Under the pieces are notes generated by a model. The model saw only the letters and a program-made list of their open reading frames with translations. It did no database searches and was not told where the DNA came from. Positions 1 through 32,000 of a stretch of DNA of 32,000 nt are shown one piece after another (position 1 is the stretch's first letter; the number at the start of each line of letters is the position of its first letter). The position numbers were made by a program, and so were the translations under genes. The stretch lies in contig NC_014033.1 of assembly GCF_000025925.1 (NCBI RefSeq), forward strand, positions 1,950,001 through 1,982,000. Reading direction: 5' to 3'. This stretch comes from Xylanibacter ruminicola 23. Its GTDB lineage: Bacteria; Bacteroidota; Bacteroidia; Bacteroidales; Bacteroidaceae.

Positions 1-38
1 TAGTGGTATAACATACAGAAAATTAGTAATAAAATATG

Positions 39-46
39 TAATTTTG
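39..46 (+). promoter_or_regulatory. Bacteroidota-type -7 promoter box (TAatTTTG)
   Basis: Matches the TAnnTTTG consensus. It lies 13 nt upstream of the ATG at 59, and the TTG 'start' at 44 in the ORF track sits inside the box. Confidence 0.4.
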
Positions 47-58
47 CAGGTTGAAAAC

Positions 59-1048
59 ATGTTATACAACTATATGGATAAGAAAGAAATTATTAGCATT
101 TGTACAAAAGTAGTGGCTGGAATTCTGGTTACAGTCGGCATCTTTGCTGTAGTACCCATGATTATGCTGGCCATGGACATTATCGGTGTAAGAATGGCTC
201 CAGAGGGAATGGAACTGCCATTTACATTCAAGAAACTTGGACTTGACGCAATGGAAGCTAGCAACCCAGGCGTACTTACAACTTACGTATTTACACTCGC
301 AACAACATTGCTGGCTGCTATCTATGCCCTGCTGCACGCTATCGGCAGAGCTACATTCAACATTGCACCCATGAAGCGTATTGAGCAGATTGCAGTAGGT
401 GCCATCTTCGTGGTATCACTCTGCGTATTGCTGCCCACTACCAAGCGTATTTTCGATGCTACAGAGAAGGCCCTGGTACCTCAGGATGAGGATCGCAACA
501 CCTATATGGGCACACAGATGGATGAGTTTAGCAAGAACTACTTGATTAAGAACGGTTGGACTCTGGTTAAGCACGAGCACTGTAACGACAACTACGTACG
601 TAAGGGCGAGTACTACACAGGCGACACCGAGCACGCATATCTGGATGCTTGGAACCCTGCAGGACAGCAGGTTTACCACGCAGAGAAGCGCATGCCTGTT
701 GAGCCTGGTACATACCGCATAATCTGTAGCGCACGTGCCGAGGGTAACGGCTGTTACATCTTTGCAACTACAACCAGCAAGAAGAGCGGTCTGAAGCTTG
801 TTGAGGTTCCTCACTATGGCAACAGCGGTGGTGAACTGTGGGAGAATGCTCCTGAGGGTTCAGACATCAAGGAGGCCAACAACGGCGAGGGCTTTGGCTG
901 GAGCAAGGTAGTAGTTACCATCGAGGTGAAGGACGATGATACACTGGTATTCGGTGTGACAACCGATAAGAGCTTCACTGGAAAAGCCTACAACTCAAAG
1001 TGGTTCTCAGCAGCCGACTTCGAGGTTGAGCGCCTGAACATGAACTAA
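59..1048 (+). CDS. Hypothetical membrane protein with an N-terminal multi-TM region and a soluble C-terminal domain
   Basis: Long ORF 44..1048, with the first ATG at 59 (alternative ATG at 74). There are 3-4 hydrophobic helices in the first ~130 aa, followed by a ~190-aa Gly/Asn/Glu-rich, beta-looking C-terminal domain. I recognise no family. Confidence 0.7.
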   Translation: MLYNYMDKKEIISICTKVVAGILVTVGIFAVVPMIMLAMDIIGVRMAPEGMELPFTFKKLGLDAMEASNPGVLTTYVFTLATTLLAAIYALLHAIGRATFNIAPMKRIEQIAVGAIFVVSLCVLLPTTKRIFDATEKALVPQDEDRNTYMGTQMDEFSKNYLIKNGWTLVKHEHCNDNYVRKGEYYTGDTEHAYLDAWNPAGQQVYHAEKRMPVEPGTYRIICSARAEGNGCYIFATTTSKKSGLKLVEVPHYGNSGGELWENAPEGSDIKEANNGEGFGWSKVVVTIEVKDDDTLVFGVTTDKSFTGKAYNSKWFSAADFEVERLNMN

Positions 1049-1051
1049 TGA

Positions 1052-1897
1052 TTAAGAGTCCTGATGATAGGTTATCAAACCTTCTAAGGGACTCTTTAAT
1101 ATAGTACCCAAATGATAGCCTAGTGTTTGCAGCACTAGGCTTAATTGTGCCTGATAGTACCAAGCGATACTGCCTACAAACGATACGGGCAGTTCGGGAC
1201 GACCATAGCGAGAAAGATGCAGATTTACAAAATCACTGAAAGCGCTGTAAACCATCTCACGGATACCATCATCGTCGAGATGGCGATGAATAAACTCAGA
1301 GAATGAAGCCAGGAAACGATTAGGCTGTGGCTGACGGTAAACCTTATCAATAATATCCGACAATTTGAGTTTTGTTTCCTGTTCAAACATATTACGCACA
1401 CGCTGCGACAGAACGCCTGTATAGATGTCGTGAATCAAATGCTTACCTAACACAGCACCACTACCCTCATCGCCAATAATATAGCCCAGAGCGGGGGTGT
1501 TGTGAACAATCTTATGACCATCGTAAACACACGAGTTTGCACCTGTTCCAAGAATACATGCTATACCCGAAGTACGACCGCACAAGGCACGGGCAGCGCC
1601 TAACATATCGCTATGAGCCTCGATGGTTTGAGCCGCAGGGAATGCCTCACGCAGCAAACCTGTTACACGCTCCTCAACCTCAGGGCGCACACCACTACCA
1701 TAAAAATATACATCAGTAATCTCTACATCACCCAACTGGGTAAGCAGGTCGCGCACAAGCACCTGACGGAACTCGTCGTCTGACATATGGAAAGGATTCA
1801 GACCCACGGTATGGGCCTCAACAGGTTGAATAGAGTTATCGGCATTAATACAAACCCAATCGGTCTTTGTACTGCCACTATCGGCTATCAGTTTCAT
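1052..1897 (-). CDS. BadF/BadG/BcrA/BcrD-type ATPase (N-acetylglucosamine kinase-like, ASKHA fold)
   Basis: The N-terminus KLIADSGSTKTDW and the motifs ILGTGANS and IGDEGSG are typical of this sugar-kinase-like family. Length is 281 aa. Confidence 0.8.
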   Translation of the reverse strand: MKLIADSGSTKTDWVCINADNSIQPVEAHTVGLNPFHMSDDEFRQVLVRDLLTQLGDVEITDVYFYGSGVRPEVEERVTGLLREAFPAAQTIEAHSDMLGAARALCGRTSGIACILGTGANSCVYDGHKIVHNTPALGYIIGDEGSGAVLGKHLIHDIYTGVLSQRVRNMFEQETKLKLSDIIDKVYRQPQPNRFLASFSEFIHRHLDDDGIREMVYSAFSDFVNLHLSRYGRPELPVSFVGSIAWYYQAQLSLVLQTLGYHLGTILKSPLEGLITYHQDS

Positions 1898-1929
1898 AAC
1901 TAAGCAATGTTAAAGCGTTCATTTTGGTG

Positions 1930-1937
1930 CAAAAGTA
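1930..1937 (-). promoter_or_regulatory. -7 promoter box (TActTTTG on minus strand)
   Basis: The reverse complement of CAAAAGTA is TACTTTTG. It lies 33 nt upstream of the minus-strand ATG at 1897. Confidence 0.4.
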
Positions 1938-1980
1938 ACAAAAAATTTGGAGAACTTGCAGAAAATAAAGAAAAAAAGAG

Positions 1981-1988
1981 TAATTTTG
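1981..1988 (+). promoter_or_regulatory. -7 promoter box (TAatTTTG)
   Basis: TAATTTTG lies 31 nt upstream of the ATG at 2019. Confidence 0.45.
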
Positions 1989-2018
1989 CAAGCAGAATAA
2001 AAAGAACTTTAGCTGATT

Positions 2019-4355
2019 ATGAAAAGATTATTGGTATTTTGTATATTCGCATTGGCCATCGTTTCCGAGGCTGGCGCGGTACTGAAGGAGAAGGATCTGG
2101 AACAGACGTTGGGTATTCTGCGTACTGAACTGAAGCAATACAACAACGAACTGGACCGACGTTCGACAGCACGCAGGGATCGCGCCAAACGACTGATACA
2201 GCAGTTGATGGGCACCATGAAGCGAGCCGACCAGAACGCACTGATGCTGTACTCGCAGCAGCAGGATAATGTGTTCGACCTGACTTATGCCTGTCATGAG
2301 GCCACACAGCAGTATCGCGATTTTCATAGACAGCAACTGCCTTTTACCAGTTTCCTGGAGAAAACCGAGGGTGAGATTGTCAGATACGACAGTCTGATAA
2401 ACCATCTGCAAGGTATCCCTACACGCATTATGACCAAATATGGTACCAGCAATCGCGACTCTTGTCTGGTACTGGCCCAGAGCATCCGTGAGAAACTGGA
2501 GGTGAACGCCAATATACTGCGTAGAAACATCTATCTGTACACAAAAGCCGAAAACCGTTTGAGCGAGCTGAACGAGTACGCCCAGAAACGCTATTCGGAC
2601 ATACAGCAGAGCATATTCATTAATGGTGGCGACAGCTACCCCACCCTGCTAAAGAACTTAGGTCGCCGATGGCAACAGATGACCGACAACATACAGAAAA
2701 AGTACAGCTTTAATGCCAATGCCAACTCACAATGGAGTCCGCAGTGGATATTCGGTATGTTCCTGGGTATCGTGTTCTACGTCATCGTATCTATCATACT
2801 CAACCTGCTGTTCTTCAAGTTCATACTCCCCAACAAGGTAAAGACCGAGGAGTTCAAGAAAAAGCGTGTATGCATTATCATGGCTACCACTACGGTAACC
2901 TTTGCCATCATACAGGGACTGGTAATCAACAACTCTAATCAGAACTTCCTGATTATGGCCTCTGGACTGCTGGTAGAGTACTCGTGGCTGCTGGGCGTGG
3001 TATTATTCTCGTTGCTTCTGCGTGTGAAAGGCGACCAGATAAAGAGCGCCTTCCGTATCTACGCACCATTGATTGCAGTAGGATTCATAGTTATCGGATG
3101 TCGCATCATCCTGATTCCTAACGAGCTGGTAAACCTGGTACTGCCTCCTATCCTGCTGCTGTGTGCACTGTGGCAATGGCTGGTAATACGTCGACACAAT
3201 CAGAACATTCCACGTAGCGACATCTTTTACACATACGTATCGCTCATCGTGTTCGTAGCTTCGGTAGTATGCTCGATGATAGGTTACACGCTGTTTGCCG
3301 TACAGCTCATCATCTGGTGGATTATGCAGCTCACATGTATCCTCACCATCACCTGTATCAGTCGTTACCTGGAGATATACGCTAAGCGTAAACGACTGAC
3401 CGACAAGCCCATAACGCAGACGTGGTGGTACTATCTGGTTGAAAAAGTGGCCATGCCTGTACTGGGTGTACACTCCATCCTGCTGAGTATCTACTGGGCA
3501 GCCAAGGTGTTCAACCTCACGGATATGTGTGTAAGAATATTCATGTACCCTGTTATCGATACGCCTAACCTGCAGATATCGCTGGTAAAACTGATTATGG
3601 TGATTAACTCGTGGTTCCTGTTCCGTTACGTATCCAAGACTATTCTGGCATTCCTGAAGATGCACTATCAGATAAGCGATCCATCTACAGCCGCCAGCAA
3701 GGAGGTGATGGGACGCAACGTAATACAGGTGCTGGTATGGGGCATCTGGCTGATGTTCTCGCTATCGCTGCTTAACATCAGTATCTACTGGATGCTTGCC
3801 CTGGGAGGCGGCTTATCAACAGGTATCGGTTTCGCCTCGAAAGATATCATCGAGAATATCTACTATGGCGCCTCGCTGATGGCAGGACGCATAAAAGTGG
3901 GCGACTGGATTGATGTGGATGGTACCATGGGTAAGGTGGTATCTATCAGCTACACCTCAACGGTGATAGAATCAATTCAGGGTGAGGTGATTACCTTCCA
4001 GAACGCCCAGTTGTTCACTAAAAATTACAAGAACCTGACGCGTAATCATGGTTATGTGCTCACCACTATCCCATTCGGTGTGGCCTATGGCTCGAACCTG
4101 AAAGAGGTAACCAACTTGGTTGAAGCAGCTGTAAACGCCATGCACAACCAGTATATCGATCCTGAGAAACAGGCCAAGTGCGTGGCTACCGAAATGGCCG
4201 ACTCGAGCGTGAACTTCAAGCTGGCTATCTGGGCCGAGGCTCCTAAGCGCACATACGTTACCAGCGAGGTACTTAAGTGCGTTTACGACACGCTGAACGA
4301 GCATCACATCTCGATCCCATTCCCACAGCACGATGTACACATAATCAAAGGATAA
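2019..4355 (+). CDS. Large mechanosensitive ion channel, MscS family (MscK-like architecture)
   Basis: It has a signal peptide, a coiled-coil N-terminal ~230 aa and about 10 TM helices. The C-terminal MscS pore/beta-domain signature is present (LSTGIGFASKDIIENIYYG...GDWIDVDGTMGKVVSISYTSTVIES). Confidence 0.9.
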   Translation: MKRLLVFCIFALAIVSEAGAVLKEKDLEQTLGILRTELKQYNNELDRRSTARRDRAKRLIQQLMGTMKRADQNALMLYSQQQDNVFDLTYACHEATQQYRDFHRQQLPFTSFLEKTEGEIVRYDSLINHLQGIPTRIMTKYGTSNRDSCLVLAQSIREKLEVNANILRRNIYLYTKAENRLSELNEYAQKRYSDIQQSIFINGGDSYPTLLKNLGRRWQQMTDNIQKKYSFNANANSQWSPQWIFGMFLGIVFYVIVSIILNLLFFKFILPNKVKTEEFKKKRVCIIMATTTVTFAIIQGLVINNSNQNFLIMASGLLVEYSWLLGVVLFSLLLRVKGDQIKSAFRIYAPLIAVGFIVIGCRIILIPNELVNLVLPPILLLCALWQWLVIRRHNQNIPRSDIFYTYVSLIVFVASVVCSMIGYTLFAVQLIIWWIMQLTCILTITCISRYLEIYAKRKRLTDKPITQTWWYYLVEKVAMPVLGVHSILLSIYWAAKVFNLTDMCVRIFMYPVIDTPNLQISLVKLIMVINSWFLFRYVSKTILAFLKMHYQISDPSTAASKEVMGRNVIQVLVWGIWLMFSLSLLNISIYWMLALGGGLSTGIGFASKDIIENIYYGASLMAGRIKVGDWIDVDGTMGKVVSISYTSTVIESIQGEVITFQNAQLFTKNYKNLTRNHGYVLTTIPFGVAYGSNLKEVTNLVEAAVNAMHNQYIDPEKQAKCVATEMADSSVNFKLAIWAEAPKRTYVTSEVLKCVYDTLNEHHISIPFPQHDVHIIKG

Positions 4356-4409
4356 AAAGTTGTAATTTCCGTATAATCCGTAGGCAAAACTAAAATTATT
4401 AATAAATAA

Positions 4410-4441
4410 TTTGGCGGATTTAGAGAAAATGCGTATTTTTG
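4410..4441 (+). promoter_or_regulatory. Promoter with -33 TTTG (4410-4413) and -7 TAttTTTG (4434-4441)
   Basis: Both Bacteroides consensus elements are present with a 20-nt spacer. The ATG at 4452 follows. Confidence 0.55.
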
Positions 4442-4451
4442 CAGCATAATT

Positions 4452-5216
4452 ATGAGCAAAATGACAACTATCATAGCAGGACCTTGCGTTATCGAGTCGG
4501 CAGAACTGCTCGACACGGTAGCGCAGGAATTGGTGAGTATCAATAAAACACATGGTACCGACATCATCTTCAAAGCCTCGTTCGACAAGGCTAACCGTAC
4601 ATCGATTACCTCATTCCGTGGCCCAGGCATCGACCGTGGACTGCAGATGCTGGCAGATATCAAGTCGAAGTACGGCTTGCGTATTCTGACTGATATTCAC
4701 GAGAGCTGGCAGGCTAAGCCCGTTGGCGAGGTATGCGACGTGATTCAGATACCGGCTTTTCTGTGCCGACAGACCGATCTGATTGTTGCTGCAGCCAAGA
4801 CAGGTGCAGTAGTAAACATCAAGAAAGCCCAGTTCCTTTCGGGTAAGGATATGGTTTACCCTGTAGGTAAAGCCAAGGACGCAGGTGCCAAGGAGGTTTG
4901 GTTGACAGAACGTGGCAACATGATGGGCTACAACAACCTGGTGGTTGACTTCCGTAACATCCCTGACATGCTGGAGATTGTACCAACGGTTATCATGGAC
5001 TGTACACATAGTGTTCAGCGCCCAGGTGGCAGTGATGGTAAGACTGGTGGCGATCGCCGTTTTGTACCACAGATGGCATTGGCTGCCAAGGCCTTTGGTG
5101 CCACAGGTTACTTCTTCGAGGTACACCCCACTCCCGATCAAGGCCTCAGCGATGCAGCCAACATGTTAGAACTCGCCAACTTCGAGCCCCTGGTAAAGAA
5201 GCTGATTGAAGATTAA
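4452..5216 (+). CDS. kdsA: 3-deoxy-8-phosphooctulonate (KDO-8-P) synthase
   Basis: Diagnostic stretches are IIAGPCVIES, KASFDKANRTS, DVIQIPAFLCRQTDL and VNIKKAQFLS. Length is 254 aa. Confidence 0.93.
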   Translation: MSKMTTIIAGPCVIESAELLDTVAQELVSINKTHGTDIIFKASFDKANRTSITSFRGPGIDRGLQMLADIKSKYGLRILTDIHESWQAKPVGEVCDVIQIPAFLCRQTDLIVAAAKTGAVVNIKKAQFLSGKDMVYPVGKAKDAGAKEVWLTERGNMMGYNNLVVDFRNIPDMLEIVPTVIMDCTHSVQRPGGSDGKTGGDRRFVPQMALAAKAFGATGYFFEVHPTPDQGLSDAANMLELANFEPLVKKLIED

Positions 5217-5225
5217 AGGATTAAA

Positions 5226-6176
5226 ATGAAGACTACAAGAGATATCGCAATACAATGTATTAAGGACGAGGCGGAGGCAGTGCTGAGTCTGATTCCACAG
5301 CTGGACGAGAACTTCGACAAGGCTGTAGAGCTGATTCTGAACTGCAAAGGCAAGGTAATCGTAACAGGCGTGGGCAAGAGCGGCCATATCGGTGCCAAGA
5401 TTGCAGCCACCCTGTCGAGCACAGGCACCCCATCGTTCTTTACAAACCCTCTGGATGTATTCCACGGCGACTTAGGTGTAATGACACAGGACGACGTGGT
5501 ACTAGCCATATCAAACTCAGGTCAGACAGACGAACTGCTGCGTTTCATCCCCATGGTACTGCACATGCAGATACCTATCATCGGCATGAGCGGCAACCCC
5601 AAATCGTTGTTGGCCAAATATTCTACCTATCACCTGAACGTTCAGGTTGAGAAAGAAGCTTGTCCACTGAATCTGGCTCCTACCAGCAGTACCACAGCAC
5701 AGCTGACGATGGGCGATGCGCTAGCCATTGCCTTGATGGAAAAGCGTAACTTCCAGCCACGCGACTTTGCTCAGTTCCACCCTGGTGGCGAGCTTGGTAA
5801 GCGCTTGCTGACAACGGCTCAGGATGTGATGCGTACAGAGGACATGCCTGTATTGCCACCAGAGATGCATCTGGGCGAGGCCATCATCTTAGTGAGCAAG
5901 GCCAAGTTAGGTCTGGGTATCGCGATGGTGAACAACGAGATTGTTGGTCTGATTACCGATGGTGACATCCGTCGCGCTATGGAGAAATGGCAGGCCCAGT
6001 TCTTCGATCGTACCGTGAGCGACATTATGACACGTACGCCAAAGATGGTAAAACCTGATACAAAGATAACAGAGATTCAACGAATCATGAACCAATACAA
6101 AGTACACTCAGTACTTGTTACCGATGGCGAAAACCACCTGCTAGGAGTGGTTGACCATTACTCGTGCATGATTTAG
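5226..6176 (+). CDS. kdsD: Arabinose-5-phosphate isomerase (KpsF/GutQ family: SIS plus tandem CBS domains)
   Basis: The SIS motif GKVIVTGVGKSGHIGAKIAATLSSTGTPSFF is present with a C-terminal CBS pair. The gene starts 9 nt after kdsA. Confidence 0.9.
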   Translation: MKTTRDIAIQCIKDEAEAVLSLIPQLDENFDKAVELILNCKGKVIVTGVGKSGHIGAKIAATLSSTGTPSFFTNPLDVFHGDLGVMTQDDVVLAISNSGQTDELLRFIPMVLHMQIPIIGMSGNPKSLLAKYSTYHLNVQVEKEACPLNLAPTSSTTAQLTMGDALAIALMEKRNFQPRDFAQFHPGGELGKRLLTTAQDVMRTEDMPVLPPEMHLGEAIILVSKAKLGLGIAMVNNEIVGLITDGDIRRAMEKWQAQFFDRTVSDIMTRTPKMVKPDTKITEIQRIMNQYKVHSVLVTDGENHLLGVVDHYSCMI

Positions 6177-6198
6177 TGAAGAGTGAATAGTGAACGAT

Positions 6199-9100
6199 AT
6201 GAAGACTATAAAGAAAATACTAATCGCCTTAATGCTCATCATTCCACTAGGAGTGGTGGCTGCCTATCTGTTTAAAACACTGGAAGCCCGCGATGGACTG
6301 ACATCCAGTCAGGTGAACTGCATATTAAAGGACTCTCGAGGTTACATGTGGTTTGGTACCCCAGCAGGCTTGTACCGCTTCGACGGATACACCTTCCGTA
6401 ACTTCCAGAGCGACTCACAGAACGGTAGCTCGCTGAGCGATAGCTATATCAACTCTATCCAGGAAACACTCGATGGCAACCTGCTCATCGAAACAGCCTC
6501 AGGCTACTGCATCTACCACCCACAGACAGAGAGCTTTGAGCGCGATATGAAGCAAGCCTTTGCACGTATGGGTATCGAGACCATCCCATCGGTGGTATAT
6601 GTAGATAAGCACAAGAATCTTTGGGGAGCCATCCCTAACAAGGGTGTGGTTTGCTATAACCAGCAGCAGCAAACACTGCACGAGTTTGGTTATACCGACG
6701 ATGCTAAGGGTGTGCCACAAGGCGTGGTTTGCTCAATCAGTGAATGTAAGGAAGGCGCCCTGATAGTTTACGACGATGGTAAGATAGCCTGCTGTGATGT
6801 GATGCACCAGCAGAGCACACTCTGGGTAAAAGAGGGAATACCTGCACTGAGAGATCATCGCACCAAATCGCTGCGTGCCTACGCCGACGTGAATGACAAC
6901 ATCTGGTTGTATGGACAGGGAACTCTGGTGATGTACGACAAGCAGAAGGACACTTGGGACTACACCATGGGCGAGAAGCTGGGTGTAACCGGTCTGGGTG
7001 TGGATCGTAACATCAACGGCATGGCCAGTAGCGCTGGTAGCATCTGGGTTGGTAGTGACCAGTTAGGACTGATTCGCTTTGACCCCAAGACCTTCGAGTA
7101 TCAGGAGGTTCAGCCTAAGAACATCAACGAGCAGCAATGGGTAAAAGACCATACCAGCATCCAGAGTCTGTATATGGACGATACTGGTTTGCTGTGGGTA
7201 GGTACCGAGAAATCGGGTGTGGCCTATACCGGTAAGTATATCTACCGCTTTGGTTCCGACCTGATGGGCGATGTAACCGCTATGGCACAACATCCCAATG
7301 GCACTATCTGGTACGGTACAAGCGACCGAGGTGTGATAGGTTTCGATGGCAAGTTGGCCAGTTTGAAGGTGTCGTGCATGAGCAACACCCCTGATGGAAG
7401 TATCTGGATTGGTTCGAAGCGTAATGGTCTGACACGAATCAAGGATGGCGTATCAACCATCTACTCGGTATCGAAGGACAGCGTTCGCACCATTATCGAC
7501 GACCATATCAACGCCCTGACATGCGATAAGATTGGTAACCTGTGGATAGCCACCAACGGTGGTCTGCAGGTGTACAACCCACGTATGAACTCGTTCTCGA
7601 GCTACACACGCGAGAACGGCAAGTTGAGCACCAACAGCATTACCAGCTTGTTCTACAAGCAGGATGCCAATGCCAACAACCTGTTGGTAGGTACCAGCGA
7701 GGGACTGATTATCCTGAACCTCTCGACAACCGAGAAGAAGGTTCTGACAGGTAACAGCACCAACCTGAAGAGCTTTACCAACAACTACATTACACAGATA
7801 TTCCAGGATTCGCGCGGACTGATTTGGGTTGGTACTCGCGAGGGACTGAACATACTGAACTTAGAGACCGACGAGCTCGACTATCTGACCGAGAAGCAGG
7901 GTTTGTGTAATAATAACATCTGCGGTATTGCCGAGGATAAGAACCACTGCATCTGGGTAACCACAAGCCGTGGTGTGAGCCGTATTGTGATACAGCGTAA
8001 CCACGAGGACGGTGTGAACAACTACGGTCTGTACAACTACAGCACAGCCGATGGTTTGCAGAGCAACGAGTTTAATACCGGTGCTATCCTTACCAAACAG
8101 GATGGCGAAGTATTGCTGGGCGGACTGTATGGTGTGAACTGGGTACTGCACAGAGATGGTGCCGAGAAGGAGGACCTGCCACGTGTGATGCTCACCCAGC
8201 TGTTTATTGGCGAAGAAGAGATTATTACCGGTCATGAGTATCATGGCAAGGTGATACTTACTCAGGCTCTGAACGAAACCAGCCGTATCGATCTGGCTCA
8301 CAACCAGAACACATTCAGCATCAAGTTTGCTGCTGGTAACTACAACCAGAGCGAGCGCCTGCAGTTTATGTACTGGATGGAAGGTCGAGACGAGGACTGG
8401 CATCATGGTGACGCGCTGTCGCATGGTGTAAACTTCAACAACCTGTCGGCAGGAAAGTACTATCTGCACGTAAAAGCCATCAACGCCGAGGGTGCAGTAA
8501 GTAACCAGGAGCGTGTGCTTGAAATCAACGTAGAGCGCCACTTCCTGCTGTCGTGGTGGATGATAACAGCCTATCTGATTGTGCTGGCAGTAATCATCTA
8601 TTTCTGGCGCATAGGTATCAATCAGCTTAAAGCCATCAAGCACCGTAAGGAGGCTGTGATTAAGGAACTGCAGTTGCAGCGCGAGGAAATTAAGGCTGCG
8701 AGCGACGACTTGCGACAGCCTATGGCTCGTATGACCTCGATCATCGGTAACCTGTCGGAGAAAGAGAAAACGCTTGAGGAGAAAGAGCAGCTGAATGCCC
8801 TGCACTCGCAAATGCTGCAGATTATCACACGTGTGGCTGATATGCAGATGAACCTGGAACACCCAGAGGAGCGCGCTAAGAATATGGTTCAGGACCGTCT
8901 GACCATCAACAGTAAGGGTGAGATTGAGTTGCCAGAGATTGCCAGCGACGTTCTGACATCAGAATCTACTCACTCACGTGCTGCTATCGACTCGCCTACC
9001 TCGAAGTTCACCGTTATCATGATTGATGACAACGAGGAGTTCCTGGAGTTTGCTGGTGCACGACTGAGATTTGTTTATAACTTCCACGTTTATAACGACA

Positions 9101-9978
9101 TTGAGAAAGCAGCCGAGGATCTGGAGCAGATTAAGTGCGACCTGGTGGTTTGTAAGCAGGATATGTTTGGTATGACTGGTAGCGACCTGTGTAACCAGTT
9201 GAAGACCAACTACGCTACTCAGAACATGAAGTTTATCCTGATGACCGACACCGTACTGACACCTCAGGATATGCGCTCGAAGAATATCACCCTGAGTGCC
9301 GATGACTATCTGGCCAAGCCATTCAACATGCAGGAGGCCACGATGCGATTCAATAAGGTACTGGGATTGGGTGCCGTACAGATGGACAGCAACCTGATTG
9401 AGGGTGCGGAGACACGCCGACTGGAAGGCCAGAGTAGCAGTATGACCACAGCTACTGAGACAATGGATGCTGGCGAGATAAGCGCCACTGCACTGACCGA
9501 GGTTAGTGCCGACGACCCCATGAACAAGGTAGACACAGTGGTTAAGAACCCGCGCAGTCAGGCAACAACCAGCAACCTGCCTGAGGGTATCAAGGGCATC
9601 GACGACGAAGAGGAAGGTGGCGGTAACGACTTCTCGATGATGGACGCTATGGACCTTCAGCTGCTGAAGAACATCGAGCAATACGTATTACAGAATATGA
9701 GCCGCGGACAGATTAGTCTGGAAGAGATGGCCAATGCCATGGGAATGGGACGTGTACCTTTCTTCCACCGTGTACGCAGCCTTACAAGCAAAACACCAGC
9801 AGAACTCGTGAGAGACATGCGACTGAAACACGCCTGCATTCTGCTGAAGCGCACTAATATTAACATGAGTGAGTTGGCGTCGAACATTGGATTTATGACT
9901 GCCGAGAACTTCATCAATATCTTCAAGGAGAAGTTCGGCATGACGCCACTCGAATACAGATTGAAACATCGTAAATGA
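6199..9978 (+). CDS. Hybrid two-component-like sensor/regulator (periplasmic propeller + Y_Y_Y, TM, DHp-like helix, receiver-like domain, AraC HTH) that lacks a kinase ATPase domain
   Basis: ATG at 6199 is preferred over GTG at 6190. The periplasmic region carries repeated propeller motifs (W.GT..GL..FD). A TM helix sits at about aa 783-806, the receiver-like domain starts VIMIDDNEEF, and the C-terminal AraC-type HTH ends FGMTPLEYRLKHRK. See the findings for the degenerate phosphorelay sites. Confidence 0.88.
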   Translation: MKTIKKILIALMLIIPLGVVAAYLFKTLEARDGLTSSQVNCILKDSRGYMWFGTPAGLYRFDGYTFRNFQSDSQNGSSLSDSYINSIQETLDGNLLIETASGYCIYHPQTESFERDMKQAFARMGIETIPSVVYVDKHKNLWGAIPNKGVVCYNQQQQTLHEFGYTDDAKGVPQGVVCSISECKEGALIVYDDGKIACCDVMHQQSTLWVKEGIPALRDHRTKSLRAYADVNDNIWLYGQGTLVMYDKQKDTWDYTMGEKLGVTGLGVDRNINGMASSAGSIWVGSDQLGLIRFDPKTFEYQEVQPKNINEQQWVKDHTSIQSLYMDDTGLLWVGTEKSGVAYTGKYIYRFGSDLMGDVTAMAQHPNGTIWYGTSDRGVIGFDGKLASLKVSCMSNTPDGSIWIGSKRNGLTRIKDGVSTIYSVSKDSVRTIIDDHINALTCDKIGNLWIATNGGLQVYNPRMNSFSSYTRENGKLSTNSITSLFYKQDANANNLLVGTSEGLIILNLSTTEKKVLTGNSTNLKSFTNNYITQIFQDSRGLIWVGTREGLNILNLETDELDYLTEKQGLCNNNICGIAEDKNHCIWVTTSRGVSRIVIQRNHEDGVNNYGLYNYSTADGLQSNEFNTGAILTKQDGEVLLGGLYGVNWVLHRDGAEKEDLPRVMLTQLFIGEEEIITGHEYHGKVILTQALNETSRIDLAHNQNTFSIKFAAGNYNQSERLQFMYWMEGRDEDWHHGDALSHGVNFNNLSAGKYYLHVKAINAEGAVSNQERVLEINVERHFLLSWWMITAYLIVLAVIIYFWRIGINQLKAIKHRKEAVIKELQLQREEIKAASDDLRQPMARMTSIIGNLSEKEKTLEEKEQLNALHSQMLQIITRVADMQMNLEHPEERAKNMVQDRLTINSKGEIELPEIASDVLTSESTHSRAAIDSPTSKFTVIMIDDNEEFLEFAGARLRFVYNFHVYNDIEKAAEDLEQIKCDLVVCKQDMFGMTGSDLCNQLKTNYATQNMKFILMTDTVLTPQDMRSKNITLSADDYLAKPFNMQEATMRFNKVLGLGAVQMDSNLIEGAETRRLEGQSSSMTTATETMDAGEISATALTEVSADDPMNKVDTVVKNPRSQATTSNLPEGIKGIDDEEEGGGNDFSMMDAMDLQLLKNIEQYVLQNMSRGQISLEEMANAMGMGRVPFFHRVRSLTSKTPAELVRDMRLKHACILLKRTNINMSELASNIGFMTAENFINIFKEKFGMTPLEYRLKHRK

Positions 9979-11210
9979 TATCAAGTAAACTACATCAGAC
10001 AGGAATAGCCACCATGCTATTCCTGCTGATTTCTCTGATTGGAAAAGCTCAGACAAGCGACTCGCTGATAGTGAGCCAAATGAAAACTGTTGGTATTAAC
10101 TTCTACCCACATAACGAGGTACAACTGATTATGTCGGGTAAGGATAAGTTCGACCTTTTGTTCGAGGATATCCGACAGGCCAAGAGCAGTGTACACCTTG
10201 AGTATTTTAATTTTCGCAACGACTCGATAGCCTCGCTGCTGTTCGACATACTGCGTGAGAAGCGCAAGCAGGGTGTTGAGGTACGTGCGCTGTTCGACGG
10301 GTTTGGTAACGACTCGAACAACCAGCCACTGAAGAAACATCACATCAAGAGTCTGCGTGCCGACAGCATCGACATCCACGAGTACGACCCAGTGCGTTTT
10401 CCCTGGGTAAACCACATTTGGCCTCGCGATCATCGTAAGATAGTAGTGATCGACGGTCGTATTGCCTATACAGGCGGTATGAACGTGGCCGATTACTATA
10501 TTGTGGGCACCAAGCAGGTGGGCGAATGGCGCGATATGCATTGCCGCATTGAGGGACCTGTAGTTAACGAGCTGCAGGATATCTTTGCCCGTATCTGGCA
10601 GAAGGTAACCAAGGAGCAGTTGAACGATCCCAAATACTATCAAGGTCAGGACAAAGGCGACAAGATGGTTGGTATCGCTAATCGCGAGCCAAACAAAACC
10701 AATAAGATCATGCGCCAGTTCTATATCTCGGCGCTCGACGATGCACAGGATTCCATCCAGATTATCAACCCCTACTTTACACTCACGCCATCAGTAAAAA
10801 AGGCTATTCACCGTGCCATCAAGCGTGGGGTAAAGGTCGACATCCTAGTATCGGCCAAGAGCGATATACCCTTAACGCCCGATGCTGTATTCTATAACGT
10901 TCACAAGCTGATGAAGAAGGGTGCCAACATCTGGCTGTATCAGCCTGGATTCCACCACTCAAAGATTATGATGGTGGATGGCCAATTCTGCACCGTGGGC
11001 AGTACCAACCTGGATGCACGCAGCCTGCGATACGACTACGAGGTGAATGCGCTGATTATTAACAAGCAGGTTACCAAGGAACTGCAGGATATGTTTATAC
11101 GCGACACCAAGAAAAGCGTGCTGTTAACGCCCGACGAGTGGAACAAGTTCCGTACAGGCTGGCAGAAATTCCGTGGCTGGTTTGCCCAATTATTTACCCC
11201 ATTTATGTAA
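9975..11210 (+). CDS. cls: Cardiolipin synthase / phospholipase D family protein (two HKD motifs)
   Basis: The HKD motifs are HRKIVVIDGRIAYTGGMN and HHSKIMMVDGQFCTVGSTNLD, and there is an N-terminal membrane anchor. The ATG overlaps the upstream TGA as ATGA. Confidence 0.88.
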   Translation: MISSKLHQTGIATMLFLLISLIGKAQTSDSLIVSQMKTVGINFYPHNEVQLIMSGKDKFDLLFEDIRQAKSSVHLEYFNFRNDSIASLLFDILREKRKQGVEVRALFDGFGNDSNNQPLKKHHIKSLRADSIDIHEYDPVRFPWVNHIWPRDHRKIVVIDGRIAYTGGMNVADYYIVGTKQVGEWRDMHCRIEGPVVNELQDIFARIWQKVTKEQLNDPKYYQGQDKGDKMVGIANREPNKTNKIMRQFYISALDDAQDSIQIINPYFTLTPSVKKAIHRAIKRGVKVDILVSAKSDIPLTPDAVFYNVHKLMKKGANIWLYQPGFHHSKIMMVDGQFCTVGSTNLDARSLRYDYEVNALIINKQVTKELQDMFIRDTKKSVLLTPDEWNKFRTGWQKFRGWFAQLFTPFM

Positions 11211-11216
11211 GCACTC

Positions 11217-12371
11217 ATGAACAGAAACACCGTCATATCTATTGCAAAAGGTTTAGCCATCATCCTGATGGTGATAGCTCATGCCGAGGCTCCAGGCTGG
11301 CTGTGCCGATTCATTTTCGAGTTTCACATGCCGCTGTTCTTTATCACCGCAGGCTACTTCTTCTCGTTGAAGTACCTGAACGATGAAGCCACGTTTGTAA
11401 AAAAGCGCATAAAGGGCCTTTATATCCCCTTTGTTAAATGGAGTGTGTTCTTCTTGCTTATACATAATCTGATGTTCAAGATTGGTATCCTGAACGAGAT
11501 GTATGGCAACGAGATGGGCGGTGTTACCCACCCTTACAGCTGGCACCAGATGCAGCAGAACCTATGGACTATCTTTACCTCAATGGCAGGATACGATGCA
11601 TTCCTATGTGGTGCGTTCTGGTTCTTCCGTGGGTTGTTCGTGGCCAGCATCTTATACCTTATTATATATAAGGTGCTCGACAGCACGATATCATCCGTAC
11701 GTTACAAGAAAGCCATCCCCTACCTCATCTGCGTCATCATGCTGCTGCTGTGCGGATGGAAAACCTACGAGGGACTGAGGGTGCTGACACTGATACAGGG
11801 CGGTTATCGCGATATGATGGGCTGCTTCTTCTTTGGTTGCGGTTTTATTTTCCGACAGTATGCCGAGAGCTATCAGGCAGCTATCAAGCGCTACTACGCC
11901 ATCTTCTGGACCACCATTGTGTTCGGTGTAGTTGTGTATCTGTTCTCGCACTACCTAACAGCCAACATGAACTGGCGCTCTACCTATACCCAGTTCCTGT
12001 CGCTGCCTGTACCAGCCATTCTGGGATTCCTGATGATGTACAACATCAGTATGCTGCTTGACAAGAAAGATAACTGGCTGAAACGATTCCTGGTATATAC
12101 GGGCGACCACACGCTGAATATCTTTATCTTCCACATTGTAGCCTACAAGGTGGTTAGCTTGATAAAGATATGGTACTACAGCTTGGATATCCGTCAGATA
12201 GGTTGCCATATGGTGATACACCACAACTCGCAGCACGACGCGTTCTGGGTGCTCTACACCATTGCAGGTGTAGGCTTACCATTATTGGGTACGTGGCTAT
12301 CTGAAAAGTGGAAGATTAAGCGTTGTAAACGTCAACCCAGTCAATCATCATCTGAATCTCACGATCAGTAA
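11217..12371 (+). CDS. Acyltransferase family 3 integral membrane protein
   Basis: It has about 10 TM helices. The N-terminal ISIAKGLAIILMVIAHA motif is typical of acyltransferase_3 (OatA/OafA-like) proteins. Confidence 0.8.
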   Translation: MNRNTVISIAKGLAIILMVIAHAEAPGWLCRFIFEFHMPLFFITAGYFFSLKYLNDEATFVKKRIKGLYIPFVKWSVFFLLIHNLMFKIGILNEMYGNEMGGVTHPYSWHQMQQNLWTIFTSMAGYDAFLCGAFWFFRGLFVASILYLIIYKVLDSTISSVRYKKAIPYLICVIMLLLCGWKTYEGLRVLTLIQGGYRDMMGCFFFGCGFIFRQYAESYQAAIKRYYAIFWTTIVFGVVVYLFSHYLTANMNWRSTYTQFLSLPVPAILGFLMMYNISMLLDKKDNWLKRFLVYTGDHTLNIFIFHIVAYKVVSLIKIWYYSLDIRQIGCHMVIHHNSQHDAFWVLYTIAGVGLPLLGTWLSEKWKIKRCKRQPSQSSSESHDQ

Positions 12372-14505
12372 CGCCCTTCATCTCCAACAGGTCACTTTCT
12401 TTGTAAATGATGCTGTGAAGAGTCGCCCAACGCTCGTCCTTGGGCTTGGCATTTGTAACGTATGAACGGAAACAGTTGGCAGCATCGTCGATCTTACCTG
12501 TAAACCACAGATAGAAACCATAGTTAATGCTGTCGCTATCCTCAGGGTTCTCTTGTGCCAACAGCTGATCGTACAGGCGACCTGCCTGTTCGTACTTGCC
12601 ATCGCCGGTAAGCGCCCAAGCCAACACACGCACCACATGCAGGTTATCGGCATCCTCGAAGTTCAGGCGAAACAGAATCTGTTCGGCCTCTTCAAAACGA
12701 CACAGATTGGTAAGACAGATGGCCTTGTTTAGCTGATACGATTTCTTATCGGCATTCATCTCCAGCAGCTGGTTATAGGCATCGAGTGCTTTCTCGTAAT
12801 CCATATGTTTAAACCAGATACGGGCCAAGCCTAATAAGGCACGTTCGCTCTGAGGATTCAGCTCAAGCGCCTTACGATAGCTATCCTCTACATTATCACC
12901 CAGATAGCCCTTCAGCATATAGTAATCGTAGTCGTGATACTTCTCCTCAAACCAGTTTGCTAACAAGTCCTTAGCATAATTCTTCTGGTTACGTTTAATC
13001 AGAAAAGCTACAACTTCCTTGAAATGAGCCTGTATATCGGTATTATCAAATGCGGTTCGGGTAATGAACATGCTCTGGAACGAATCCTTCTCGAAAACGT
13101 TCTTAAACTCGTTGCGGAGCGGATTAAGACGGAAGAAACGGAACATGTCCTGCAGATAGATACGACGGATATAAGCAGGGGTACTCATCTCCTCGGTTCC
13201 TAACTTCTGATACATCACGGCCTCGCCACGATCCAGCATCTGACGTACATTTTCGGGAATACCATTCAGCACAGTCTCGAAGGCCAGCAGGAACGAATAC
13301 TTATCGCTATTGCAGAACGGGCCAAACTCAAGAATGCTCGACAGGAACTTAACGTTGCCATACTTATCCCATGTGTGTGCTACACCTGGATGATCGGTAA
13401 AGAACGGTGTGAACCAGTTAGAAATCTCGTTAAAGAACGGATATCGCTTCATCTGCGAAAAACCTCCAAAGTACACATCGCTACCCTGTTTCTGCATGTC
13501 GATCATACGATGGAAGGTGTTCTCAAGTTTTTCAAACTCCTGCTCTTCGGCATCAGGATGCAGAATATCATTCAGGATATTCTCCTCGTCCTGTTCCTGC
13601 TCGTCTCTATGCTGCATCTTCTGCTGATTCTTAAGCAGCTCGGGCATAATTTCCTTCTCGATGGTGTTGCGATCCTCATCGGCACTCAGGCAATAGAAGA
13701 ACTGCTCCTGCAGCTCAATCAGTTCCTTCATGCAGTTGGGGTTCTGTACGGTTTGCTCAACCAGTGTTCGCATCTCAGGGAAGAGGAATTCCTCTAACTC
13801 GTTATCGAGCGAGAACACCCAACCAAACAAGGCTCGCTGGCGCACATATTCATCGGTCGACTGCTGGTACACATGAATAAGCGTACGGAACTTAACCATA
13901 TCGTAGCAGTTCATGGATGCTAACGTGATAGCACTTACAATGAGCTGCTGGTCGGCAGAATCAACGGTGGGCGACAACAACAGCTGCTCGATAGACTCAC
14001 CCTGTCCGTCGGTCCATAAGTCGGCAGTCAGAATGTGGGCAAAAAGCTCGGTCATCAGCTGTGTATGCTGCTGGTGCATCGCTTTGCGGCGCTCCTTAAC
14101 GGTGTGCTGAGGTTCCAGTTCCAGCAAGGCGATATCAGACACGAACTTCTCTAACTGTTCGCGAACCACCTGTACCGACCAGTCGCGCGGACTCAGATGC
14201 GCCTTCATAAAGAGCGATGCCATCAGGGGCGATTGCAGCACGCGGGCATTAGTCATCACATTGGCATAAAGCACATACATACGGTGCAGCAGCTTATGGT
14301 AAAGCTGTGGAAGTTCCGGGTCTTTGTATCCTTTACGCCAATAGTCGATCATCATCTGATAATCGGTTTTGATGGCAAACAATCGGTCGGAATTTATCTG
14401 GTGCGGATGGGCAGCCAGATAATTCTCCATATCCTTGATAGCGCACATCAGGTCCTTTCCCTCGAGTGCACCCAATACATTATTTAAAGTATCGTCTCTA
14501 AACAT
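12316..14505 (-). CDS. Tetratricopeptide-repeat (TPR) protein of unknown function
   Basis: 729-aa ORF. The C-terminal ~220 aa show repeated TPR-like A..Y..AL.L.P patterns (YRKALELNPQSERALLGLARIW, YEKALDAYNQLLEMN, YEQAGRLYDQLL). Confidence 0.8.
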   Translation of the reverse strand: MFRDDTLNNVLGALEGKDLMCAIKDMENYLAAHPHQINSDRLFAIKTDYQMMIDYWRKGYKDPELPQLYHKLLHRMYVLYANVMTNARVLQSPLMASLFMKAHLSPRDWSVQVVREQLEKFVSDIALLELEPQHTVKERRKAMHQQHTQLMTELFAHILTADLWTDGQGESIEQLLLSPTVDSADQQLIVSAITLASMNCYDMVKFRTLIHVYQQSTDEYVRQRALFGWVFSLDNELEEFLFPEMRTLVEQTVQNPNCMKELIELQEQFFYCLSADEDRNTIEKEIMPELLKNQQKMQHRDEQEQDEENILNDILHPDAEEQEFEKLENTFHRMIDMQKQGSDVYFGGFSQMKRYPFFNEISNWFTPFFTDHPGVAHTWDKYGNVKFLSSILEFGPFCNSDKYSFLLAFETVLNGIPENVRQMLDRGEAVMYQKLGTEEMSTPAYIRRIYLQDMFRFFRLNPLRNEFKNVFEKDSFQSMFITRTAFDNTDIQAHFKEVVAFLIKRNQKNYAKDLLANWFEEKYHDYDYYMLKGYLGDNVEDSYRKALELNPQSERALLGLARIWFKHMDYEKALDAYNQLLEMNADKKSYQLNKAICLTNLCRFEEAEQILFRLNFEDADNLHVVRVLAWALTGDGKYEQAGRLYDQLLAQENPEDSDSINYGFYLWFTGKIDDAANCFRSYVTNAKPKDERWATLHSIIYKESDLLEMKGVTDREIQMMIDWVDVYNA

Positions 14506-14508
14506 GTG

Positions 14509-15429
14509 TTACTTCTTCTTTTTTTCAAGCCAGTTCTTAGCGCGGTCGATGTCTTTTTGTCGTGGTGCCTGATAGGTAAACTTCAGCGAATCGGGCAAGG
14601 CACTGATGGCCTGAGGTGTTAAGCCGTAGTACTTTTTCAGTATCTCCTTGTAGTGGGTAACACCAAAGTGGTTAATCGAGTCGCAAGCCTGCTTGTAACC
14701 CTTCATAAACACCTCCATCTGATGCTGGCGGGTCTTATCGTCCATATTCTTGGTGCGGAACACAAGGGCACCCATCTGCATATCCTCCTTACGGGTGTCG
14801 AGCAGCACGTGGTGCTTCTTCAGCAAGGCCTGACTGGCCTGTGGCTCTGTAAGCAGCATGGCATCCATCTCGTTGTTCTCAAGCATTTTCAGACGGATGT
14901 TCACATCGTTAATCTGTATGCGGAACACGCGCTCTGGAGCCAGCTTGGCACTATCCACAGCTATGTCGCCCAGCATGTCGGTAACCGAGTAACGGGTCAT
15001 GGCCAGCATCTTATCGTCGAGATGCTTAAAGTTGGTGATACGCAACTGGCGCTGACTCAGCATCAGCCAATAGGCATTGGTAGCAGCGGCATATCGCAGG
15101 GGTGTGCCCTCCTTTATCATCTTCTCGGCACGCACCAAGTCGGTAATGGCACCTTCGGCACGACCACGAATCAGGGCTGTATCAATATCCATCTGGGCGG
15201 TATATCGTTTCAGGCGGATGTCAACGGCTGTATCAAACATATGGCGTTCCTTGGCCACAAACACAGGCAGACAATCCAATGTGGGCATGACGGCAATCTT
15301 GAGTGCAGCCGAATCCTCACGCCACAACTTCAAACGCTGCTCACGCGAGAGGCGTTTGGTTTCTTCGTACGACTGCCCGCAAGCAGCGAGCATTACGAGA
15401 GCTATGAATGCTAAAACTAATTTCTTCAT
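14509..15429 (-). CDS. Lipoprotein resembling the NMT1/ThiY-type (NitT/TauT family) ABC substrate-binding protein
   Basis: The start is set at MKKLVLAFIALVMLAAC, a lipobox signal. The core LKIAVMPTLDCLPVFVAKE...GAITDL resembles nitrate/sulfonate/bicarbonate-type binding proteins. Its stop lies 3 nt before the start codon of the downstream TPR gene. Confidence 0.75.
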   Translation of the reverse strand: MKKLVLAFIALVMLAACGQSYEETKRLSREQRLKLWREDSAALKIAVMPTLDCLPVFVAKERHMFDTAVDIRLKRYTAQMDIDTALIRGRAEGAITDLVRAEKMIKEGTPLRYAAATNAYWLMLSQRQLRITNFKHLDDKMLAMTRYSVTDMLGDIAVDSAKLAPERVFRIQINDVNIRLKMLENNEMDAMLLTEPQASQALLKKHHVLLDTRKEDMQMGALVFRTKNMDDKTRQHQMEVFMKGYKQACDSINHFGVTHYKEILKKYYGLTPQAISALPDSLKFTYQAPRQKDIDRAKNWLEKKKK

Positions 15430-15449
15430 AATCGAGTGCAAAGGTACAA

Positions 15450-15487
15450 TTTTTTTTTTAATTTTCAATTTTCAATTATCAATTTTA
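15450..15487. repeat. T10 homopolymer followed by four imperfect AATTTTC heptamers
   Basis: The sequence reads TTTTTTTTTT AATTTTC AATTTTC AATTATC AATTTTA. It sits in the divergent intergenic region between the lipoprotein gene and radA. Confidence 0.8.
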
Positions 15488-15499
15488 AATTATTATTAT

Positions 15500-15507
15500 T
15501 ACCTTTG
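15500..15507 (+). promoter_or_regulatory. -7 promoter box (TAccTTTG)
   Basis: TACCTTTG lies 9 nt upstream of the radA ATG, which implies a very short leader. Confidence 0.4.
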
Positions 15508-15515
15508 CACACAAT

Positions 15516-16916
15516 ATGGCAAAAGATAAGATAGCATACGTTTGTTCCAACTGCGGACAGGAATCGCCTAAGTGGATTGGCAAGTGCCCTGCCTGCGGAC
15601 AATGGAACACGTTTAAGGAGATAAAAGTAGCTCCCAGTTCAACCCCTAAAACGGCTGCAGCAAGGGGCGGTTTAAGCGCGGGCACATCAGCCCAGTCGTC
15701 GGCTTTGCATGCAGGTAAGGTGCTGCGATTGCGCGACATCAGTTCAAAGGACGACCCACGTATCGACATGCACGATGCCGAACTGAACCGTGTACTGGGT
15801 GGCGGATTGGTGCCTGGAAGTATCGTGCTGCTAGGTGGCGAGCCTGGTATCGGCAAATCAACCCTTTCGCTACAAACGATGCTGAACATGCCCGAGAAGA
15901 AGATTCTATACGTGAGCGGTGAGGAAAGCGCCCATCAGCTAAAGATGCGTGCAGAACGACTGGGTGGCGAAAACGAGAACTTCCTGCTACTTACCGAGAA
16001 CTCGCTCGAAACTATCTTCGACCATATTAAAGAGGTACAGCCCGAACTGATTGTGATCGACTCGATACAAACCATCTCTACCGAGGATGTTGAGTCGAGT
16101 GCAGGCTCTATCGCACAGGTGCGCGAGTGCGCTTCAGCCCTACTCCGTTTTGCCAAAACCAGCGGTGTGCCCGTAATCCTGATTGGTCACATCACCAAAG
16201 AGGGCACCTTGGCAGGTCCTAAAATCCTCGAGCATATTGTGGATACAGTTATCCAGTTCGAAGGCGACCAGCACTATATGTACCGCATTCTGCGCAGCAT
16301 CAAGAACCGCTTTGGTTCTACAGCCGAACTGGGCATCTACGAGATGCTGCAGAACGGATTGCGACAGGTATCGAACCCATCCGAACTGCTACTCACACAG
16401 GATCGCGACGGCCTTTCGGGCATCGCCATCACATCGGCCATCGAGGGTATTCGTCCGTTCTTAGTCGAGACGCAGGCCCTTGTTTCAACAGCCGCCTACG
16501 GCACCCCTCAGCGTTCGGCCACAGGCTTTGATCAGCGCCGACTGAACATGCTACTGGCTGTGCTTGAAAAGCGCGTGGGCTTTAAGCTGGCACAGAAGGA
16601 TGTGTTTGTGAATATTGCAGGCGGACTTCGTGTTACCGACTTGGCGATGGACCTGAGTGTGATTGCGGCTGTGCTCTCATCTAATGTTGATACACCTATC
16701 GAGTCAGGTTGGTGCATGGCAGGCGAGGTTGGACTGAGTGGCGAGGTGCGCCCTGTCAACCGTATCGAGCAGCGAATTGCCGAGGCCGAGAAGCTCGGAT
16801 TTACCGATATGATTATCCCCAAATACAACCTTCAGGGCTTCGATAAGAATAAATATTCAATCCGTTTGCACCCTGTAAGAAAGGTGGAAGAAGCCCTACG
16901 TGCAATCTTCGGATAA
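15516..16916 (+). CDS. radA: DNA repair protein RadA/Sms
   Basis: It has an N-terminal zinc ribbon (CSNCGQESPKWIGKCPACGQWNTF), Walker A (GEPGIGKST), the KNRFG motif and a Lon-protease-like C-terminal domain. Confidence 0.95.
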   Translation: MAKDKIAYVCSNCGQESPKWIGKCPACGQWNTFKEIKVAPSSTPKTAAARGGLSAGTSAQSSALHAGKVLRLRDISSKDDPRIDMHDAELNRVLGGGLVPGSIVLLGGEPGIGKSTLSLQTMLNMPEKKILYVSGEESAHQLKMRAERLGGENENFLLLTENSLETIFDHIKEVQPELIVIDSIQTISTEDVESSAGSIAQVRECASALLRFAKTSGVPVILIGHITKEGTLAGPKILEHIVDTVIQFEGDQHYMYRILRSIKNRFGSTAELGIYEMLQNGLRQVSNPSELLLTQDRDGLSGIAITSAIEGIRPFLVETQALVSTAAYGTPQRSATGFDQRRLNMLLAVLEKRVGFKLAQKDVFVNIAGGLRVTDLAMDLSVIAAVLSSNVDTPIESGWCMAGEVGLSGEVRPVNRIEQRIAEAEKLGFTDMIIPKYNLQGFDKNKYSIRLHPVRKVEEALRAIFG

Positions 16917-16985
16917 CAATTTGCTATACTTTTGAACATTTTGCTTACATAATTGATAGTTGAGCGCAAAAAAGAATTAAATAAT

Positions 16986-17013
16986 CAATGTTCAATGTTC
17001 AATGTTCAATGTT
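16986..17013. repeat. Perfect tandem heptamer (CAATGTT) x4
   Basis: The four copies are read directly from the sequence. The repeat ends 7 nt before the pgk -7 box. Confidence 0.9.
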
Positions 17014-17019
17014 TTTTAG

Positions 17020-17027
17020 TAACTTTG
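17020..17027 (+). promoter_or_regulatory. -7 promoter box (TAacTTTG)
   Basis: TAACTTTG lies 49 nt upstream of the pgk ATG. Confidence 0.45.
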
Positions 17028-17075
17028 CAGTCGCATTTTAAAATGAAGTTTTTCACATTATTAAATATTTAAATT

Positions 17076-18347
17076 ATGACTATCAACGAATTCAACTTTG
17101 CCGGTAAGAAGGCAATCGTACGTGTAGACTTCAACGTACCCCTCGATGAGAATGGTAAGATCACAGACGACACCCGTATCCGTGGTGCCCTGCCTACCCT
17201 GAAGAAGATTCTGGCTGATGGTGGTGCTACTATCATTATGAGCCACATGGGTAAGCCCAAAGGTAAGGTAGATGCTAAGAAGTCACTCGGTCAGATCCGC
17301 GAGGCTGTTGAGAAGGCTCTGGGTGTTCCCGTTGCTTTCGCTCCCGACTGCGCTAAGGCTGCTGATGCTGCTAAGGCTCTGAAGATGGGTGAGGCTCTGC
17401 TGCTCGAGAACCTTCGTTTCTATCCAGAGGAAGAGGGTAAGCCAGTAGGTATCGACAAGGCTGATCCTGCATACGACGAGGCTAAGAAGGCTATGAAGGC
17501 CAGCCAGAAGGAGTTTGCTAAGACTCTCGCTTCTTACGCTGACTGCTACGTAATGGATGCCTTCGGTACAGCTCACCGCAAGCACGCTTCTACTGCTGTT
17601 ATCGCCGATTACTTCGACGCTGACAACAAGATGCTGGGTCTGCTGATGGAGAAGGAGGTTCAGGCTGTTGACGCCGTTCTCTCTAACATCAAGCGTCCTT
17701 TCGTTGCCATCATGGGTGGTTCTAAGGTATCTTCTAAGATCGGTATCATCGAGAACCTGCTCGGTAAGGTTGATAAGCTCATCCTCTGCGGTGGTATGAC
17801 ATACACCTTCGCTAAGGCTCACAACGGTGAGATTGGTGATTCAATCGTTGAGCTCGACAAGCTGGATGTAGCTCTGGGTGTTGAGGAGCTGGCTAAGAAG
17901 AACGGTGTAGAGCTCGTTCTGGGTTCTGACTGCACCGCTACTAACGGTCTCGACTTCGGCACTATGAGTGTTAAGGAGGGTGCACAGATCATCAACTGCC
18001 CTGCTAACAACGTACCTGCTGGTTTCGAGGGTGTTGACGCTGGTCCTGAGAGCCAGAAGGCATTTGCCGAGGCTATCAAGGGTGCTAAGACCATCCTGTG
18101 GAACGGTCCTGCTGGTGTATTCGAGTGCGACGCTTTCACCGCTGGTTCACGTGCTATCGGCGACGCTATCGCTGAGGCTACCAAGAACGGTGCATTCTCA
18201 CTGATTGGTGGTGGCGACTCTGTAGCTTGTGTAAACAAGTTCGGACTTGCTGATCAGGTATCTTACATCTCAACTGGTGGTGGTGCTCTGCTCGAGGCCA
18301 TCGAGGGTAAGGTTCTCCCTGGCGTAGCTGCTATCAAGGGTGAGTAA
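17076..18347 (+). CDS. pgk: Phosphoglycerate kinase
   Basis: Full-length 423-aa match to PGK, including the hallmarks [20 protein letters not shown] and FSLIGGGDS. Confidence 0.96.
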
Positions 18348-18382
18348 AAATCAGACACGATTCGATTTTTAAATAACCAATC

Positions 18383-18423
18383 AATGGCCGTTCTGCTTCA
18401 CAGCAGGCGGCCATTATGCTTTT
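18383..18423 (+). terminator. Probable intrinsic terminator after pgk
   Basis: Hairpin AATGGCCGttCTGC-ttcaca-GCAGgCGGCCATT followed by ATGCTTTT. Confidence 0.5.
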
Positions 18424-18518
18424 AACATGCCTTGGTCGGCACAAGTCAAGAAAATCACCAACACCGAAATGATATGGTATGGCCCCCTCACTGGCAAAAC
18501 TATCAAACTAAAAAGACA

Positions 18519-20450
18519 ATGAATAAAAGATTTTTAATTATTACTATCCTTGCGGCAGGACTGACCAACACCAGCTGGGCCGACAAACAAGAGAAGCTTG
18601 CATCGCCTAACGGCAAAATCGTAGCCAACATCAATATTGGCAAAGAGTTAACTTACAGCGCCTCGTTCAACGGCGAACAGATTCTGAAAGATTGCCCCCT
18701 TAGCTTGCAAGTTGGACAGGAATTATTGGGTGTAAACCCAAAGTTAAGCAACACAAAACGTACTAAGATTGATGAGCAGATACGACCTGTAGTGCCTTTA
18801 AAACAGACCGTAGTGCCCAACAAGGCAAATGCCTTGACGCTCAACTTCAAGGGCTACTGCGTAGAGTTCAGAGCCTACGACAACGGTGTGGCCTATCGCT
18901 TTATTATAAATAAGAAAGGTGTTGTAGATATCGTGAGCGAAGGCATTAACTACCATCTGCCCAAAGCCTTCGAGGCTCACATCTCGAAGACTCGCAACTT
19001 CAACACCTCGTACGAACAGCCTTACACGCACATCAGCACAGCTCAGTATAAGGCCGACGACGAGATAACCTATCTGCCAGTACTGCTCGAAAGTCCCAAA
19101 GGCACCAAGGTACTTATCTCCGAGAGCGATGTGCGCGACTATCCCCACACTTTCCTTAAGAGCACGGGCGCCAATGGTTTTACAGCCGTTCATCCCAAAT
19201 CGCCCGAAACATGGGAGCCACGTGGCGACCGAGGTTGGACCATCACCAAAGAGCGCAACTGCATTGCCCGTACCAGCGGACAGCGCAGCCTGCCCTGGCG
19301 TTTTGCCGTTATCGGCAACGATGCCACGATAGCTGCCAACCAGATGGAACTGGTGCTGGGCGGCAAGTGCGAACTGCAGGATGTATCGTGGATTAAGCCC
19401 GGACAGGTTAACTGGGACTGGTGGAACCACTGGACAGTATGGGATGTGGACTTTGAGTCGGGCATCAACAACGCCACCTACAAATACATCATCGACACAG
19501 CCTCAAAGTTTGGCGTAGAGTATGTGCTACTCGACGAAGGTTGGAACAAACGCGTAGAAGATCCCTTTACCTACAGCGACAATATCGATGTAAAGGAGCT
19601 GGTAGAGTATGGTGCCCAGAAACATGTAGGTGTCATCCTATGGCTGGCGTGGCTCACCGTTGAGCAGCATCCCGCCCTTATTAAGCATTACGCCGATATG
19701 GGCGTGAAGGGACTGAAGATCGACTTTATGGACCACAGCGACCAGTGGATGGTGAACTTCTACGAGCGAACAGCCCGCGAGTGTGCCAAGCATAAGCTGC
19801 TGGTTGATTTTCATGGCTCGTTCAAGCCAGCAGGGTTAGAGCAGCGCCTGCCAAACCTTATCTCGTACGAGGGTGTGCGTGGCTTGGAACAAGGCGGAGG
19901 ATGCAGCCCCGAAAACAGCATCTGGCTGCCATATATGCGCAATGCCGTTGGCGCTATGGACTTTACGCCAGGCTCAATGCAGAATGCTCAGCCCGAAGAC
20001 AATCATGGTACAGGCTCGCTACCGATAGGCGGTGGCACTCGTGCTTATCAGATGGCCCTTTACGTGTGCTTTGAGAGCGGACTGCAGATGCTGGCCGACA
20101 GTCCTACCCGCTATCTGCGCGAACAGGAGTGCACCCAATTCATAGCCTCGGTACCCACCACATGGGACGAAACCCGCGTATTGGCTGCCAAGGCAGGCGA
20201 TTACTACGTAGTAGCCAAGCGCAAAGGTGCAAAATGGTTTGTAGGCGCCATCACAGGCAGCAAGCCGCAGGATATCACTATCAGTCTCGACTTCCTGACT
20301 CGTCCTGCCATGCTCACCTCCTTCCGCGACGGACGCAACGCCCATCGCATCGCCGTAGATTACAAAAAGGAGACTCAGGAGGTGAATCCTGCCACCACGC
20401 TCACCCTCCATCTGGCACGCAACGGCGGCTGGTGCGGCTCGATAGAATAG
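18519..20450 (+). CDS. Glycoside hydrolase family 97 (alpha-glucosidase/alpha-galactosidase type)
   Basis: The start is set at MNKRFLIITILAAGL, a signal peptide. The ~640-aa body carries the YVLLDEGW and GLKIDFMD motifs typical of GH97. Confidence 0.85.
   Translation: MNKRFLIITILAAGLTNTSWADKQEKLASPNGKIVANINIGKELTYSASFNGEQILKDCPLSLQVGQELLGVNPKLSNTKRTKIDEQIRPVVPLKQTVVPNKANALTLNFKGYCVEFRAYDNGVAYRFIINKKGVVDIVSEGINYHLPKAFEAHISKTRNFNTSYEQPYTHISTAQYKADDEITYLPVLLESPKGTKVLISESDVRDYPHTFLKSTGANGFTAVHPKSPETWEPRGDRGWTITKERNCIARTSGQRSLPWRFAVIGNDATIAANQMELVLGGKCELQDVSWIKPGQVNWDWWNHWTVWDVDFESGINNATYKYIIDTASKFGVEYVLLDEGWNKRVEDPFTYSDNIDVKELVEYGAQKHVGVILWLAWLTVEQHPALIKHYADMGVKGLKIDFMDHSDQWMVNFYERTARECAKHKLLVDFHGSFKPAGLEQRLPNLISYEGVRGLEQGGGCSPENSIWLPYMRNAVGAMDFTPGSMQNAQPEDNHGTGSLPIGGGTRAYQMALYVCFESGLQMLADSPTRYLREQECTQFIASVPTTWDETRVLAAKAGDYYVVAKRKGAKWFVGAITGSKPQDITISLDFLTRPAMLTSFRDGRNAHRIAVDYKKETQEVNPATTLTLHLARNGGWCGSIE
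20427..20449 (+). repeat. Direct repeat copy 1 (GGCTGGTGCGGCTCGATAGAATA) at the GH97 3' end
   Basis: This 23-nt string is identical to 23503-23525. Confidence 0.9.
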
Positions 20451-20523
20451 CACTAACTAACAGTTTTAAGATTACATATCTAAAATTATCTCCGCCAAAC
20501 TTGTTTTTTTCGGATATTCTTTT

Positions 20524-20531
20524 TATCTTTG
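20524..20531 (+). promoter_or_regulatory. -7 promoter box (TAtcTTTG)
   Basis: TATCTTTG lies 35 nt upstream of the ATG at 20566. Confidence 0.45.
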
Positions 20532-20565
20532 TGCCCAAGAAAAAAAACAATCTAATATTAATCCT

Positions 20566-23334
20566 ATGAAAAAGGATATCCTAATAGCCGGTAGCCTATT
20601 GCTGACAGGCTGTGCCGACATAACAAACAATGTGGCAGAGAGTTTTAATAACAACCTGATTGCAGAAAACCGCTATCAGATGATTCTGGATGGCCTGCAG
20701 GTAACACTCATCATCACCCTTTGCGCCACGATTCTCGGCACACTATTAGGCGGACTGGTGTGTTGGATGCGCATGAATCGCCACAAATGGCTGCGACACA
20801 TAGCCAGCGCGTATATCGACCTGATGCGAGGCACCCCCGTACTGGTGCTGCTCATGCTGATGTACTATGTACTAATGGCGCCAATAGATGCCACTGGCAT
20901 CGTGGTAGCCATCGTGACCTTTGCCCTGAACACCGCAGCCTACATCAGCGAGATGCTGCGCACCTCCATCCAAGGCATTGACCGAGGACAGACGGAGGCT
21001 GGACTGGCATTGGGCTACACACAACGACAAACATTCATCAGAATCATACTGCCACAGGTAGTCAAGGCTGTCATGCCCGTCTATCAGGGCGAGGTAATAA
21101 GTCTGCTGAAAGGCACAAGCATCGTGGGCTACATCGCTGTGAACGATATGACACGAGCATCCGACCTGATACGCTCACGCACCTTCGACGCCTTCTTCCC
21201 GCTCATCGTCACAGCCATCATCTACTTCCTGATAGCCTGGCTCATCGGCCAACTGCTCACTGCGCTGCTGCAACGACAGCGGACCAAAGCCACAGCTGCA
21301 GCCGTCATGCTGACCCTGTCGGGGCTTGTGGCCTACGTGCCTTCGATACTAACAGATGCGCAGGCAACGACAGCAGACACAACCGACGCACCACCAGCCA
21401 TCAAGGCACTATCGGGCAAGCGCGTAGGTGTCATCATCGGCAGTATCCAAGATATTGCAGTAAGCACGATGGCGCCCGATGCCGACATACTGCGCATGAC
21501 CACCACCACCGACATGATGGCTGCCCTAGAGAACGGCAAGGTGGATGTGGCAGGCAGCGAGAGCCTCACACTGATATTCAACAAGGAACTGGCTGACAAG
21601 GTTGACTCCGTAGGAGCCGGACTTACACCGATTCCTATTGGCGCATGCTTCAACCAGAAAAATACTGAGCTGCAGCAAGACTTCAACAGTTTCCTGGCAG
21701 AAATCCGACGCGACGGCACCTATCTGAAAATATTCGACCGCTGGCAGAAATCCGACAATCCGTCGGCTATGGACATTCCACAGCAGCGCGGCACTGGGCG
21801 CACCGTGCGCATAGCCACCTATCCTGCCATGCCTCCCTTCAACTTTATCAACTCCGGCAAACCATCGGGCCTGGAAATCGACCTGCTGACAGAGTGGGCC
21901 AACCGCCGCAACTGGCAACTGGAATTCCTGGTAATGGACTTTGCCGCTCAGATACCCGCTGTACAGACAGGCAAGGCCGACATGGCCATGGGTGCCATCA
22001 GCATCACCGAAGAGCGACAAAAACAGGTACTCTTCTCCAATGGCTACATCGAGTCGCACATCGTGCTGATCACACGCAAGAATGAAGCATCAATTATCAC
22101 GAATCCGTCATACTCTTCCAGCACAGAGCACCCCACGAGCCCCTGGCCGTGGATGGTAGCAATACTTGTCATTGCCGGTTGCGGGGATTGGTTCATCGTT
22201 CGCCGCAAGCGCTACAGCCAGCGGCAGCCTACTACCAACGCACTGGAGCAGCCGAAGGATGAGAAGGAGGCCGTCATCAGCATCGCCCACATGAAGAAGA
22301 GCTATGGCACGTTTGATGTGCTGCGCGACATCAACCTTGATGTGCATCGGGGCGAAGTGATCTCTGTCATAGGGCCATCCGGCACAGGTAAAAGCACCTT
22401 CCTGCGCTGTCTTAACCTCCTTGAGCAGCCTACTGGCGGGAGCATTCTCATAGGTGGAAACGACATACTGGAACGCAATGCCGACGTGCCGCTATTACGG
22501 CGACGCATGGGTATGGTGTTCCAGTCGTTCAACTTGTTCAATGGCATGTCGGTGCTCGACAATATCTGTCTGGCGCCCATGCAACTGTTAGGAAAAACAC
22601 GGGAGGAAGCCGAGAAACGCGCTCAGCAACTGCTTGAGATGGTAGGACTGGCCGAGCGTGCCACAGCCATGCCCGAGCAACTTTCCGGCGGACAGAAACA
22701 GCGTGTGGCCATAGCCCGCGCACTGGCCATGGAGCCGGAGATATTGCTCTTTGATGAGCCAACCTCAGCCCTCGACCCCACCATGGTGAGCGAGGTGCTG
22801 GGCGTAATGACCAAACTGGCACGTGAGGGGATGACGATGATTGTGGTGACACACGAGATGCGATTTGCCCGGCAGGTGAGTAGCCGTGTACTATTCTTTG
22901 CCGATGGCGTCATCTATGAGGATGGCACCCCCGACCAACTCTTCGACCATCCGCAGCGCGAACGCACCCGACAGTTCATCCAGCAGATACACGAAATGCA
23001 CTTCCTCATCGAGACCAAGCAATTCGACTGGTATGCTATGACGGCCCAGATGGAGCAGTTCTGCCTGCATTATAATCTGCAGCGCCAGCAAATCTTTGCG
23101 GTGCTACACGTCATCGACGAGACACTGACCATCCTCGGCACTCACCCCAATACACACCTGACGCTGGCTTATTCTGAACAGGAAGACACGTTACAGTTCA
23201 TCGTCAATAGTCCTCATGCCGTCGATAGCAGCTTATTCAGCCAAGAAAGTGATGACATAGCTGTGACCATCCTGCGCAACTTCAGCCGCAACATCCATGT
23301 AGATGGCAGCACCCTCCGCATCACCATCAAATAA
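20566..23334 (+). CDS. Single-polypeptide polar-amino-acid-type ABC importer: permease, TM, permuted substrate-binding domain, TM, ATPase and an unknown C-terminal domain
   Basis: It has a lipobox-like N-terminus (LLLTGC) and a His/Glu/Gln/Arg-type permease with an EAA loop ([22 protein letters not shown]). The SBP_bac_3-like segments come next. The NBD carries Walker A (GPSGTGKST), signature ([15 protein letters not shown]), Walker B ([13 protein letters not shown]) and H-loop (VVTHEM). Confidence 0.88.
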
Positions 23335-23432
23335 GCACTTTTTGGCGGAAATACGCAATGATATGATCCAGTCCCTCGTCGAGCGACACCTTGGGCTCCC
23401 ATCCTAATTCGCTTGGCAAGTGTGATGTCGGG
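23327..23432 (-). pseudogene. 3' remnant of an NAD-dependent epimerase/dehydratase (UDP-glucuronate decarboxylase-like) gene, 5'-truncated and frameshifted
   Basis: The minus strand reads PDITLAK, then a frame change, then [27 protein letters not shown]-stop. This is the characteristic C-terminus of extended SDR sugar epimerases/dehydratases, and nothing lies upstream of it. Confidence 0.5.
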
Positions 23433-23436
23433 ACAT

Positions 23437-23526
23437 TACAAAAAGCAGGTGCAGCAAGTAACCCCATCCACCCAACTCACGCTCCACTTAGTTCGCAACG
23501 GAGGCTGGTGCGGCTCGATAGAATAA
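23437..23526 (+). pseudogene. Orphan 3' fragment of a GH97 gene (last 29 codons plus stop)
   Basis: It translates to YKKQVQQVTPSTQLTLHLVRNGGWCGSIE-stop, versus YKKETQEVNPATTLTLHLARNGGWCGSIE-stop for the intact gene at 20361-20450. I hand-aligned 68/90 identical nt. Confidence 0.8.
23503..23525 (+). repeat. Direct repeat copy 2 (GGCTGGTGCGGCTCGATAGAATA)
   Basis: This 23-nt string is identical to 20427-20449. Confidence 0.9.
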
Positions 23527-23545
23527 CTGGAAGGTAGGAAGTTAA

Positions 23546-23649
23546 CTACATAACTACATAAAATCGTTCAAAACACCTGTATATATAGGCATTACATGAG
23601 CTTTACTAACTACATAAAAACTACATTCTAACTACATAAAACTACATAG
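23546..23649 (+). repeat. Left arm: 2 abutting plus 4 phased CTACATAA boxes
   Basis: Boxes lie at 23546-53 and 23554-61. After a 43-nt spacer, four more start at 23610, 23621, 23632 and 23642, spaced 11/11/10 bp. Confidence 0.85.
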
Positions 23650-23656
23650 CATGAAT

Positions 23657-23694
23657 AGTAGCGTAAAAATTCTCTAGAGAATTTTTACGCTACT
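23657..23694. repeat. Perfect 38-bp palindrome AGTAGCGTAAAAATTCTCTAGAGAATTTTTACGCTACT
   Basis: I verified by hand that the sequence is its own reverse complement. It is centred on TCTAGA. Confidence 0.95.
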
Positions 23695-23731
23695 TAGGCA
23701 GAGAAAAATAGTTAGTACGGCACTAAGCCGA

Positions 23732-23749
23732 AAATTCTCTAGAGAATTT
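23732..23749. repeat. Perfect 18-bp palindrome AAATTCTCTAGAGAATTT, sharing a 19-nt core with the 38-bp palindrome
   Basis: The string AAAATTCTCTAGAGAATTT occurs in both palindromes. Their centres are 65 bp apart. Confidence 0.95.
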
Positions 23750-23810
23750 CTAATCGACCAATAAGGAAAAAGATAGCGAGTAAGTTAAAGAGTTTGTTAT
23801 AGTAAGGCAG

Positions 23811-23915
23811 GTAATTACTTTTTGTGCATCGAAAAGTTACTTTTTGCATCTCAAAAAGCTACTTTTTGAGCAACGAAAAGCTACTTTTTGCATCTCGAAA
23901 AGCTACTTTTCGCAG
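23811..23915 (+). repeat. Five tandem direct repeats (iteron-like) with an exact 22-bp period; consensus GAAAAGCTACTTTTTGCATC(nn)
   Basis: The TAC of the core TACTTTT(T) falls at 23816, 23838, 23860, 23882 and 23904. Repeats 2-5 carry the small dyad AAAAG-yTA-CTTTT; repeat 1 is degenerate. Confidence 0.9.
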
Positions 23916-23920
23916 GTATC

Positions 23921-24021
23921 ATGTAGATTTTATGTAGTTTTATGTAGTTTTTATGTAGGTCGAAAAATACAAAAAACCCTTTGTGTATGCGGGGTTTAAG
24001 CGATTTTATGTAGTTATGTAG
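23921..24021 (-). repeat. Right arm: 4 phased plus 2 abutting TTATGTAG boxes, mirroring the left arm
   Basis: ATGTAG occurs at 23921, 23932, 23942 and 23953, spaced 11/10/11 bp. After a 42-nt spacer, TTATGTAG occurs at 24006-13 and 24014-21. Confidence 0.85.
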
Positions 24022-24151
24022 GTCAATTGACAAAAATAAATTTGCAAATTCAAGCAAAAGAGGATAGAAATACGGTGCACGAAACAGTTTTACTCAAACG
24101 TTTACATACGATTTTTGGGGGTGTGGTGATACAATGTTGGCAGAAAGTGCG

Positions 24152-24159
24152 TATCTTTG
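24152..24159 (+). promoter_or_regulatory. -7 promoter box (TAtcTTTG)
   Basis: TATCTTTG lies 76 nt upstream of the ATG at 24235. Confidence 0.45.
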
Positions 24160-24234
24160 CATCAGCTAAACAAAAGCAGAGGCTGAGATAGCTAAACGAC
24201 AAACTACAGATCGAATATATAATAGTTAAAAATT

Positions 24235-24468
24235 ATGGGTGAGAAATTTGTTATCGGAAACCGACTGAAGGAAGAATGGATAGCGGTTCTGGATACAGAC
24301 AAGAAGATACTGGAATTTACCAGCAATCTGGTTAAAGCCCAAGAGTATCAATTGGAAGAGGACGCCCAAATGAACCTCGCCGAAATCCAAAAATCAGGTT
24401 ACTTCAGCGACCTGCAGATCTACATAAAGGACAACAACAGAGCGTACAGAATTGACGAACGCGGCTGA
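24235..24468 (+). CDS. Small hypothetical protein (77 aa)
   Basis: It is the only ORF in this region. It has an upstream -7 box and a strong downstream terminator. I recognise no family. Confidence 0.55.
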   Translation: MGEKFVIGNRLKEEWIAVLDTDKKILEFTSNLVKAQEYQLEEDAQMNLAEIQKSGYFSDLQIYIKDNNRAYRIDERG

Positions 24469-24492
24469 TTTATGATAGAGATGCGAAAAGTA

Positions 24493-24530
24493 AAAATCCC
24501 AGTAAACAACTACTGGGATTTTATTTTTTT
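24493..24530. terminator. Bidirectional intrinsic terminator between convergent genes
   Basis: A perfect 12-bp stem (AAAATCCCAGTA / TACTGGGATTTT) encloses the 6-nt loop AACAAC and is followed by A-T7. The reverse strand is followed by TACTTTTCG. Confidence 0.8.
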
Positions 24531-25581
24531 ATGCACGAAACGTTTCACGTTTCATCTTGGCATCGAAAAGCCATTTGATGATTCTGGGACAACGCAAAGC
24601 CCAGCGAAGCAGTCGCCATCCGATAGGACTGAAAAAGAACTCGTACACCTTCTTCTGATGCTCCATCTTGCGAAACTCCTCCTTATTGGTTTCGCTGAAC
24701 GAGCGTCCCTCAACAATAGCACGCTTGGCATTGGCCGCGGTTTTAAAGGCATCGTAAAGTCCCTCGCCCGTAAGCTTATTGGCAAATCCACCAGCATCGC
24801 CAATCAATATCACATTATCGGCTGTATGGGGCACCGTATCAAGCTGGATATAGGCGCCGCAGATGCGATCTACGGGCACGCCAAACTTGGTAAGCGCCTG
24901 CTTGAAGCCTGCCTTATGGCGGGGCATATCGTCGTTGGTTTCGACCGAGGCATAACCATACATATCGCGCCCTACACTCGAGAACTTATAGAATACGCCG
25001 GGACGATAGTTGTTTGAGAAGTGTACAAACACATCATCGCTCTCCTTACCTTCGTCGAACTGCTCGAGGAACATGGCCCGCAACTTGGAATCGCCATGAA
25101 TCTGCTGACGAATCTGACTGTTAGAACCATCGGCTGCCACCAGATAACGACACGAAATCTGCTCACCCGATTTGAGGGTAACAAGCACCTGTCCGTCGGC
25201 CTGCTGATCAAAGCGGGCAAACGAACCTTTCATCAGCTCGCCACCGTGGTCCAAGTAATACTGCAACAACGAATAGTCGAAGTCCTTACGTCGCGTCATG
25301 CGGATAGGATATTCGGCCTGAAACTCGCAAACGGCATCGTTCTCGAACTGACAACGCATGCGGGTGATGGGGCGATAGTTATACTGAATGCCAGGCAGCA
25401 GCATATCCAACAGTCGCCAGGCCTTAACCGTAAGTCCACCACCGCAAACCTTATCGCGGGGGAACGTGGCCTGATCAACTATCAAACATTCAACACCTGC
25501 CTGCTTTAACAGACTACCACAAACGGAGCCGGCAGGACCGGCTCCGATTATCAACACATCAATATGTCTTTTATTCTCCAT
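24529..25581 (-). CDS. FAD-dependent oxidoreductase, geranylgeranyl-reductase family
   Basis: The N-terminal dinucleotide-binding motif is DVLIIGAGPAGSVCGSLL, followed by RDKVCGGGLT. Length is 350 aa, and the start lies 2 nt after the mutB stop. Confidence 0.85.
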   Translation of the reverse strand: MENKRHIDVLIIGAGPAGSVCGSLLKQAGVECLIVDQATFPRDKVCGGGLTVKAWRLLDMLLPGIQYNYRPITRMRCQFENDAVCEFQAEYPIRMTRRKDFDYSLLQYYLDHGGELMKGSFARFDQQADGQVLVTLKSGEQISCRYLVAADGSNSQIRQQIHGDSKLRAMFLEQFDEGKESDDVFVHFSNNYRPGVFYKFSSVGRDMYGYASVETNDDMPRHKAGFKQALTKFGVPVDRICGAYIQLDTVPHTADNVILIGDAGGFANKLTGEGLYDAFKTAANAKRAIVEGRSFSETNKEEFRKMEHQKKVYEFFFSPIGWRLLRWALRCPRIIKWLFDAKMKRETFRA

Positions 25582-25583
25582 AA

Positions 25584-27749
25584 TTACTCTTTGTCCATCA
25601 GAATCTTCATCATCTGGATGGCCGAATACGGAATCGGGGTACCAGGACCGAAGATACAGGCCACACCTGCCTTGTAAAGGAAGTCGTAATCCTGAGCAGG
25701 AATAACACCTCCGGCAGTTACCATGATATCCTCGCGGCCCAGTTTCTTCAGCTCCTCGATAAGCTGAGGAATCAGCGTTTTATGACCAGCGGCAAGCGAC
25801 GAGGCACCTACAATGTGTACATCGTTCTCGACGGCCATACGGGCAGCCTCCTCGGGAGTCTGGAACAGCGGCCCCATATCCACGTCGAAGCCACAGTCGG
25901 CATAACCTGTTGCCACTACCTTAGCACCACGGTCGTGACCGTCCTGACCCATCTTGGCAACGAAGATACGTGGACGGCGACCTTCCTTCTGAGCAAACTC
26001 GTCGGTAAGCTTCTTAGCCTCCTCGAATTCCTTATCATTCTTAGATTCTGAACTATACACGCCTGAAATTGTTCTGATTACTGCTTTATAACGGCCCACG
26101 ATCTCTTCGCAGGCATCTGAAATCTCACCCAGTGTACAACGCAGCTGTGCAGCCTTGACTGCCAGGTCGAGCAGGTTGTTCTCGCTCTTGCGACCTTCCT
26201 TAAAGTCGCGTACACACTCGGTGATAGCCTTGAGTGCAGCCTGACAAGCGGCCTCGTCGCGGGTAGAGCGAACCTGCTTCAAGCTCTCTTCCTGCTGCTT
26301 GCGTACAGCGGTGTTATCAACCTCGAGGATATCGATAGGATCCTCGTGCTCCAAACGGTATTTGTTGGTACCAACGATGGTTTGCACGCCACTATCGATA
26401 CGAGCCTGAGTGCGTGCTGCAGCCTCCTCGATACGCATCTTAGGCAGACCAGTCTCGATAGCCTTAGCCATACCACCCAGCTTCTCAATCTCCTGGATAT
26501 GCTCCCAAGCCTTGTGAACCAGCTCGTTGGTCAGCGTCTCAACATAGTAGCTACCAGCCCATGGGTCGATCTGCTTGCACACCTTAGTCTCGTTCTGGAT
26601 ATAAATCTGGGTGTTACGAGCGATACGAGCCGAGAAATCGGTAGGCAGAGCGATAGCCTCATCAAGCGCATTGGTGTGCAGCGACTGAGTATGTCCCAGC
26701 ACAGCAGCCATAGCCTCGATACAGGTACGACCTACGTTATTGAAGGGATCCTGCTCGGTAAGACTCCAACCAGATGTCTGCGAGTGAGTACGCAGAGCCA
26801 GCGACTTAGGATTCTTGGCACCGAAGCTCTTCACAATCTTAGCCCACAGCAGTCGGCCAGCACGCATCTTGGCAATCTCCATGAAGTGATTCATACCGAT
26901 AGCCCAGAAGAACGACAGACGGGGTGCAAAAGCATCCACATCGATACCGGCATTCACACCTGTACGCAGGTAGTCCATACCATCGGCCAGCGTGTAAGCC
27001 AGCTCGATATCGGCTGTAGCTCCAGCCTCCTGCATGTGATAACCCGAAATAGAAATCGAGTTGAACTTAGGCATCTTCTGCGACGTGTACTCAAAGATAT
27101 CAGCGATAATCTTCATTGAGAATGCAGGGGGATAGATATAGGTGTTACGCACCATGAACTCCTTCAGGATATCGTTCTGGATGGTTCCAGCCATTTCTTC
27201 TAATTGAGCACCCTGCTCCAGACCTGCTACGATGTAGAATGCCAGGATAGGCAATACGGCACCATTCATAGTCATCGAGACAGACATCTTGTTCAAGGGG
27301 ATACCGCTGAAGAGCACCTTCATGTTCTCCTCGTTACAGATTGATACACCAGCCTTACCTACATCGCCCACTACACGAGCGTTATCGGGGTCGTAACCAC
27401 GGTGTGTAGGCAAGTCAAAGGCTACAGAAAGTCCCTTCTGACCAGAAGCCAAATTACGGCGATAGAAGGCATTCGACTCTTCGGCTGTAGAGAATCCAGC
27501 ATACTGACGGATAGTCCAAGGCTTGAAGGGGTACATCATCGAATACGGACCACGCAGATAGGGAGGGATACCAGCTGTAAAGTCGAGGTGCTCCATCCCC
27601 TCAAGGTCTTCCTTAGTATAAACCGGACGAACCTCGATGTGCTCTGGGGTTTTCCAGTTGGCCTCAATACCATTATCTTTAATCCACTTGGCACCATCCT
27701 GAGCCTTGATGCCTGCATAGATATCAATATCTTTAAACTGTTTACGCAT
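25584..27749 (-). CDS. mutB: Methylmalonyl-CoA mutase, large (alpha, catalytic) subunit
   Basis: Diagnostic stretches are [27 protein letters not shown] and [13 protein letters not shown]. The C-terminal B12-binding motif GQDGHDRG is present. Length is 721 aa. Confidence 0.95.
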
Positions 27750-27768
27750 AATTCAAGTCTCCTATTCT

Positions 27769-29631
27769 TTAAATACCAAGTTTCTGATTATATTCTTTCA
27801 AAGTCTCGAGCACGTTGCACTTTACATGTACAAAGTTCTCGATGCCAGCAGCCTTCAGGTCTTCCATGCAAGCAGGCGCACCAGCTACCACAAACATGGC
27901 GCGACCATTAAGATACTTGAAGGCAGGGATAGCGTACTCGGCATACTCGTCGTCGCTCGAGCAGATAACCACGATATCGGCCTTAGCCCCTAAAGCGGCA
28001 TCAACACCCTCTTCAACGGTCTTGAATCCAAGGTTATCAATCACCTTATAGCCTGCACAAGCCAGGAAGTTGCACGAGAACTGTGCACGAGCCTGACGCA
28101 TGGCCAGATTACCGATGGTAAGCATAAAGGCAGTAGGCACCTTAGTTTCCTCGGTATGTATGCGCAGATTCTCGAAGTCGGCAGCCAAGCGGGTGCTTTC
28201 GATACCCTTAAAGGCTACAGTCTCCTCGCCATGATGGTGCACGCCACCACAACCGCAATGGTGCTTGTAAGCACGCTTGTTCTCGCTCTTCTCGGTGAAG
28301 TTTGGGAACTGGTTAGTGCCCAGCAGGAACTCCTTGCGCTTGGCAGCATCGCCATGACGCTTCACGTTGGTAGCGTTGATATCGTCCTGAACGGTTCCAG
28401 CCTTGACAGCAGCCAGGAATCCACCCTCGTCTTCTACCTTCAGGAATATCTTCCAAGCCTCGGTAGCCAGTGCATCAGTGAGGTGCTCGATATAATAAGA
28501 ACCTGCTGATGGGTCGACGATACGGTCGAAATGGCTCTCCTCCTTAATCAGCAGCTGCTGGTTGCGGGCGATACGCTCAGAGAAATCAGTTGCCTCCTCG
28601 TAAGGTGCATCGAACGGTGTTACCACCATCGAATGGACACTACCCAGAGCGGCACTCATGGCCTCGGTCTGCGAACGCAGCAGGTTTACATAGCTGTCGA
28701 ACAGTGTCTGGTTATAAGTAGAGGTGGTGGCGTTGATAATCATCTTGCAAGCGCAATCACACTTAGGCTCGTACTGCTTTACAATCTGAGCCCACAACAG
28801 GCGGGCGGCACGGAACTTGGCAATCTCCATGAAATAGTTCTCGCTAACACCCATATTAAACTTGATGCTCTTAGCAGCCAGATCCACATCCACACCAGCA
28901 TCGGTCAACTGCTGCAGATACTCGTTACCCCAAGCCAGAGCATAGCCCAGCTCCTGAACGATGTAGGCACCTGCATTGTTAAGTGCATCGCTATGAACGA
29001 TGATGCTGCGGAAATTAGGATACTCCTTGAGCGACTCGGCCAGTTTAGGACCAAAGGCGAGCACAGGTGTTACATCCTTACCCGTCATCACAATCTTCTT
29101 CATGGGGTCCCACTCAATCGAGCCTACTATCTTTTCCTTGTCGTAACCCTTCTTGGTCCAATAAGTCTTCAGGATTTCGGCCAGTTCGAGCGAATGACGC
29201 TGACAGGTAGAGAAGTTAACCTCTACGCACTCGCAGTAAATGCCATCGAGCAATGTCTCGATAGTATCCATCGAAACCAGCTTTCCAGGAATATGGAAAC
29301 CTAATGAGTCGATACCCTTGTTCAGGATGTCGAGTGCCTTGGCGTTAGCAGCCTTAGGGTCGGCAGCCTCGATATTCTGGCGGACATACCACTCGTTCGA
29401 ATCCTTTTTATTGCCACGTACAAATGGAAACTCGCCAGGCAGGGCATCGGGTGTTTTCAGGTTAGCCAGATCCTCACGGCGATAGAAGGGTTGTACGTTA
29501 AAACCTTCGTTTGTTCTCCATACCAAGCGCTTCTGAAAATCAGCACCTTTCAGGTCTACCTCGATCTTGTCGAGCCATTCCTGTTTGGTAGGGGCTGTGA
29601 ACTCGGTAAAGAGTTTCTCTTTGTTTGCCAT
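27769..29631 (-). CDS. mutA: Methylmalonyl-CoA mutase, small (beta) subunit
   Basis: This 620-aa mutase paralog sits directly upstream of mutB. It shares the TIM-barrel region but lacks the DxHxxG cobalamin motif in its C-terminal domain. Confidence 0.88.
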   Translation of the reverse strand: MANKEKLFTEFTAPTKQEWLDKIEVDLKGADFQKRLVWRTNEGFNVQPFYRREDLANLKTPDALPGEFPFVRGNKKDSNEWYVRQNIEAADPKAANAKALDILNKGIDSLGFHIPGKLVSMDTIETLLDGIYCECVEVNFSTCQRHSLELAEILKTYWTKKGYDKEKIVGSIEWDPMKKIVMTGKDVTPVLAFGPKLAESLKEYPNFRSIIVHSDALNNAGAYIVQELGYALAWGNEYLQQLTDAGVDVDLAAKSIKFNMGVSENYFMEIAKFRAARLLWAQIVKQYEPKCDCACKMIINATTSTYNQTLFDSYVNLLRSQTEAMSAALGSVHSMVVTPFDAPYEEATDFSERIARNQQLLIKEESHFDRIVDPSAGSYYIEHLTDALATEAWKIFLKVEDEGGFLAAVKAGTVQDDINATNVKRHGDAAKRKEFLLGTNQFPNFTEKSENKRAYKHHCGCGGVHHHGEETVAFKGIESTRLAADFENLRIHTEETKVPTAFMLTIGNLAMRQARAQFSCNFLACAGYKVIDNLGFKTVEEGVDAALGAKADIVVICSSDDEYAEYAIPAFKYLNGRAMFVVAGAPACMEDLKAAGIENFVHVKCNVLETLKEYNQKLGI

Positions 29632-29690
29632 AGATTTGATACGTTTAATTATTATATAAGTAATGTTTTAAGTTTATTCTTAACAGTGGA

Positions 29691-29698
29691 CAAAGATA
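29691..29698 (-). promoter_or_regulatory. -7 promoter box (TAtcTTTG on minus strand)
   Basis: The reverse complement of CAAAGATA is TATCTTTG. It lies 60 nt upstream of the mutA ATG at 29631. Confidence 0.45.
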
Positions 29699-29803
29699 CA
29701 ACATTTTTGCTCAAAACGGCATTTTGAAGTGTGAAAGAAATAAAAAAACACTATTTATACGAAAATTGATGCACAAAAATGATAAAGATGAGCATTTTTT
29801 AAC

Positions 29804-29811
29804 TACCTTTG
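29804..29811 (+). promoter_or_regulatory. -7 promoter box (TAccTTTG)
   Basis: TACCTTTG lies 50 nt upstream of the ATG at 29861. Confidence 0.45.
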
Positions 29812-29860
29812 CAGTCGAATTTGAGATATTTTAAAGAATAGGTATTATTTAGAATTATTT

Positions 29861-31552
29861 ATGGAATCATTTCAGTGGTTAAGTGACCTTTTTACGACGA
29901 CAGACTCGGTAGCGCACATTACGCTACTCTACGCTATTGTGATAGCGATTGGTGTTTATTTAGGAAAAATTAAGTTTTTTGGTGTTTCACTGGGCGTAAC
30001 CTTTGTGCTTTTTGCAGGTATTCTGGCCGGACACATCGGCTTTACTGCTCCAACTCCCATTCTTACATTCGTACAGGACTTCGGACTGATACTCTTTGTA
30101 TTCATGATCGGTCTGCAGGTAGGTCCTGGATTCTTCGAAAGCTTTGGTACACAGGGCATTAAGCTTAACGCAATGGCTGCCACAGCTATCCTGCTTAACA
30201 TCCTGGTAATGTTCGGATGCTACTACATTTTCTTCGACACTAACAATACCAACAACCTGCCTATGATGGTTGGTACACTGTATGGTGCCGTAACTAACAC
30301 TCCAGGACTTGGTGCTGCCAACGAGGCTCTCTCGACTGTATTCGGCGGCAACGCTCCACAGATTGCATCGGCCTATGCCTGTGCTTACCCACTTGGTGTG
30401 CTGGGTATTATCGGTGCCATTATATTAGTAAGGTACATCTGCAAGGTTAAGCTGGATAAAGAAGAGAAGGACCTTGAGGCTTTGGACGAGACCAACGCTA
30501 ACAAGAAGCCTTACAAGATGCACCTTGAGGTAACAAACAAATACTTGGAGGGTAAGACTCTGCTGCAGGTTCACGACTTCCTGAACCGCGACTTCGTAGT
30601 ATCACGCCTGGTACACGAGGGCGAGCTGTTTATCCCTAACCGCGATACCATCTTCCACCTGGGCGACCAGATGCTGATAGTATGTGCCGAGGCCGACCAG
30701 GAGGCTATCACTGCCTTTATCGGTCCTAAGCTCGACATCGACTTTGAGCAGCAGGATCAGCCTATGGTTTCAAAGCGTATTGTTATTACCAATCCTAAGG
30801 TTAACGGTAAAACACTGGCATCGCTGCACTTCTCGAGTGTACATGGTGTTAACGTAACCCGCGTAACCCGTCATGGTATGGACATCTTCGCATCTCCCAC
30901 CCTGCCCCTGCAGGTAGGCGACCGCATCATGGTTGTTGGTCCTGAGGACGCTGTTGACAACGTGGCTGGTAAGATGGGTAACTCAATCCGCCGTTTGGAC
31001 GCACCAAACATCGCCACTATCTTCGTGGGTATCTTTATCGGACTTATCTTCGGTATGTTCCCAGTAGCTATTCCTGGCATGCCTGTACCTGTTAAGTTAG
31101 GTTTGGCTGGTGGTCCACTTATCATCGCTATTCTGATTGGCCGTTATGGCTATAAGATACATCTGGTAACCTATACCACCACATCGGCTAACATGATGCT
31201 GCGTGAGATTGGTTTGGTGCTCTTCCTGGCATCGGTAGGTATCAAGGCTGGAGCCGGGTTCTTTGAGACTGTGGTTCAGGGCGACGGACTGCTCTATGTG
31301 CTCACAGGTTTCCTCATCACCATTATCCCCATCCTGATTGTAGGCCCACTGGCTCGCTGGAAGTTTGGCTTCAACTACTTCACGTTGGCTGGTATGATTG
31401 CCGGTACCTATACCGATCCCCCCGCACTGGCTTATGCCAACAGCATCTGCTCGAAGGAAGCTCCTGCTCTGGGCTACTCAACGGTTTATCCGCTGGCTAT
31501 GTTCCTCCGCATCTTCACAGCGCAGATTGTGGTATTGTTCTTCTGCGGCTAA
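29861..31552 (+). CDS. Putative transporter of the YidE/YbjL (aspartate:alanine exchanger, AAE) family with two central TrkA-C/RCK_C domains
   Basis: It has two homologous multi-TM halves that flank a soluble ~170-aa region with a duplicated RCK_C-like pattern ([13 protein letters not shown] and [13 protein letters not shown]). Length is 563 aa. Confidence 0.85.
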
Positions 31553-31592
31553 CGGAGGCAACAATAAACTTATATAATAATTTACCAACAAA

Positions 31593-32000
31593 ATGAAGAA
31601 AACCAAAATCCTGCTCAGCGGCCTATTGTTGGCCAGCGCCACGGCGATGATGGCTCAAGGAGCCAAAAACATTCGCATTAACGAGGTGCTGACCAACAAT
31701 ACCGCCAGCATTCAGGATGATTACGGACAAAACCACGCATGGATAGAGTTGGAGAACACCTCGTTCACTACCTATAACGTGCGTGGTATGTATTTTACTA
31801 CTGATCGTTCCGTACTCGATCCAAAGATGAGTGTGCCTGAACGCATCAAGCGCATGAGTGTTATCCCCAGTGGCGATCCTCGTACGCAGATAGGCGGGCA
31901 TCAGCACCTAATCTTCTACTGCAACTCTAACCCTGCACAGAGTAAGTTGCACCTCTCGCTCAACGTTCCCTTGTCGGAGCCCCTTTGGTTGGGATTCTAC
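31593..32000 (+). CDS. Secreted protein, partial (runs off the window), with a possible lamin-tail-like (LTD) N-terminal domain
   Basis: I translated 136 codons from the ATG at 31593 with no stop. A signal peptide (MKKTKILLSGLLLASATAMMAQG) is followed by IRINEVLTNN...HAWIELENTS, which resembles LTD domains. The ORF track misses it because it has no stop in the window. Confidence 0.65.
   Translation, partial: MKKTKILLSGLLLASATAMMAQGAKNIRINEVLTNNTASIQDDYGQNHAWIELENTSFTTYNVRGMYFTTDRSVLDPKMSVPERIKRMSVIPSGDPRTQIGGHQHLIFYCNSNPAQSKLHLSLNVPLSEPLWLGFY

Follow-up and report, generated by a model that had tools for sequence, protein, structure and literature searches.

Genomic islands that carry an integrase integrate at the 3' end of a tRNA or protein gene. 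In Xylanibacter ruminicola 23 the 3' end of a GH97 glycoside hydrolase gene recurs about 3 kb downstream, on the far side of an ABC transporter gene, and this arrangement raises the question of whether it arose by site-specific integration, as a preliminary description had proposed, or by another route. The locus lies in the window, by which we mean the whole stretch of 32,000 nucleotides that was analysed (NC_014033.1, positions 1,950,001 to 1,982,000), and positions are those of the window unless another locus is named. The features of the locus are collected in Table 1.

Table 1. Features at the GH97 3' end and in the DNA that follows it
Feature	Position	Strand	Basis
Functional GH97 glycoside hydrolase gene, 643 aa	18519..20450	+	ATG at 18519; the mechanical ORF of 672 aa begins at TTG 18432
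Young haplotype block	20316..23715	.	Identity in 200-nt windows versus strain Ga6B6 (L004)
Left repeat copy, the functional GH97 3' end	20359..20449	+	Translation, repeat finder, BLAST
41-nt stretch CTCCATCTGGCACGCAACGGCGGCTGGTGCGGCTCGATAGA	20406..20446	+	Sequence comparison
Spacer upstream of the ABC gene, with a Bacteroidota-type -7 element, TATCTTTG (putative promoter function)	20451..20565	+	Sequence
Intact cargo gene, single-chain amino-acid-type ABC transporter, 922 aa	20566..23334	+	Pfam
3' relic (~35 codons, 108 nt) of a UDP-glucuronate decarboxylase (UXS, SDR family) gene	23327..23434	-	Translation
Lineage deletion joint, the true left edge of the downstream copy	23434..23435	.	
GH97 relic, probable displaced original 3' end (last 29 codons and stop), outside any gene	23435..23526	+	
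CTGG, original GH97 3' flank; last sequence common with the sister lineage	23527..23530	.	

The duplication of the gene end, as it had first been described, was borne out by translation, a repeat finder and BLAST. The stretches 20361-20450 and 23437-23526 are alike at 68 of 90 bases, they translate in frame (to YKKETQEVNPATTLTLHLARNGGWCGSIE and YKKQVQQVTPSTQLTLHLVRNGGWCGSIE, respectively, each followed by the stop), and their ends share 23 nucleotides without a mismatch (20427-20449 and 23503-23525). The repeat finder extended the match to 91 nt, with 70 identities (77%) between 20359-20449 and 23435-23525 at a spacing of 3076 nt, and BLAST of the two copies gave E = 1e-12. The functional gene showed Pfam matches to GH97_N, Glyco_hydro_97 and GH97_C, and its length is the same in the annotation of the source genome (643 aa). 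There are no tRNA genes in the window. A scan for sigma-70 promoters and terminators returned a number of sites not above that in shuffled sequence, and an Rfam search of 18000-25000 (E ≤ 1) gave merely chance miRNA-like matches on palindromes.

Orthologues of the GH97 gene were present in 67 species-level loci. For the comparison we used nine related loci: L003 (strain D31d), L004 (strain Ga6B6), L005, on contig SUYC01000004.1, and L082 (both of a sister lineage), L086, L087, L088, L090 and L091. The nearest outgroup GH97 gene stands in a GH125-GH97-GH38-GH3 cluster, which is uninformative on the insert. An empty-site allele had been predicted, and it was found in the sister lineage. L090, collinear with L005 at 95% identity, contains one full GH97 gene with an end of the relic type (..GGTACGCAACGGTGGC..TTCGAATAA), directly joined to the flank that in occupied genomes lies downstream of the relic. 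Rather than preserving the empty state of the ancestor, this locus could have reverted to it when the two repeats recombined; a true empty site in the window's own lineage would read GH97 ..ATAGAATAA and then directly CTGGAAGGTAGG (window 23527 onward). The GH97 relic of the window was 92.7% identical to the L090 gene end and 77% identical to its own functional copy, and the relic ends of L003 and L091 were the same as the L090 gene end. The functional stop codon is followed by CACTAAC.. in the window and by CCTAC.. in L005, while the relic stop is followed by CTGG.., the flank of the empty site. As judged from these alignments, the downstream copy is a relic of the original 3' end of GH97.

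The end that the functional genes now carry is of another type. The 41-nt stretch CTCCATCTGGCACGCAACGGCGGCTGGTGCGGCTCGATAGA was identical in the functional copies of the window, L003, L004 and L005, the functional end of L082 was of the same type, and the stretch differed from the gene end of L090; outside it, the GH97 genes of L005 and the window differ by ~15%. We read it as a replacement end carried by the insert, or as the crossover zone. The proposal that DNA had been inserted into the GH97 terminus together with a replacement end was in this respect upheld, with the original end displaced downstream and the end of the functional copies absent from L090. A divergent patch of the functional copy (-159..-39) was considered as imported DNA and rejected, as its 76% identity to L005 falls within the gene-wide range of 65-95% per 60 nt.

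The related loci form a series of decay stages. The longest arrangement, that of L003, consists of GH97, ABC, a complete UXS gene, a cupin relic and then a 306-nt GH97 relic (aa 542-643), which is in frame and 85% identical to the functional copy of L003 itself. At the far joint of this locus, near its position 16023, cupin codon ~22 is fused to GH97 codon 542. In L004, 59 codons of UXS and 128 nt of the GH97 relic are left (the relic of L091 is also 128 nt), and the window, L086, L087 and L088 share a 91-nt GH97 relic with an identical joint. L005 is without ABC and has a complete UXS gene, 8 cupin codons and a 68-nt GH97 relic, and L082 has 38 cupin codons and ~10 nt of GH97 relic. A different flank after the L003 relic was also considered; a ~300-nt deletion at TCGAA microhomology explains it.

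Of this arrangement the window retains only the ABC gene, a 108-nt piece of UXS and a 91-nt piece of the GH97 relic. The bracketed DNA had been described as a single-gene insert, which holds in that ABC is the sole intact gene, but overlooks the UXS relic. This relic, 97-99% identical to the complete genes of L003 and L005, carries an additional 2-nt deletion, and it and the ABC gene overlap by 8 nt at their stop codons. Through the deletion at 23434|23435 the lineage lost the promoter and 5' part of UXS, the cupin relic and ~215 nt from the GH97 relic; L004/L091, L005 and L082 have other joints at this place. The repeat length of 91 nt is therefore the result of a secondary deletion, the same one that removed most of UXS. 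By the evidence of these relics, the bracketed DNA formerly held a complete UXS gene and a truncated cupin gene besides ABC. The cupin relic showed 88% protein identity to a cupin_2 gene directly upstream of an ABC homologue in L070, and L071-L073, a single locus in near-identical copies, showed the same arrangement. Elsewhere, UXS lies between aroB and a TonB-dependent receptor gene. The opposite orientations of cupin and ABC on the two sides of UXS could possibly be due to a single inversion.

The ABC protein has a permease, SBP_bac_3, an ATPase and a C-terminal tail, and its homologues (71-77% identity) are widespread in Prevotellaceae, where they are found after cupin or after GH43. The spacer in front of the gene is 95-97% conserved in L003 and L004 and missing at the same position in L005. 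Composition had been taken to mark the bracketed DNA as foreign. The hand counts of GC content behind this claim were exact on recount (0.64 and 0.61 in the ABC samples, 0.46 in the GH97 sample), and these samples are extremes, with 100-nt windows spanning 0.42-0.63 in ABC and 0.42-0.62 in GH97; over the whole genes GC is 54.6% and 52.5%, respectively, and it is 49.1% in the window. The enrichment of CGG, GGG and CCG codons was confirmed, at 22.8 per 1000 codons in ABC versus 0-9.7 in the other 17 genes, and ABC was the most atypical gene of the window (GC3 of 0.664, top tetranucleotide distance). ABC homologues in three other species, however, lie 3.5-5.5 GC points above their host loci and have the same codons in abundance. 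As far as these homologues indicate, the raised GC content and the codon deviation appear to be a trait of the ABC family in every host species, and as such they would give no evidence of foreign origin.

The age of the insert can be seen from its divergence. The young haplotype block was 98.5-100% identical to L004, and its flanks mostly 89-97%. Between L003 and L005, third-position divergence was 2.9% in UXS versus 30.6% in radA, 16% in pgk and 32.9% in GH97; among strains it was 0.9-1.0% in ABC and 2-17% in the flanking genes. Overall the insert showed 1-3%, compared with 2-33% (mostly 5-33%) in flanking genes, and by this measure it is much younger than its surroundings. L004 and L091 have one two-step deletion in common, with 98% identity, despite differing flanks. 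In L086 the 3' half of the relic is of the functional type, which points to gene conversion between the copies.

Site-specific integration seems an unlikely origin. It would have delivered a non-autonomous islet with its integrase located elsewhere, a core at the GH97 stop codon and a replacement gene end. Such an event agrees with the existence of both empty-site and occupied alleles, with the replacement end brought by the insert and with the 23 nt that are identical between the copies in the window. In the sister lineage, moreover, the same terminus adjoins a 5,272-bp WYL-containing segment and may be hit repeatedly; in L005 this segment lies between two perfectly matching direct copies of a 25-nt repeat, and the first of them overlaps the stop codon of the relic. 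Against it, the duplicated stretch is at least 306 nt of diverged homology with no short core, the far joint truncates the cupin gene at codon ~22, and no att site is fixed, the repeat measuring 306, 128, 91, 68 or ~10 nt by genome. The supposed 23-nt core is unconserved as well: the identical run varies between genomes, the two copies of L005 differ at 5 positions within their last 41 nt, and the run in L086 is due to gene conversion. The preliminary description had correctly noted the absence of an integrase, and Pfam found no integrase, resolvase or transposase in 20 window ORFs (the main ORF per position and a 77-aa ORF at 24235-24468). No recombinase was detected in the tested ORFs of the L005 island with Pfam, PHROGs and PADLOC, PHROGs and PADLOC being those applied to the WYL segment. 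Like islands that carry an integrase, the GH97 locus has a replacement gene end, a direct repeat of the target 3' end and empty as well as occupied alleles; unlike them, it has no integrase, constant repeat length or conserved core, and its boundary cuts a cargo gene. The empty-site allele is not specific to an integrase island, since it is common to the homologous-recombination models and can also arise by reversion. A broader reading, to which we would attach little credence, takes the last few dozen bases of GH97 with the TAACTGG flank as a place where cassettes that have no integrase land repeatedly in rumen Prevotellaceae, moved by a recombinase or other factor encoded elsewhere. It builds on two unrelated inserts at one terminus, namely the ABC/UXS/cupin block and the 5.3-kb WYL-regulator segment.

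Duplication in situ also appears improbable. Either a tandem copy of the DNA between GH97 codon 542 and cupin codon ~22 or two full GH97 genes flanking the cargo would have been reduced by deletion, with the loss of the second cargo copy in one case or of the 5' parts of a divergent cupin gene and the second GH97 in the other. The joint of two 5'-truncated divergent genes (cupin and GH97, in L003) fits a single deletion or a tandem joint, and the relic is 93-94% identical to the functional copy of L005. The same sequence after both copies, a feature of tandem duplication, was nevertheless not found: the sequences after the two stops diverge within 0-4 nt, and that after the relic is the empty-site flank, so that this explanation needs an extra deletion beginning exactly at the stop codon. 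The type of end carried by the functional copies is missing from L090, and the cargo is far younger than the flanks. GH97 is multi-copy in many Bacteroidota, and with copies that are merely 77% identical the downstream fragment could in principle be the leftover of another family member after recombination between paralogues, an alternative already raised in the preliminary description. We regard this as very improbable, because the relic is 92-94% identical to the sister-lineage orthologue, its end and flank are the same as in L090, and the divergence between the copies is the ordinary between-lineage divergence of one orthologue; the relic is the original end of the orthologous gene.

The lack of an integrase, the variation of repeat length between genomes and the joint that cuts through a gene together favour a homology-anchored insertion. 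We consider it probable that the locus arose in this way, by single crossover or homology-facilitated illegitimate recombination (HFIR), followed by deletions and by spread through homologous recombination. A foreign segment would have entered the chromosome of the X. ruminicola group at the GH97 3' end, bringing a short GH97 3' end, UXS and a cupin gene that lacked its 5' part; the fused ABC transporter probably came with it. On one side the segment would have recombined by a homologous crossover within the final ~45 nt of GH97, and on the other side cupin codon ~22 would have been joined illegitimately to GH97 codon 542; the incoming molecule would have been either a circularised fragment, in a Campbell-type single crossover, or a linear fragment, in HFIR. 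The incoming replacement end would have kept the reading frame of GH97 intact, and the original last 306 nt would have been displaced downstream as a non-functional relic, still joined to the original 3' flank. As the different joints show, the redundant UXS gene, the cupin relic and the GH97 relic were then shortened by amounts that vary with the strain, through independent deletions of which at least two fell at short direct repeats. The divergence patterns further indicate that ordinary homologous recombination, probably with GH97 as the anchor, carried the block from strain to strain and across two species-level lineages, with occasional gene conversion between the two copies. Several sequence types are mixed within the repeat copies, so that the precise place of the crossover, and which lineage passed the block to the other, are points that we infer. 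The junction sequences fit both the presence of ABC in the first insert, with later loss in the sister lineage, and a later arrival of ABC.

Of the features expected from homology-anchored insertion, the 306-nt duplication and the single illegitimate joint were found in L003, and the original end and flank were found on the relic. The donor arrangement was not seen among the other 64 GH97 loci, none of which has UXS or ABC beside GH97. No donor genome (GH97, with or without ABC, then UXS and a full-length cupin gene and no relic) was found, no donor arrangement was seen around three ABC homologues and around one UXS homologue, and a 24-mer taken from the spacer between UXS and cupin gave no match in a metagenome scan.

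Comparable outcomes are known from other bacteria. In Escherichia coli, gene-end duplications of 109-950 bp were produced when a circular molecule with a 3' fragment of lacZ integrated by single crossover (PMC3240628), a range that includes the 306 nt of L003. The GH97 locus resembles such Campbell-type insertion-duplication in the direct duplication of a gene 3' end, hundreds of bp long, around inserted DNA, with an upstream copy that completes the gene and a downstream copy 5'-truncated at what would be the closure joint of the circle. It differs in that the event was natural and is old, that the circle and the donor are deduced, and that divergence, conversion and trimming have altered the copies since then. 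HFIR is proposed for displaced 3' ends in T6SS and Rhs loci in PMC5361080, which gives de Vries & Wackernagel 2002, Prudhomme et al. 2002 and Meier & Wackernagel 2003 as primary references. HFIR likewise combines one homologous anchor, here GH97, with one illegitimate joint in foreign DNA and needs neither a recombinase nor an att site; the classical form usually deletes recipient DNA beside the anchor, whereas the GH97 locus duplicates it. According to PMC5361080, and to Jackson et al. 2009 as cited there, 3'-end displacement in Rhs/CDI/T6SS arrays also replaces a gene end and leaves the old 3' end orphaned downstream, and the outcome then spreads by homologous recombination. Unlike these arrays, the GH97 locus has no toxin-immunity logic and a single displaced end, and GH97 is a housekeeping-type glycoside hydrolase whose new end encodes essentially the same C-terminus.

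The locus is an ordinary, known kind of genome scar, well resolved, and no new mobile element; the repeat is an evolutionary scar and no working device. For annotation it is a caution that direct repeats of a gene 3' end around DNA of higher GC content are not in themselves a sign of an integrase-borne island. The locus is a compact natural record of gene gain without mobile-element machinery, in which foreign DNA would have been captured by one homologous crossover in the conserved tail of a gene, the incoming end repairing the gene and the old end remaining as a dated scar. Its occupied, decayed, empty and lineage-transferred alleles make the order and relative timing of insertion, deletion, conversion and spread readable, and they bear on the genome plasticity of rumen Prevotellaceae, which is relevant to fibre digestion.

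The two copies of the GH97 3' end had been read in the preliminary description as the footprint of site-specific integration around a foreign, single-gene insert. The repeat itself was confirmed: 68 of 90 bases are shared between 20361-20450 and 23437-23526, the 23 bases preceding the last base are identical in both copies, and both copies run in frame to a stop (YKKETQEVNPATTLTLHLARNGGWCGSIE and YKKQVQQVTPSTQLTLHLVRNGGWCGSIE, each ending at the stop codon). A repeat finder returned 91 nt at 77% identity (20359-20449 and 23435-23525), and BLAST gave E = 1e-12 for the pair. The cargo is not a single gene, since the interval also holds the C-terminus of a UDP-glucuronate decarboxylase gene (UXS), 5'-truncated precisely where the GH97 fragment begins (23434/23435). 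No integrase, transposase or tRNA gene was found within the 32-kb window.

Features of the GH97-ABC interval and of the DNA 3' of it (window coordinates)
Feature	Position	Strand	Remarks
GH97, complete gene	18519-20450		ORF
Imperfect direct repeat AATAGCACT / AATAAGCACT	20445-20453 and 23331-23340		both edges of the ABC segment; not statistically compelling
Region upstream of ABC, 61 nt	20482-20542		includes TATCTTTG, a -7-like element
Single-chain ABC transporter	20566-23334		ORF; permease, SBP_bac_3 and ATPase domains
UXS C-terminus (UDP-glucuronate decarboxylase-type SDR)	23327-23434	minus	between ABC stop and downstream repeat copy
Spacer	23531-24230		directly 3' of the relic; AT-rich (34-39% GC), highly structured; no Rfam match
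ACTACATAA, 4 exact sites	23545-23649	plus	
Perfect 38-nt palindrome	23657-23694		between the ACTACATAA arms
4.5 tandem 22-nt units (TACTTTTTGnnnnnCGAAAAGC)	23816-23914		flanked by the ACTACATAA arms
ACTACATAA, 3 exact and 2 one-mismatch sites	23930-24022	minus	
77-aa small ORF	24235-24468		no Pfam family; conserved in L003 and, at 90% aa identity, in L088
Strong hairpin terminator	24493-24522		3' of the 77-aa ORF

The three GC counts reported earlier were exact (0.64, 0.61 and 0.46), and CGG, GGG and CCG are indeed commoner in ABC (together 22.8 per 1000 codons). No other gene in the window is as GC-rich (GC 54.6%, GC3 66.4%) or as unusual in codon usage, or has so large a tetranucleotide distance, as ABC. 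However, ABC homologues from three other species lie 3.5-5.5 GC points above their own loci, with the same codons abundant; this would make the deviation a trait of the family and no proof of recent foreign origin. The family is widespread in Prevotellaceae (71-77% identity). The window's chain has 922 aa, about 170 of which form a conserved C-terminal tail without a Pfam match; full permease/solute-binding/ATPase fusions of this kind are unusual. A secreted cupin_2 gene adjoins the ABC-family gene in two of the three loci examined. The region upstream of ABC is 79% identical to L005 9275-9335, upstream of a small membrane-protein gene that lies between pgk and GH97 in the related loci L005 and L090 and is absent from the window; the two genes may share a promoter module.

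The closest relatives of the window are Xylanibacter (Prevotella) ruminicola strains, and among 67 species-level GH97 loci only those of the ruminicola clade adjoin pgk. Nine related loci form a graded series of decay. The fullest, L003 (strain D31d), carries pgk, GH97, ABC, a complete UXS, a cupin relic and a 306-nt GH97 relic corresponding in frame to aa 542-643. L004 (Ga6B6) retains ABC and 59 codons of UXS, and its relic measures 128 nt; a common 23434/23435 joint and a relic of 91 nt are found in the window, L086, L087 and L088. L005, from a sister lineage (about 86% identity in flanking genes), is without ABC; its UXS is complete, its cupin is reduced to the last 8 codons and its relic measures 68 nt. 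L091 has sister-lineage flanks and the two-step deletion of L004 (98% identical over 320 nt). In L082, 38 codons of the cupin and some 10 nt of the relic are left, and the left GH97 is itself cut to its last 88 nt. The series also includes L090, an empty-site allele. As read from the sequences, at least two deletion joints lie at short direct repeats: GGATGACCTT and ACAC in the two steps of the L004/L091 deletion, CATCCTG in the internal cupin deletion of L003. Because the joints are not the same across lineages, the 91-nt length in the window is a product of later decay and not a recombination site. In L086 the window's joint is present and the 3' half of the relic is of functional type, which indicates gene conversion between the copies; the 23-nt identity is thus not a conserved core.

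On one metagenome contig, that of L082 (reverse complement 84-380), what is left of the functional GH97 is joined in frame to a lipoprotein-type signal peptide (MAACCLLTTITLNSC...), beside an intact UXS, so gene loss at this locus affects either side of the insert. The nearest outgroup GH97 (L083-L085, 82% aa identity) sits in a GH92/GH125-GH97-GH38-GH3 glycan-degradation cluster; it follows that GH97 was itself relocated to the side of pgk in the ruminicola clade.

In L003 the fragment that separates UXS from the relic matches a cupin_2 gene at 88% protein identity; that gene lies directly 5' of the ABC homologue both in L070 and in L071-L073, the latter being near-identical copies of one locus. 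The L003 cupin is cut at about codon 22, precisely at its junction with GH97 codon 542, and this is a joint within a gene, not the end of an element.

A search for an empty-site allele among related genomes had been suggested, and one was found. L090, retrieved with a degenerate pattern of relic end plus flank, has the pgk end, the small gene and one full-length GH97, and is collinear with, and 95% identical to, L005. The last 41 nt of its GH97 are of relic type (ending CATCTGGTACGCAACGGTGGCTGGTGCGGCTCGTTCGAATAA) and lead directly into CTGGGATACTGGG and a WYL gene, as found 3' of the relic in L005, L082, L089 and L091. The functional copies of the window, L003, L004 and L005 have a common 41-nt end (window 20406-20446), also the type in L082, which L090 lacks. 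A replacement end therefore came in with the insert and the original end was displaced, and the proposed insertion into the gene tail holds to that extent. L090 could be a revertant from recombination between the repeats; whether it is ancestral or a revertant, the gene end that goes with the downstream flank is the relic.

Every one of the window's 7 exact ACTACATAA sites lies in the spacer 3' of the relic; L003 keeps the 22-nt units and is missing both arms. The spacer may act as a regulator-binding array, or it may be a MITE-like element or an invertible segment. In L005 a perfect 25-nt direct repeat, GAATAACTGGGATACTGGGATTTGG (13058-13082 and 18330-18354), brackets 5,272 bp encoding a WYL/WCX regulator and about 8 small unknown ORFs (one DUF6140), and its first copy overlaps the relic stop codon. 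Searches of this segment with Pfam, PHROGs and PADLOC found no recombinase; it resembles an att-like insertion, the second at this GH97 terminus, in the sister lineage.

Third positions of UXS diverge by 2.9% between L003 and L005; the corresponding values are 30.6% for radA, 16.0% for pgk and 32.9% for GH97. Within the window's lineage, strains differ at 0.9-1.0% of third positions in ABC and at 2-17% in radA, pgk and GH97. The window and L004 are 98.5-100% identical over a stretch that takes in the last ~135 nt of GH97 (from about 20316) and runs through the relic to 23715, ~190 nt past it; their flanks are mostly 89-97% identical. It is these divergence data, and not composition, that mark the block as young. 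Given the high-identity block and the identical L004/L091 deletion in different flanks, the block has been exchanged between genomes by homologous recombination.

The duplication of at least 306 nt, the joint within a truncated cargo gene, the displaced end with its original flank and the hybrid functional copy point to an insertion probably anchored by homology at one end. Site-specificity is not supported, given a repeat length shaped by later decay, the cupin-gene joint and a 23-nt run that is not a conserved core. An integrase acting in trans would fit the empty site and is improbable, every other specific hallmark being missing. Tandem duplication is less parsimonious, since the sequences 3' of the relic and of the functional stop diverge within 0-4 nt; recombination between paralogues is contradicted, the relic being the orthologous end.

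The homology-anchored insertion would have entered either as a circularised fragment integrated by Campbell-type single crossover or through homology-facilitated illegitimate recombination (HFIR), routes that these sequences do not separate. In E. coli experiments the single-crossover route gave 109-950 bp duplications of a gene 3' end (PMC3240628), and for T6SS and Rhs loci with displaced 3' ends, HFIR has been put forward (PMC5361080). The cupin link suggests that ABC came with the first insert, in which case the sister lineage lost it afterwards; alternatively, ABC arrived later. The repeat at the ABC segment edges may be microhomology used in ABC insertion or in its sister-lineage deletion. 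The locus is a clean new example of a type of scar already known.

Follow-up and report, generated by a model that had tools for sequence, protein, structure and literature searches.

Satellite phage P4 encodes a primase-helicase, gp-alpha, whose C-terminal origin-binding domain reads octamer repeats, with these present in several copies and in both orientations. P4 possesses as well a second cis site, crr, found kilobases from ori. Theta-plasmid iteron origins (pSC101, R6K, P1, RK2) display helix-phased initiator sites beside rep, sites which double as operators and the specificity of which sets incompatibility. Plasmid iterons are 17-22 bp direct repeats, and are bound by winged-helix Rep monomers that recruit host DnaB. 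At viral origins served by SF3 helicases, i.e., those with SV40 large-T GAGGC pentamers or papillomavirus E1 sites, inverted short boxes set two hexamers head to head by an AT-rich stretch.

The SaPI ori is located downstream of rep and is roughly 100-200 bp in length. Beside rep, SaPI Reps have 6-12 short iterons as binding sites; an AT-rich centre has two or more of these on either side, in opposite directions (PMC9371898). BrickBuilt, a MITE of Porphyromonas gingivalis, is an intergenic, multi-copy, non-coding element that ends in inverted repeats (IRs), contains a 23-nt tandem repeat of variable number, and has reported bidirectional promoter activity (PMC4596501).

Considered here is a widespread, previously undescribed Prevotella DNA module, characterized by mirror-image arrays of boxes which, as judged from their sequence and arrangement, are putative protein-binding sites.

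Anatomy of the module

The term window is used here to describe the whole 32-kb stretch of Xylanibacter (Prevotella) ruminicola chromosome that was analysed, while module describes a gene-free, 476-bp portion of it (23546-24021). An earlier note, made upon reading the window's letters, had described this portion as lacking ORFs and as beginning just after a partial GH97 gene. Both descriptions hold: nothing overlaps the module but mechanical ORFs of 51 and 58 aa, and its start is found about 20 nt past the TAA of a duplicated GH97 3' fragment. The 21-bp IRs are, as had been stated, perfect, with 23546-23566 (CTACATAACTACATAAAATCG) the exact reverse complement of 24001-24021 (CGATTTTATGTAGTTATGTAG), as seen both in the sequence and with a repeat finder. 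The left IR arm, or tip, consists on the plus strand of two abutting CTACATAA boxes followed by AAATCG, and recurs, conserved as CTACATAACTACATAAAAT, in copies of 14 or more contexts. The right tip, oriented to the minus strand, consists of CGATTT followed by two abutting inverted boxes, as supported by sequence, repeat finder and box scan.

Twelve 8-nt boxes of the CTACATAA type are present, six per arm and in opposite orientation on the two arms, which bears out the mirror image that the earlier note had claimed. Nine of these are exact and three are degenerate, i.e., CTACATTC at 23621, CTACATAG at 23642, and CTACATGA on the minus strand at 23919-23926. Exact boxes number 10 in the 32-kb window versus an expectation of 0.92 +/- 0.95, with 0 of 100 shuffles reaching 10; the tenth exact match (24420) lies outside the module, inside a 77-aa ORF. 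Start-to-start spacings (8, 56, 11, 11 and 10 on the left; 8, 55, 11, 10 and 11 on the right) agree with the previously proposed layout of each arm, that is, an abutting box pair, a spacer of 43 or 42 nt following the 21-bp IR, and then four boxes, one per 10-11 bp. The left spacer (43 nt, 23567-23609) contains CCTGTATATATAGG and is partly mirrored in the right spacer (42 nt, 23959-24000), which has a small hairpin, AAACCC...GGGGTTT. Among copies the left spacer's length (about 45 nt) is kept while the sequence of both spacers diverges. The left array (23610-23649, plus strand) presents its four boxes, CTACATAA, CTACATTC, CTACATAA and CTACATAG, at distances of 11, 11 and 10 bp. The right array (23919-23958, minus strand) presents four inverted boxes 11, 10 and 11 bp apart, with whole-box insertions or deletions distinguishing strains. 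Spacers included, the arms are 76% alike across 103 bp, and the module's top strand folds into a single long hairpin (z = -11).

Found between the arms is a 270-bp centre. A perfect 38-bp palindrome (23657-23694) surrounds the family core AAATTCTCTAGAGAATTT (core 23667-23684), and is followed by an inter-palindrome segment, CTTAGGCAG...TTAGTACGGCACTAAGCCG (23695-23731), that is conserved in six other copies (L484, L486, L335, L392, L412 and L441). A second, 18-bp core palindrome (23732-23749) follows 65 bp after the first, a spacing which recurs at about 25 loci. An A-rich linker (23750-23815; 63-70% A+T) is poorly conserved among copies. About four (4.4) tandem 22-bp units then follow (23816-23912, plus strand; repeat finder), each with a dyad, CGAAAAG-N3-CTTTTCG/TG. 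Unit number varies among copies, with a 44-bp deletion in L003 and fewer units in L484 and L335, and a related dyad, GAAAAGCTACTTTTG, is found at the centre of phage modules. The centre as a whole is 57-73% A+T versus about 51% for the window, though it is not markedly AT-richer than the arms. No DnaA box was found in the window module, nor is there a TAnnTTTG promoter motif on either strand within 23546-24021, the first such motif occurring outside, at 24037.

The 476-bp unit proposed in the earlier note stands as such, but its bounds may be somewhat wider. Likeness to other copies begins 8 nt earlier, in a stretch (GAAGTTAA, 23538-23545) that is common to L441 and of which (G)TTAA is common to L484, L486 and L335. 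Likeness may as well reach about 25 nt past the right tip. That right flank (GTCAATTGACAAAAATAAATTTGC, 24022-24045, plus strand), possibly part of the unit, contains an outward Bacteroidetes -7-like motif, TAAATTTG (24037-24044); flanks of the form GT(A/C)nATTGAC...A/T-run recur in other copies, and outward TAnnTTTG motifs flank many sister modules. An automated search for outermost IRs mostly caught flanking divergent promoters rather than element ends.

Domain scans of the window's large ORFs found no recombinase, transposase or Rep domain, which is in line with the earlier note's suggestion that any protein serving the module acts in trans. The window contains neither tRNAs nor Rfam families at gathering thresholds. 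No PHROGs family was found for the 77-aa protein, for a 762-aa protein or for the phage-neighbour proteins, and NCBIfam was uninformative for the proteins examined.

Family members and their gene neighbours

The module is multi-copy. Its tip 19-mer matches 43 metagenome loci, about 31 of them with AACTACAT modules and with at least 14 flank contexts, while the core palindrome is present at no fewer than 120 Prevotellaceae loci, several per genome. What recurs in rumen Prevotella, in 14 or more genomic contexts, is an order: box pair, spacer of about 45 nt, phased array, two AAATTCTCTAGAGAATTT palindromes, 22-bp dyads, mirrored array, and mirrored pair, all within 430-650 bp. Across 12 copies from different contexts, boxes are 91% and palindromes 99.5% conserved, versus 44% for remaining positions. 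Boxes and IRs thus are among the best-conserved parts, and none of the signs of a decaying relic, as the earlier note had described these, is seen. That note's alternative, a discrete, IR-bounded, functional non-coding unit, is what these data favour, with boxes as putative protein-binding sites on one helical face.

Sister modules of Prevotellaceae carry other box types, including AACTACAT, GCCTACAT, ACACTAC, ATGACAT, GGCACCC and GACTGAC. Between sister modules, tip boxes and array boxes switch sequence together, which implies a single cognate, fast-evolving reader protein. BLASTN of the module against PLSDB plasmids and INPHARED phages gave no match, and none of the papers brought up by literature searches on box and palindrome sequences was related.

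The commonest context is intergenic, with a BT4734/VapE primase-helicase gene on one side of the module and an HU-HIG gene on the other (14 of 36 AACTACAT loci plus 7 genome loci, counts which include orthologous loci such that independent events are fewer than loci). This context is described here as the home locus, and copies within it as canonical. The home-locus gene encodes 704 aa (BT4734_N+VapE+DUF5906+DUF3874), with BT4734/BF3469-family proteins possessing an AEP primase domain, a VapE/Rep-type helicase domain and DUF3874. In canonical copies L335, L484 and L486, as well as at 14 metagenome loci, the module is found 76-100 bp upstream of this gene. X. ruminicola strains have AACTACAT boxes at their home locus, and the window copy is colinear with these at 77-78% identity. 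A human-gut contig, with only 32% protein identity, has mirrored arrays and central palindromes 77 bp upstream of its BT4734/VapE gene, followed by HU-HIG. Pairs of BT4734/BF3469-family PrimPol-helicase and HU-HIG genes are very common among gut and rumen Bacteroidales (one search gave 2,753 close homologues), and the literature that could be reached describes neither a cis site nor a cellular role for BT4734/BF3469 genes.

Homology ties the canonical neighbour to SaPI replication initiators. Residues 400-646 of one such protein (P0121) match residues 114-363 of SaPI1 Rep1 (7PDS) with E=9e-9 as a single sequence and 4e-10 as a profile. The winged-helix C-terminal domain of 7PDS lies outside of that match, homology to Rep stopping before it, and an AlphaFold2 model of the Pri-Rep protein, built upon a shallow alignment, reached a pLDDT of 34. 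The approximately 100 N-terminal and 100 C-terminal residues of the BT4734/VapE protein are the most variable, and box type differs between orthologous loci.

No cognate rep or pri-rep gene was found by domain scans of the window's large ORFs. As such a gene is present beside canonical copies, the window copy can be viewed as an orphan. No BT4734/VapE orthologue of this very strain was seen among the best 120 of the 2,753 homologues. The home locus itself has the look of a stable chromosomal islet made up of two genes, and not obviously that of a mobile element; neither integrase nor packaging genes were seen there. A virome contig, MT836775.1, lacks a terminal repeat and carries chromosomal genes, and thus provides no evidence for an encapsidated mini-replicon.

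On phage and other MGE contigs, mirrored (A)ACTACA[T/C] arrays adjoin replication genes. These are genes for DnaG-type primase (L037, L058), for Bac_DnaA_C proteins (L058, L169), for VapE, PriCT or Toprim (L038, L119), and for a D5-like helicase (L199). L169 encodes as well a BT4734_N primase, and there 72 bp of AT-rich DNA lie between two inverted box pairs, while true DnaA boxes are found inside L126 and L154. In L199 the arms point away from each other around a 110-bp centre, with an integrase 5 kb from the module. One weak ParB_N match (E=0.004) was noted near the phage array of L093. A generic 3-box pattern proved noisy in viral contigs, catching 12-bp coding repeats in giant-virus bins.

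Three interpretations that these contigs suggested were dropped. A phage cos or pac site was first suspected, as the module of a 33-kb phage precedes an S49 protease and a capsid-like gene, but it has no terminase next to it, and elsewhere the context is one of replication genes. The arms of L199 were considered as attP versus attL plus attR, but no integrases and no split forms support this. Host DnaA was considered as box reader, given that TGTAGTTAT and TGTGGATAA agree at 6 of 9 positions and that Bac_DnaA_C is encoded beside two phage arrays; since one host protein cannot account for many box types, it was rejected as a general reader and is retained as a note for the phage cases only.

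What the module may be for

Because the module normally adjoins a primase-helicase gene related to SaPI replication initiators, it most likely is the docking site of that protein. More specifically, we would put at about even the chances that a Bacteroidales Pri-Rep replicon module has a cis-acting region that is origin-like and of iteron type, and that the window module is an orphan copy of this region, bound in trans. Binding, melting and replication are what we would infer from the observed anatomy, family, conservation pattern, gene association and helicase homology. By analogy with SaPI Rep and other self-loading initiators of SF3-like kind, the Pri-Rep protein would bind the 8-nt CTACATAA boxes through a domain that reads their sequence. 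The boxes are phased, one per 10-11 bp along one face of the helix, and those of the two arms point in opposite directions. Two oligomers might then assemble face to face across the A+T-rich interior, while accessory proteins, perhaps the HU-HIG partner, would find their sites in the pair of conserved palindromes and in the 22-bp dyads. As the window copy has no replication gene beside it, it would be bound or fired only in trans, by a Pri-Rep that matches its box type and has its gene at another genomic locus.

Consistent with this origin-like reading are the dispersal of the family, constraint on both boxes and palindromes, the covariation of tip with array boxes, and a home locus that is the largest of the contexts. 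So too are the human-gut contig's repetition of the same arrangement, the VapE-domain match to SaPI1 Rep1, and replication genes adjoining phage and MGE arrays. Other observations weigh against it. The window lacks a replication gene, with no orthologue of this strain seen among the best 120 homologues; the interior is hardly AT-richer than the arms and has no DnaA box; and the module is upstream of its gene, is 430-650 bp long and has extra conserved palindromes, all unlike a SaPI ori. Several dispersed origin-like sites in one chromosome are hard to square with a firing origin, and the low-confidence model together with homology that ends before the winged helix leaves no DNA-reading domain assigned. 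Association counts, too, represent fewer independent events than loci. The home locus, furthermore, is a stable-looking islet of two genes, and its arrays therefore could be operators of two divergent promoters.

This last idea may be generalized: the module would be a transcriptional control region, its arrays and palindromes acting as operators for outward flanking promoters, the regulator being HU-HIG, Pri-Rep acting on its own gene, or some other factor, and the orphan copy placing the 77-aa gene under the same control. We consider this rather improbable. It accounts for a home-locus module sitting between two divergent genes with TAnnTTTG -7 motifs just outside both tips, for TAAATTTG located 15 nt past the window's right tip and facing the 77-aa gene, and for copies that precede NusG/UpxY-like and polysaccharide-export genes; iteron plasmids, moreover, usually autoregulate rep by way of the repeats that serve in replication. 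Known operators nevertheless need far fewer elements than the twelve or more sites, palindromes and dyads that are spread here over 0.5 kb. Some copies are found between convergent genes or by 3' ends (L392; the window's left side), and phage counterparts belong to replication modules, which have DnaA boxes and centres rich in AT. Alternatively, and compatibly with the origin-like reading, the module may be, in keeping with the multi-site ends of the earlier note, a non-autonomous, MITE-like element, the box pairs of which are ends and the inner arrays of which are extra sites for a transposase or recombinase acting in trans. That is unlikely, though deserving of some weight. The unit is spread over 14 or more contexts, homology between orphan and canonical copies ends within about 5 nt of the tips, the terminal IRs carry repeated putative binding sites, one MAG contains two 90%-identical copies, and five related Prevotella species lack the module at the orthologous site. 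At the same site, other X. ruminicola strains (L438/L439) have a 9.4-kb island, both ends of which are inverted triple boxes (ACTGGGAT type) that coincide with synteny breaks, and which carries a BT4734_N gene; the comparison thus recovered no true empty site but one filled by a different box-tipped island. Absent, however, are target-site duplications in the flanks of about 20 copies inspected (the window's own tip flanks, GTTAA versus GTCAA, are alike at 4 of 5 positions, a likeness not repeated at other copies), as are TG...CA termini, the tips being (A/C)CTACAT. No transposase or integrase domain was found beside any copy examined or in the 9.4-kb island, and no rve/DDE domain among the neighbours scanned. 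It is these absences that count as well against the Tn7/Mu-type ends which the earlier note had proposed. Copies that are 67-80% alike point to no recent burst, and within the family conservation is higher at the centre, where palindromes stay constant, than at the ends, where boxes vary, opposite to what ordinary MITEs show, though partly an effect of palindrome searching. A bolder synthesis would make modules and box-tipped islands one new class of Bacteroidales element, in which PrimPol-helicase iterons double as inverted ends, and replication initiation drives duplication or mobilisation with no need of an integrase or transposase of classical type. Gene-less copies of 0.5 kb would then be non-autonomous 'origin-MITEs', moved or amplified in trans by a box-matched Pri-Rep, and might themselves amplify or re-wire neighbouring chromosomal genes as well. 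This we view as speculative and, on present evidence, quite improbable.

Site-specific recombination and segregation are viewed as less probable still. Were the two arms attL/attR arm-type clusters of a tyrosine-integrase element that is without an interior, or the arrays a ParR/RHH-type centromere, then an integrase or par gene might be expected nearby, but none was seen beside any chromosomal copy examined, nor parA/parM-parR genes beside the window or canonical copies. No direct repeats of a core site were seen at the flanks inspected, and the module is intact rather than split both at the home locus and in phages. Such readings thus are very improbable, even though the mirrored arm-site layout recalls attP arms, the palindromes (7-6-7 around TCTAGA) look by eye like core-type sites, L334 adjoins a tRNA-like 3' end, and L199 has its integrase. 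That the module is a Bacteroidales inverton, flipped at its 21-bp IRs by a recombinase whose gene is at another locus, is hardly credible. The perfect IRs do flank 434 bp upstream of a gene, and some sister modules are found at capsule-type loci (NusG-like, Poly_export), but promoter motifs lie just outside the tips rather than within, and 10 of 10 orthologous contigs are colinear, in a single orientation. The flipped junction has 0 matches in metagenome contigs, a weak test given that these are assemblies rather than reads and include only 2 native contigs, and the IRs are outermost members of box arrays that are found also in non-invertible phage layouts. Of the families of explanation raised in the earlier note, therefore, the functional, IR-bounded unit and its trans-acting protein persist, while inverton, Tn7/Mu and integrase or ParR affinities are not supported; an iteron-type origin, which comparative data favour, had not been among those considered.

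Comparison with known systems

A conserved iteron module beside BT4734/BF3469 genes provides a testable model, in which the products of these genes would be Rep-type initiators that have their cognate origin, as is so with SaPI/PICI replicons. Sister modules, which vary their boxes but keep the central palindrome, would represent a natural series of protein-DNA specificity pairs, and from these could come orthogonal replicons for Prevotella and Bacteroides, two genera with few such tools. Orphan copies by ordinary genes raise the possibility of local, in-situ amplification, of initiator titration, or of a new route of dispersal of non-coding DNA. If modules are mere operators, then they still would constitute a new and widespread family of regulatory repeats of Prevotellaceae.

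The origin-like reading rests above all on likeness to the SaPI/PICI origin and Rep of Staphylococcus aureus (PMC9371898; PDB 7PDS, 7OLA). Both systems employ short iterons, of 5-8 nt in 6-12 copies with SaPIs versus 12 of 8 nt in the module, and in both two opposed iteron sets surround a centre, with the module's sets 6 + 6 and its centre 270 bp of A+T content no higher than that of the arms. The SaPI site is beside the initiator gene, as it is with canonical modules but not with the window copy. Iteron sequence is island-specific and matched to Rep, and box types within the module family vary likewise. The canonical neighbour shares the VapE/Rep ATPase core with SaPI Rep (E=4e-10), and is fused with a primase, as is SaPI5 PriRep5. 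Unlike with SaPIs/PICIs, the primase is of the BT4734 AEP family, the site is upstream of the gene and 430-650 bp long, tip pairs are found about 45 nt from arrays, and two conserved palindromes and 22-bp dyads are present. Distinct too are the HU-HIG partner, the chromosomal islet home, and the dispersal within the chromosome of gene-less orphan copies.

BrickBuilt is similar in its 22-bp-type repeats and outward promoter motifs, but as a leader, minisatellite and tail, with mirrored phased boxes, a double palindrome or a link to replication genes not reported in the accessible part of its description, it is set apart by that description (PMC4596501). The minimal phage version of L169 (pair, 72 bp AT-rich, inverted pair) resembles SF3 viral origins, though these belong to eukaryotic viruses and have 4 boxes within about 30 bp, such that likeness to the module is one of logic only. 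Versus theta-plasmid iterons, the module's boxes are 8 nt long, are mirrored, and are beside a helicase-initiator. P4, lastly, employs another primase class and repeats that are unrelated in sequence, and is without the mirror-image layout of tip, spacer and array or orphan copies, yet with ori and crr it shows that one replicon may have more than a single iteron cluster, a situation to be compared with that of L438 and L199.

Anatomy and chromosomal setting

The module (23546-24021) is bounded by a perfect inverted repeat, that is, 23546-23566 is the exact reverse complement of 24001-24021, just as the earlier note had described. The twelve boxes reported there likewise hold up, as nine exact copies of CTACATAA along with three carrying one or two mismatches, and so does their layout, with spacings of 8, 56, 11, 11 and 10 in the left arm and of 8, 55, 11, 10 and 11 in the right. 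Across the whole window ten exact box matches are observed against an expected 0.92, a total not equalled in any of 100 shuffles. Within the module's interior the repeat finder returned a perfect 38-bp palindrome, whose 18-bp core is repeated 65 bp past its first occurrence, and approximately four 22-bp units, each containing the dyad CGAAAAG-N3-CTTTTCG. The module is overlapped by mechanical ORFs only, in keeping with its description as ORF-free, and a scan including the module matched no Rfam family and found no tRNA. Folded as a single strand it forms one long hairpin (z = -11), a fold that only reflects its inverted-repeat design. The Bacteroidetes -7 promoter motif, TAnnTTTG, occurs in the window at 24037 and 24152, i.e., outside of the module, with none inside.

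The window, which is 100% identical to X. ruminicola GCA_019973335.1, contains housekeeping genes (PGK, GH97, an ABC fusion transporter, methylmalonyl-CoA mutase, a hybrid two-component system and others), and a domain scan bears out the lack of recombinase, transposase and Rep domains among them. To one side of the module is the GH97 3' end and to the other a 77-aa gene kept across rumen Prevotella. A 91-bp direct repeat (20359-20449 and 23435-23525, 77% identity) duplicates this GH97 3' end, and the segment inserted between its copies (20450-23434) holds an ABC permease/solute-binding/ATPase fusion gene (20566-23334). That insertion is missing from contigs L436 and L437, in which GH97 runs straight into the module, while L433 and L434 possess an extra Rce1-like gene in the same region and L439 is without 23392-23481. 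The minus strand carries, at 23336-23440, an orphan fragment of a gene's C-terminal end (...GWEPKVSLDEGLDHIIAYFRQKV) which by eye resembles the tail of an NAD-dependent epimerase/dehydratase, and which thus may be a second rearrangement scar beside the GH97 fragment.

Of ten contigs that encode the 77-aa protein in identical form, eight possess the module at this place, in the same orientation throughout. Differences between strains, as seen upon aligning window 23546-24021 with contigs L001-L008, are mostly indels of whole units, i.e., of boxes (8, 10 or 11 bp) or of 22-bp units: L006 and L008 have lost an 8-bp tip box and an 11-bp array box, one 10/11-bp box has been gained by L001, L004 and L007, and two 22-bp units have been lost from L003. 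This suggests that box number varies via slippage or unequal exchange between boxes. Five related species share a conserved block that sets in, upstream of the 77-aa gene, at the equivalent of 24089; what precedes it in them is unrelated to the window's DNA and lacks boxes. The module, from this, is an acquisition by the X. ruminicola lineage rather than an ancestral promoter part of the 77-aa gene. The start of that block (24089-24110, TTTACTCAAACGTTTACAT), which is kept in five Prevotella species regardless of upstream DNA, includes a palindrome, AAACGTTT, and may be an operator; it is also a recurrent synteny break point.

In two further X. ruminicola contigs (L438, 394-9840; L439) the same gap is occupied by a 9.4-kb island in place of the module. 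Its genes encode WYL/WCX, an AHH nuclease-toxin, a 395-aa unknown, HigB/HTH_3, 218-aa and 229-aa unknowns and a 762-aa BT4734_N protein. At either extremity of the island stand triple boxes, mutually inverted and of a different type (AACTGGGATACTGGGATTTGGGA; ACTGGGAT); one set begins at the stop codon of GH97, and the second finishes 14 nt short of 24089. Within L438 the 27-mer GAATAACTGGGATACTGGGATTTGGGA forms a direct repeat (394-420 and 5298-5324), and a set of arrays inside the island encloses AT-rich DNA (5741-5890).

A module family and its home locus

No module match was found by BLASTN in the PLSDB and INPHARED plasmid and phage reference collections. The core palindrome, AAATTCTCTAGAGAATTT, was found by pattern scan at no fewer than 120 loci in species-representative genomes, with the matches listed being nearly all from Prevotellaceae, several contigs per genome. 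About 25 of these listed matches display a window-like layout, that is, two palindromes 65 bp apart and mirrored tip-plus-array boxes. Box sequences of these sister modules include GCCTACA, AACTACA, ACACCCT, GGCACCC, GACTGAC, ATGACAT, ACACTAC and CGACATA, among others, and tip and array boxes co-vary, being identical in sequence within each module, which implies a single presumptive reader protein for each module type. The window-type 19-nt tip is present at 43 metagenome loci, approximately 31 of which are AACTACAT modules, in at least 14 flank contexts. Over 12 copies from different contexts, agreement with the window base is 91% in boxes, 99.5% in palindromes and 44% everywhere else, with spacers and interior segments often swapped outright. 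Rather than a decaying relic, as the earlier note had allowed, the module thus is multi-copy, with boxes and palindromes selectively kept, the opposite of free decay.

The palindrome AAATTCTCTAGAGAATTT occurs singly as well, with TCAGAAAGG and GATGACA repeats (L312, 3200-3400, plus 41 related loci among L311-L425), approximately 280 bp 3' of multi-copy AAA-ATPase_like and PDDEXK_9 genes in Prevotella, Hallella and a bin labelled Paratractidigestivibacter. These loci are a second repeat family having the palindrome in common with the module family. Elsewhere an orphan AACTACAT-type module (L334, 3040-3120) lies some 70 bp from an apparent tRNA or tmRNA 3' end (GGAGCTGGAGGGAGTCGAACCCTCG, opposite strand).

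The commonest setting of the module is a gap separating two divergent genes, shared by 14 metagenome loci and by 7 species genomes (X. ruminicola Ga6B6, GCA_900142855.1 and GCA_900112275.1 among them). The product of the first gene is a 704-aa protein combining BT4734-like_N, VapE-like, DUF5906 and DUF3874 domains, and that of the second a 132-aa HU-HIG protein; TAnnTTTG motifs flank this canonical module on both sides, just outside. BT4734-family proteins are described as primase-polymerases of the AEP kind, borne by mobile elements (PMC5862659, PMC11724360), and no cognate cis site was found described in the literature on them. The canonical module of X. ruminicola strains has AACTACAT boxes, and the window copy is colinear with it tip to tip at 77-78% identity, a likeness which ends within about 5 nt of the left tip and fades within about 25 nt of the right. 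By this colinearity the window module is an orphan paralogue of the home-locus region. Orthologous canonical loci of other species have different box types despite 64-84% protein identity, and it is the first ~80 and last ~120 residues of the BT4734/VapE protein that are least conserved. The gene association recurs at deep divergence: a human faecal contig encodes a homologue at 32% identity, and 77 bp ahead of its gene mirrored CAAACTAA arrays surround three palindromes, with HU-HIG following the gene.

What the module may do

Odds that seem about even attach to the reading we favour, that of the module as an orphan copy of a putative iteron-type, origin-like binding region of a BT4734/VapE primase-helicase, acted on only in trans. 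The protein would read the boxes, the DNA at the module would be melted, and replication would begin there. The neighbour protein's VapE domain matches the ATPase core of SaPI1 Rep1 (PDB 7PDS; E=9e-9 by single sequence, E=4e-10 with a 30-sequence profile), so that its helicase core is homologous to that of an initiator proven to bind iterons. The Reps of SaPIs are self-loading helicases doubling as initiators, their C-terminal winged helix binds 5-6-nt iterons, 6-12 of which adjoin rep, the ori has an AT-rich centre with two or more iterons per side in opposite directions, and in SaPI5 a primase is fused to Rep (PMC9371898). By analogy, that description would fit the module closely.

Among IMG/VR contigs, mirrored (A)ACTACA[T/C] arrays sit within replication modules, adjoining a DnaG-type primase (L037, L058), a small Bac_DnaA_C protein (L058, L169), VapE/PriCT/Toprim proteins (L038, L119), a D5-type, i.e., D5-like primase-helicase, gene (L199) or a BT4734_N primase (L169). 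The complete L169 element consists of CTACATAACTACATAA, 72 bp of AT-rich DNA and TTATGTAGTTATGTAG, and true DnaA boxes are found inside two arrays (L126, L154). The GAAAAGCTACTTTTG dyad of the window's 22-bp repeat is common to the module centre of a gut phage family.

That family (~33-kb contigs) has a 190-280-bp module (L013, 6947-7142; L037, 5451-5734) in which mirrored AACTACA[C/T] boxes surround the central dyad, with a DnaG-type primase or HTH_3 gene to one side; to the other are genes whose products are small unknown proteins, an S49 protease and a ~520-aa protein. The G+C-rich L199 (IMGVR_UViG_2773857929_000001) has paralogous modules 4.4 kb apart (2832-3169 and 7248-7511), with CTACAC boxes in one and CTACAT in the other; arms point away from a ~110-bp centre (CCCTATACGTATATATAAGGAG), each module precedes a large unknown ORF (510 and 698 aa), and an integrase is 5 kb off. 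In L058 (2637-3074) and L169 (7437-7817, 1370-1795), genes for 126-145-aa phage proteins, essentially a DnaA domain-IV-like HTH (Bac_DnaA_C), directly adjoin AACTACA/CTACATAA arrays. Box TGTAGTTAT and DnaA box TGTGGATAA agree at 6/9 positions.

Counting against an origin-like role, the cognate BT4734/VapE gene is absent from the window and this strain's was not seen among the best 120 of 2,753 homologues, the module's centre is not distinctly AT-rich, and the module has no DnaA box. The home locus, too, resembles a stable chromosomal two-gene islet, and several potential origins per chromosome would be awkward. Compatible with an origin-like role, though itself rather unlikely, is a MITE-like mobile unit: the module is dispersed to many contexts, paralogy ends at its tips, and a box-tipped island occupies the same chromosomal site, but no target-site duplication was seen in the flanks of about 20 copies, no transposase was found beside the copies scanned or in the island, and recent near-identical copies are lacking. 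The specific Tn7/Mu-type ends proposed in the earlier note are not supported. More doubtful is a transposase-free, replication-driven class of mobile element whose box iterons double as its ends.

Equally doubtful is an operator region serving flanking outward promoters, which the divergent-gene setting fits but the number of sites and the phage contexts do not. Attachment-site arms or a ParR-type centromere, likenesses suggested earlier, are improbable given that no integrase or par gene lies beside any chromosomal copy examined. An inverton, with both orientations expected, is the most improbable: the module has no internal promoter motif, ten contigs display one orientation only, and a scan for the flipped junction was negative in a collection holding just two native contigs.

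Relation to known systems

In both logic and protein ancestry, the SaPI/PICI Pri-Rep-ori replicon is the nearest known system. The window copy nonetheless is not a SaPI-type ori in the strict sense, as rep adjacency fails here and origin function is putative. P4 ori/crr and SF3 viral origins follow the same design principle. In appearance the nearest published Bacteroidales repeat, going by its description, is the BrickBuilt MITE of P. gingivalis (PMC4596501). What is new relative to these is the composite architecture of tip, spacer, array, double palindrome and dyad, its link with the pairing of BT4734 and HU-HIG genes, the large number of box specificities around one invariant palindrome, and the existence of gene-less orphan copies.

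Follow-up and report, generated by a model that had tools for sequence, protein, structure and literature searches.

What are the two related palindromes at positions 23657-23749 of this DNA, and what do they do there? The window, as we call the whole stretch of 32,000 nucleotides of Xylanibacter ruminicola 23 that was analysed, had been read in a preliminary description as carrying paired operators for a dimeric DNA-binding protein, or else a hairpin or cruciform of the type used by oriT and single-strand origins. The twin dyads are real, but they are merely the centre of a larger structure, whose iteron arms and 22-bp repeats had been missed. With moderate confidence, and from comparative sequence analysis, we read the dyads as a putative docking pair for an HU-HIG protein inside an iteron element that is plausibly the replication origin of a primase-helicase family, named VirEN here.

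The twin dyads and the element around them

The perfect 38-bp palindrome and the second site with a common 19-nt core, 65 bp apart, were confirmed in sequence and in coordinates. In dyad 1, the repeat finder placed the arms at 23657-23675 and 23676-23694 (19 nt each, 100% complementary, zero gap). The 19-nt core AAAATTCTCTAGAGAATTT occurs at 23666-23684 and at 23731-23749, with a start-to-start distance of 65 bp. A chance origin had been thought unlikely, and indeed 100 shuffles of the window that preserved dinucleotides gave no match to the 19-mer, even with three mismatches allowed. Both dyads are centred on TCTAGA, and thus carry CTAG at each centre. This tetranucleotide proved as rare as had been supposed, with 12 occurrences in the 32-kb window versus 115 ± 10 expected, and 0.70/kb versus 3.9/kb in 1.46 Mb of related DNA. 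Because CTAG is so strongly depleted, its presence at both dyad centres is notable. The earlier judgement that the dyads would be poor intrinsic terminators also stood, as no terminator-like site was found in 23300-24300 and T-runs are absent after either dyad. Neither Rfam matches at gathering score nor tRNA or tmRNA genes were detected in the window.

Folded as a single strand, the dyad region reaches -24.8 kcal/mol (z = -7.4), a strong fold that any long palindrome must give. The IHF consensus WATCAANNNNTTR has zero matches on both strands of 23500-24100. As the dyad is a symmetric 18-mer, an HU-family binder, if there is one, would be a homodimer with its own specificity.

The dyads lie at the centre of a mirror-symmetric element of about 480 bp, at 23544-24023 of the window. 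Its features are as follows, in the order of their coordinates.

23544-23559, plus strand: left outer iteron doublet AACTACATAACTACAT, units 8 bp apart; left end of the element, from the homology limits of dispersed copies
23606-23649, plus strand: left inner array, four iterons CTACAT at 23610, 23621, 23632 and 23642, spacing 10-11 bp
23657-23694, no strand: dyad 1, perfect 38-bp palindrome, conserved core AAATTCTCTAGAGAATTT at 23667-23684 (repeat finder, position matrix)
23695-23731, no strand: inter-dyad spacer, copy-specific, with a quasi-palindrome TTAGTACGGCACTAA at 23712-23726
23732-23749, no strand: dyad 2, perfect 18-bp dyad AAATTCTCTAGAGAATTT, 65 bp from dyad 1 (repeat finder)
23816-23912, plus strand: five tandem 22-bp units with cores AAAAG(C/T)TACTTTT (repeat finder)
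23921-23960, minus strand: right inner array, four iterons ATGTAG at 23921, 23932, 23942 and 23953, mirroring the left array
24008-24023, minus strand: outer iteron doublet of the right arm, ATGTAGTTATGTAGGT, closing the element on this side
24024-24088, plus strand: A/T-rich flank with an outward-facing Bacteroidetes -7-like box TAAATTTG at 24037-24044

Each arm consists of six AACTACAT iterons, an outer doublet followed by four units at a spacing of about 11 bp, and the arms are mutually inverted, with six units on the plus strand (23544-23649) and six on the minus strand (23921-24023). The ends form imperfect terminal inverted repeats (23539-23589 and 23978-24028, 51 nt, 75% complementary). 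AT content is 66% at the dyad centre and 70-73% in the arms, against 51% for the whole window; across 116 copies it is highest at ±200-300 bp, that is, in the arms and outer flanks and not at the centre. TAnnTTTG is the Bacteroidetes -7 promoter consensus, and on this basis the TAAATTTG box is a putative promoter. Alignment placed a breakpoint between element-bearing and alternative alleles at about 24089. The alternative allele (L003, L009, L010) was considered as a clean empty site and rejected, as it is a different mobile block.

A family of elements in rumen Prevotellaceae

A search for the motif in related genomes had been suggested earlier and was rewarding. The design TTCTCTAGAGAA-N53-TTCTCTAGAGAA was found at no fewer than 120 genomic loci in the Prevotellaceae of the rumen, with several in each genome, and many of these copies are adjoined by one particular pair of genes. 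With this recurrence and these neighbours, the refuting condition set earlier for an operator or origin was withstood. Dyad spacing is 65 bp in 115 of the 129 copies listed and 64-66 bp in all the others but one, and a single, unpaired dyad is essentially never found. Comparison of 314 sites revealed that only the central 18 bp of the dyad, AAATTCTCTAGAGAATTT, are conserved. Perfect palindromes have a modal length of 18 bp, and the 38 bp of the window are the second longest. The family has an excess of palindromes longer than this core (at least 24 bp at 19 of the 314 sites), and the extension differs among other strains at the window's own locus. Within ±110 bp only the 18-bp dyads are positionally conserved, the 53 bp between them being unconserved family-wide, and the dyads with their 65-bp spacing are the sole constants of the family.

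In most copies the dyads stand between inverted iteron arms, with a mode of six units per arm and with unit positions 0, 8, 63, 74, 85 and 96 common to most of them. The iteron sequence varies by copy: AACTACAT, GCCTACAT, CCGACAT, CTGACAT, ATGACAT, AACACTAC, CTCCACTA, GGGTGCCAC and others were found, and differing sequences occur even among copies of one genome. Homology between dispersed copies stops at the outer doublets, outside of which an A/T-rich pattern is weakly conserved in most copies. No description of the element was found in the literature searched (motif, BT4734, VirE with HU, and VapE with iterons).

About two thirds of the copies are orphans, found in unrelated intergenic contexts and in all four gene-orientation classes. 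They keep perfect dyads, exact spacing and full six-iteron arms with the VirEN and HU-HIG genes entirely gone. A simple origin model does not predict so large an orphan share. The window copy is itself an orphan, with both arms, the dyads and the 22-bp repeats in canonical geometry and no VirEN or HU-HIG gene. Neither gene was detected within 32 kb by tblastn or by Pfam on all large ORFs, so this copy could act only if the proteins were supplied from elsewhere in the genome. The genes flanking it converge on the element. Similarly, Pfam on all large ORFs gave no relaxase, HUH Rep or recombinase in the window.

The closest relatives connect this orphan to complete loci. In X. ruminicola Ga6B6 the orthologue of the window orphan (L144) is 94% identical, and the same genome also carries a complete VirEN-element-HU cassette (L045), with AACTACATAAAA iterons and 22-bp repeats as in the window. 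Its HU-HIG gene is at L045 5483-5881, on scaffold 21. The repeats of L045 lie on the side adjoining the primase-helicase gene. The number of 22-bp units varies, with five in the window, three in L045, three in L099 and six in L144, and the inter-dyad spacer is partly conserved among these three relatives. The iteron columns are invariant in four related copies, while the adjacent spacers are variable. As this invariance extends over orphan and complete copies while the spacers drift, selection on the orphans is implied. Orphans also share their iteron type with the complete cassette of their own genome in Ga6B6, KHT3, RGIG7613 and RGIG3308.

Several identities were considered for the element and dropped. 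A chromosomal origin or terminus does not agree with several copies per genome or with the absence of a GC-skew switch, and was rejected. A plasmid or phage origin found no support in known collections: blastn against PLSDB and INPHARED gave zero hits, a VirEN profile scan of IMG/VR gave no relatives, and the sole IMG/VR contig with twin dyads (L015) looks chromosomal. Moreover, neither circular VirEN contigs nor small circular contigs were found, and no integrase lies beside the 3.1-kb cassette. Taken together, the lack of circular contigs, of an integrase and of plasmid or phage hits leaves no evidence for an autonomous replicon. Finally, extra iteron doublets acting as transposon ends around the VirEN-HU cassette were rejected, since the 8-kb loci contain no iterons beyond the element and no doublets flanking the cassette.

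The VirEN and HU-HIG genes

Two protein families recur beside the element, one with 30 immediate neighbours and the second with 14; the next-largest cluster has three members. The partners suggested earlier (HTH/Xre repressor, relaxase, rolling-circle Rep) do not fit these neighbours, one of which combines an AEP primase with a VirE ATPase while the second is of the HU-HIG type, and no transposase, recombinase, relaxase or HUH Rep family recurs beside the copies. The element as a regulator of one neighbouring gene family was also rejected, as the largest other cluster has three members and all orientations occur.

VirEN, the name used here, combines a BT4734-like_N AEP primase, a VirE/VapE-like ATPase and DUF3874. 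Its ATPase region matches PDB entry 7PDS, the SaPI1 Rep1-DNA complex (E = 9e-9), and PHROGs groups VirEN with phage DNA helicases and primases. The HU-HIG neighbour has 130 aa and matches Pfam HU-HIG (E = 9e-17) as well as Bac_DNA_binding, whereas its match to TIGR01201 HU_rel is below the cut-off. An HU fold for this protein is supported by Pfam. No PDB sequence match was found for it, its AlphaFold model has a moderate pLDDT of 71, and the top Foldseek entries, HU and IHF, are not significant (E ≥ 0.3). The best 120 homologues listed are all at least 73% identical. HU-HIG proteins have been described as a clade with almost no conserved gene linkage, for which sequence-specific binding was judged unlikely (PMC5499826).

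By tblastn, a VirEN gene lies near 35 of the 129 copies, an HU gene near 27 and both near 21, so that about a third of the copies flank a VirEN and/or HU-HIG gene. In a sample taken from the protein side, twin dyads were mapped 260-750 bp upstream in 49 of 67 VirEN loci. In complete loci the element fills the intergenic region between the divergent VirEN and HU-HIG genes, which lie outside the inverted repeats and not between them, and promoter-like TAnnTTTG boxes are found just outside the arms. In most divergent loci a dyad-like sequence, ATTCTCTAGAAAAT, is located 4-5 nt upstream of the HU-HIG TAnnTTTG box. VirEN or HU remnants adjoin some elements (L040, L092, L097, L126, L204, L210, L217 and L228).

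Arms, dyads and genes can be separated. VirEN loci that have no twin dyads, for example L193 and L235, keep both inverted arms only about 45-60 bp apart, and L050, L073 and L130 have HU-HIG and the twin dyads without arms or VirEN. Of the VirEN loci with twin dyads, about 33 of 48 have an HU-HIG gene or remnant, and of those without them 0 of 17 do (Fisher p = 3e-7, which overstates independence as the loci include near-duplicates). The HU-HIG gene is absent nearby in 15 twin-positive VirEN loci, and HU-HIG without dyads was not seen among the loci examined. Next to VirENs with no more than 31-32% identity and with unlike iterons (L047, L117, L125), the dyad stays the same. The iterons, on the other side, may follow VirEN. 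Iteron type was best discriminated by VirEN residues 651-704 and two variable regions (AUC 0.82-0.84), against 0.65-0.73 for the ATPase core, and VirENs that are 98-99% identical accompany iterons one base different. This covariation of VirEN sequence with iteron type is no more than suggestive.

Readings of the element and comparison with known systems

The anatomy, the family, the gene associations with their separability and the ATPase homology to SaPI Rep are direct observations; from them we infer which protein would bind which site, that replication would start at the element, and that the window orphan could be active. The VirEN family would use the iteron element as its cis-acting site, most plausibly as a replication origin. 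The six iterons per arm, in their fixed 2+4 geometry, would recruit the copy-specific VirEN initiator, and the opposed arms would load one hexamer per side, as in SaPI origins. The dyads would be matched sites for a dimeric DNA-bending protein that, held at a constant 65 bp, shapes or gates the centre. HU-HIG, supplied in trans, is the most likely binder, judging from co-occurrence and from the site at its promoter; a host factor is the less likely candidate. In complete cassettes the dyads would help to repress HU-HIG's own promoter through the third related site.

A more far-reaching version, which we think unlikely, takes the element for a new type of origin-like DNA, selfish or domesticated, that spreads without genes in Prevotella chromosomes while VirEN and HU-HIG from a few master cassettes of the same genome serve it in trans. 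Orphans would then be active, as places where replication or amplification fires locally or where initiators are titrated, and AAATTCTCTAGAGAATTT would be the long-sought DNA ligand of HU-HIG, which would bind it specifically as an IHF-like homodimer.

Of the rival explanations, a MITE-like non-autonomous element survives best, and still we consider it unlikely. The arms would be multi-site ends for a remote transposase or recombinase, and the dyads IHF-like host-factor sites for synapsis. Discrete units are indeed observed: copies of the same genome share 84-91% identity over some 500-560 bp, have unrelated flanks and end at the outer doublets, with L044, L046, L110, L128 and L134 as duplicated units in RGIG7613 and L122 and L151 in RUG069. 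The imperfect 51-nt terminal inverted repeats of the window, the several copies per genome and the occurrence of orphans in every gene-orientation context also fit. However, no target-site duplication was detected at the well-defined ends of L122/L151 or L044/L128/L110/L134, nor in 54 aligned end pairs, and VirEN and HU-HIG, both outside the inverted repeats, are the sole recurrent neighbours, with no transposase or recombinase family among them. In addition, iterons differ between copies of one genome, which a single transposase would not tolerate, and the arms stay with VirEN loci even without the centre.

Purely transcriptional control, with dyads and iterons as operators of the divergent VirEN/HU-HIG promoters and orphans as decaying leftovers, seems to us distinctly improbable. 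Orphans without genes retain perfect dyads, spacing and six-iteron arms, they are duplicated as discrete units within genomes, and their invariant iteron columns among drifting spacers imply selection. A symmetric array of 480 bp with at least 12 iterons is also far beyond promoter needs. The complete loci are what speaks for this explanation, as the element spans the entire divergent intergenic region with TAnnTTTG boxes just beyond the arms and a dyad-like site overlaps the HU-HIG promoter; the VirEN/HU remnants adjoining some elements can be added to this. The earlier proposal of paired operators is retained in one part, a pair of putative protein sites with a fixed 65-bp geometry, and lost in the other, since nothing is regulated at the window locus.

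Orphans could also be sinks or decoys that titrate or 'handcuff' VirEN and HU-HIG, for copy control of the cassette or for host defence against incoming elements with related initiators. In P1 (incA) and further iteron plasmids, copy number is controlled by iteron clusters that lie outside the origin. The orphans outnumber complete cassettes and, in the four genomes named above, have the iteron type of the complete cassette. Moreover, the HU-HIG and VirEN families have been tied to biological conflict (PMC5499826, PMC11724360), and PADLOC gave PrimPol and DRT hits. This reading, reached wholly by inference, presupposes the binding assignments of the origin-like explanation and leaves the spread of orphans unexplained, and we give it little credence.

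The second of the earlier proposals, a hairpin or cruciform that extrudes to be nicked or entered as in oriT or single-strand origins, can practically be set aside, and so can its use in recombination: a perfect 38-bp palindrome would give a very stable hairpin and palindromes beyond the core are over-represented, but only 18 bp are conserved and modal, the long stem is strain-specific at the same locus, dyad 2 forms a 7-bp stem with a 4-nt loop and is thus weak for extrusion, strict 65-bp pairing is unexpected for a nick site, and relaxase, HUH Rep and recombinase are neither in the window nor recurrent beside copies.

The origin-like reading would give testable cis-sites to VirEN primase-helicases and the HU-HIG clade, two large, enigmatic Bacteroidota families without known DNA targets. 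The candidate target of VirEN is the copy-specific iterons in their rigid 2+4 geometry, and that of HU-HIG the constant 18-bp dyad pair at 65 bp together with the operator-like site at its own promoter. If this is confirmed, gut and rumen Bacteroidota would have a replication module of SaPI type, HU-HIG could no longer be seen as non-sequence-specific and without conserved linkage, and one would have to ask why well over a hundred gene-less copies are kept and duplicated in the chromosomes of Prevotella. For annotation, the element accounts for a class of striking intergenic regions of rumen Prevotella that are highly repetitive and probably break assemblies as well.

SaPI origins have iterons on either side of a central region, in opposed orientation, that are read by the C-terminal domain of Rep (PMC9371898). 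The family described here has the same opposed short iterons around a centre, in the window and in other copies, and in relatives of the window copy, though not in the window copy itself, the putative origin directly adjoins the initiator gene. The SaPI initiators are self-loading hexameric helicases, sometimes fused to a primase, and the VirEN ATPase is homologous to SaPI1 Rep1. In both systems the iterons are element-specific; they are read by the initiator C-terminus in SaPIs, and it is the C-terminus of VirEN that tracks iteron type best. In contrast to SaPIs, the primase is a BT4734-like AEP and the ATPase of VirE/VapE type, each arm follows a fixed 2+4 pattern interrupted by a 55-bp gap, and the centre is not the AT-richest part and usually holds two constant 18-bp dyads at 65 bp and 22-bp repeats. 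The linked HU-HIG gene, the lack of integrase, packaging or island context, the prevalence of gene-less orphans and the Bacteroidota hosts are further differences.

In pSC101, the R6K gamma origin and oriC, an IHF/HU bending protein has defined sites and shapes the initiation complex. Putative sites for an HU/IHF-family protein within an iteron origin-like element would resemble this arrangement. Unlike IHF sites, whose consensus is asymmetric, the dyad is perfectly palindromic, and unlike the sites of these origins it comes as two at a fixed 65 bp. The candidate binder also differs in being element-encoded, in belonging to the HU-HIG clade and in having an apparent operator at its own promoter.

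The alpha protein of phage P4 is a primase-helicase with a C-terminal DNA-binding domain that reads short repeats at ori and crr. VirEN is likewise a single primase-helicase polypeptide, and cis sites with the same repeats are found away from the putative origin. However, its primase is of another family, there are many dispersed orphans instead of one crr, and P4 has no twin-dyad module.

MITEs and the ends of Tn7 and Mu have inverted, multi-repeat protein-binding ends, and IHF/HU host-factor sites aid their assembly. Our elements resemble them as short non-coding units with inverted repeat-array ends and several diverged copies per genome, but differ in having no target-site duplication or transposase, in having their genes outside the repeats, and in repeats that vary within a genome.

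Finally, the HU-HIG neighbour matches the clade as described (PMC5499826) by its Pfam HU-HIG domain and by its many paralogues in Bacteroidota. Unlike the clade at large, the subfamily found here has links to VirEN genes and to the constant dyad pair of 18 bp, and its promoter carries a dyad-like site.

Dyads and iteron arms of the window copy

A perfect 38-bp and an 18-bp TCTAGA-centred palindrome, 65 bp apart, had been reported in the preliminary description, and the sequence itself was confirmed. A repeat finder returned two gapless arms of 19 nt each, 100% complementary, at 23657-23675 and 23676-23694, and the core AAAATTCTCTAGAGAATTT recurs 65 bp downstream at 23731-23749. No match to the 19-mer was observed in shuffled versions of the window, with up to three mismatches permitted. 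CTAG, described as rare, is indeed depleted about ten-fold in the window (12 observed, 115 expected). The surrounding block carries far more structure than had been recorded. The palindromes lie inside a non-coding block of ~560 bp, where they form the centre of a mirror-symmetric repeat unit, here called the element, whose features are listed below.

Features of the window copy of the element
23544-23559, + strand: outer iteron doublet, AACTACATAACTACAT
23606-23649, + strand: four further iterons at 10-11 bp spacing
23657-23694, no strand: dyad 1, the 38-bp palindrome
23732-23749, no strand: dyad 2, the 18-bp dyad
23816-23912, + strand: five 22-bp tandem units
23921-23960, - strand: four iterons, mirror image
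24008-24023, - strand: outer doublet, mirror image

Mirror-symmetric arms are common to nearly all copies of the element, and the repeated unit varies among copies, even inside one genome (AACTACAT, GCCTACAT, CCGACAT, CTGACAT, ATGACAT, AACACTAC, CTCCACTA, GGGTGCCAC and AAGGGTGT were seen). Regardless of unit sequence the geometry is constant, with iterons at positions 0, 8, 63, 74, 85 and 96 (in bp, counted from the outer end); the dominant spacings are 8, 55 and 11 bp, and the mode is six units per arm. The window copy has the canonical 2+4 layout on both sides. No iterons were found beyond the element in complete loci.

The element fails both the terminator and the RNA-family tests: no terminator-like site was found at the dyad region, and neither an Rfam family nor a tRNA was matched. 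The predicted single-stranded fold of this region is strong (-24.8 kcal/mol, z = -7.4). The element also fails the tests for an oriT or single-strand origin, and those for a MITE, with no target-site duplication and no transposase found.

The dyad-pair family and its two gene partners

Scanning species-representative genomes with the pattern TTCTCTAGAGAA-N40-70-TTCTCTAGAGAA gave at least 120 loci, nearly all of them, among the matches listed, in rumen Prevotella, Xylanibacter or Prevotellaceae genomes; several genomes contributed at least 3-7 sampled copies each. The centre-to-centre spacing is 65 bp in 115/129 copies and 64-66 bp in all the remaining copies save one. Within +/-110 bp, information is confined to AAATTCTCTAGAGAATTT, the 53 bp of inter-dyad DNA and the surroundings being unconserved. 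Single dyads are essentially absent from 1.46 Mb of related DNA, since apparent singletons pair with a one-base variant; variants chiefly change the central TA to CG, TT or AA.

Perfect-palindrome length has a mode of 18 bp across 314 dyad sites, and the 38 bp of the window is the second longest, its extension past 18 bp not being the same in other strains. Palindromes of at least 24 bp, reaching 42 bp, number 19 against ~3 expected. In examples such as 23657-23694 of the window, L053 and L099, the extensions are unrelated from copy to copy. We tentatively ascribe the excess to a flank-symmetrising process, for example template switching at quasi-palindromes ("palindromisation"), rather than to conserved sequence. 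In a large subfamily (e.g., L087, L121, L129, L137 and L154) the exact midpoint of the inter-dyad DNA is occupied by GCAATTGC, itself a palindrome, or by something close to it, so that the whole centre is dyad-symmetric; this midpoint palindrome is missing from the window copy. Two loci lie outside the usual hosts: L072, from a Paratractidigestivibacter sp. MAG, is near-identical to Prevotella locus L050, which probably reflects mis-binning of the contig or recent transfer, and in L052 (Streptococcus oricebi) the AGTTCTCTAGAGAACT pair is unrelated and has a spacing of 68 bp.

The immediate neighbours include just two recurrent protein families. The first, of ~704-743 aa, has BT4734-like_N (AEP primase), VapE/VirE ATPase and DUF3874 domains, and such proteins have been named VirEN (PMC11724360, PMC5862659). 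The second, of ~130 aa, matches HU-HIG and Bac_DNA_binding. Most commonly the two genes are divergent with the element in the gap between them (L045); the order element, VirEN, HU is rarer. Complete loci are homologous over the two genes and the element alone (~3.1 kb), with no integrase. The 22-bp tandem units are on the VirEN-proximal side, where they separate the dyads from the inner iteron array (the window copy; L045 5040-5100; L142, L216 and L068), in 3, 5 or 6 copies among close relatives, and other copies have a different unit sequence.

Dyads and arms proved separable. Among 80 rumen-metagenome loci sampled for VirEN homologues, 67 had sufficient upstream DNA, and twin dyads were found 260-750 bp upstream of VirEN in 49 of these. 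VirEN loci without the dyad pair often retain both iteron arms, separated by only ~45-60 bp (L193, L235), and the arms thus belong with VirEN. One of them, L235 (1060-1310), has the iteron AACTATCCACT, which contains TATCCAC, 7/9 bases of the DnaA-box consensus TTATCCACA, and several further tandem repeat families upstream. Conversely, L050, L073 and L130 have HU-HIG and twin dyads without arms or VirEN, and L106 is a bare twin-dyad pair. Of the VirEN-sampled loci, ~33/48 twin-positive ones have HU-HIG or its remnant, compared with 0/17 that are twin-negative (Fisher p = 3e-7; as some of these loci are near-duplicates, the significance is at most this). The dyad is identical beside VirENs of only 31-32% identity with differing iterons (L047, L117 and L125).

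With just two proteins encoded by the complete cassette, it is simplest to assign the iterons to VirEN and the dyads to HU-HIG. A host factor may bind the dyads instead. In the HU-HIG clade, conserved linkages were described as almost entirely absent and sequence specificity as unlikely (PMC5499826). As for HU-HIG itself, most divergently arranged HU-HIG genes have a third related site, ATTCTCTAGAAAAT, 4-5 nt ahead of the Bacteroidetes -7 box (TAnnTTTG); protein bound at this position would be expected to block the HU-HIG promoter. No sequence relative of the protein was found in the PDB, and HU and IHF structures ranked first against its AlphaFold model (pLDDT 71) with matches that were not significant, so its HU fold rests on Pfam (E = 9e-17).

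Orphan copies and the window locus

About two thirds of the DNA-sampled copies, the window's included, are orphans, with neither VirEN nor HU inside the fetched locus. They occupy unrelated intergenic contexts of every gene-orientation class. Copies within a genome (L044, L046, L110 and L128 with complete L134 in RGIG7613; L122/L151 in RUG069) are 84-91% identical across ~500-560 bp, with unrelated flanks; homology stops at the outer doublets. Their ends showed no target-site duplication. Orphans often match the iteron type of the complete cassette in their own genome, as in Ga6B6 (complete L045 with the orphan L144, the orthologue of the window copy), KHT3 (L082 with L086 and L148) and RGIG3308 (L076 with L102). 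When the window copy is aligned with L045, L144 and L099, none of the iteron or dyad columns varies but the spacers do, which argues that orphans are maintained and not merely decaying.

The window is ordinary chromosome, with genes for KDO-8-P synthase, RadA, PGK, GH97, an ABC transporter and methylmalonyl-CoA mutase, and no relaxase, Rep, integrase, transposase, primase or HU genes were found in it. The locus is identical in GCA_019973335.1 and 94% identical in Xylanibacter ruminicola Ga6B6 (L144). Left of the element, the 3' end of another GH97 gene survives as a remnant (23435-23527, + strand, ending ...LHLVRNGGWCGSIE*) that stops 16 nt short of the element. Over 91 nt this remnant can be aligned with 20359-20450, where the intact GH97 gene (18432-20450) ends; a longer remnant is found in L004. 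The GH97 copies are separated by a fused ABC permease-SBP-ATPase gene (20566-23334; GC ~0.55 versus ~0.49 elsewhere), which may be an insertion. A 46-aa ORF (23327-23467, - strand) overlaps the end of this gene; it has no Pfam match, looks like a C-terminal fragment of an NAD-dependent epimerase/dehydratase, and is another sign of rearrangement.

Right of the element, a 77-aa ORF (24235-24468, + strand) has its own TATCTTTG promoter box at ~24153 and is kept beside both alleles in 10/10 strain-level loci; Pfam, NCBIfam, PHROGs and PADLOC gave no match to it. The other allele is a different, mobile-element-like block at the same site, with the same junction at ~24089, in some strains (L003, L009 and L010). 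It encodes an HTH_3/HigB-like toxin pair and a protein of 762 aa in which a BT4734-like_N domain is weakly matched, and has inverted CCCAGTATCCCAGT doublets (8-bp spacing) around a 22-bp-spaced ACCTTTCAGGT pair (L010 6063-6539 region); its design may be distantly related to that of the element, but lacks the TCTAGA dyads.

Proposed mechanism and related systems

The anatomy, the family, its gene associations, their separability and the homology of the VirEN ATPase to SaPI Rep are observed, and binding, replication and activity of the orphan are inferred from them; the element is read here as a putative replication origin. The arms would recruit the copy-specific VirEN initiator as two opposed sets, in the style of SaPI origins, and an HU-HIG homodimer would occupy both constant dyads, 65 bp or about six helical turns apart. 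Bound there, HU-HIG might bend or lock the centre, so juxtaposing the arms or gating origin firing, and dyad occupancy might be coupled to autorepression of the HU-HIG promoter. With both genes missing, the window copy could function only in trans, perhaps as a satellite origin or a protein sink. Against the origin reading, the AT-richest part is not the centre, orphans outnumber complete copies, and no circular contigs, plasmid or phage relatives or integrase were found.

For VirEN, the ATPase region matches one solved structure, the SaPI1 Rep1-DNA complex (7PDS, E = 9e-9); its PHROGs class is phage DNA helicases and primases, and PADLOC detects its PrimPol domain. SaPI origins adjoin rep and have 6-12 iterons, half on either side of an AT-rich centre in opposite orientations, recognised by the C-terminal winged-helix domain of a hexameric helicase that loads itself; each side is proposed to receive one hexamer (PMC9371898). 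An arm of six iterons would suit a single hexamer, which is numerology and not evidence. Among 46 non-redundant VirENs, three variable regions, one of them the last 54 residues (DUF3874), tracked iteron type better (AUC 0.82-0.84) than the ATPase core did (AUC 0.65-0.73), an association that is suggestive only.

A full-text literature search (motif, BT4734, VirE + HU, VapE + iterons, HU-HIG) returned no description of the element. We rate it as a probable iteron origin to which a constant HU-HIG dyad module has been added, with many gene-less copies; the orphans have a modest chance of being something categorically new. The SaPI Pri-Rep-ori module is the closest known system; IHF sites in iteron origins are related in concept, as is P4 ori/crr.

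Follow-up and report, generated by a model that had tools for sequence, protein, structure and literature searches.

The window, the whole 32-kb stretch of DNA that we analysed, belongs to the chromosome of Xylanibacter (Prevotella) ruminicola. A composite, repeat-rich module lies here between the remains of a GH97 gene and a small gene encoding a 77-aa protein (Table 1); the flanking genes converge on this site. The left end of the module lies about 25 nt 3' of the old GH97 stop codon; an intact GH97 gene abuts it in L001, L004, L006 and L010, and in L005 a 49-aa GH97_C remnant is called. On the other side, the 77-aa protein has no match in Pfam or NCBIfam. In three other Prevotella species, conservation of the promoter region of its gene extends from the ATG back to the TTTACTCAAACGTTTACATA box (about 24090), and nothing 5' of that box is conserved; only 137-213 bp lie upstream of the gene in other Prevotella species, with no module. 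The 77-aa gene is not cargo of the module, which is itself 98% identical to the same locus in strain Ga6B6 and contains no credible ORF within its ~480 bp. Replication, partition and mobility genes, including VirE/VapE, are absent from the 32-kb window. We found no tRNA gene in the window, and an Rfam search of its whole length returned nothing at gathering thresholds, only chance miRNA-like matches to the palindromes (E 0.015 or worse).

Table 1. Coordinates of the module, its repeats and its flanks within the window.
Feature	Coordinates	Strand	Description
Left flank, outside module	23400..23538	+	leftover copy of GH97 C-terminal coding end
Whole composite module	23541..24023	.	~483 bp, about 36% GC vs about 49% for the window
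Left outer iteron doublet	23544..23561	+	2 x AACTACATAA, 8-bp period, exact at 23544 and 23552
Left inner iteron arm	23608..23649	+	4 x (A)ACTACAT, 10-11-bp period
Palindrome 1	23657..23694	.	perfect, 38 bp, 19+19 nt 100% complementary; core ATTCTCTAGAGAAT at 23669-23682
Palindrome 2	23731..23752	.	core ATTCTCTAGAGAAT at 23734-23747, 65 bp from palindrome 1
22-bp-period array	23811..23915	.	four good dyad sites and one degenerate unit
Degenerate array unit	23810-23822		GGTAATTACTTTT
Good dyad cores of array	23832-23844, 23854-23866, 23876-23888, 23898-23910		form (C)G/A-AAAAG-yTA-CTTTT-n-G
Right inner iteron arm	23921..23958	-	4 x ATGTAG(T/A/G), 10-11-bp period, mirrors 23608-23649
Right outer iteron doublet	24006..24023	-	TTATGTAGTTATGTAGGT, mirrors 23544-23561
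Right flank, outside module	24088..24234	+	conserved promoter region of 77-aa gene, -7 box TATCTTTG at 24152-24159
Neighbouring 77-aa gene	24235..24468	+	function unassigned by profile; conserved methylmalonyl-CoA mutase locus partner in Prevotella

From left to right, the module consists of an outer iteron doublet, an inner arm, two palindromes, the 22-bp array, a mirrored inner arm and a mirrored outer doublet. The ACTACAT repeats on both sides, the palindromes and the array form one unit, a link that had gone unnoticed when the array was first described. The plus strand has six copies of ACTACAT (23544-23649), and the minus strand a further six (23921-24023). An inverted-repeat search finds mirror arms at 23539-23589 and 23978-24028, 28 nt of the right inner arm are 89% complementary to 23621-23648, and the outer 27 nt of the module are inverted repeats. 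Allowing at most one mismatch, AACTACATAA has 13 matches in the window against 1.89 expected, and 10 of these fall inside the module. Palindrome 1 carries one compensatory A-T to C-G change in strain L007, and the palindrome core is also present in modules found with an independent pattern. The palindromes are 65-66 bp apart in all of the at least 120 metagenome matches listed, under a pattern that permitted 60-70 bp, and the 53-54 nt between them are not conserved among these matches. The orientation of the inner segment relative to the flanks is constant in 12 of 12 strain copies of the locus and in all virE-linked copies of the X. ruminicola type. Within-species diversity is 0.027 in the module vs 0.024 at nearby third codon positions, in effect the same value, so that this measure gives no sign of constraint on the locus and is of little use as a test.

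The array is as a sequence-only reading of this DNA had described it: TACTTTT(T) recurs at 23816, 23838, 23860, 23882 and 23904 with exact 22-bp spacing, units 2-5 contain the dyad AAAAG-yTA-CTTTT, unit 1 is degenerate, and the last unit is CGAAAAG-CTA-CTTTTCG. Our repeat search gives start-to-start spacings of 22, 22 and 22, and TRF delimits 23816-23914 (period 22, 4.5 copies, 76% matches, 0% indels, score 114), adds a 44-bp super-period with 92% matches, and finds no second array of this period in the window. When 3 or fewer mismatches are allowed, the unit GAAAAGCTACTTTTTGCATC has 3 matches vs 0.00 expected from 100 shuffles. Among 31 homologous units from 9 loci, the dyad AAAAG-nnA-CTTTT is kept while the 9-nt spacer drifts, with 1.2-2.0 bits at the dyad core positions and <0.5 bit in the spacer. 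The last core of the window array ends 10 nt before the first right-arm iteron; among the copies compared, this distance from the last unit is 0-2 or 10-11 nt. A comparison of copy number between strains, which the sequence-only reading had proposed, reveals that the count differs, with 3 units in L005, 4 good and 1 degenerate in the window, and 5 good and 1 degenerate in Ga6B6 (L137). By nearest-neighbour stability, the array is the most stable duplex stretch of the module, which does not support it as a DNA-unwinding element; the lowest duplex stability is found in the iteron arms, at 23600-23640 and 23940, and neither in a central AT-rich block nor beside the array. Single-strand folding of the array gives z = -4.1. 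We do not accept this value as a sign that the array acts as RNA, since the dyads themselves explain it.

A second idea attached to the array was that each unit acts as a weak or decoy promoter, in tandem with the others and directed towards the 77-aa gene at 24235. Promoters of Bacteroidota have a -7 box, TAnnTTTG, and a -33 TTTG about 19-21 nt upstream. Units 1-4 read TACTTTTTG, which is TAnnnTTTG at 23816, 23838, 23860 and 23882, and they do resemble GTATCTTTGCATC at 24149-24163 with the reported offset of one base. The exact box, however, is in no unit; on the plus strand between 23335 and 24240 it occurs only at 24037 and 24152. The gap from TTTG to the next TA is 13 nt, the base 3' of the T-run varies over the 31 homologous units (A 3, C 8, G 6, T 14), and the conserved AAAAG...CTTTT dyad is symmetric and therefore has no direction. 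Moreover, the 77-aa gene has its own, separate promoter block, conserved without a module in three other species, and the same arrays are found in copies beside quite different genes. We judge the promoter idea scarcely credible. The array is very probably no part of the regulation of the adjacent small gene, and a false lead is thus removed for the window.

In rumen Prevotellaceae, the module is one member of a large repeat family. When genomes are scanned with the outer repeat, 2-3 copies per genome appear in X. ruminicola Ga6B6 and in MAG SIG140, RUG069 and RUG10713, and a metagenome scan with the palindrome pair finds at least 120 contigs with the module. Paralogous full-length copies are about 80-86% identical to the window module by lenient global alignment. 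The 75 complete family members share the two-sided inverted iteron layout, every one of them ends in the outer doublet, and the outermost iteron cores, 476 bp apart in the window, have a median distance of 494 bp. Iteron sequence falls into about ten classes across modules, and the iteron is invariably identical in the left and right arm of a module; two neighbouring modules on one contig, L221 and L229, have different iterons. A blastn comparison of the module with annotated plasmids and phages gave no match. On viral contigs, a pattern of three ACTACAT repeats proved non-specific, returning >120 unrelated tandem repeats, and a pair of 22-mers had a single match (L131, two AAAAGTTACTTTT between the terminase and the next gene of a phage contig) that we judged coincidental. 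Many orphan modules adjoin restriction-modification, WYL/BrxR-like, toxin-antitoxin or ATPase defence genes.

Full-length homologues lie directly upstream of a gene for a primase-helicase with BT4734-like_N, VapE and DUF3874 domains, hereafter VirE. Of the 64 copies with enough flank to be judged, 32 adjoin this gene or one for HU-HIG and 32 are orphans, the window copy included. VirE (21) and HU-HIG (14) are the sole recurrent neighbours among 194 flanking ORFs. The helicase-initiator gene that is absent beside the window copy is thus present at the virE-linked paralogues (L132, L141, L144-148, L150 and at least 21 metagenome loci). In this home context, the module fills the intergenic region between divergent HU-HIG and virE genes and ends 70-125 bp from either start codon; at virE loci retrieved through the protein (87-93% identity; five loci, three of them distinct), it ends about 70-100 bp before the ATG in every case. 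The array is on the virE side in 4 of 4 linked modules of the X. ruminicola type and on the HU side in L207. The virE-HU pairs have no integrase or other hallmark of an excising replicon.

The 22-bp period recurs well beyond this family. Dyad arrays of that period stand upstream of virE at three of four distant Bacteroidales loci (two in B. finegoldii, one in P. distasonis), and their sequences are unrelated to the window array. Modules L207 and L211 also carry 22-bp dyad arrays of unrelated sequence. Outside modules and virE upstream regions, the retrieved Prevotellaceae and Bacteroidales loci contain two period-22 arrays. No HU gene accompanies the dyad arrays at two distant virE loci, which neither supports nor excludes HU-HIG as the binder of the dyads.

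BT4734/VirE-type primase-helicases are among the commonest uncharacterised replication-like genes of Bacteroidales, and no cis-acting site was assigned to them in the literature we searched. Residues 400-646 of VirE match SaPI1 Rep1 (PDB 7PDS, E 9e-9). The iterons bound by Rep1 are short, number 6-12 and are split evenly between the two sides of an AT-rich centre, with opposite directions (PMC9371898). VirE-N proteins have also been reported in defence systems (PMC11724360). Residues 1-80 and 637-704 of VirE differ most between iteron classes, with about 95% conservation in the helicase core; the differences that separate the AACTACAT class from the GCCTACAT class are not localised. For an iteron-specificity region there is just a diffuse signal, at both termini, and it is confounded by phylogeny. 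The AlphaFold model of VirE (pLDDT 33) allows no DNA-binding domain to be assigned. Matches to VirE in plasmids were set aside as evidence of replication, since the 'plasmid' records look like chromosome fragments (priA, glycoside hydrolases), but they did serve for the comparison of upstream regions.

With moderate confidence, we interpret the array as phased protein-binding sites within an orphan, gene-less module that resembles a replication origin. The sequence-only reading had seen in the array the signature of an iteron-controlled origin or a partition site. Its origin half gains, if only indirectly, from the virE-linked homologues, from the Rep1-homologous helicase and from the 22-bp dyad arrays upstream of distant virE genes. 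It loses in that the window copy is chromosomal, with no replication or partition gene within 32 kb, and in that the repeats with the greatest resemblance to SaPI iterons are the flanking ACTACAT heptamers and not the 22-mers. Orphans in unrelated contexts make up half of the judgeable copies, an odd pattern for an origin. The partition half falls away, as par genes are found neither in the window nor among the recurrent neighbours.

A close parallel is the replication origin of SaPI/PICI elements with its self-loading Rep (or Pri-Rep) helicase, reportedly described by Ubeda et al. in 2007 and 2012. In both, two sets of short iterons in opposite orientation flank a centre, as in the window module; a primase-helicase gene is adjacent, which is true of virE-linked modules and not of the window copy; the helicase domains are homologous; and the iterons vary from element to element, each set corresponding to its cognate protein. 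The module differs in its longer iterons (7-10 nt vs 5-6 nt), in its place upstream of the gene, where the SaPI site is downstream, and in its centre of about 270 bp, which holds two CTAG palindromes and often a 22-bp array in place of a simple AT-rich block of ~80 bp. The module-linked primase is a BT4734-type AEP, integrase and packaging genes are missing, and half of the module copies are gene-less orphans. We infer that replication may start at the module.

Two other replication systems also resemble it in part. Iteron plasmid origins (RK2 oriV, R6K gamma ori, pPS10, F, P1) have three to seven direct repeats of 17-22 bp with a period of ~22 bp, which places the bound protein on one face of the helix. 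The array has this period, with 4.5 copies and no indels, but its units are dyads, whereas plasmid iterons are asymmetric, and the chromosomal window has no RepA-, TrfA- or pi-type gene, no DnaA box between 16822 and 25547 and no adjacent block of AT-rich 13-mers. The alpha primase-helicase of satellite phage P4 binds octamer repeats, direct and inverted, through its C-terminal domain, and crr is a second, gene-distal cis site with the same repeats. Like VirE, alpha is a primase-helicase fusion with cis repeats in both orientations. However, its primase is of a different type, P4 has two sites per element and not dozens of dispersed orphan modules, and it has neither a palindrome pair nor a 22-bp array.

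Alternatively, the module could be a MITE-like non-autonomous element, in which the ACTACAT inverted repeats bind a transposase or recombinase encoded elsewhere and the array is a functionless internal minisatellite. We regard this as possible but unlikely. Dispersed copies with inverted ends, several per genome, are what such an element would leave, and the module is small, non-coding and multi-copy with terminal inverted repeats. The 32 orphans sit in unrelated intergenic contexts, and the GGGTGCCAC class consists of orphans only, whose ends are well conserved and whose interiors vary. Directly behind the right outer doublet, the synteny between L138 and L174 ends, related Prevotella species carry the 77-aa gene without the module, and the copy number of the array is strain-dependent. 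There is also a precedent in the MITEs of P. gingivalis, which have internal tandem repeats of 23 and 41 nt (PMC4596501). Yet the flanks of the 75 complete copies share no direct repeat that would be a target-site duplication, and the inverted symmetry of these copies fades into A-rich flanks with no sharp terminus. Neither the 194 neighbouring ORFs nor the contigs carrying module ends contain a transposase or integrase, and the strong link to virE and HU is unexpected under random insertion. The paralogues are only about 80-86% identical, and there was therefore no recent burst in X. ruminicola. A neutral minisatellite is disfavoured because the dyad core is kept while the spacer drifts, and because distant virE loci repeat 22-bp dyads. 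The two explanations are not exclusive, as an origin-like module could also spread as a MITE.

The P. gingivalis precedent itself, BrickBuilt/MITEPgRS, is built from a 23-nt unit, AGAYCATARTATCCTCTCRTRTG, or a 41-nt unit between IS5-type TIRs, GAGACCTTTGCA (PMC4596501). It too is an intergenic, non-coding, multi-copy element of Bacteroidota, a few hundred bp long, with inverted ends and an internal tandem array (about 22-41 nt) of strain-variable copy number. The 23-nt unit, however, is unrelated to the 22-nt dyad AAAAGCTACTTTT of the module, which ends in iteron doublets and not in IS5-type TIRs; the leader and tail of the P. gingivalis element are non-repetitive, and no link to a replication gene is reported there. 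Identity with this element, suspected at first from the Porphyromonas-like look of the window and because BrickBuilt_7 adjoins methylmalonyl-CoA mutase, is ruled out, as neither the published consensus nor the TIRs occur in the region read.

We consider it quite unlikely that the module is a transcriptional control region, with arms, palindromes and dyads serving as operators (for HU-HIG, VirE or a host regulator) of divergent virE and HU promoters. On this account the orphan copy is a leftover, which may now influence its neighbours. Phased dyads are typical operators, and the home position is a divergent promoter region. In P. distasonis, six dyads end about 45 bp before the virE ATG, and (G)TTACTTTT shows a 15-20-fold enrichment up to 600 bp from module centres, also in the flanks near HU promoters. 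Still, 480 bp and twelve iterons in two mirrored arms far exceed the requirements of known operators. Neither the -7 box of virE nor that of the 77-aa gene falls within the module, the full architecture persists in orphans remote from virE or HU genes, and the mirrored iteron sets match SaPI-type origins, to which a homologous helicase binds. One region frequently combines control and origin functions, as in autorepression by plasmid Rep proteins, and the control account therefore overlaps the origin-like one.

An AT-rich, repeat-dense intergenic region with inverted-repeat flanks and converging genes might also be a chromosomal housekeeping site (oriC, a partition centromere or a dif-like site) or an invertible promoter switch. 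This is very improbable. The module is multi-copy per genome and is absent from the same locus in related species. Between 16822 and 25547, no DnaA box (TTATCCACA, at most one mismatch) was found; dnaA and par genes are likewise missing, and GC skew does not switch at the module. A switch is countered by the single orientation in 12 strain copies and in the virE-linked X. ruminicola-type copies, and by the absence of a recombinase gene among the recurrent neighbours.

If the origin-like interpretation is right, the array would be a row of four to five dyad-symmetric protein-binding sites with the consensus c-R-AAAAG-nnA-CTTTT-n-G. With a spacing of exactly two helical turns, the sites would all present the same face of the DNA to a dimeric DNA-binding protein. 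In its home context, the module would most likely be the cis-acting origin or control region of VirE. If SaPI Rep is a guide, the two inverted sets of six iterons would together load a pair of helicase rings in head-to-head orientation, and additional factors that assemble or control the complex would bind to the 22-bp dyad row and to the two invariant CTAG palindromes. This assignment of proteins to sites, like any activity of the orphan copy, is our inference. The window copy is, on this account, an old duplicate, about 80-86% identical to virE-linked copies and placed without its genes between GH97 and the small gene beside methylmalonyl-CoA mutase. If active at all, it would need a VirE with matching iterons in trans, and such a VirE is present in strain Ga6B6.

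One could further envision the modules as previously undescribed, dispersed 'satellite origins', with one iteron-matched VirE per genome firing its own copy and the orphan copies. Under phage attack or stress, this could lead to local over-replication of neighbouring genes or to substrates for their transfer, and each copy would be licensed by its row of 22-bp dyads, acting as a switch. We rate this extension as rather remote.

VirE-type primase-helicases are now linked to a defined DNA module with three kinds of site, namely class-specific inverted iterons, an invariant pair of CTAG palindromes at a spacing of 65-66 bp, and dyads phased at 22 bp. These sites are handles for gel-shift and replication assays, and the module could become a source of origin parts for the genetic manipulation of Prevotella, for which few vectors exist. 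Our analysis also documents a very abundant repeat family of rumen Prevotellaceae that interrupts assemblies and is a marker of variable, defence-rich regions; its members may be orphan origins.

The feature in the window belongs, as an orphan, to an abundant and undescribed family of modules tied to BT4734/VirE primase-helicases; an orphan is a copy with neither virE nor an HU-HIG gene beside it. A literature search, itself incomplete, found no description of the module. Its array of five repeats (23811-23915) had been described, in a sequence-only reading, as iteron-like and as possible decoy or tandem weak promoters, and the array itself is confirmed as observed there. On reading the region 23300-24500, TACTTTT(T) starts at 23816, 23838, 23860, 23882 and 23904, and units 2-5 have the small dyad AAAAG-yTA-CTTTT, the first unit being degenerate and the fifth reading CGAAAAG-CTA-CTTTTCG. 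A repeat search gave start-to-start spacings of 22, 22 and 22 between units, and TRF reported 4.5 indel-free copies of period 22 (score 114), a 44-bp super-period with 92% matches, and no second period-22 array in the 32 kb. A 20-nt array unit with at most three mismatches had 3 matches against 0.00 expected.

The array sits in a mirror-symmetric module (23541-24023) with a GC content of about 36%, against about 49% for the window. The iteron motif of its arms matches 13 times in the window (1.9 expected), 10 of the 13 inside the module, and 10 nt separate the last array core from the first right-arm iteron. The lowest-melting part of the module lies elsewhere; the array is thermodynamically its most stable part and thus would not be the melting region.

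Features of the window module and dyad arrays of 22-bp period at other loci
Feature	Position	Strand	Description
Left outer doublet	23544, 23552	+	2 x AACTACATAA, 8-bp period
Left inner arm	23608-23649	+	4 further ACTACAT, 10-11-bp period
Palindrome 1	23657-23694	.	perfect, 38 bp
Palindrome 2	23734-23747	.	second copy of palindrome 1 core ATTCTCTAGAGAAT, 65 bp further on
Stretch between palindrome 2 and array			~60 bp
Right inner arm	23921-23958	-	4 x ACTACAT motif, inverted
Right outer doublet	24006-24023	-	inverted motif pair, 8-bp period
B. finegoldii L280	2709-2790		4 x TCACGGnCGTGA, upstream of virE
P. distasonis L281	1158-1290		6 x GTTTCnCTTAGnGAAAC, ends ~45 bp before virE ATG
Second B. 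finegoldii locus, L282	1029-1115		4 x GTTCAC-N4-GTGAAC, upstream of virE
Prevotellaceae module L211			6 x AAAAGATAGTCTTT
Prevotellaceae module L207			3 x AGAAATTCT, HU side

Two independent scans retrieved the family. With the outer repeat CTACATAACTACATAAAAT as query against one genome per species, complete modules were found on two contigs of X. ruminicola Ga6B6, three of the MAG SIG140 and two in each of two further rumen Prevotella MAGs; by lenient global alignment over the module length, paralogues are ~80-86% and orthologues 94-98% identical. A pattern of both palindrome cores, allowing 48-58 nt between them, matched at least 120 contigs in JGI metagenomes and one IMG/VR contig; core spacing is 65-66 bp in all matches listed, and the 53-54 nt between the cores are unconserved. 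In most copies the outer doublet is separated by ~45-60 nt from 4-5 iterons spaced ~11 bp, after which come an inner region, the palindrome pair, another inner region and the mirrored arm (median span 494 bp). Iteron classes comprise AACTACAT, GCCTACAT, CCGACAT/CTGACAT, ATGACAT, GTGACAT, TCCACTA, CCTCTAC, CCTACTA and GGGTGCCAC. Both arms of any one module share one iteron and the iteron differs between modules, which is how a site would look if the sequence-specific protein reading it co-evolved with it. Agreement between orphan and linked iterons in Ga6B6 and SIG140 is biased, the iteron itself having been the search pattern, and in the sole unbiased neighbouring pair (L221/L229) the iterons do not match. 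One module of the Prevotellaceae MAG RUG10713 has the CTAG centre of its palindrome 2 interrupted, with CTAG duplicated, by an insertion sequence whose ends are rich in GGGAA(C/T)A (L136 3750-4154, L140 1-110; both contigs end within it). L190 (530-721) has a 9-copy tandem array of 21-bp period with palindrome core TTCTCTAGAGAA in every unit.

In Ga6B6 and SIG140, one module copy each lies between divergent genes for VirE (704 aa; domains BT4734-like_N, VapE-like and DUF3874) and for an HU-HIG DNA-binding protein. BT4734-like_N is an archaeo-eukaryotic primase family. When virE loci were fetched via the protein rather than the DNA (87-93% identity, five loci in three distinct contexts, including one GCCTACAT variant), a module ended ~70-100 bp before the virE ATG in all five. 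Among 194 flanking ORFs of the metagenome copies listed, no families other than VirE (21) and HU-HIG (14) recur; of the listed copies with enough flank to judge (n=64), 32 are linked to one of these genes and 32 are orphans, beside which defence-type genes (HsdR, WYL, AAA ATPases, toxin-antitoxin pairs) are frequent. The chromosomal place of the virE-module-HU unit differs between strains, and the fetched units hold no integrase.

The suggestion that the array units act as tandem or decoy promoters fails. Its off-by-one remark is exact: the units read TAnnnTTTG, and TAnnTTTG occurs in none of them. The base needed to complete a -7 box varies across homologous units, the conserved feature of the units is symmetric, and the TTTG-to-TA gap between units is 13 nt. 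The 77-aa gene downstream belongs to a small, Prevotella-confined family that always adjoins the mutase genes; its product exactly matches PRMUPPPA20_21880 of Xylanibacter ruminicola and is encoded on a contig of 3.58 Mb and on hundreds of contigs from rumen metagenomes. In three other Prevotella species the intergenic region upstream of this gene is only 137-213 bp and lacks the module. All three share, without the module, the conserved stretch that begins at TTTACTCAAACGTTTACATA, includes GTGCGTATCTTTGCA and runs to the ATG (window ~24090-24234). In X. ruminicola the module was thus added upstream of a pre-existing promoter, ~25 nt after the GH97 stop codon. The box TTTACTCAAACGTTTACATA itself (24090-24109), ~45 nt upstream of the -7 box, is invariant in four Prevotella species amid variable sequence, suggesting that the 77-aa gene has an operator or an upstream promoter element here.

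A chromosome of ordinary gene content surrounds the window module: mechanosensitive channel, KDO-8-P synthase-like, SIS-CBS, hybrid two-component regulator, cardiolipin synthase-like, RadA, PGK, GH97, ABC fusion and FAD-binding proteins, both methylmalonyl-CoA mutase subunits and an Asp-Al_Ex permease. The ends of radA/sms carry heptamer tandem repeats, TTTTCAA x5.3 at the 5' end (15455-15491) and TCAATGT x4.1, with 100% identical copies, at the 3' end (16985-17013). The 922-aa permease, solute-binding and ABC-ATPase fusion gene (20566-23334) looks like an insertion into the GH97 end, because it is strain-variable in X. ruminicola and trailed, where present, by a leftover copy of the GH97 C-terminus (window 23400-23538); in strains without it, GH97 directly abuts the module. 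Across ten strain copies of the locus, module orientation is identical, iteron number varies and one base pair of palindrome 1 is altered on both sides. The 22-mers number three in L005, four good plus one degenerate in the window and five good plus one degenerate in strain Ga6B6 (L137; TRF 5.2 copies), and within-species diversity at this locus gives no sign of constraint. Copy number, constant orientation and the lack of DnaA boxes or par genes rule out oriC, a partition site and an invertible switch.

The module may well be, in addition, a MITE-like element, that is, an origin-like module that also spreads. Orphans and inverted ends would be accounted for, as would the synteny break at the module end between L138 and L174 and the GGGTGCCAC class, made of orphans only; there are precedents in P. 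gingivalis. Yet target-site duplication, a sharp terminus and a transposase were all looked for and none was found, and such spread leaves the virE link and dyad conservation unexplained. The GGGTGCCAC-type modules lie in unrelated contexts (L153, L179, L193, L231, L234, L237, L251, L261 and others) and have their own internal tandem repeats GAGACCCACCCC plus TAGGGAGGGAG boxes, several with GC-rich palindromes CGCGCG(T/C)(G/A)CGCGCG on both sides.

Arrays with the same core as the window's occur at nine independent loci, among AACTACAT, ACCTACAT and GCCTACAT modules. Information content over 31 units is 1.2-2.0 bits per position in AAAAG and CTTTT, 0.6-0.9 in the central three bases and 0.05-0.5 in the spacer of nine; a weak C (-2) and a weak G (+2) flank the dyad, which makes the full site a 17-bp dyad, CG-AAAAG-nnn-CTTTT-CG. 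In a minisatellite spread by slippage, whole units are expected to be alike. Since the dyad is conserved, the spacers are free and the units lie exactly two helical turns apart, the 22-mers bear the signature of predicted repeated sites for a dimeric protein on one DNA face. Linked copies of the X. ruminicola type all have the array on the virE side (4/4), and in modules of this type 0-2 or 10-11 nt separate its end from the first iteron, so that it is in helical phase with the iteron arm. In every class, the half-site of the window's dyad, (G)TTACTTTT, is enriched 15-20-fold up to 600 bp from module centres; one conserved block with it lies beyond the module, close to the HU promoter. Flank examples from xGACAT-class modules are L162, L166 and L229. 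An IMG/VR phage contig (L131 2592-2626) has two AAAAGTTACTTTT 22 bp apart, with dyad and spacing as in the window, in the 47 bp that separate a terminase-like gene from the gene after it; this pair is probably coincidental.

The interpretation of the feature as origin- or iteron-like seems partly right in spirit. The origin-like layout, the virE-linked copies and homology to Rep1 favour it; against it, the 32-kb window holds no replication, partition, transposase or integrase gene. VirE residues 400-646 match SaPI1 Rep1 (PDB 7PDS; E 9e-9). SaPI Rep proteins are self-loading helicases; through a C-terminal winged helix they recognise 6-12 iterons of five or six nucleotides that adjoin the rep gene and flank an AT-rich centre, one half of them on either side and in opposite orientations (PMC9371898). 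The Prevotella module shares this logic on a larger scale. Between iteron classes, VirE varies most in residues 1-80 and 637-704, the latter being DUF3874, in the same position as the winged helix of Rep, and the helicase core is ~95% conserved across classes. The association of variable termini with iteron class is a correlation only; closely related VirE pairs did not localise the class-linked differences further, and an AlphaFold model made to look for a winged helix reached a pLDDT of only 33. Reading the module as purely a control region overlaps with the best, origin-like explanation.

Bacteroides and Parabacteroides have VirE homologues at 30-35% identity, and three of four such distant virE loci have upstream arrays of exactly 22-bp period whose dyads are mutually unrelated; short iterons in both orientations lie nearby in both B. 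finegoldii loci. The PLSDB 'plasmid' records holding distant virE are probably chromosome fragments: priA and glycoside hydrolase genes are found on them, and numbered 'plasmids' of a single strain run to at least 56, the number in the name of the B. finegoldii record (plasmid 56). TRF run as background over all 2.24 Mb of collected sequence placed just two period-22 arrays of the Prevotellaceae and Bacteroidales loci outside modules and virE upstream regions. Because such arrays recur at distant virE loci and are rare elsewhere, the phased row of dyads is, on this comparison of sequences, a conserved architectural element of VirE-associated regions whose own sequence depends on the locus. Two of the dyad-array virE loci lack an HU gene, which would make VirE itself, or else an unrecognised factor, the likelier protein to read the dyads.
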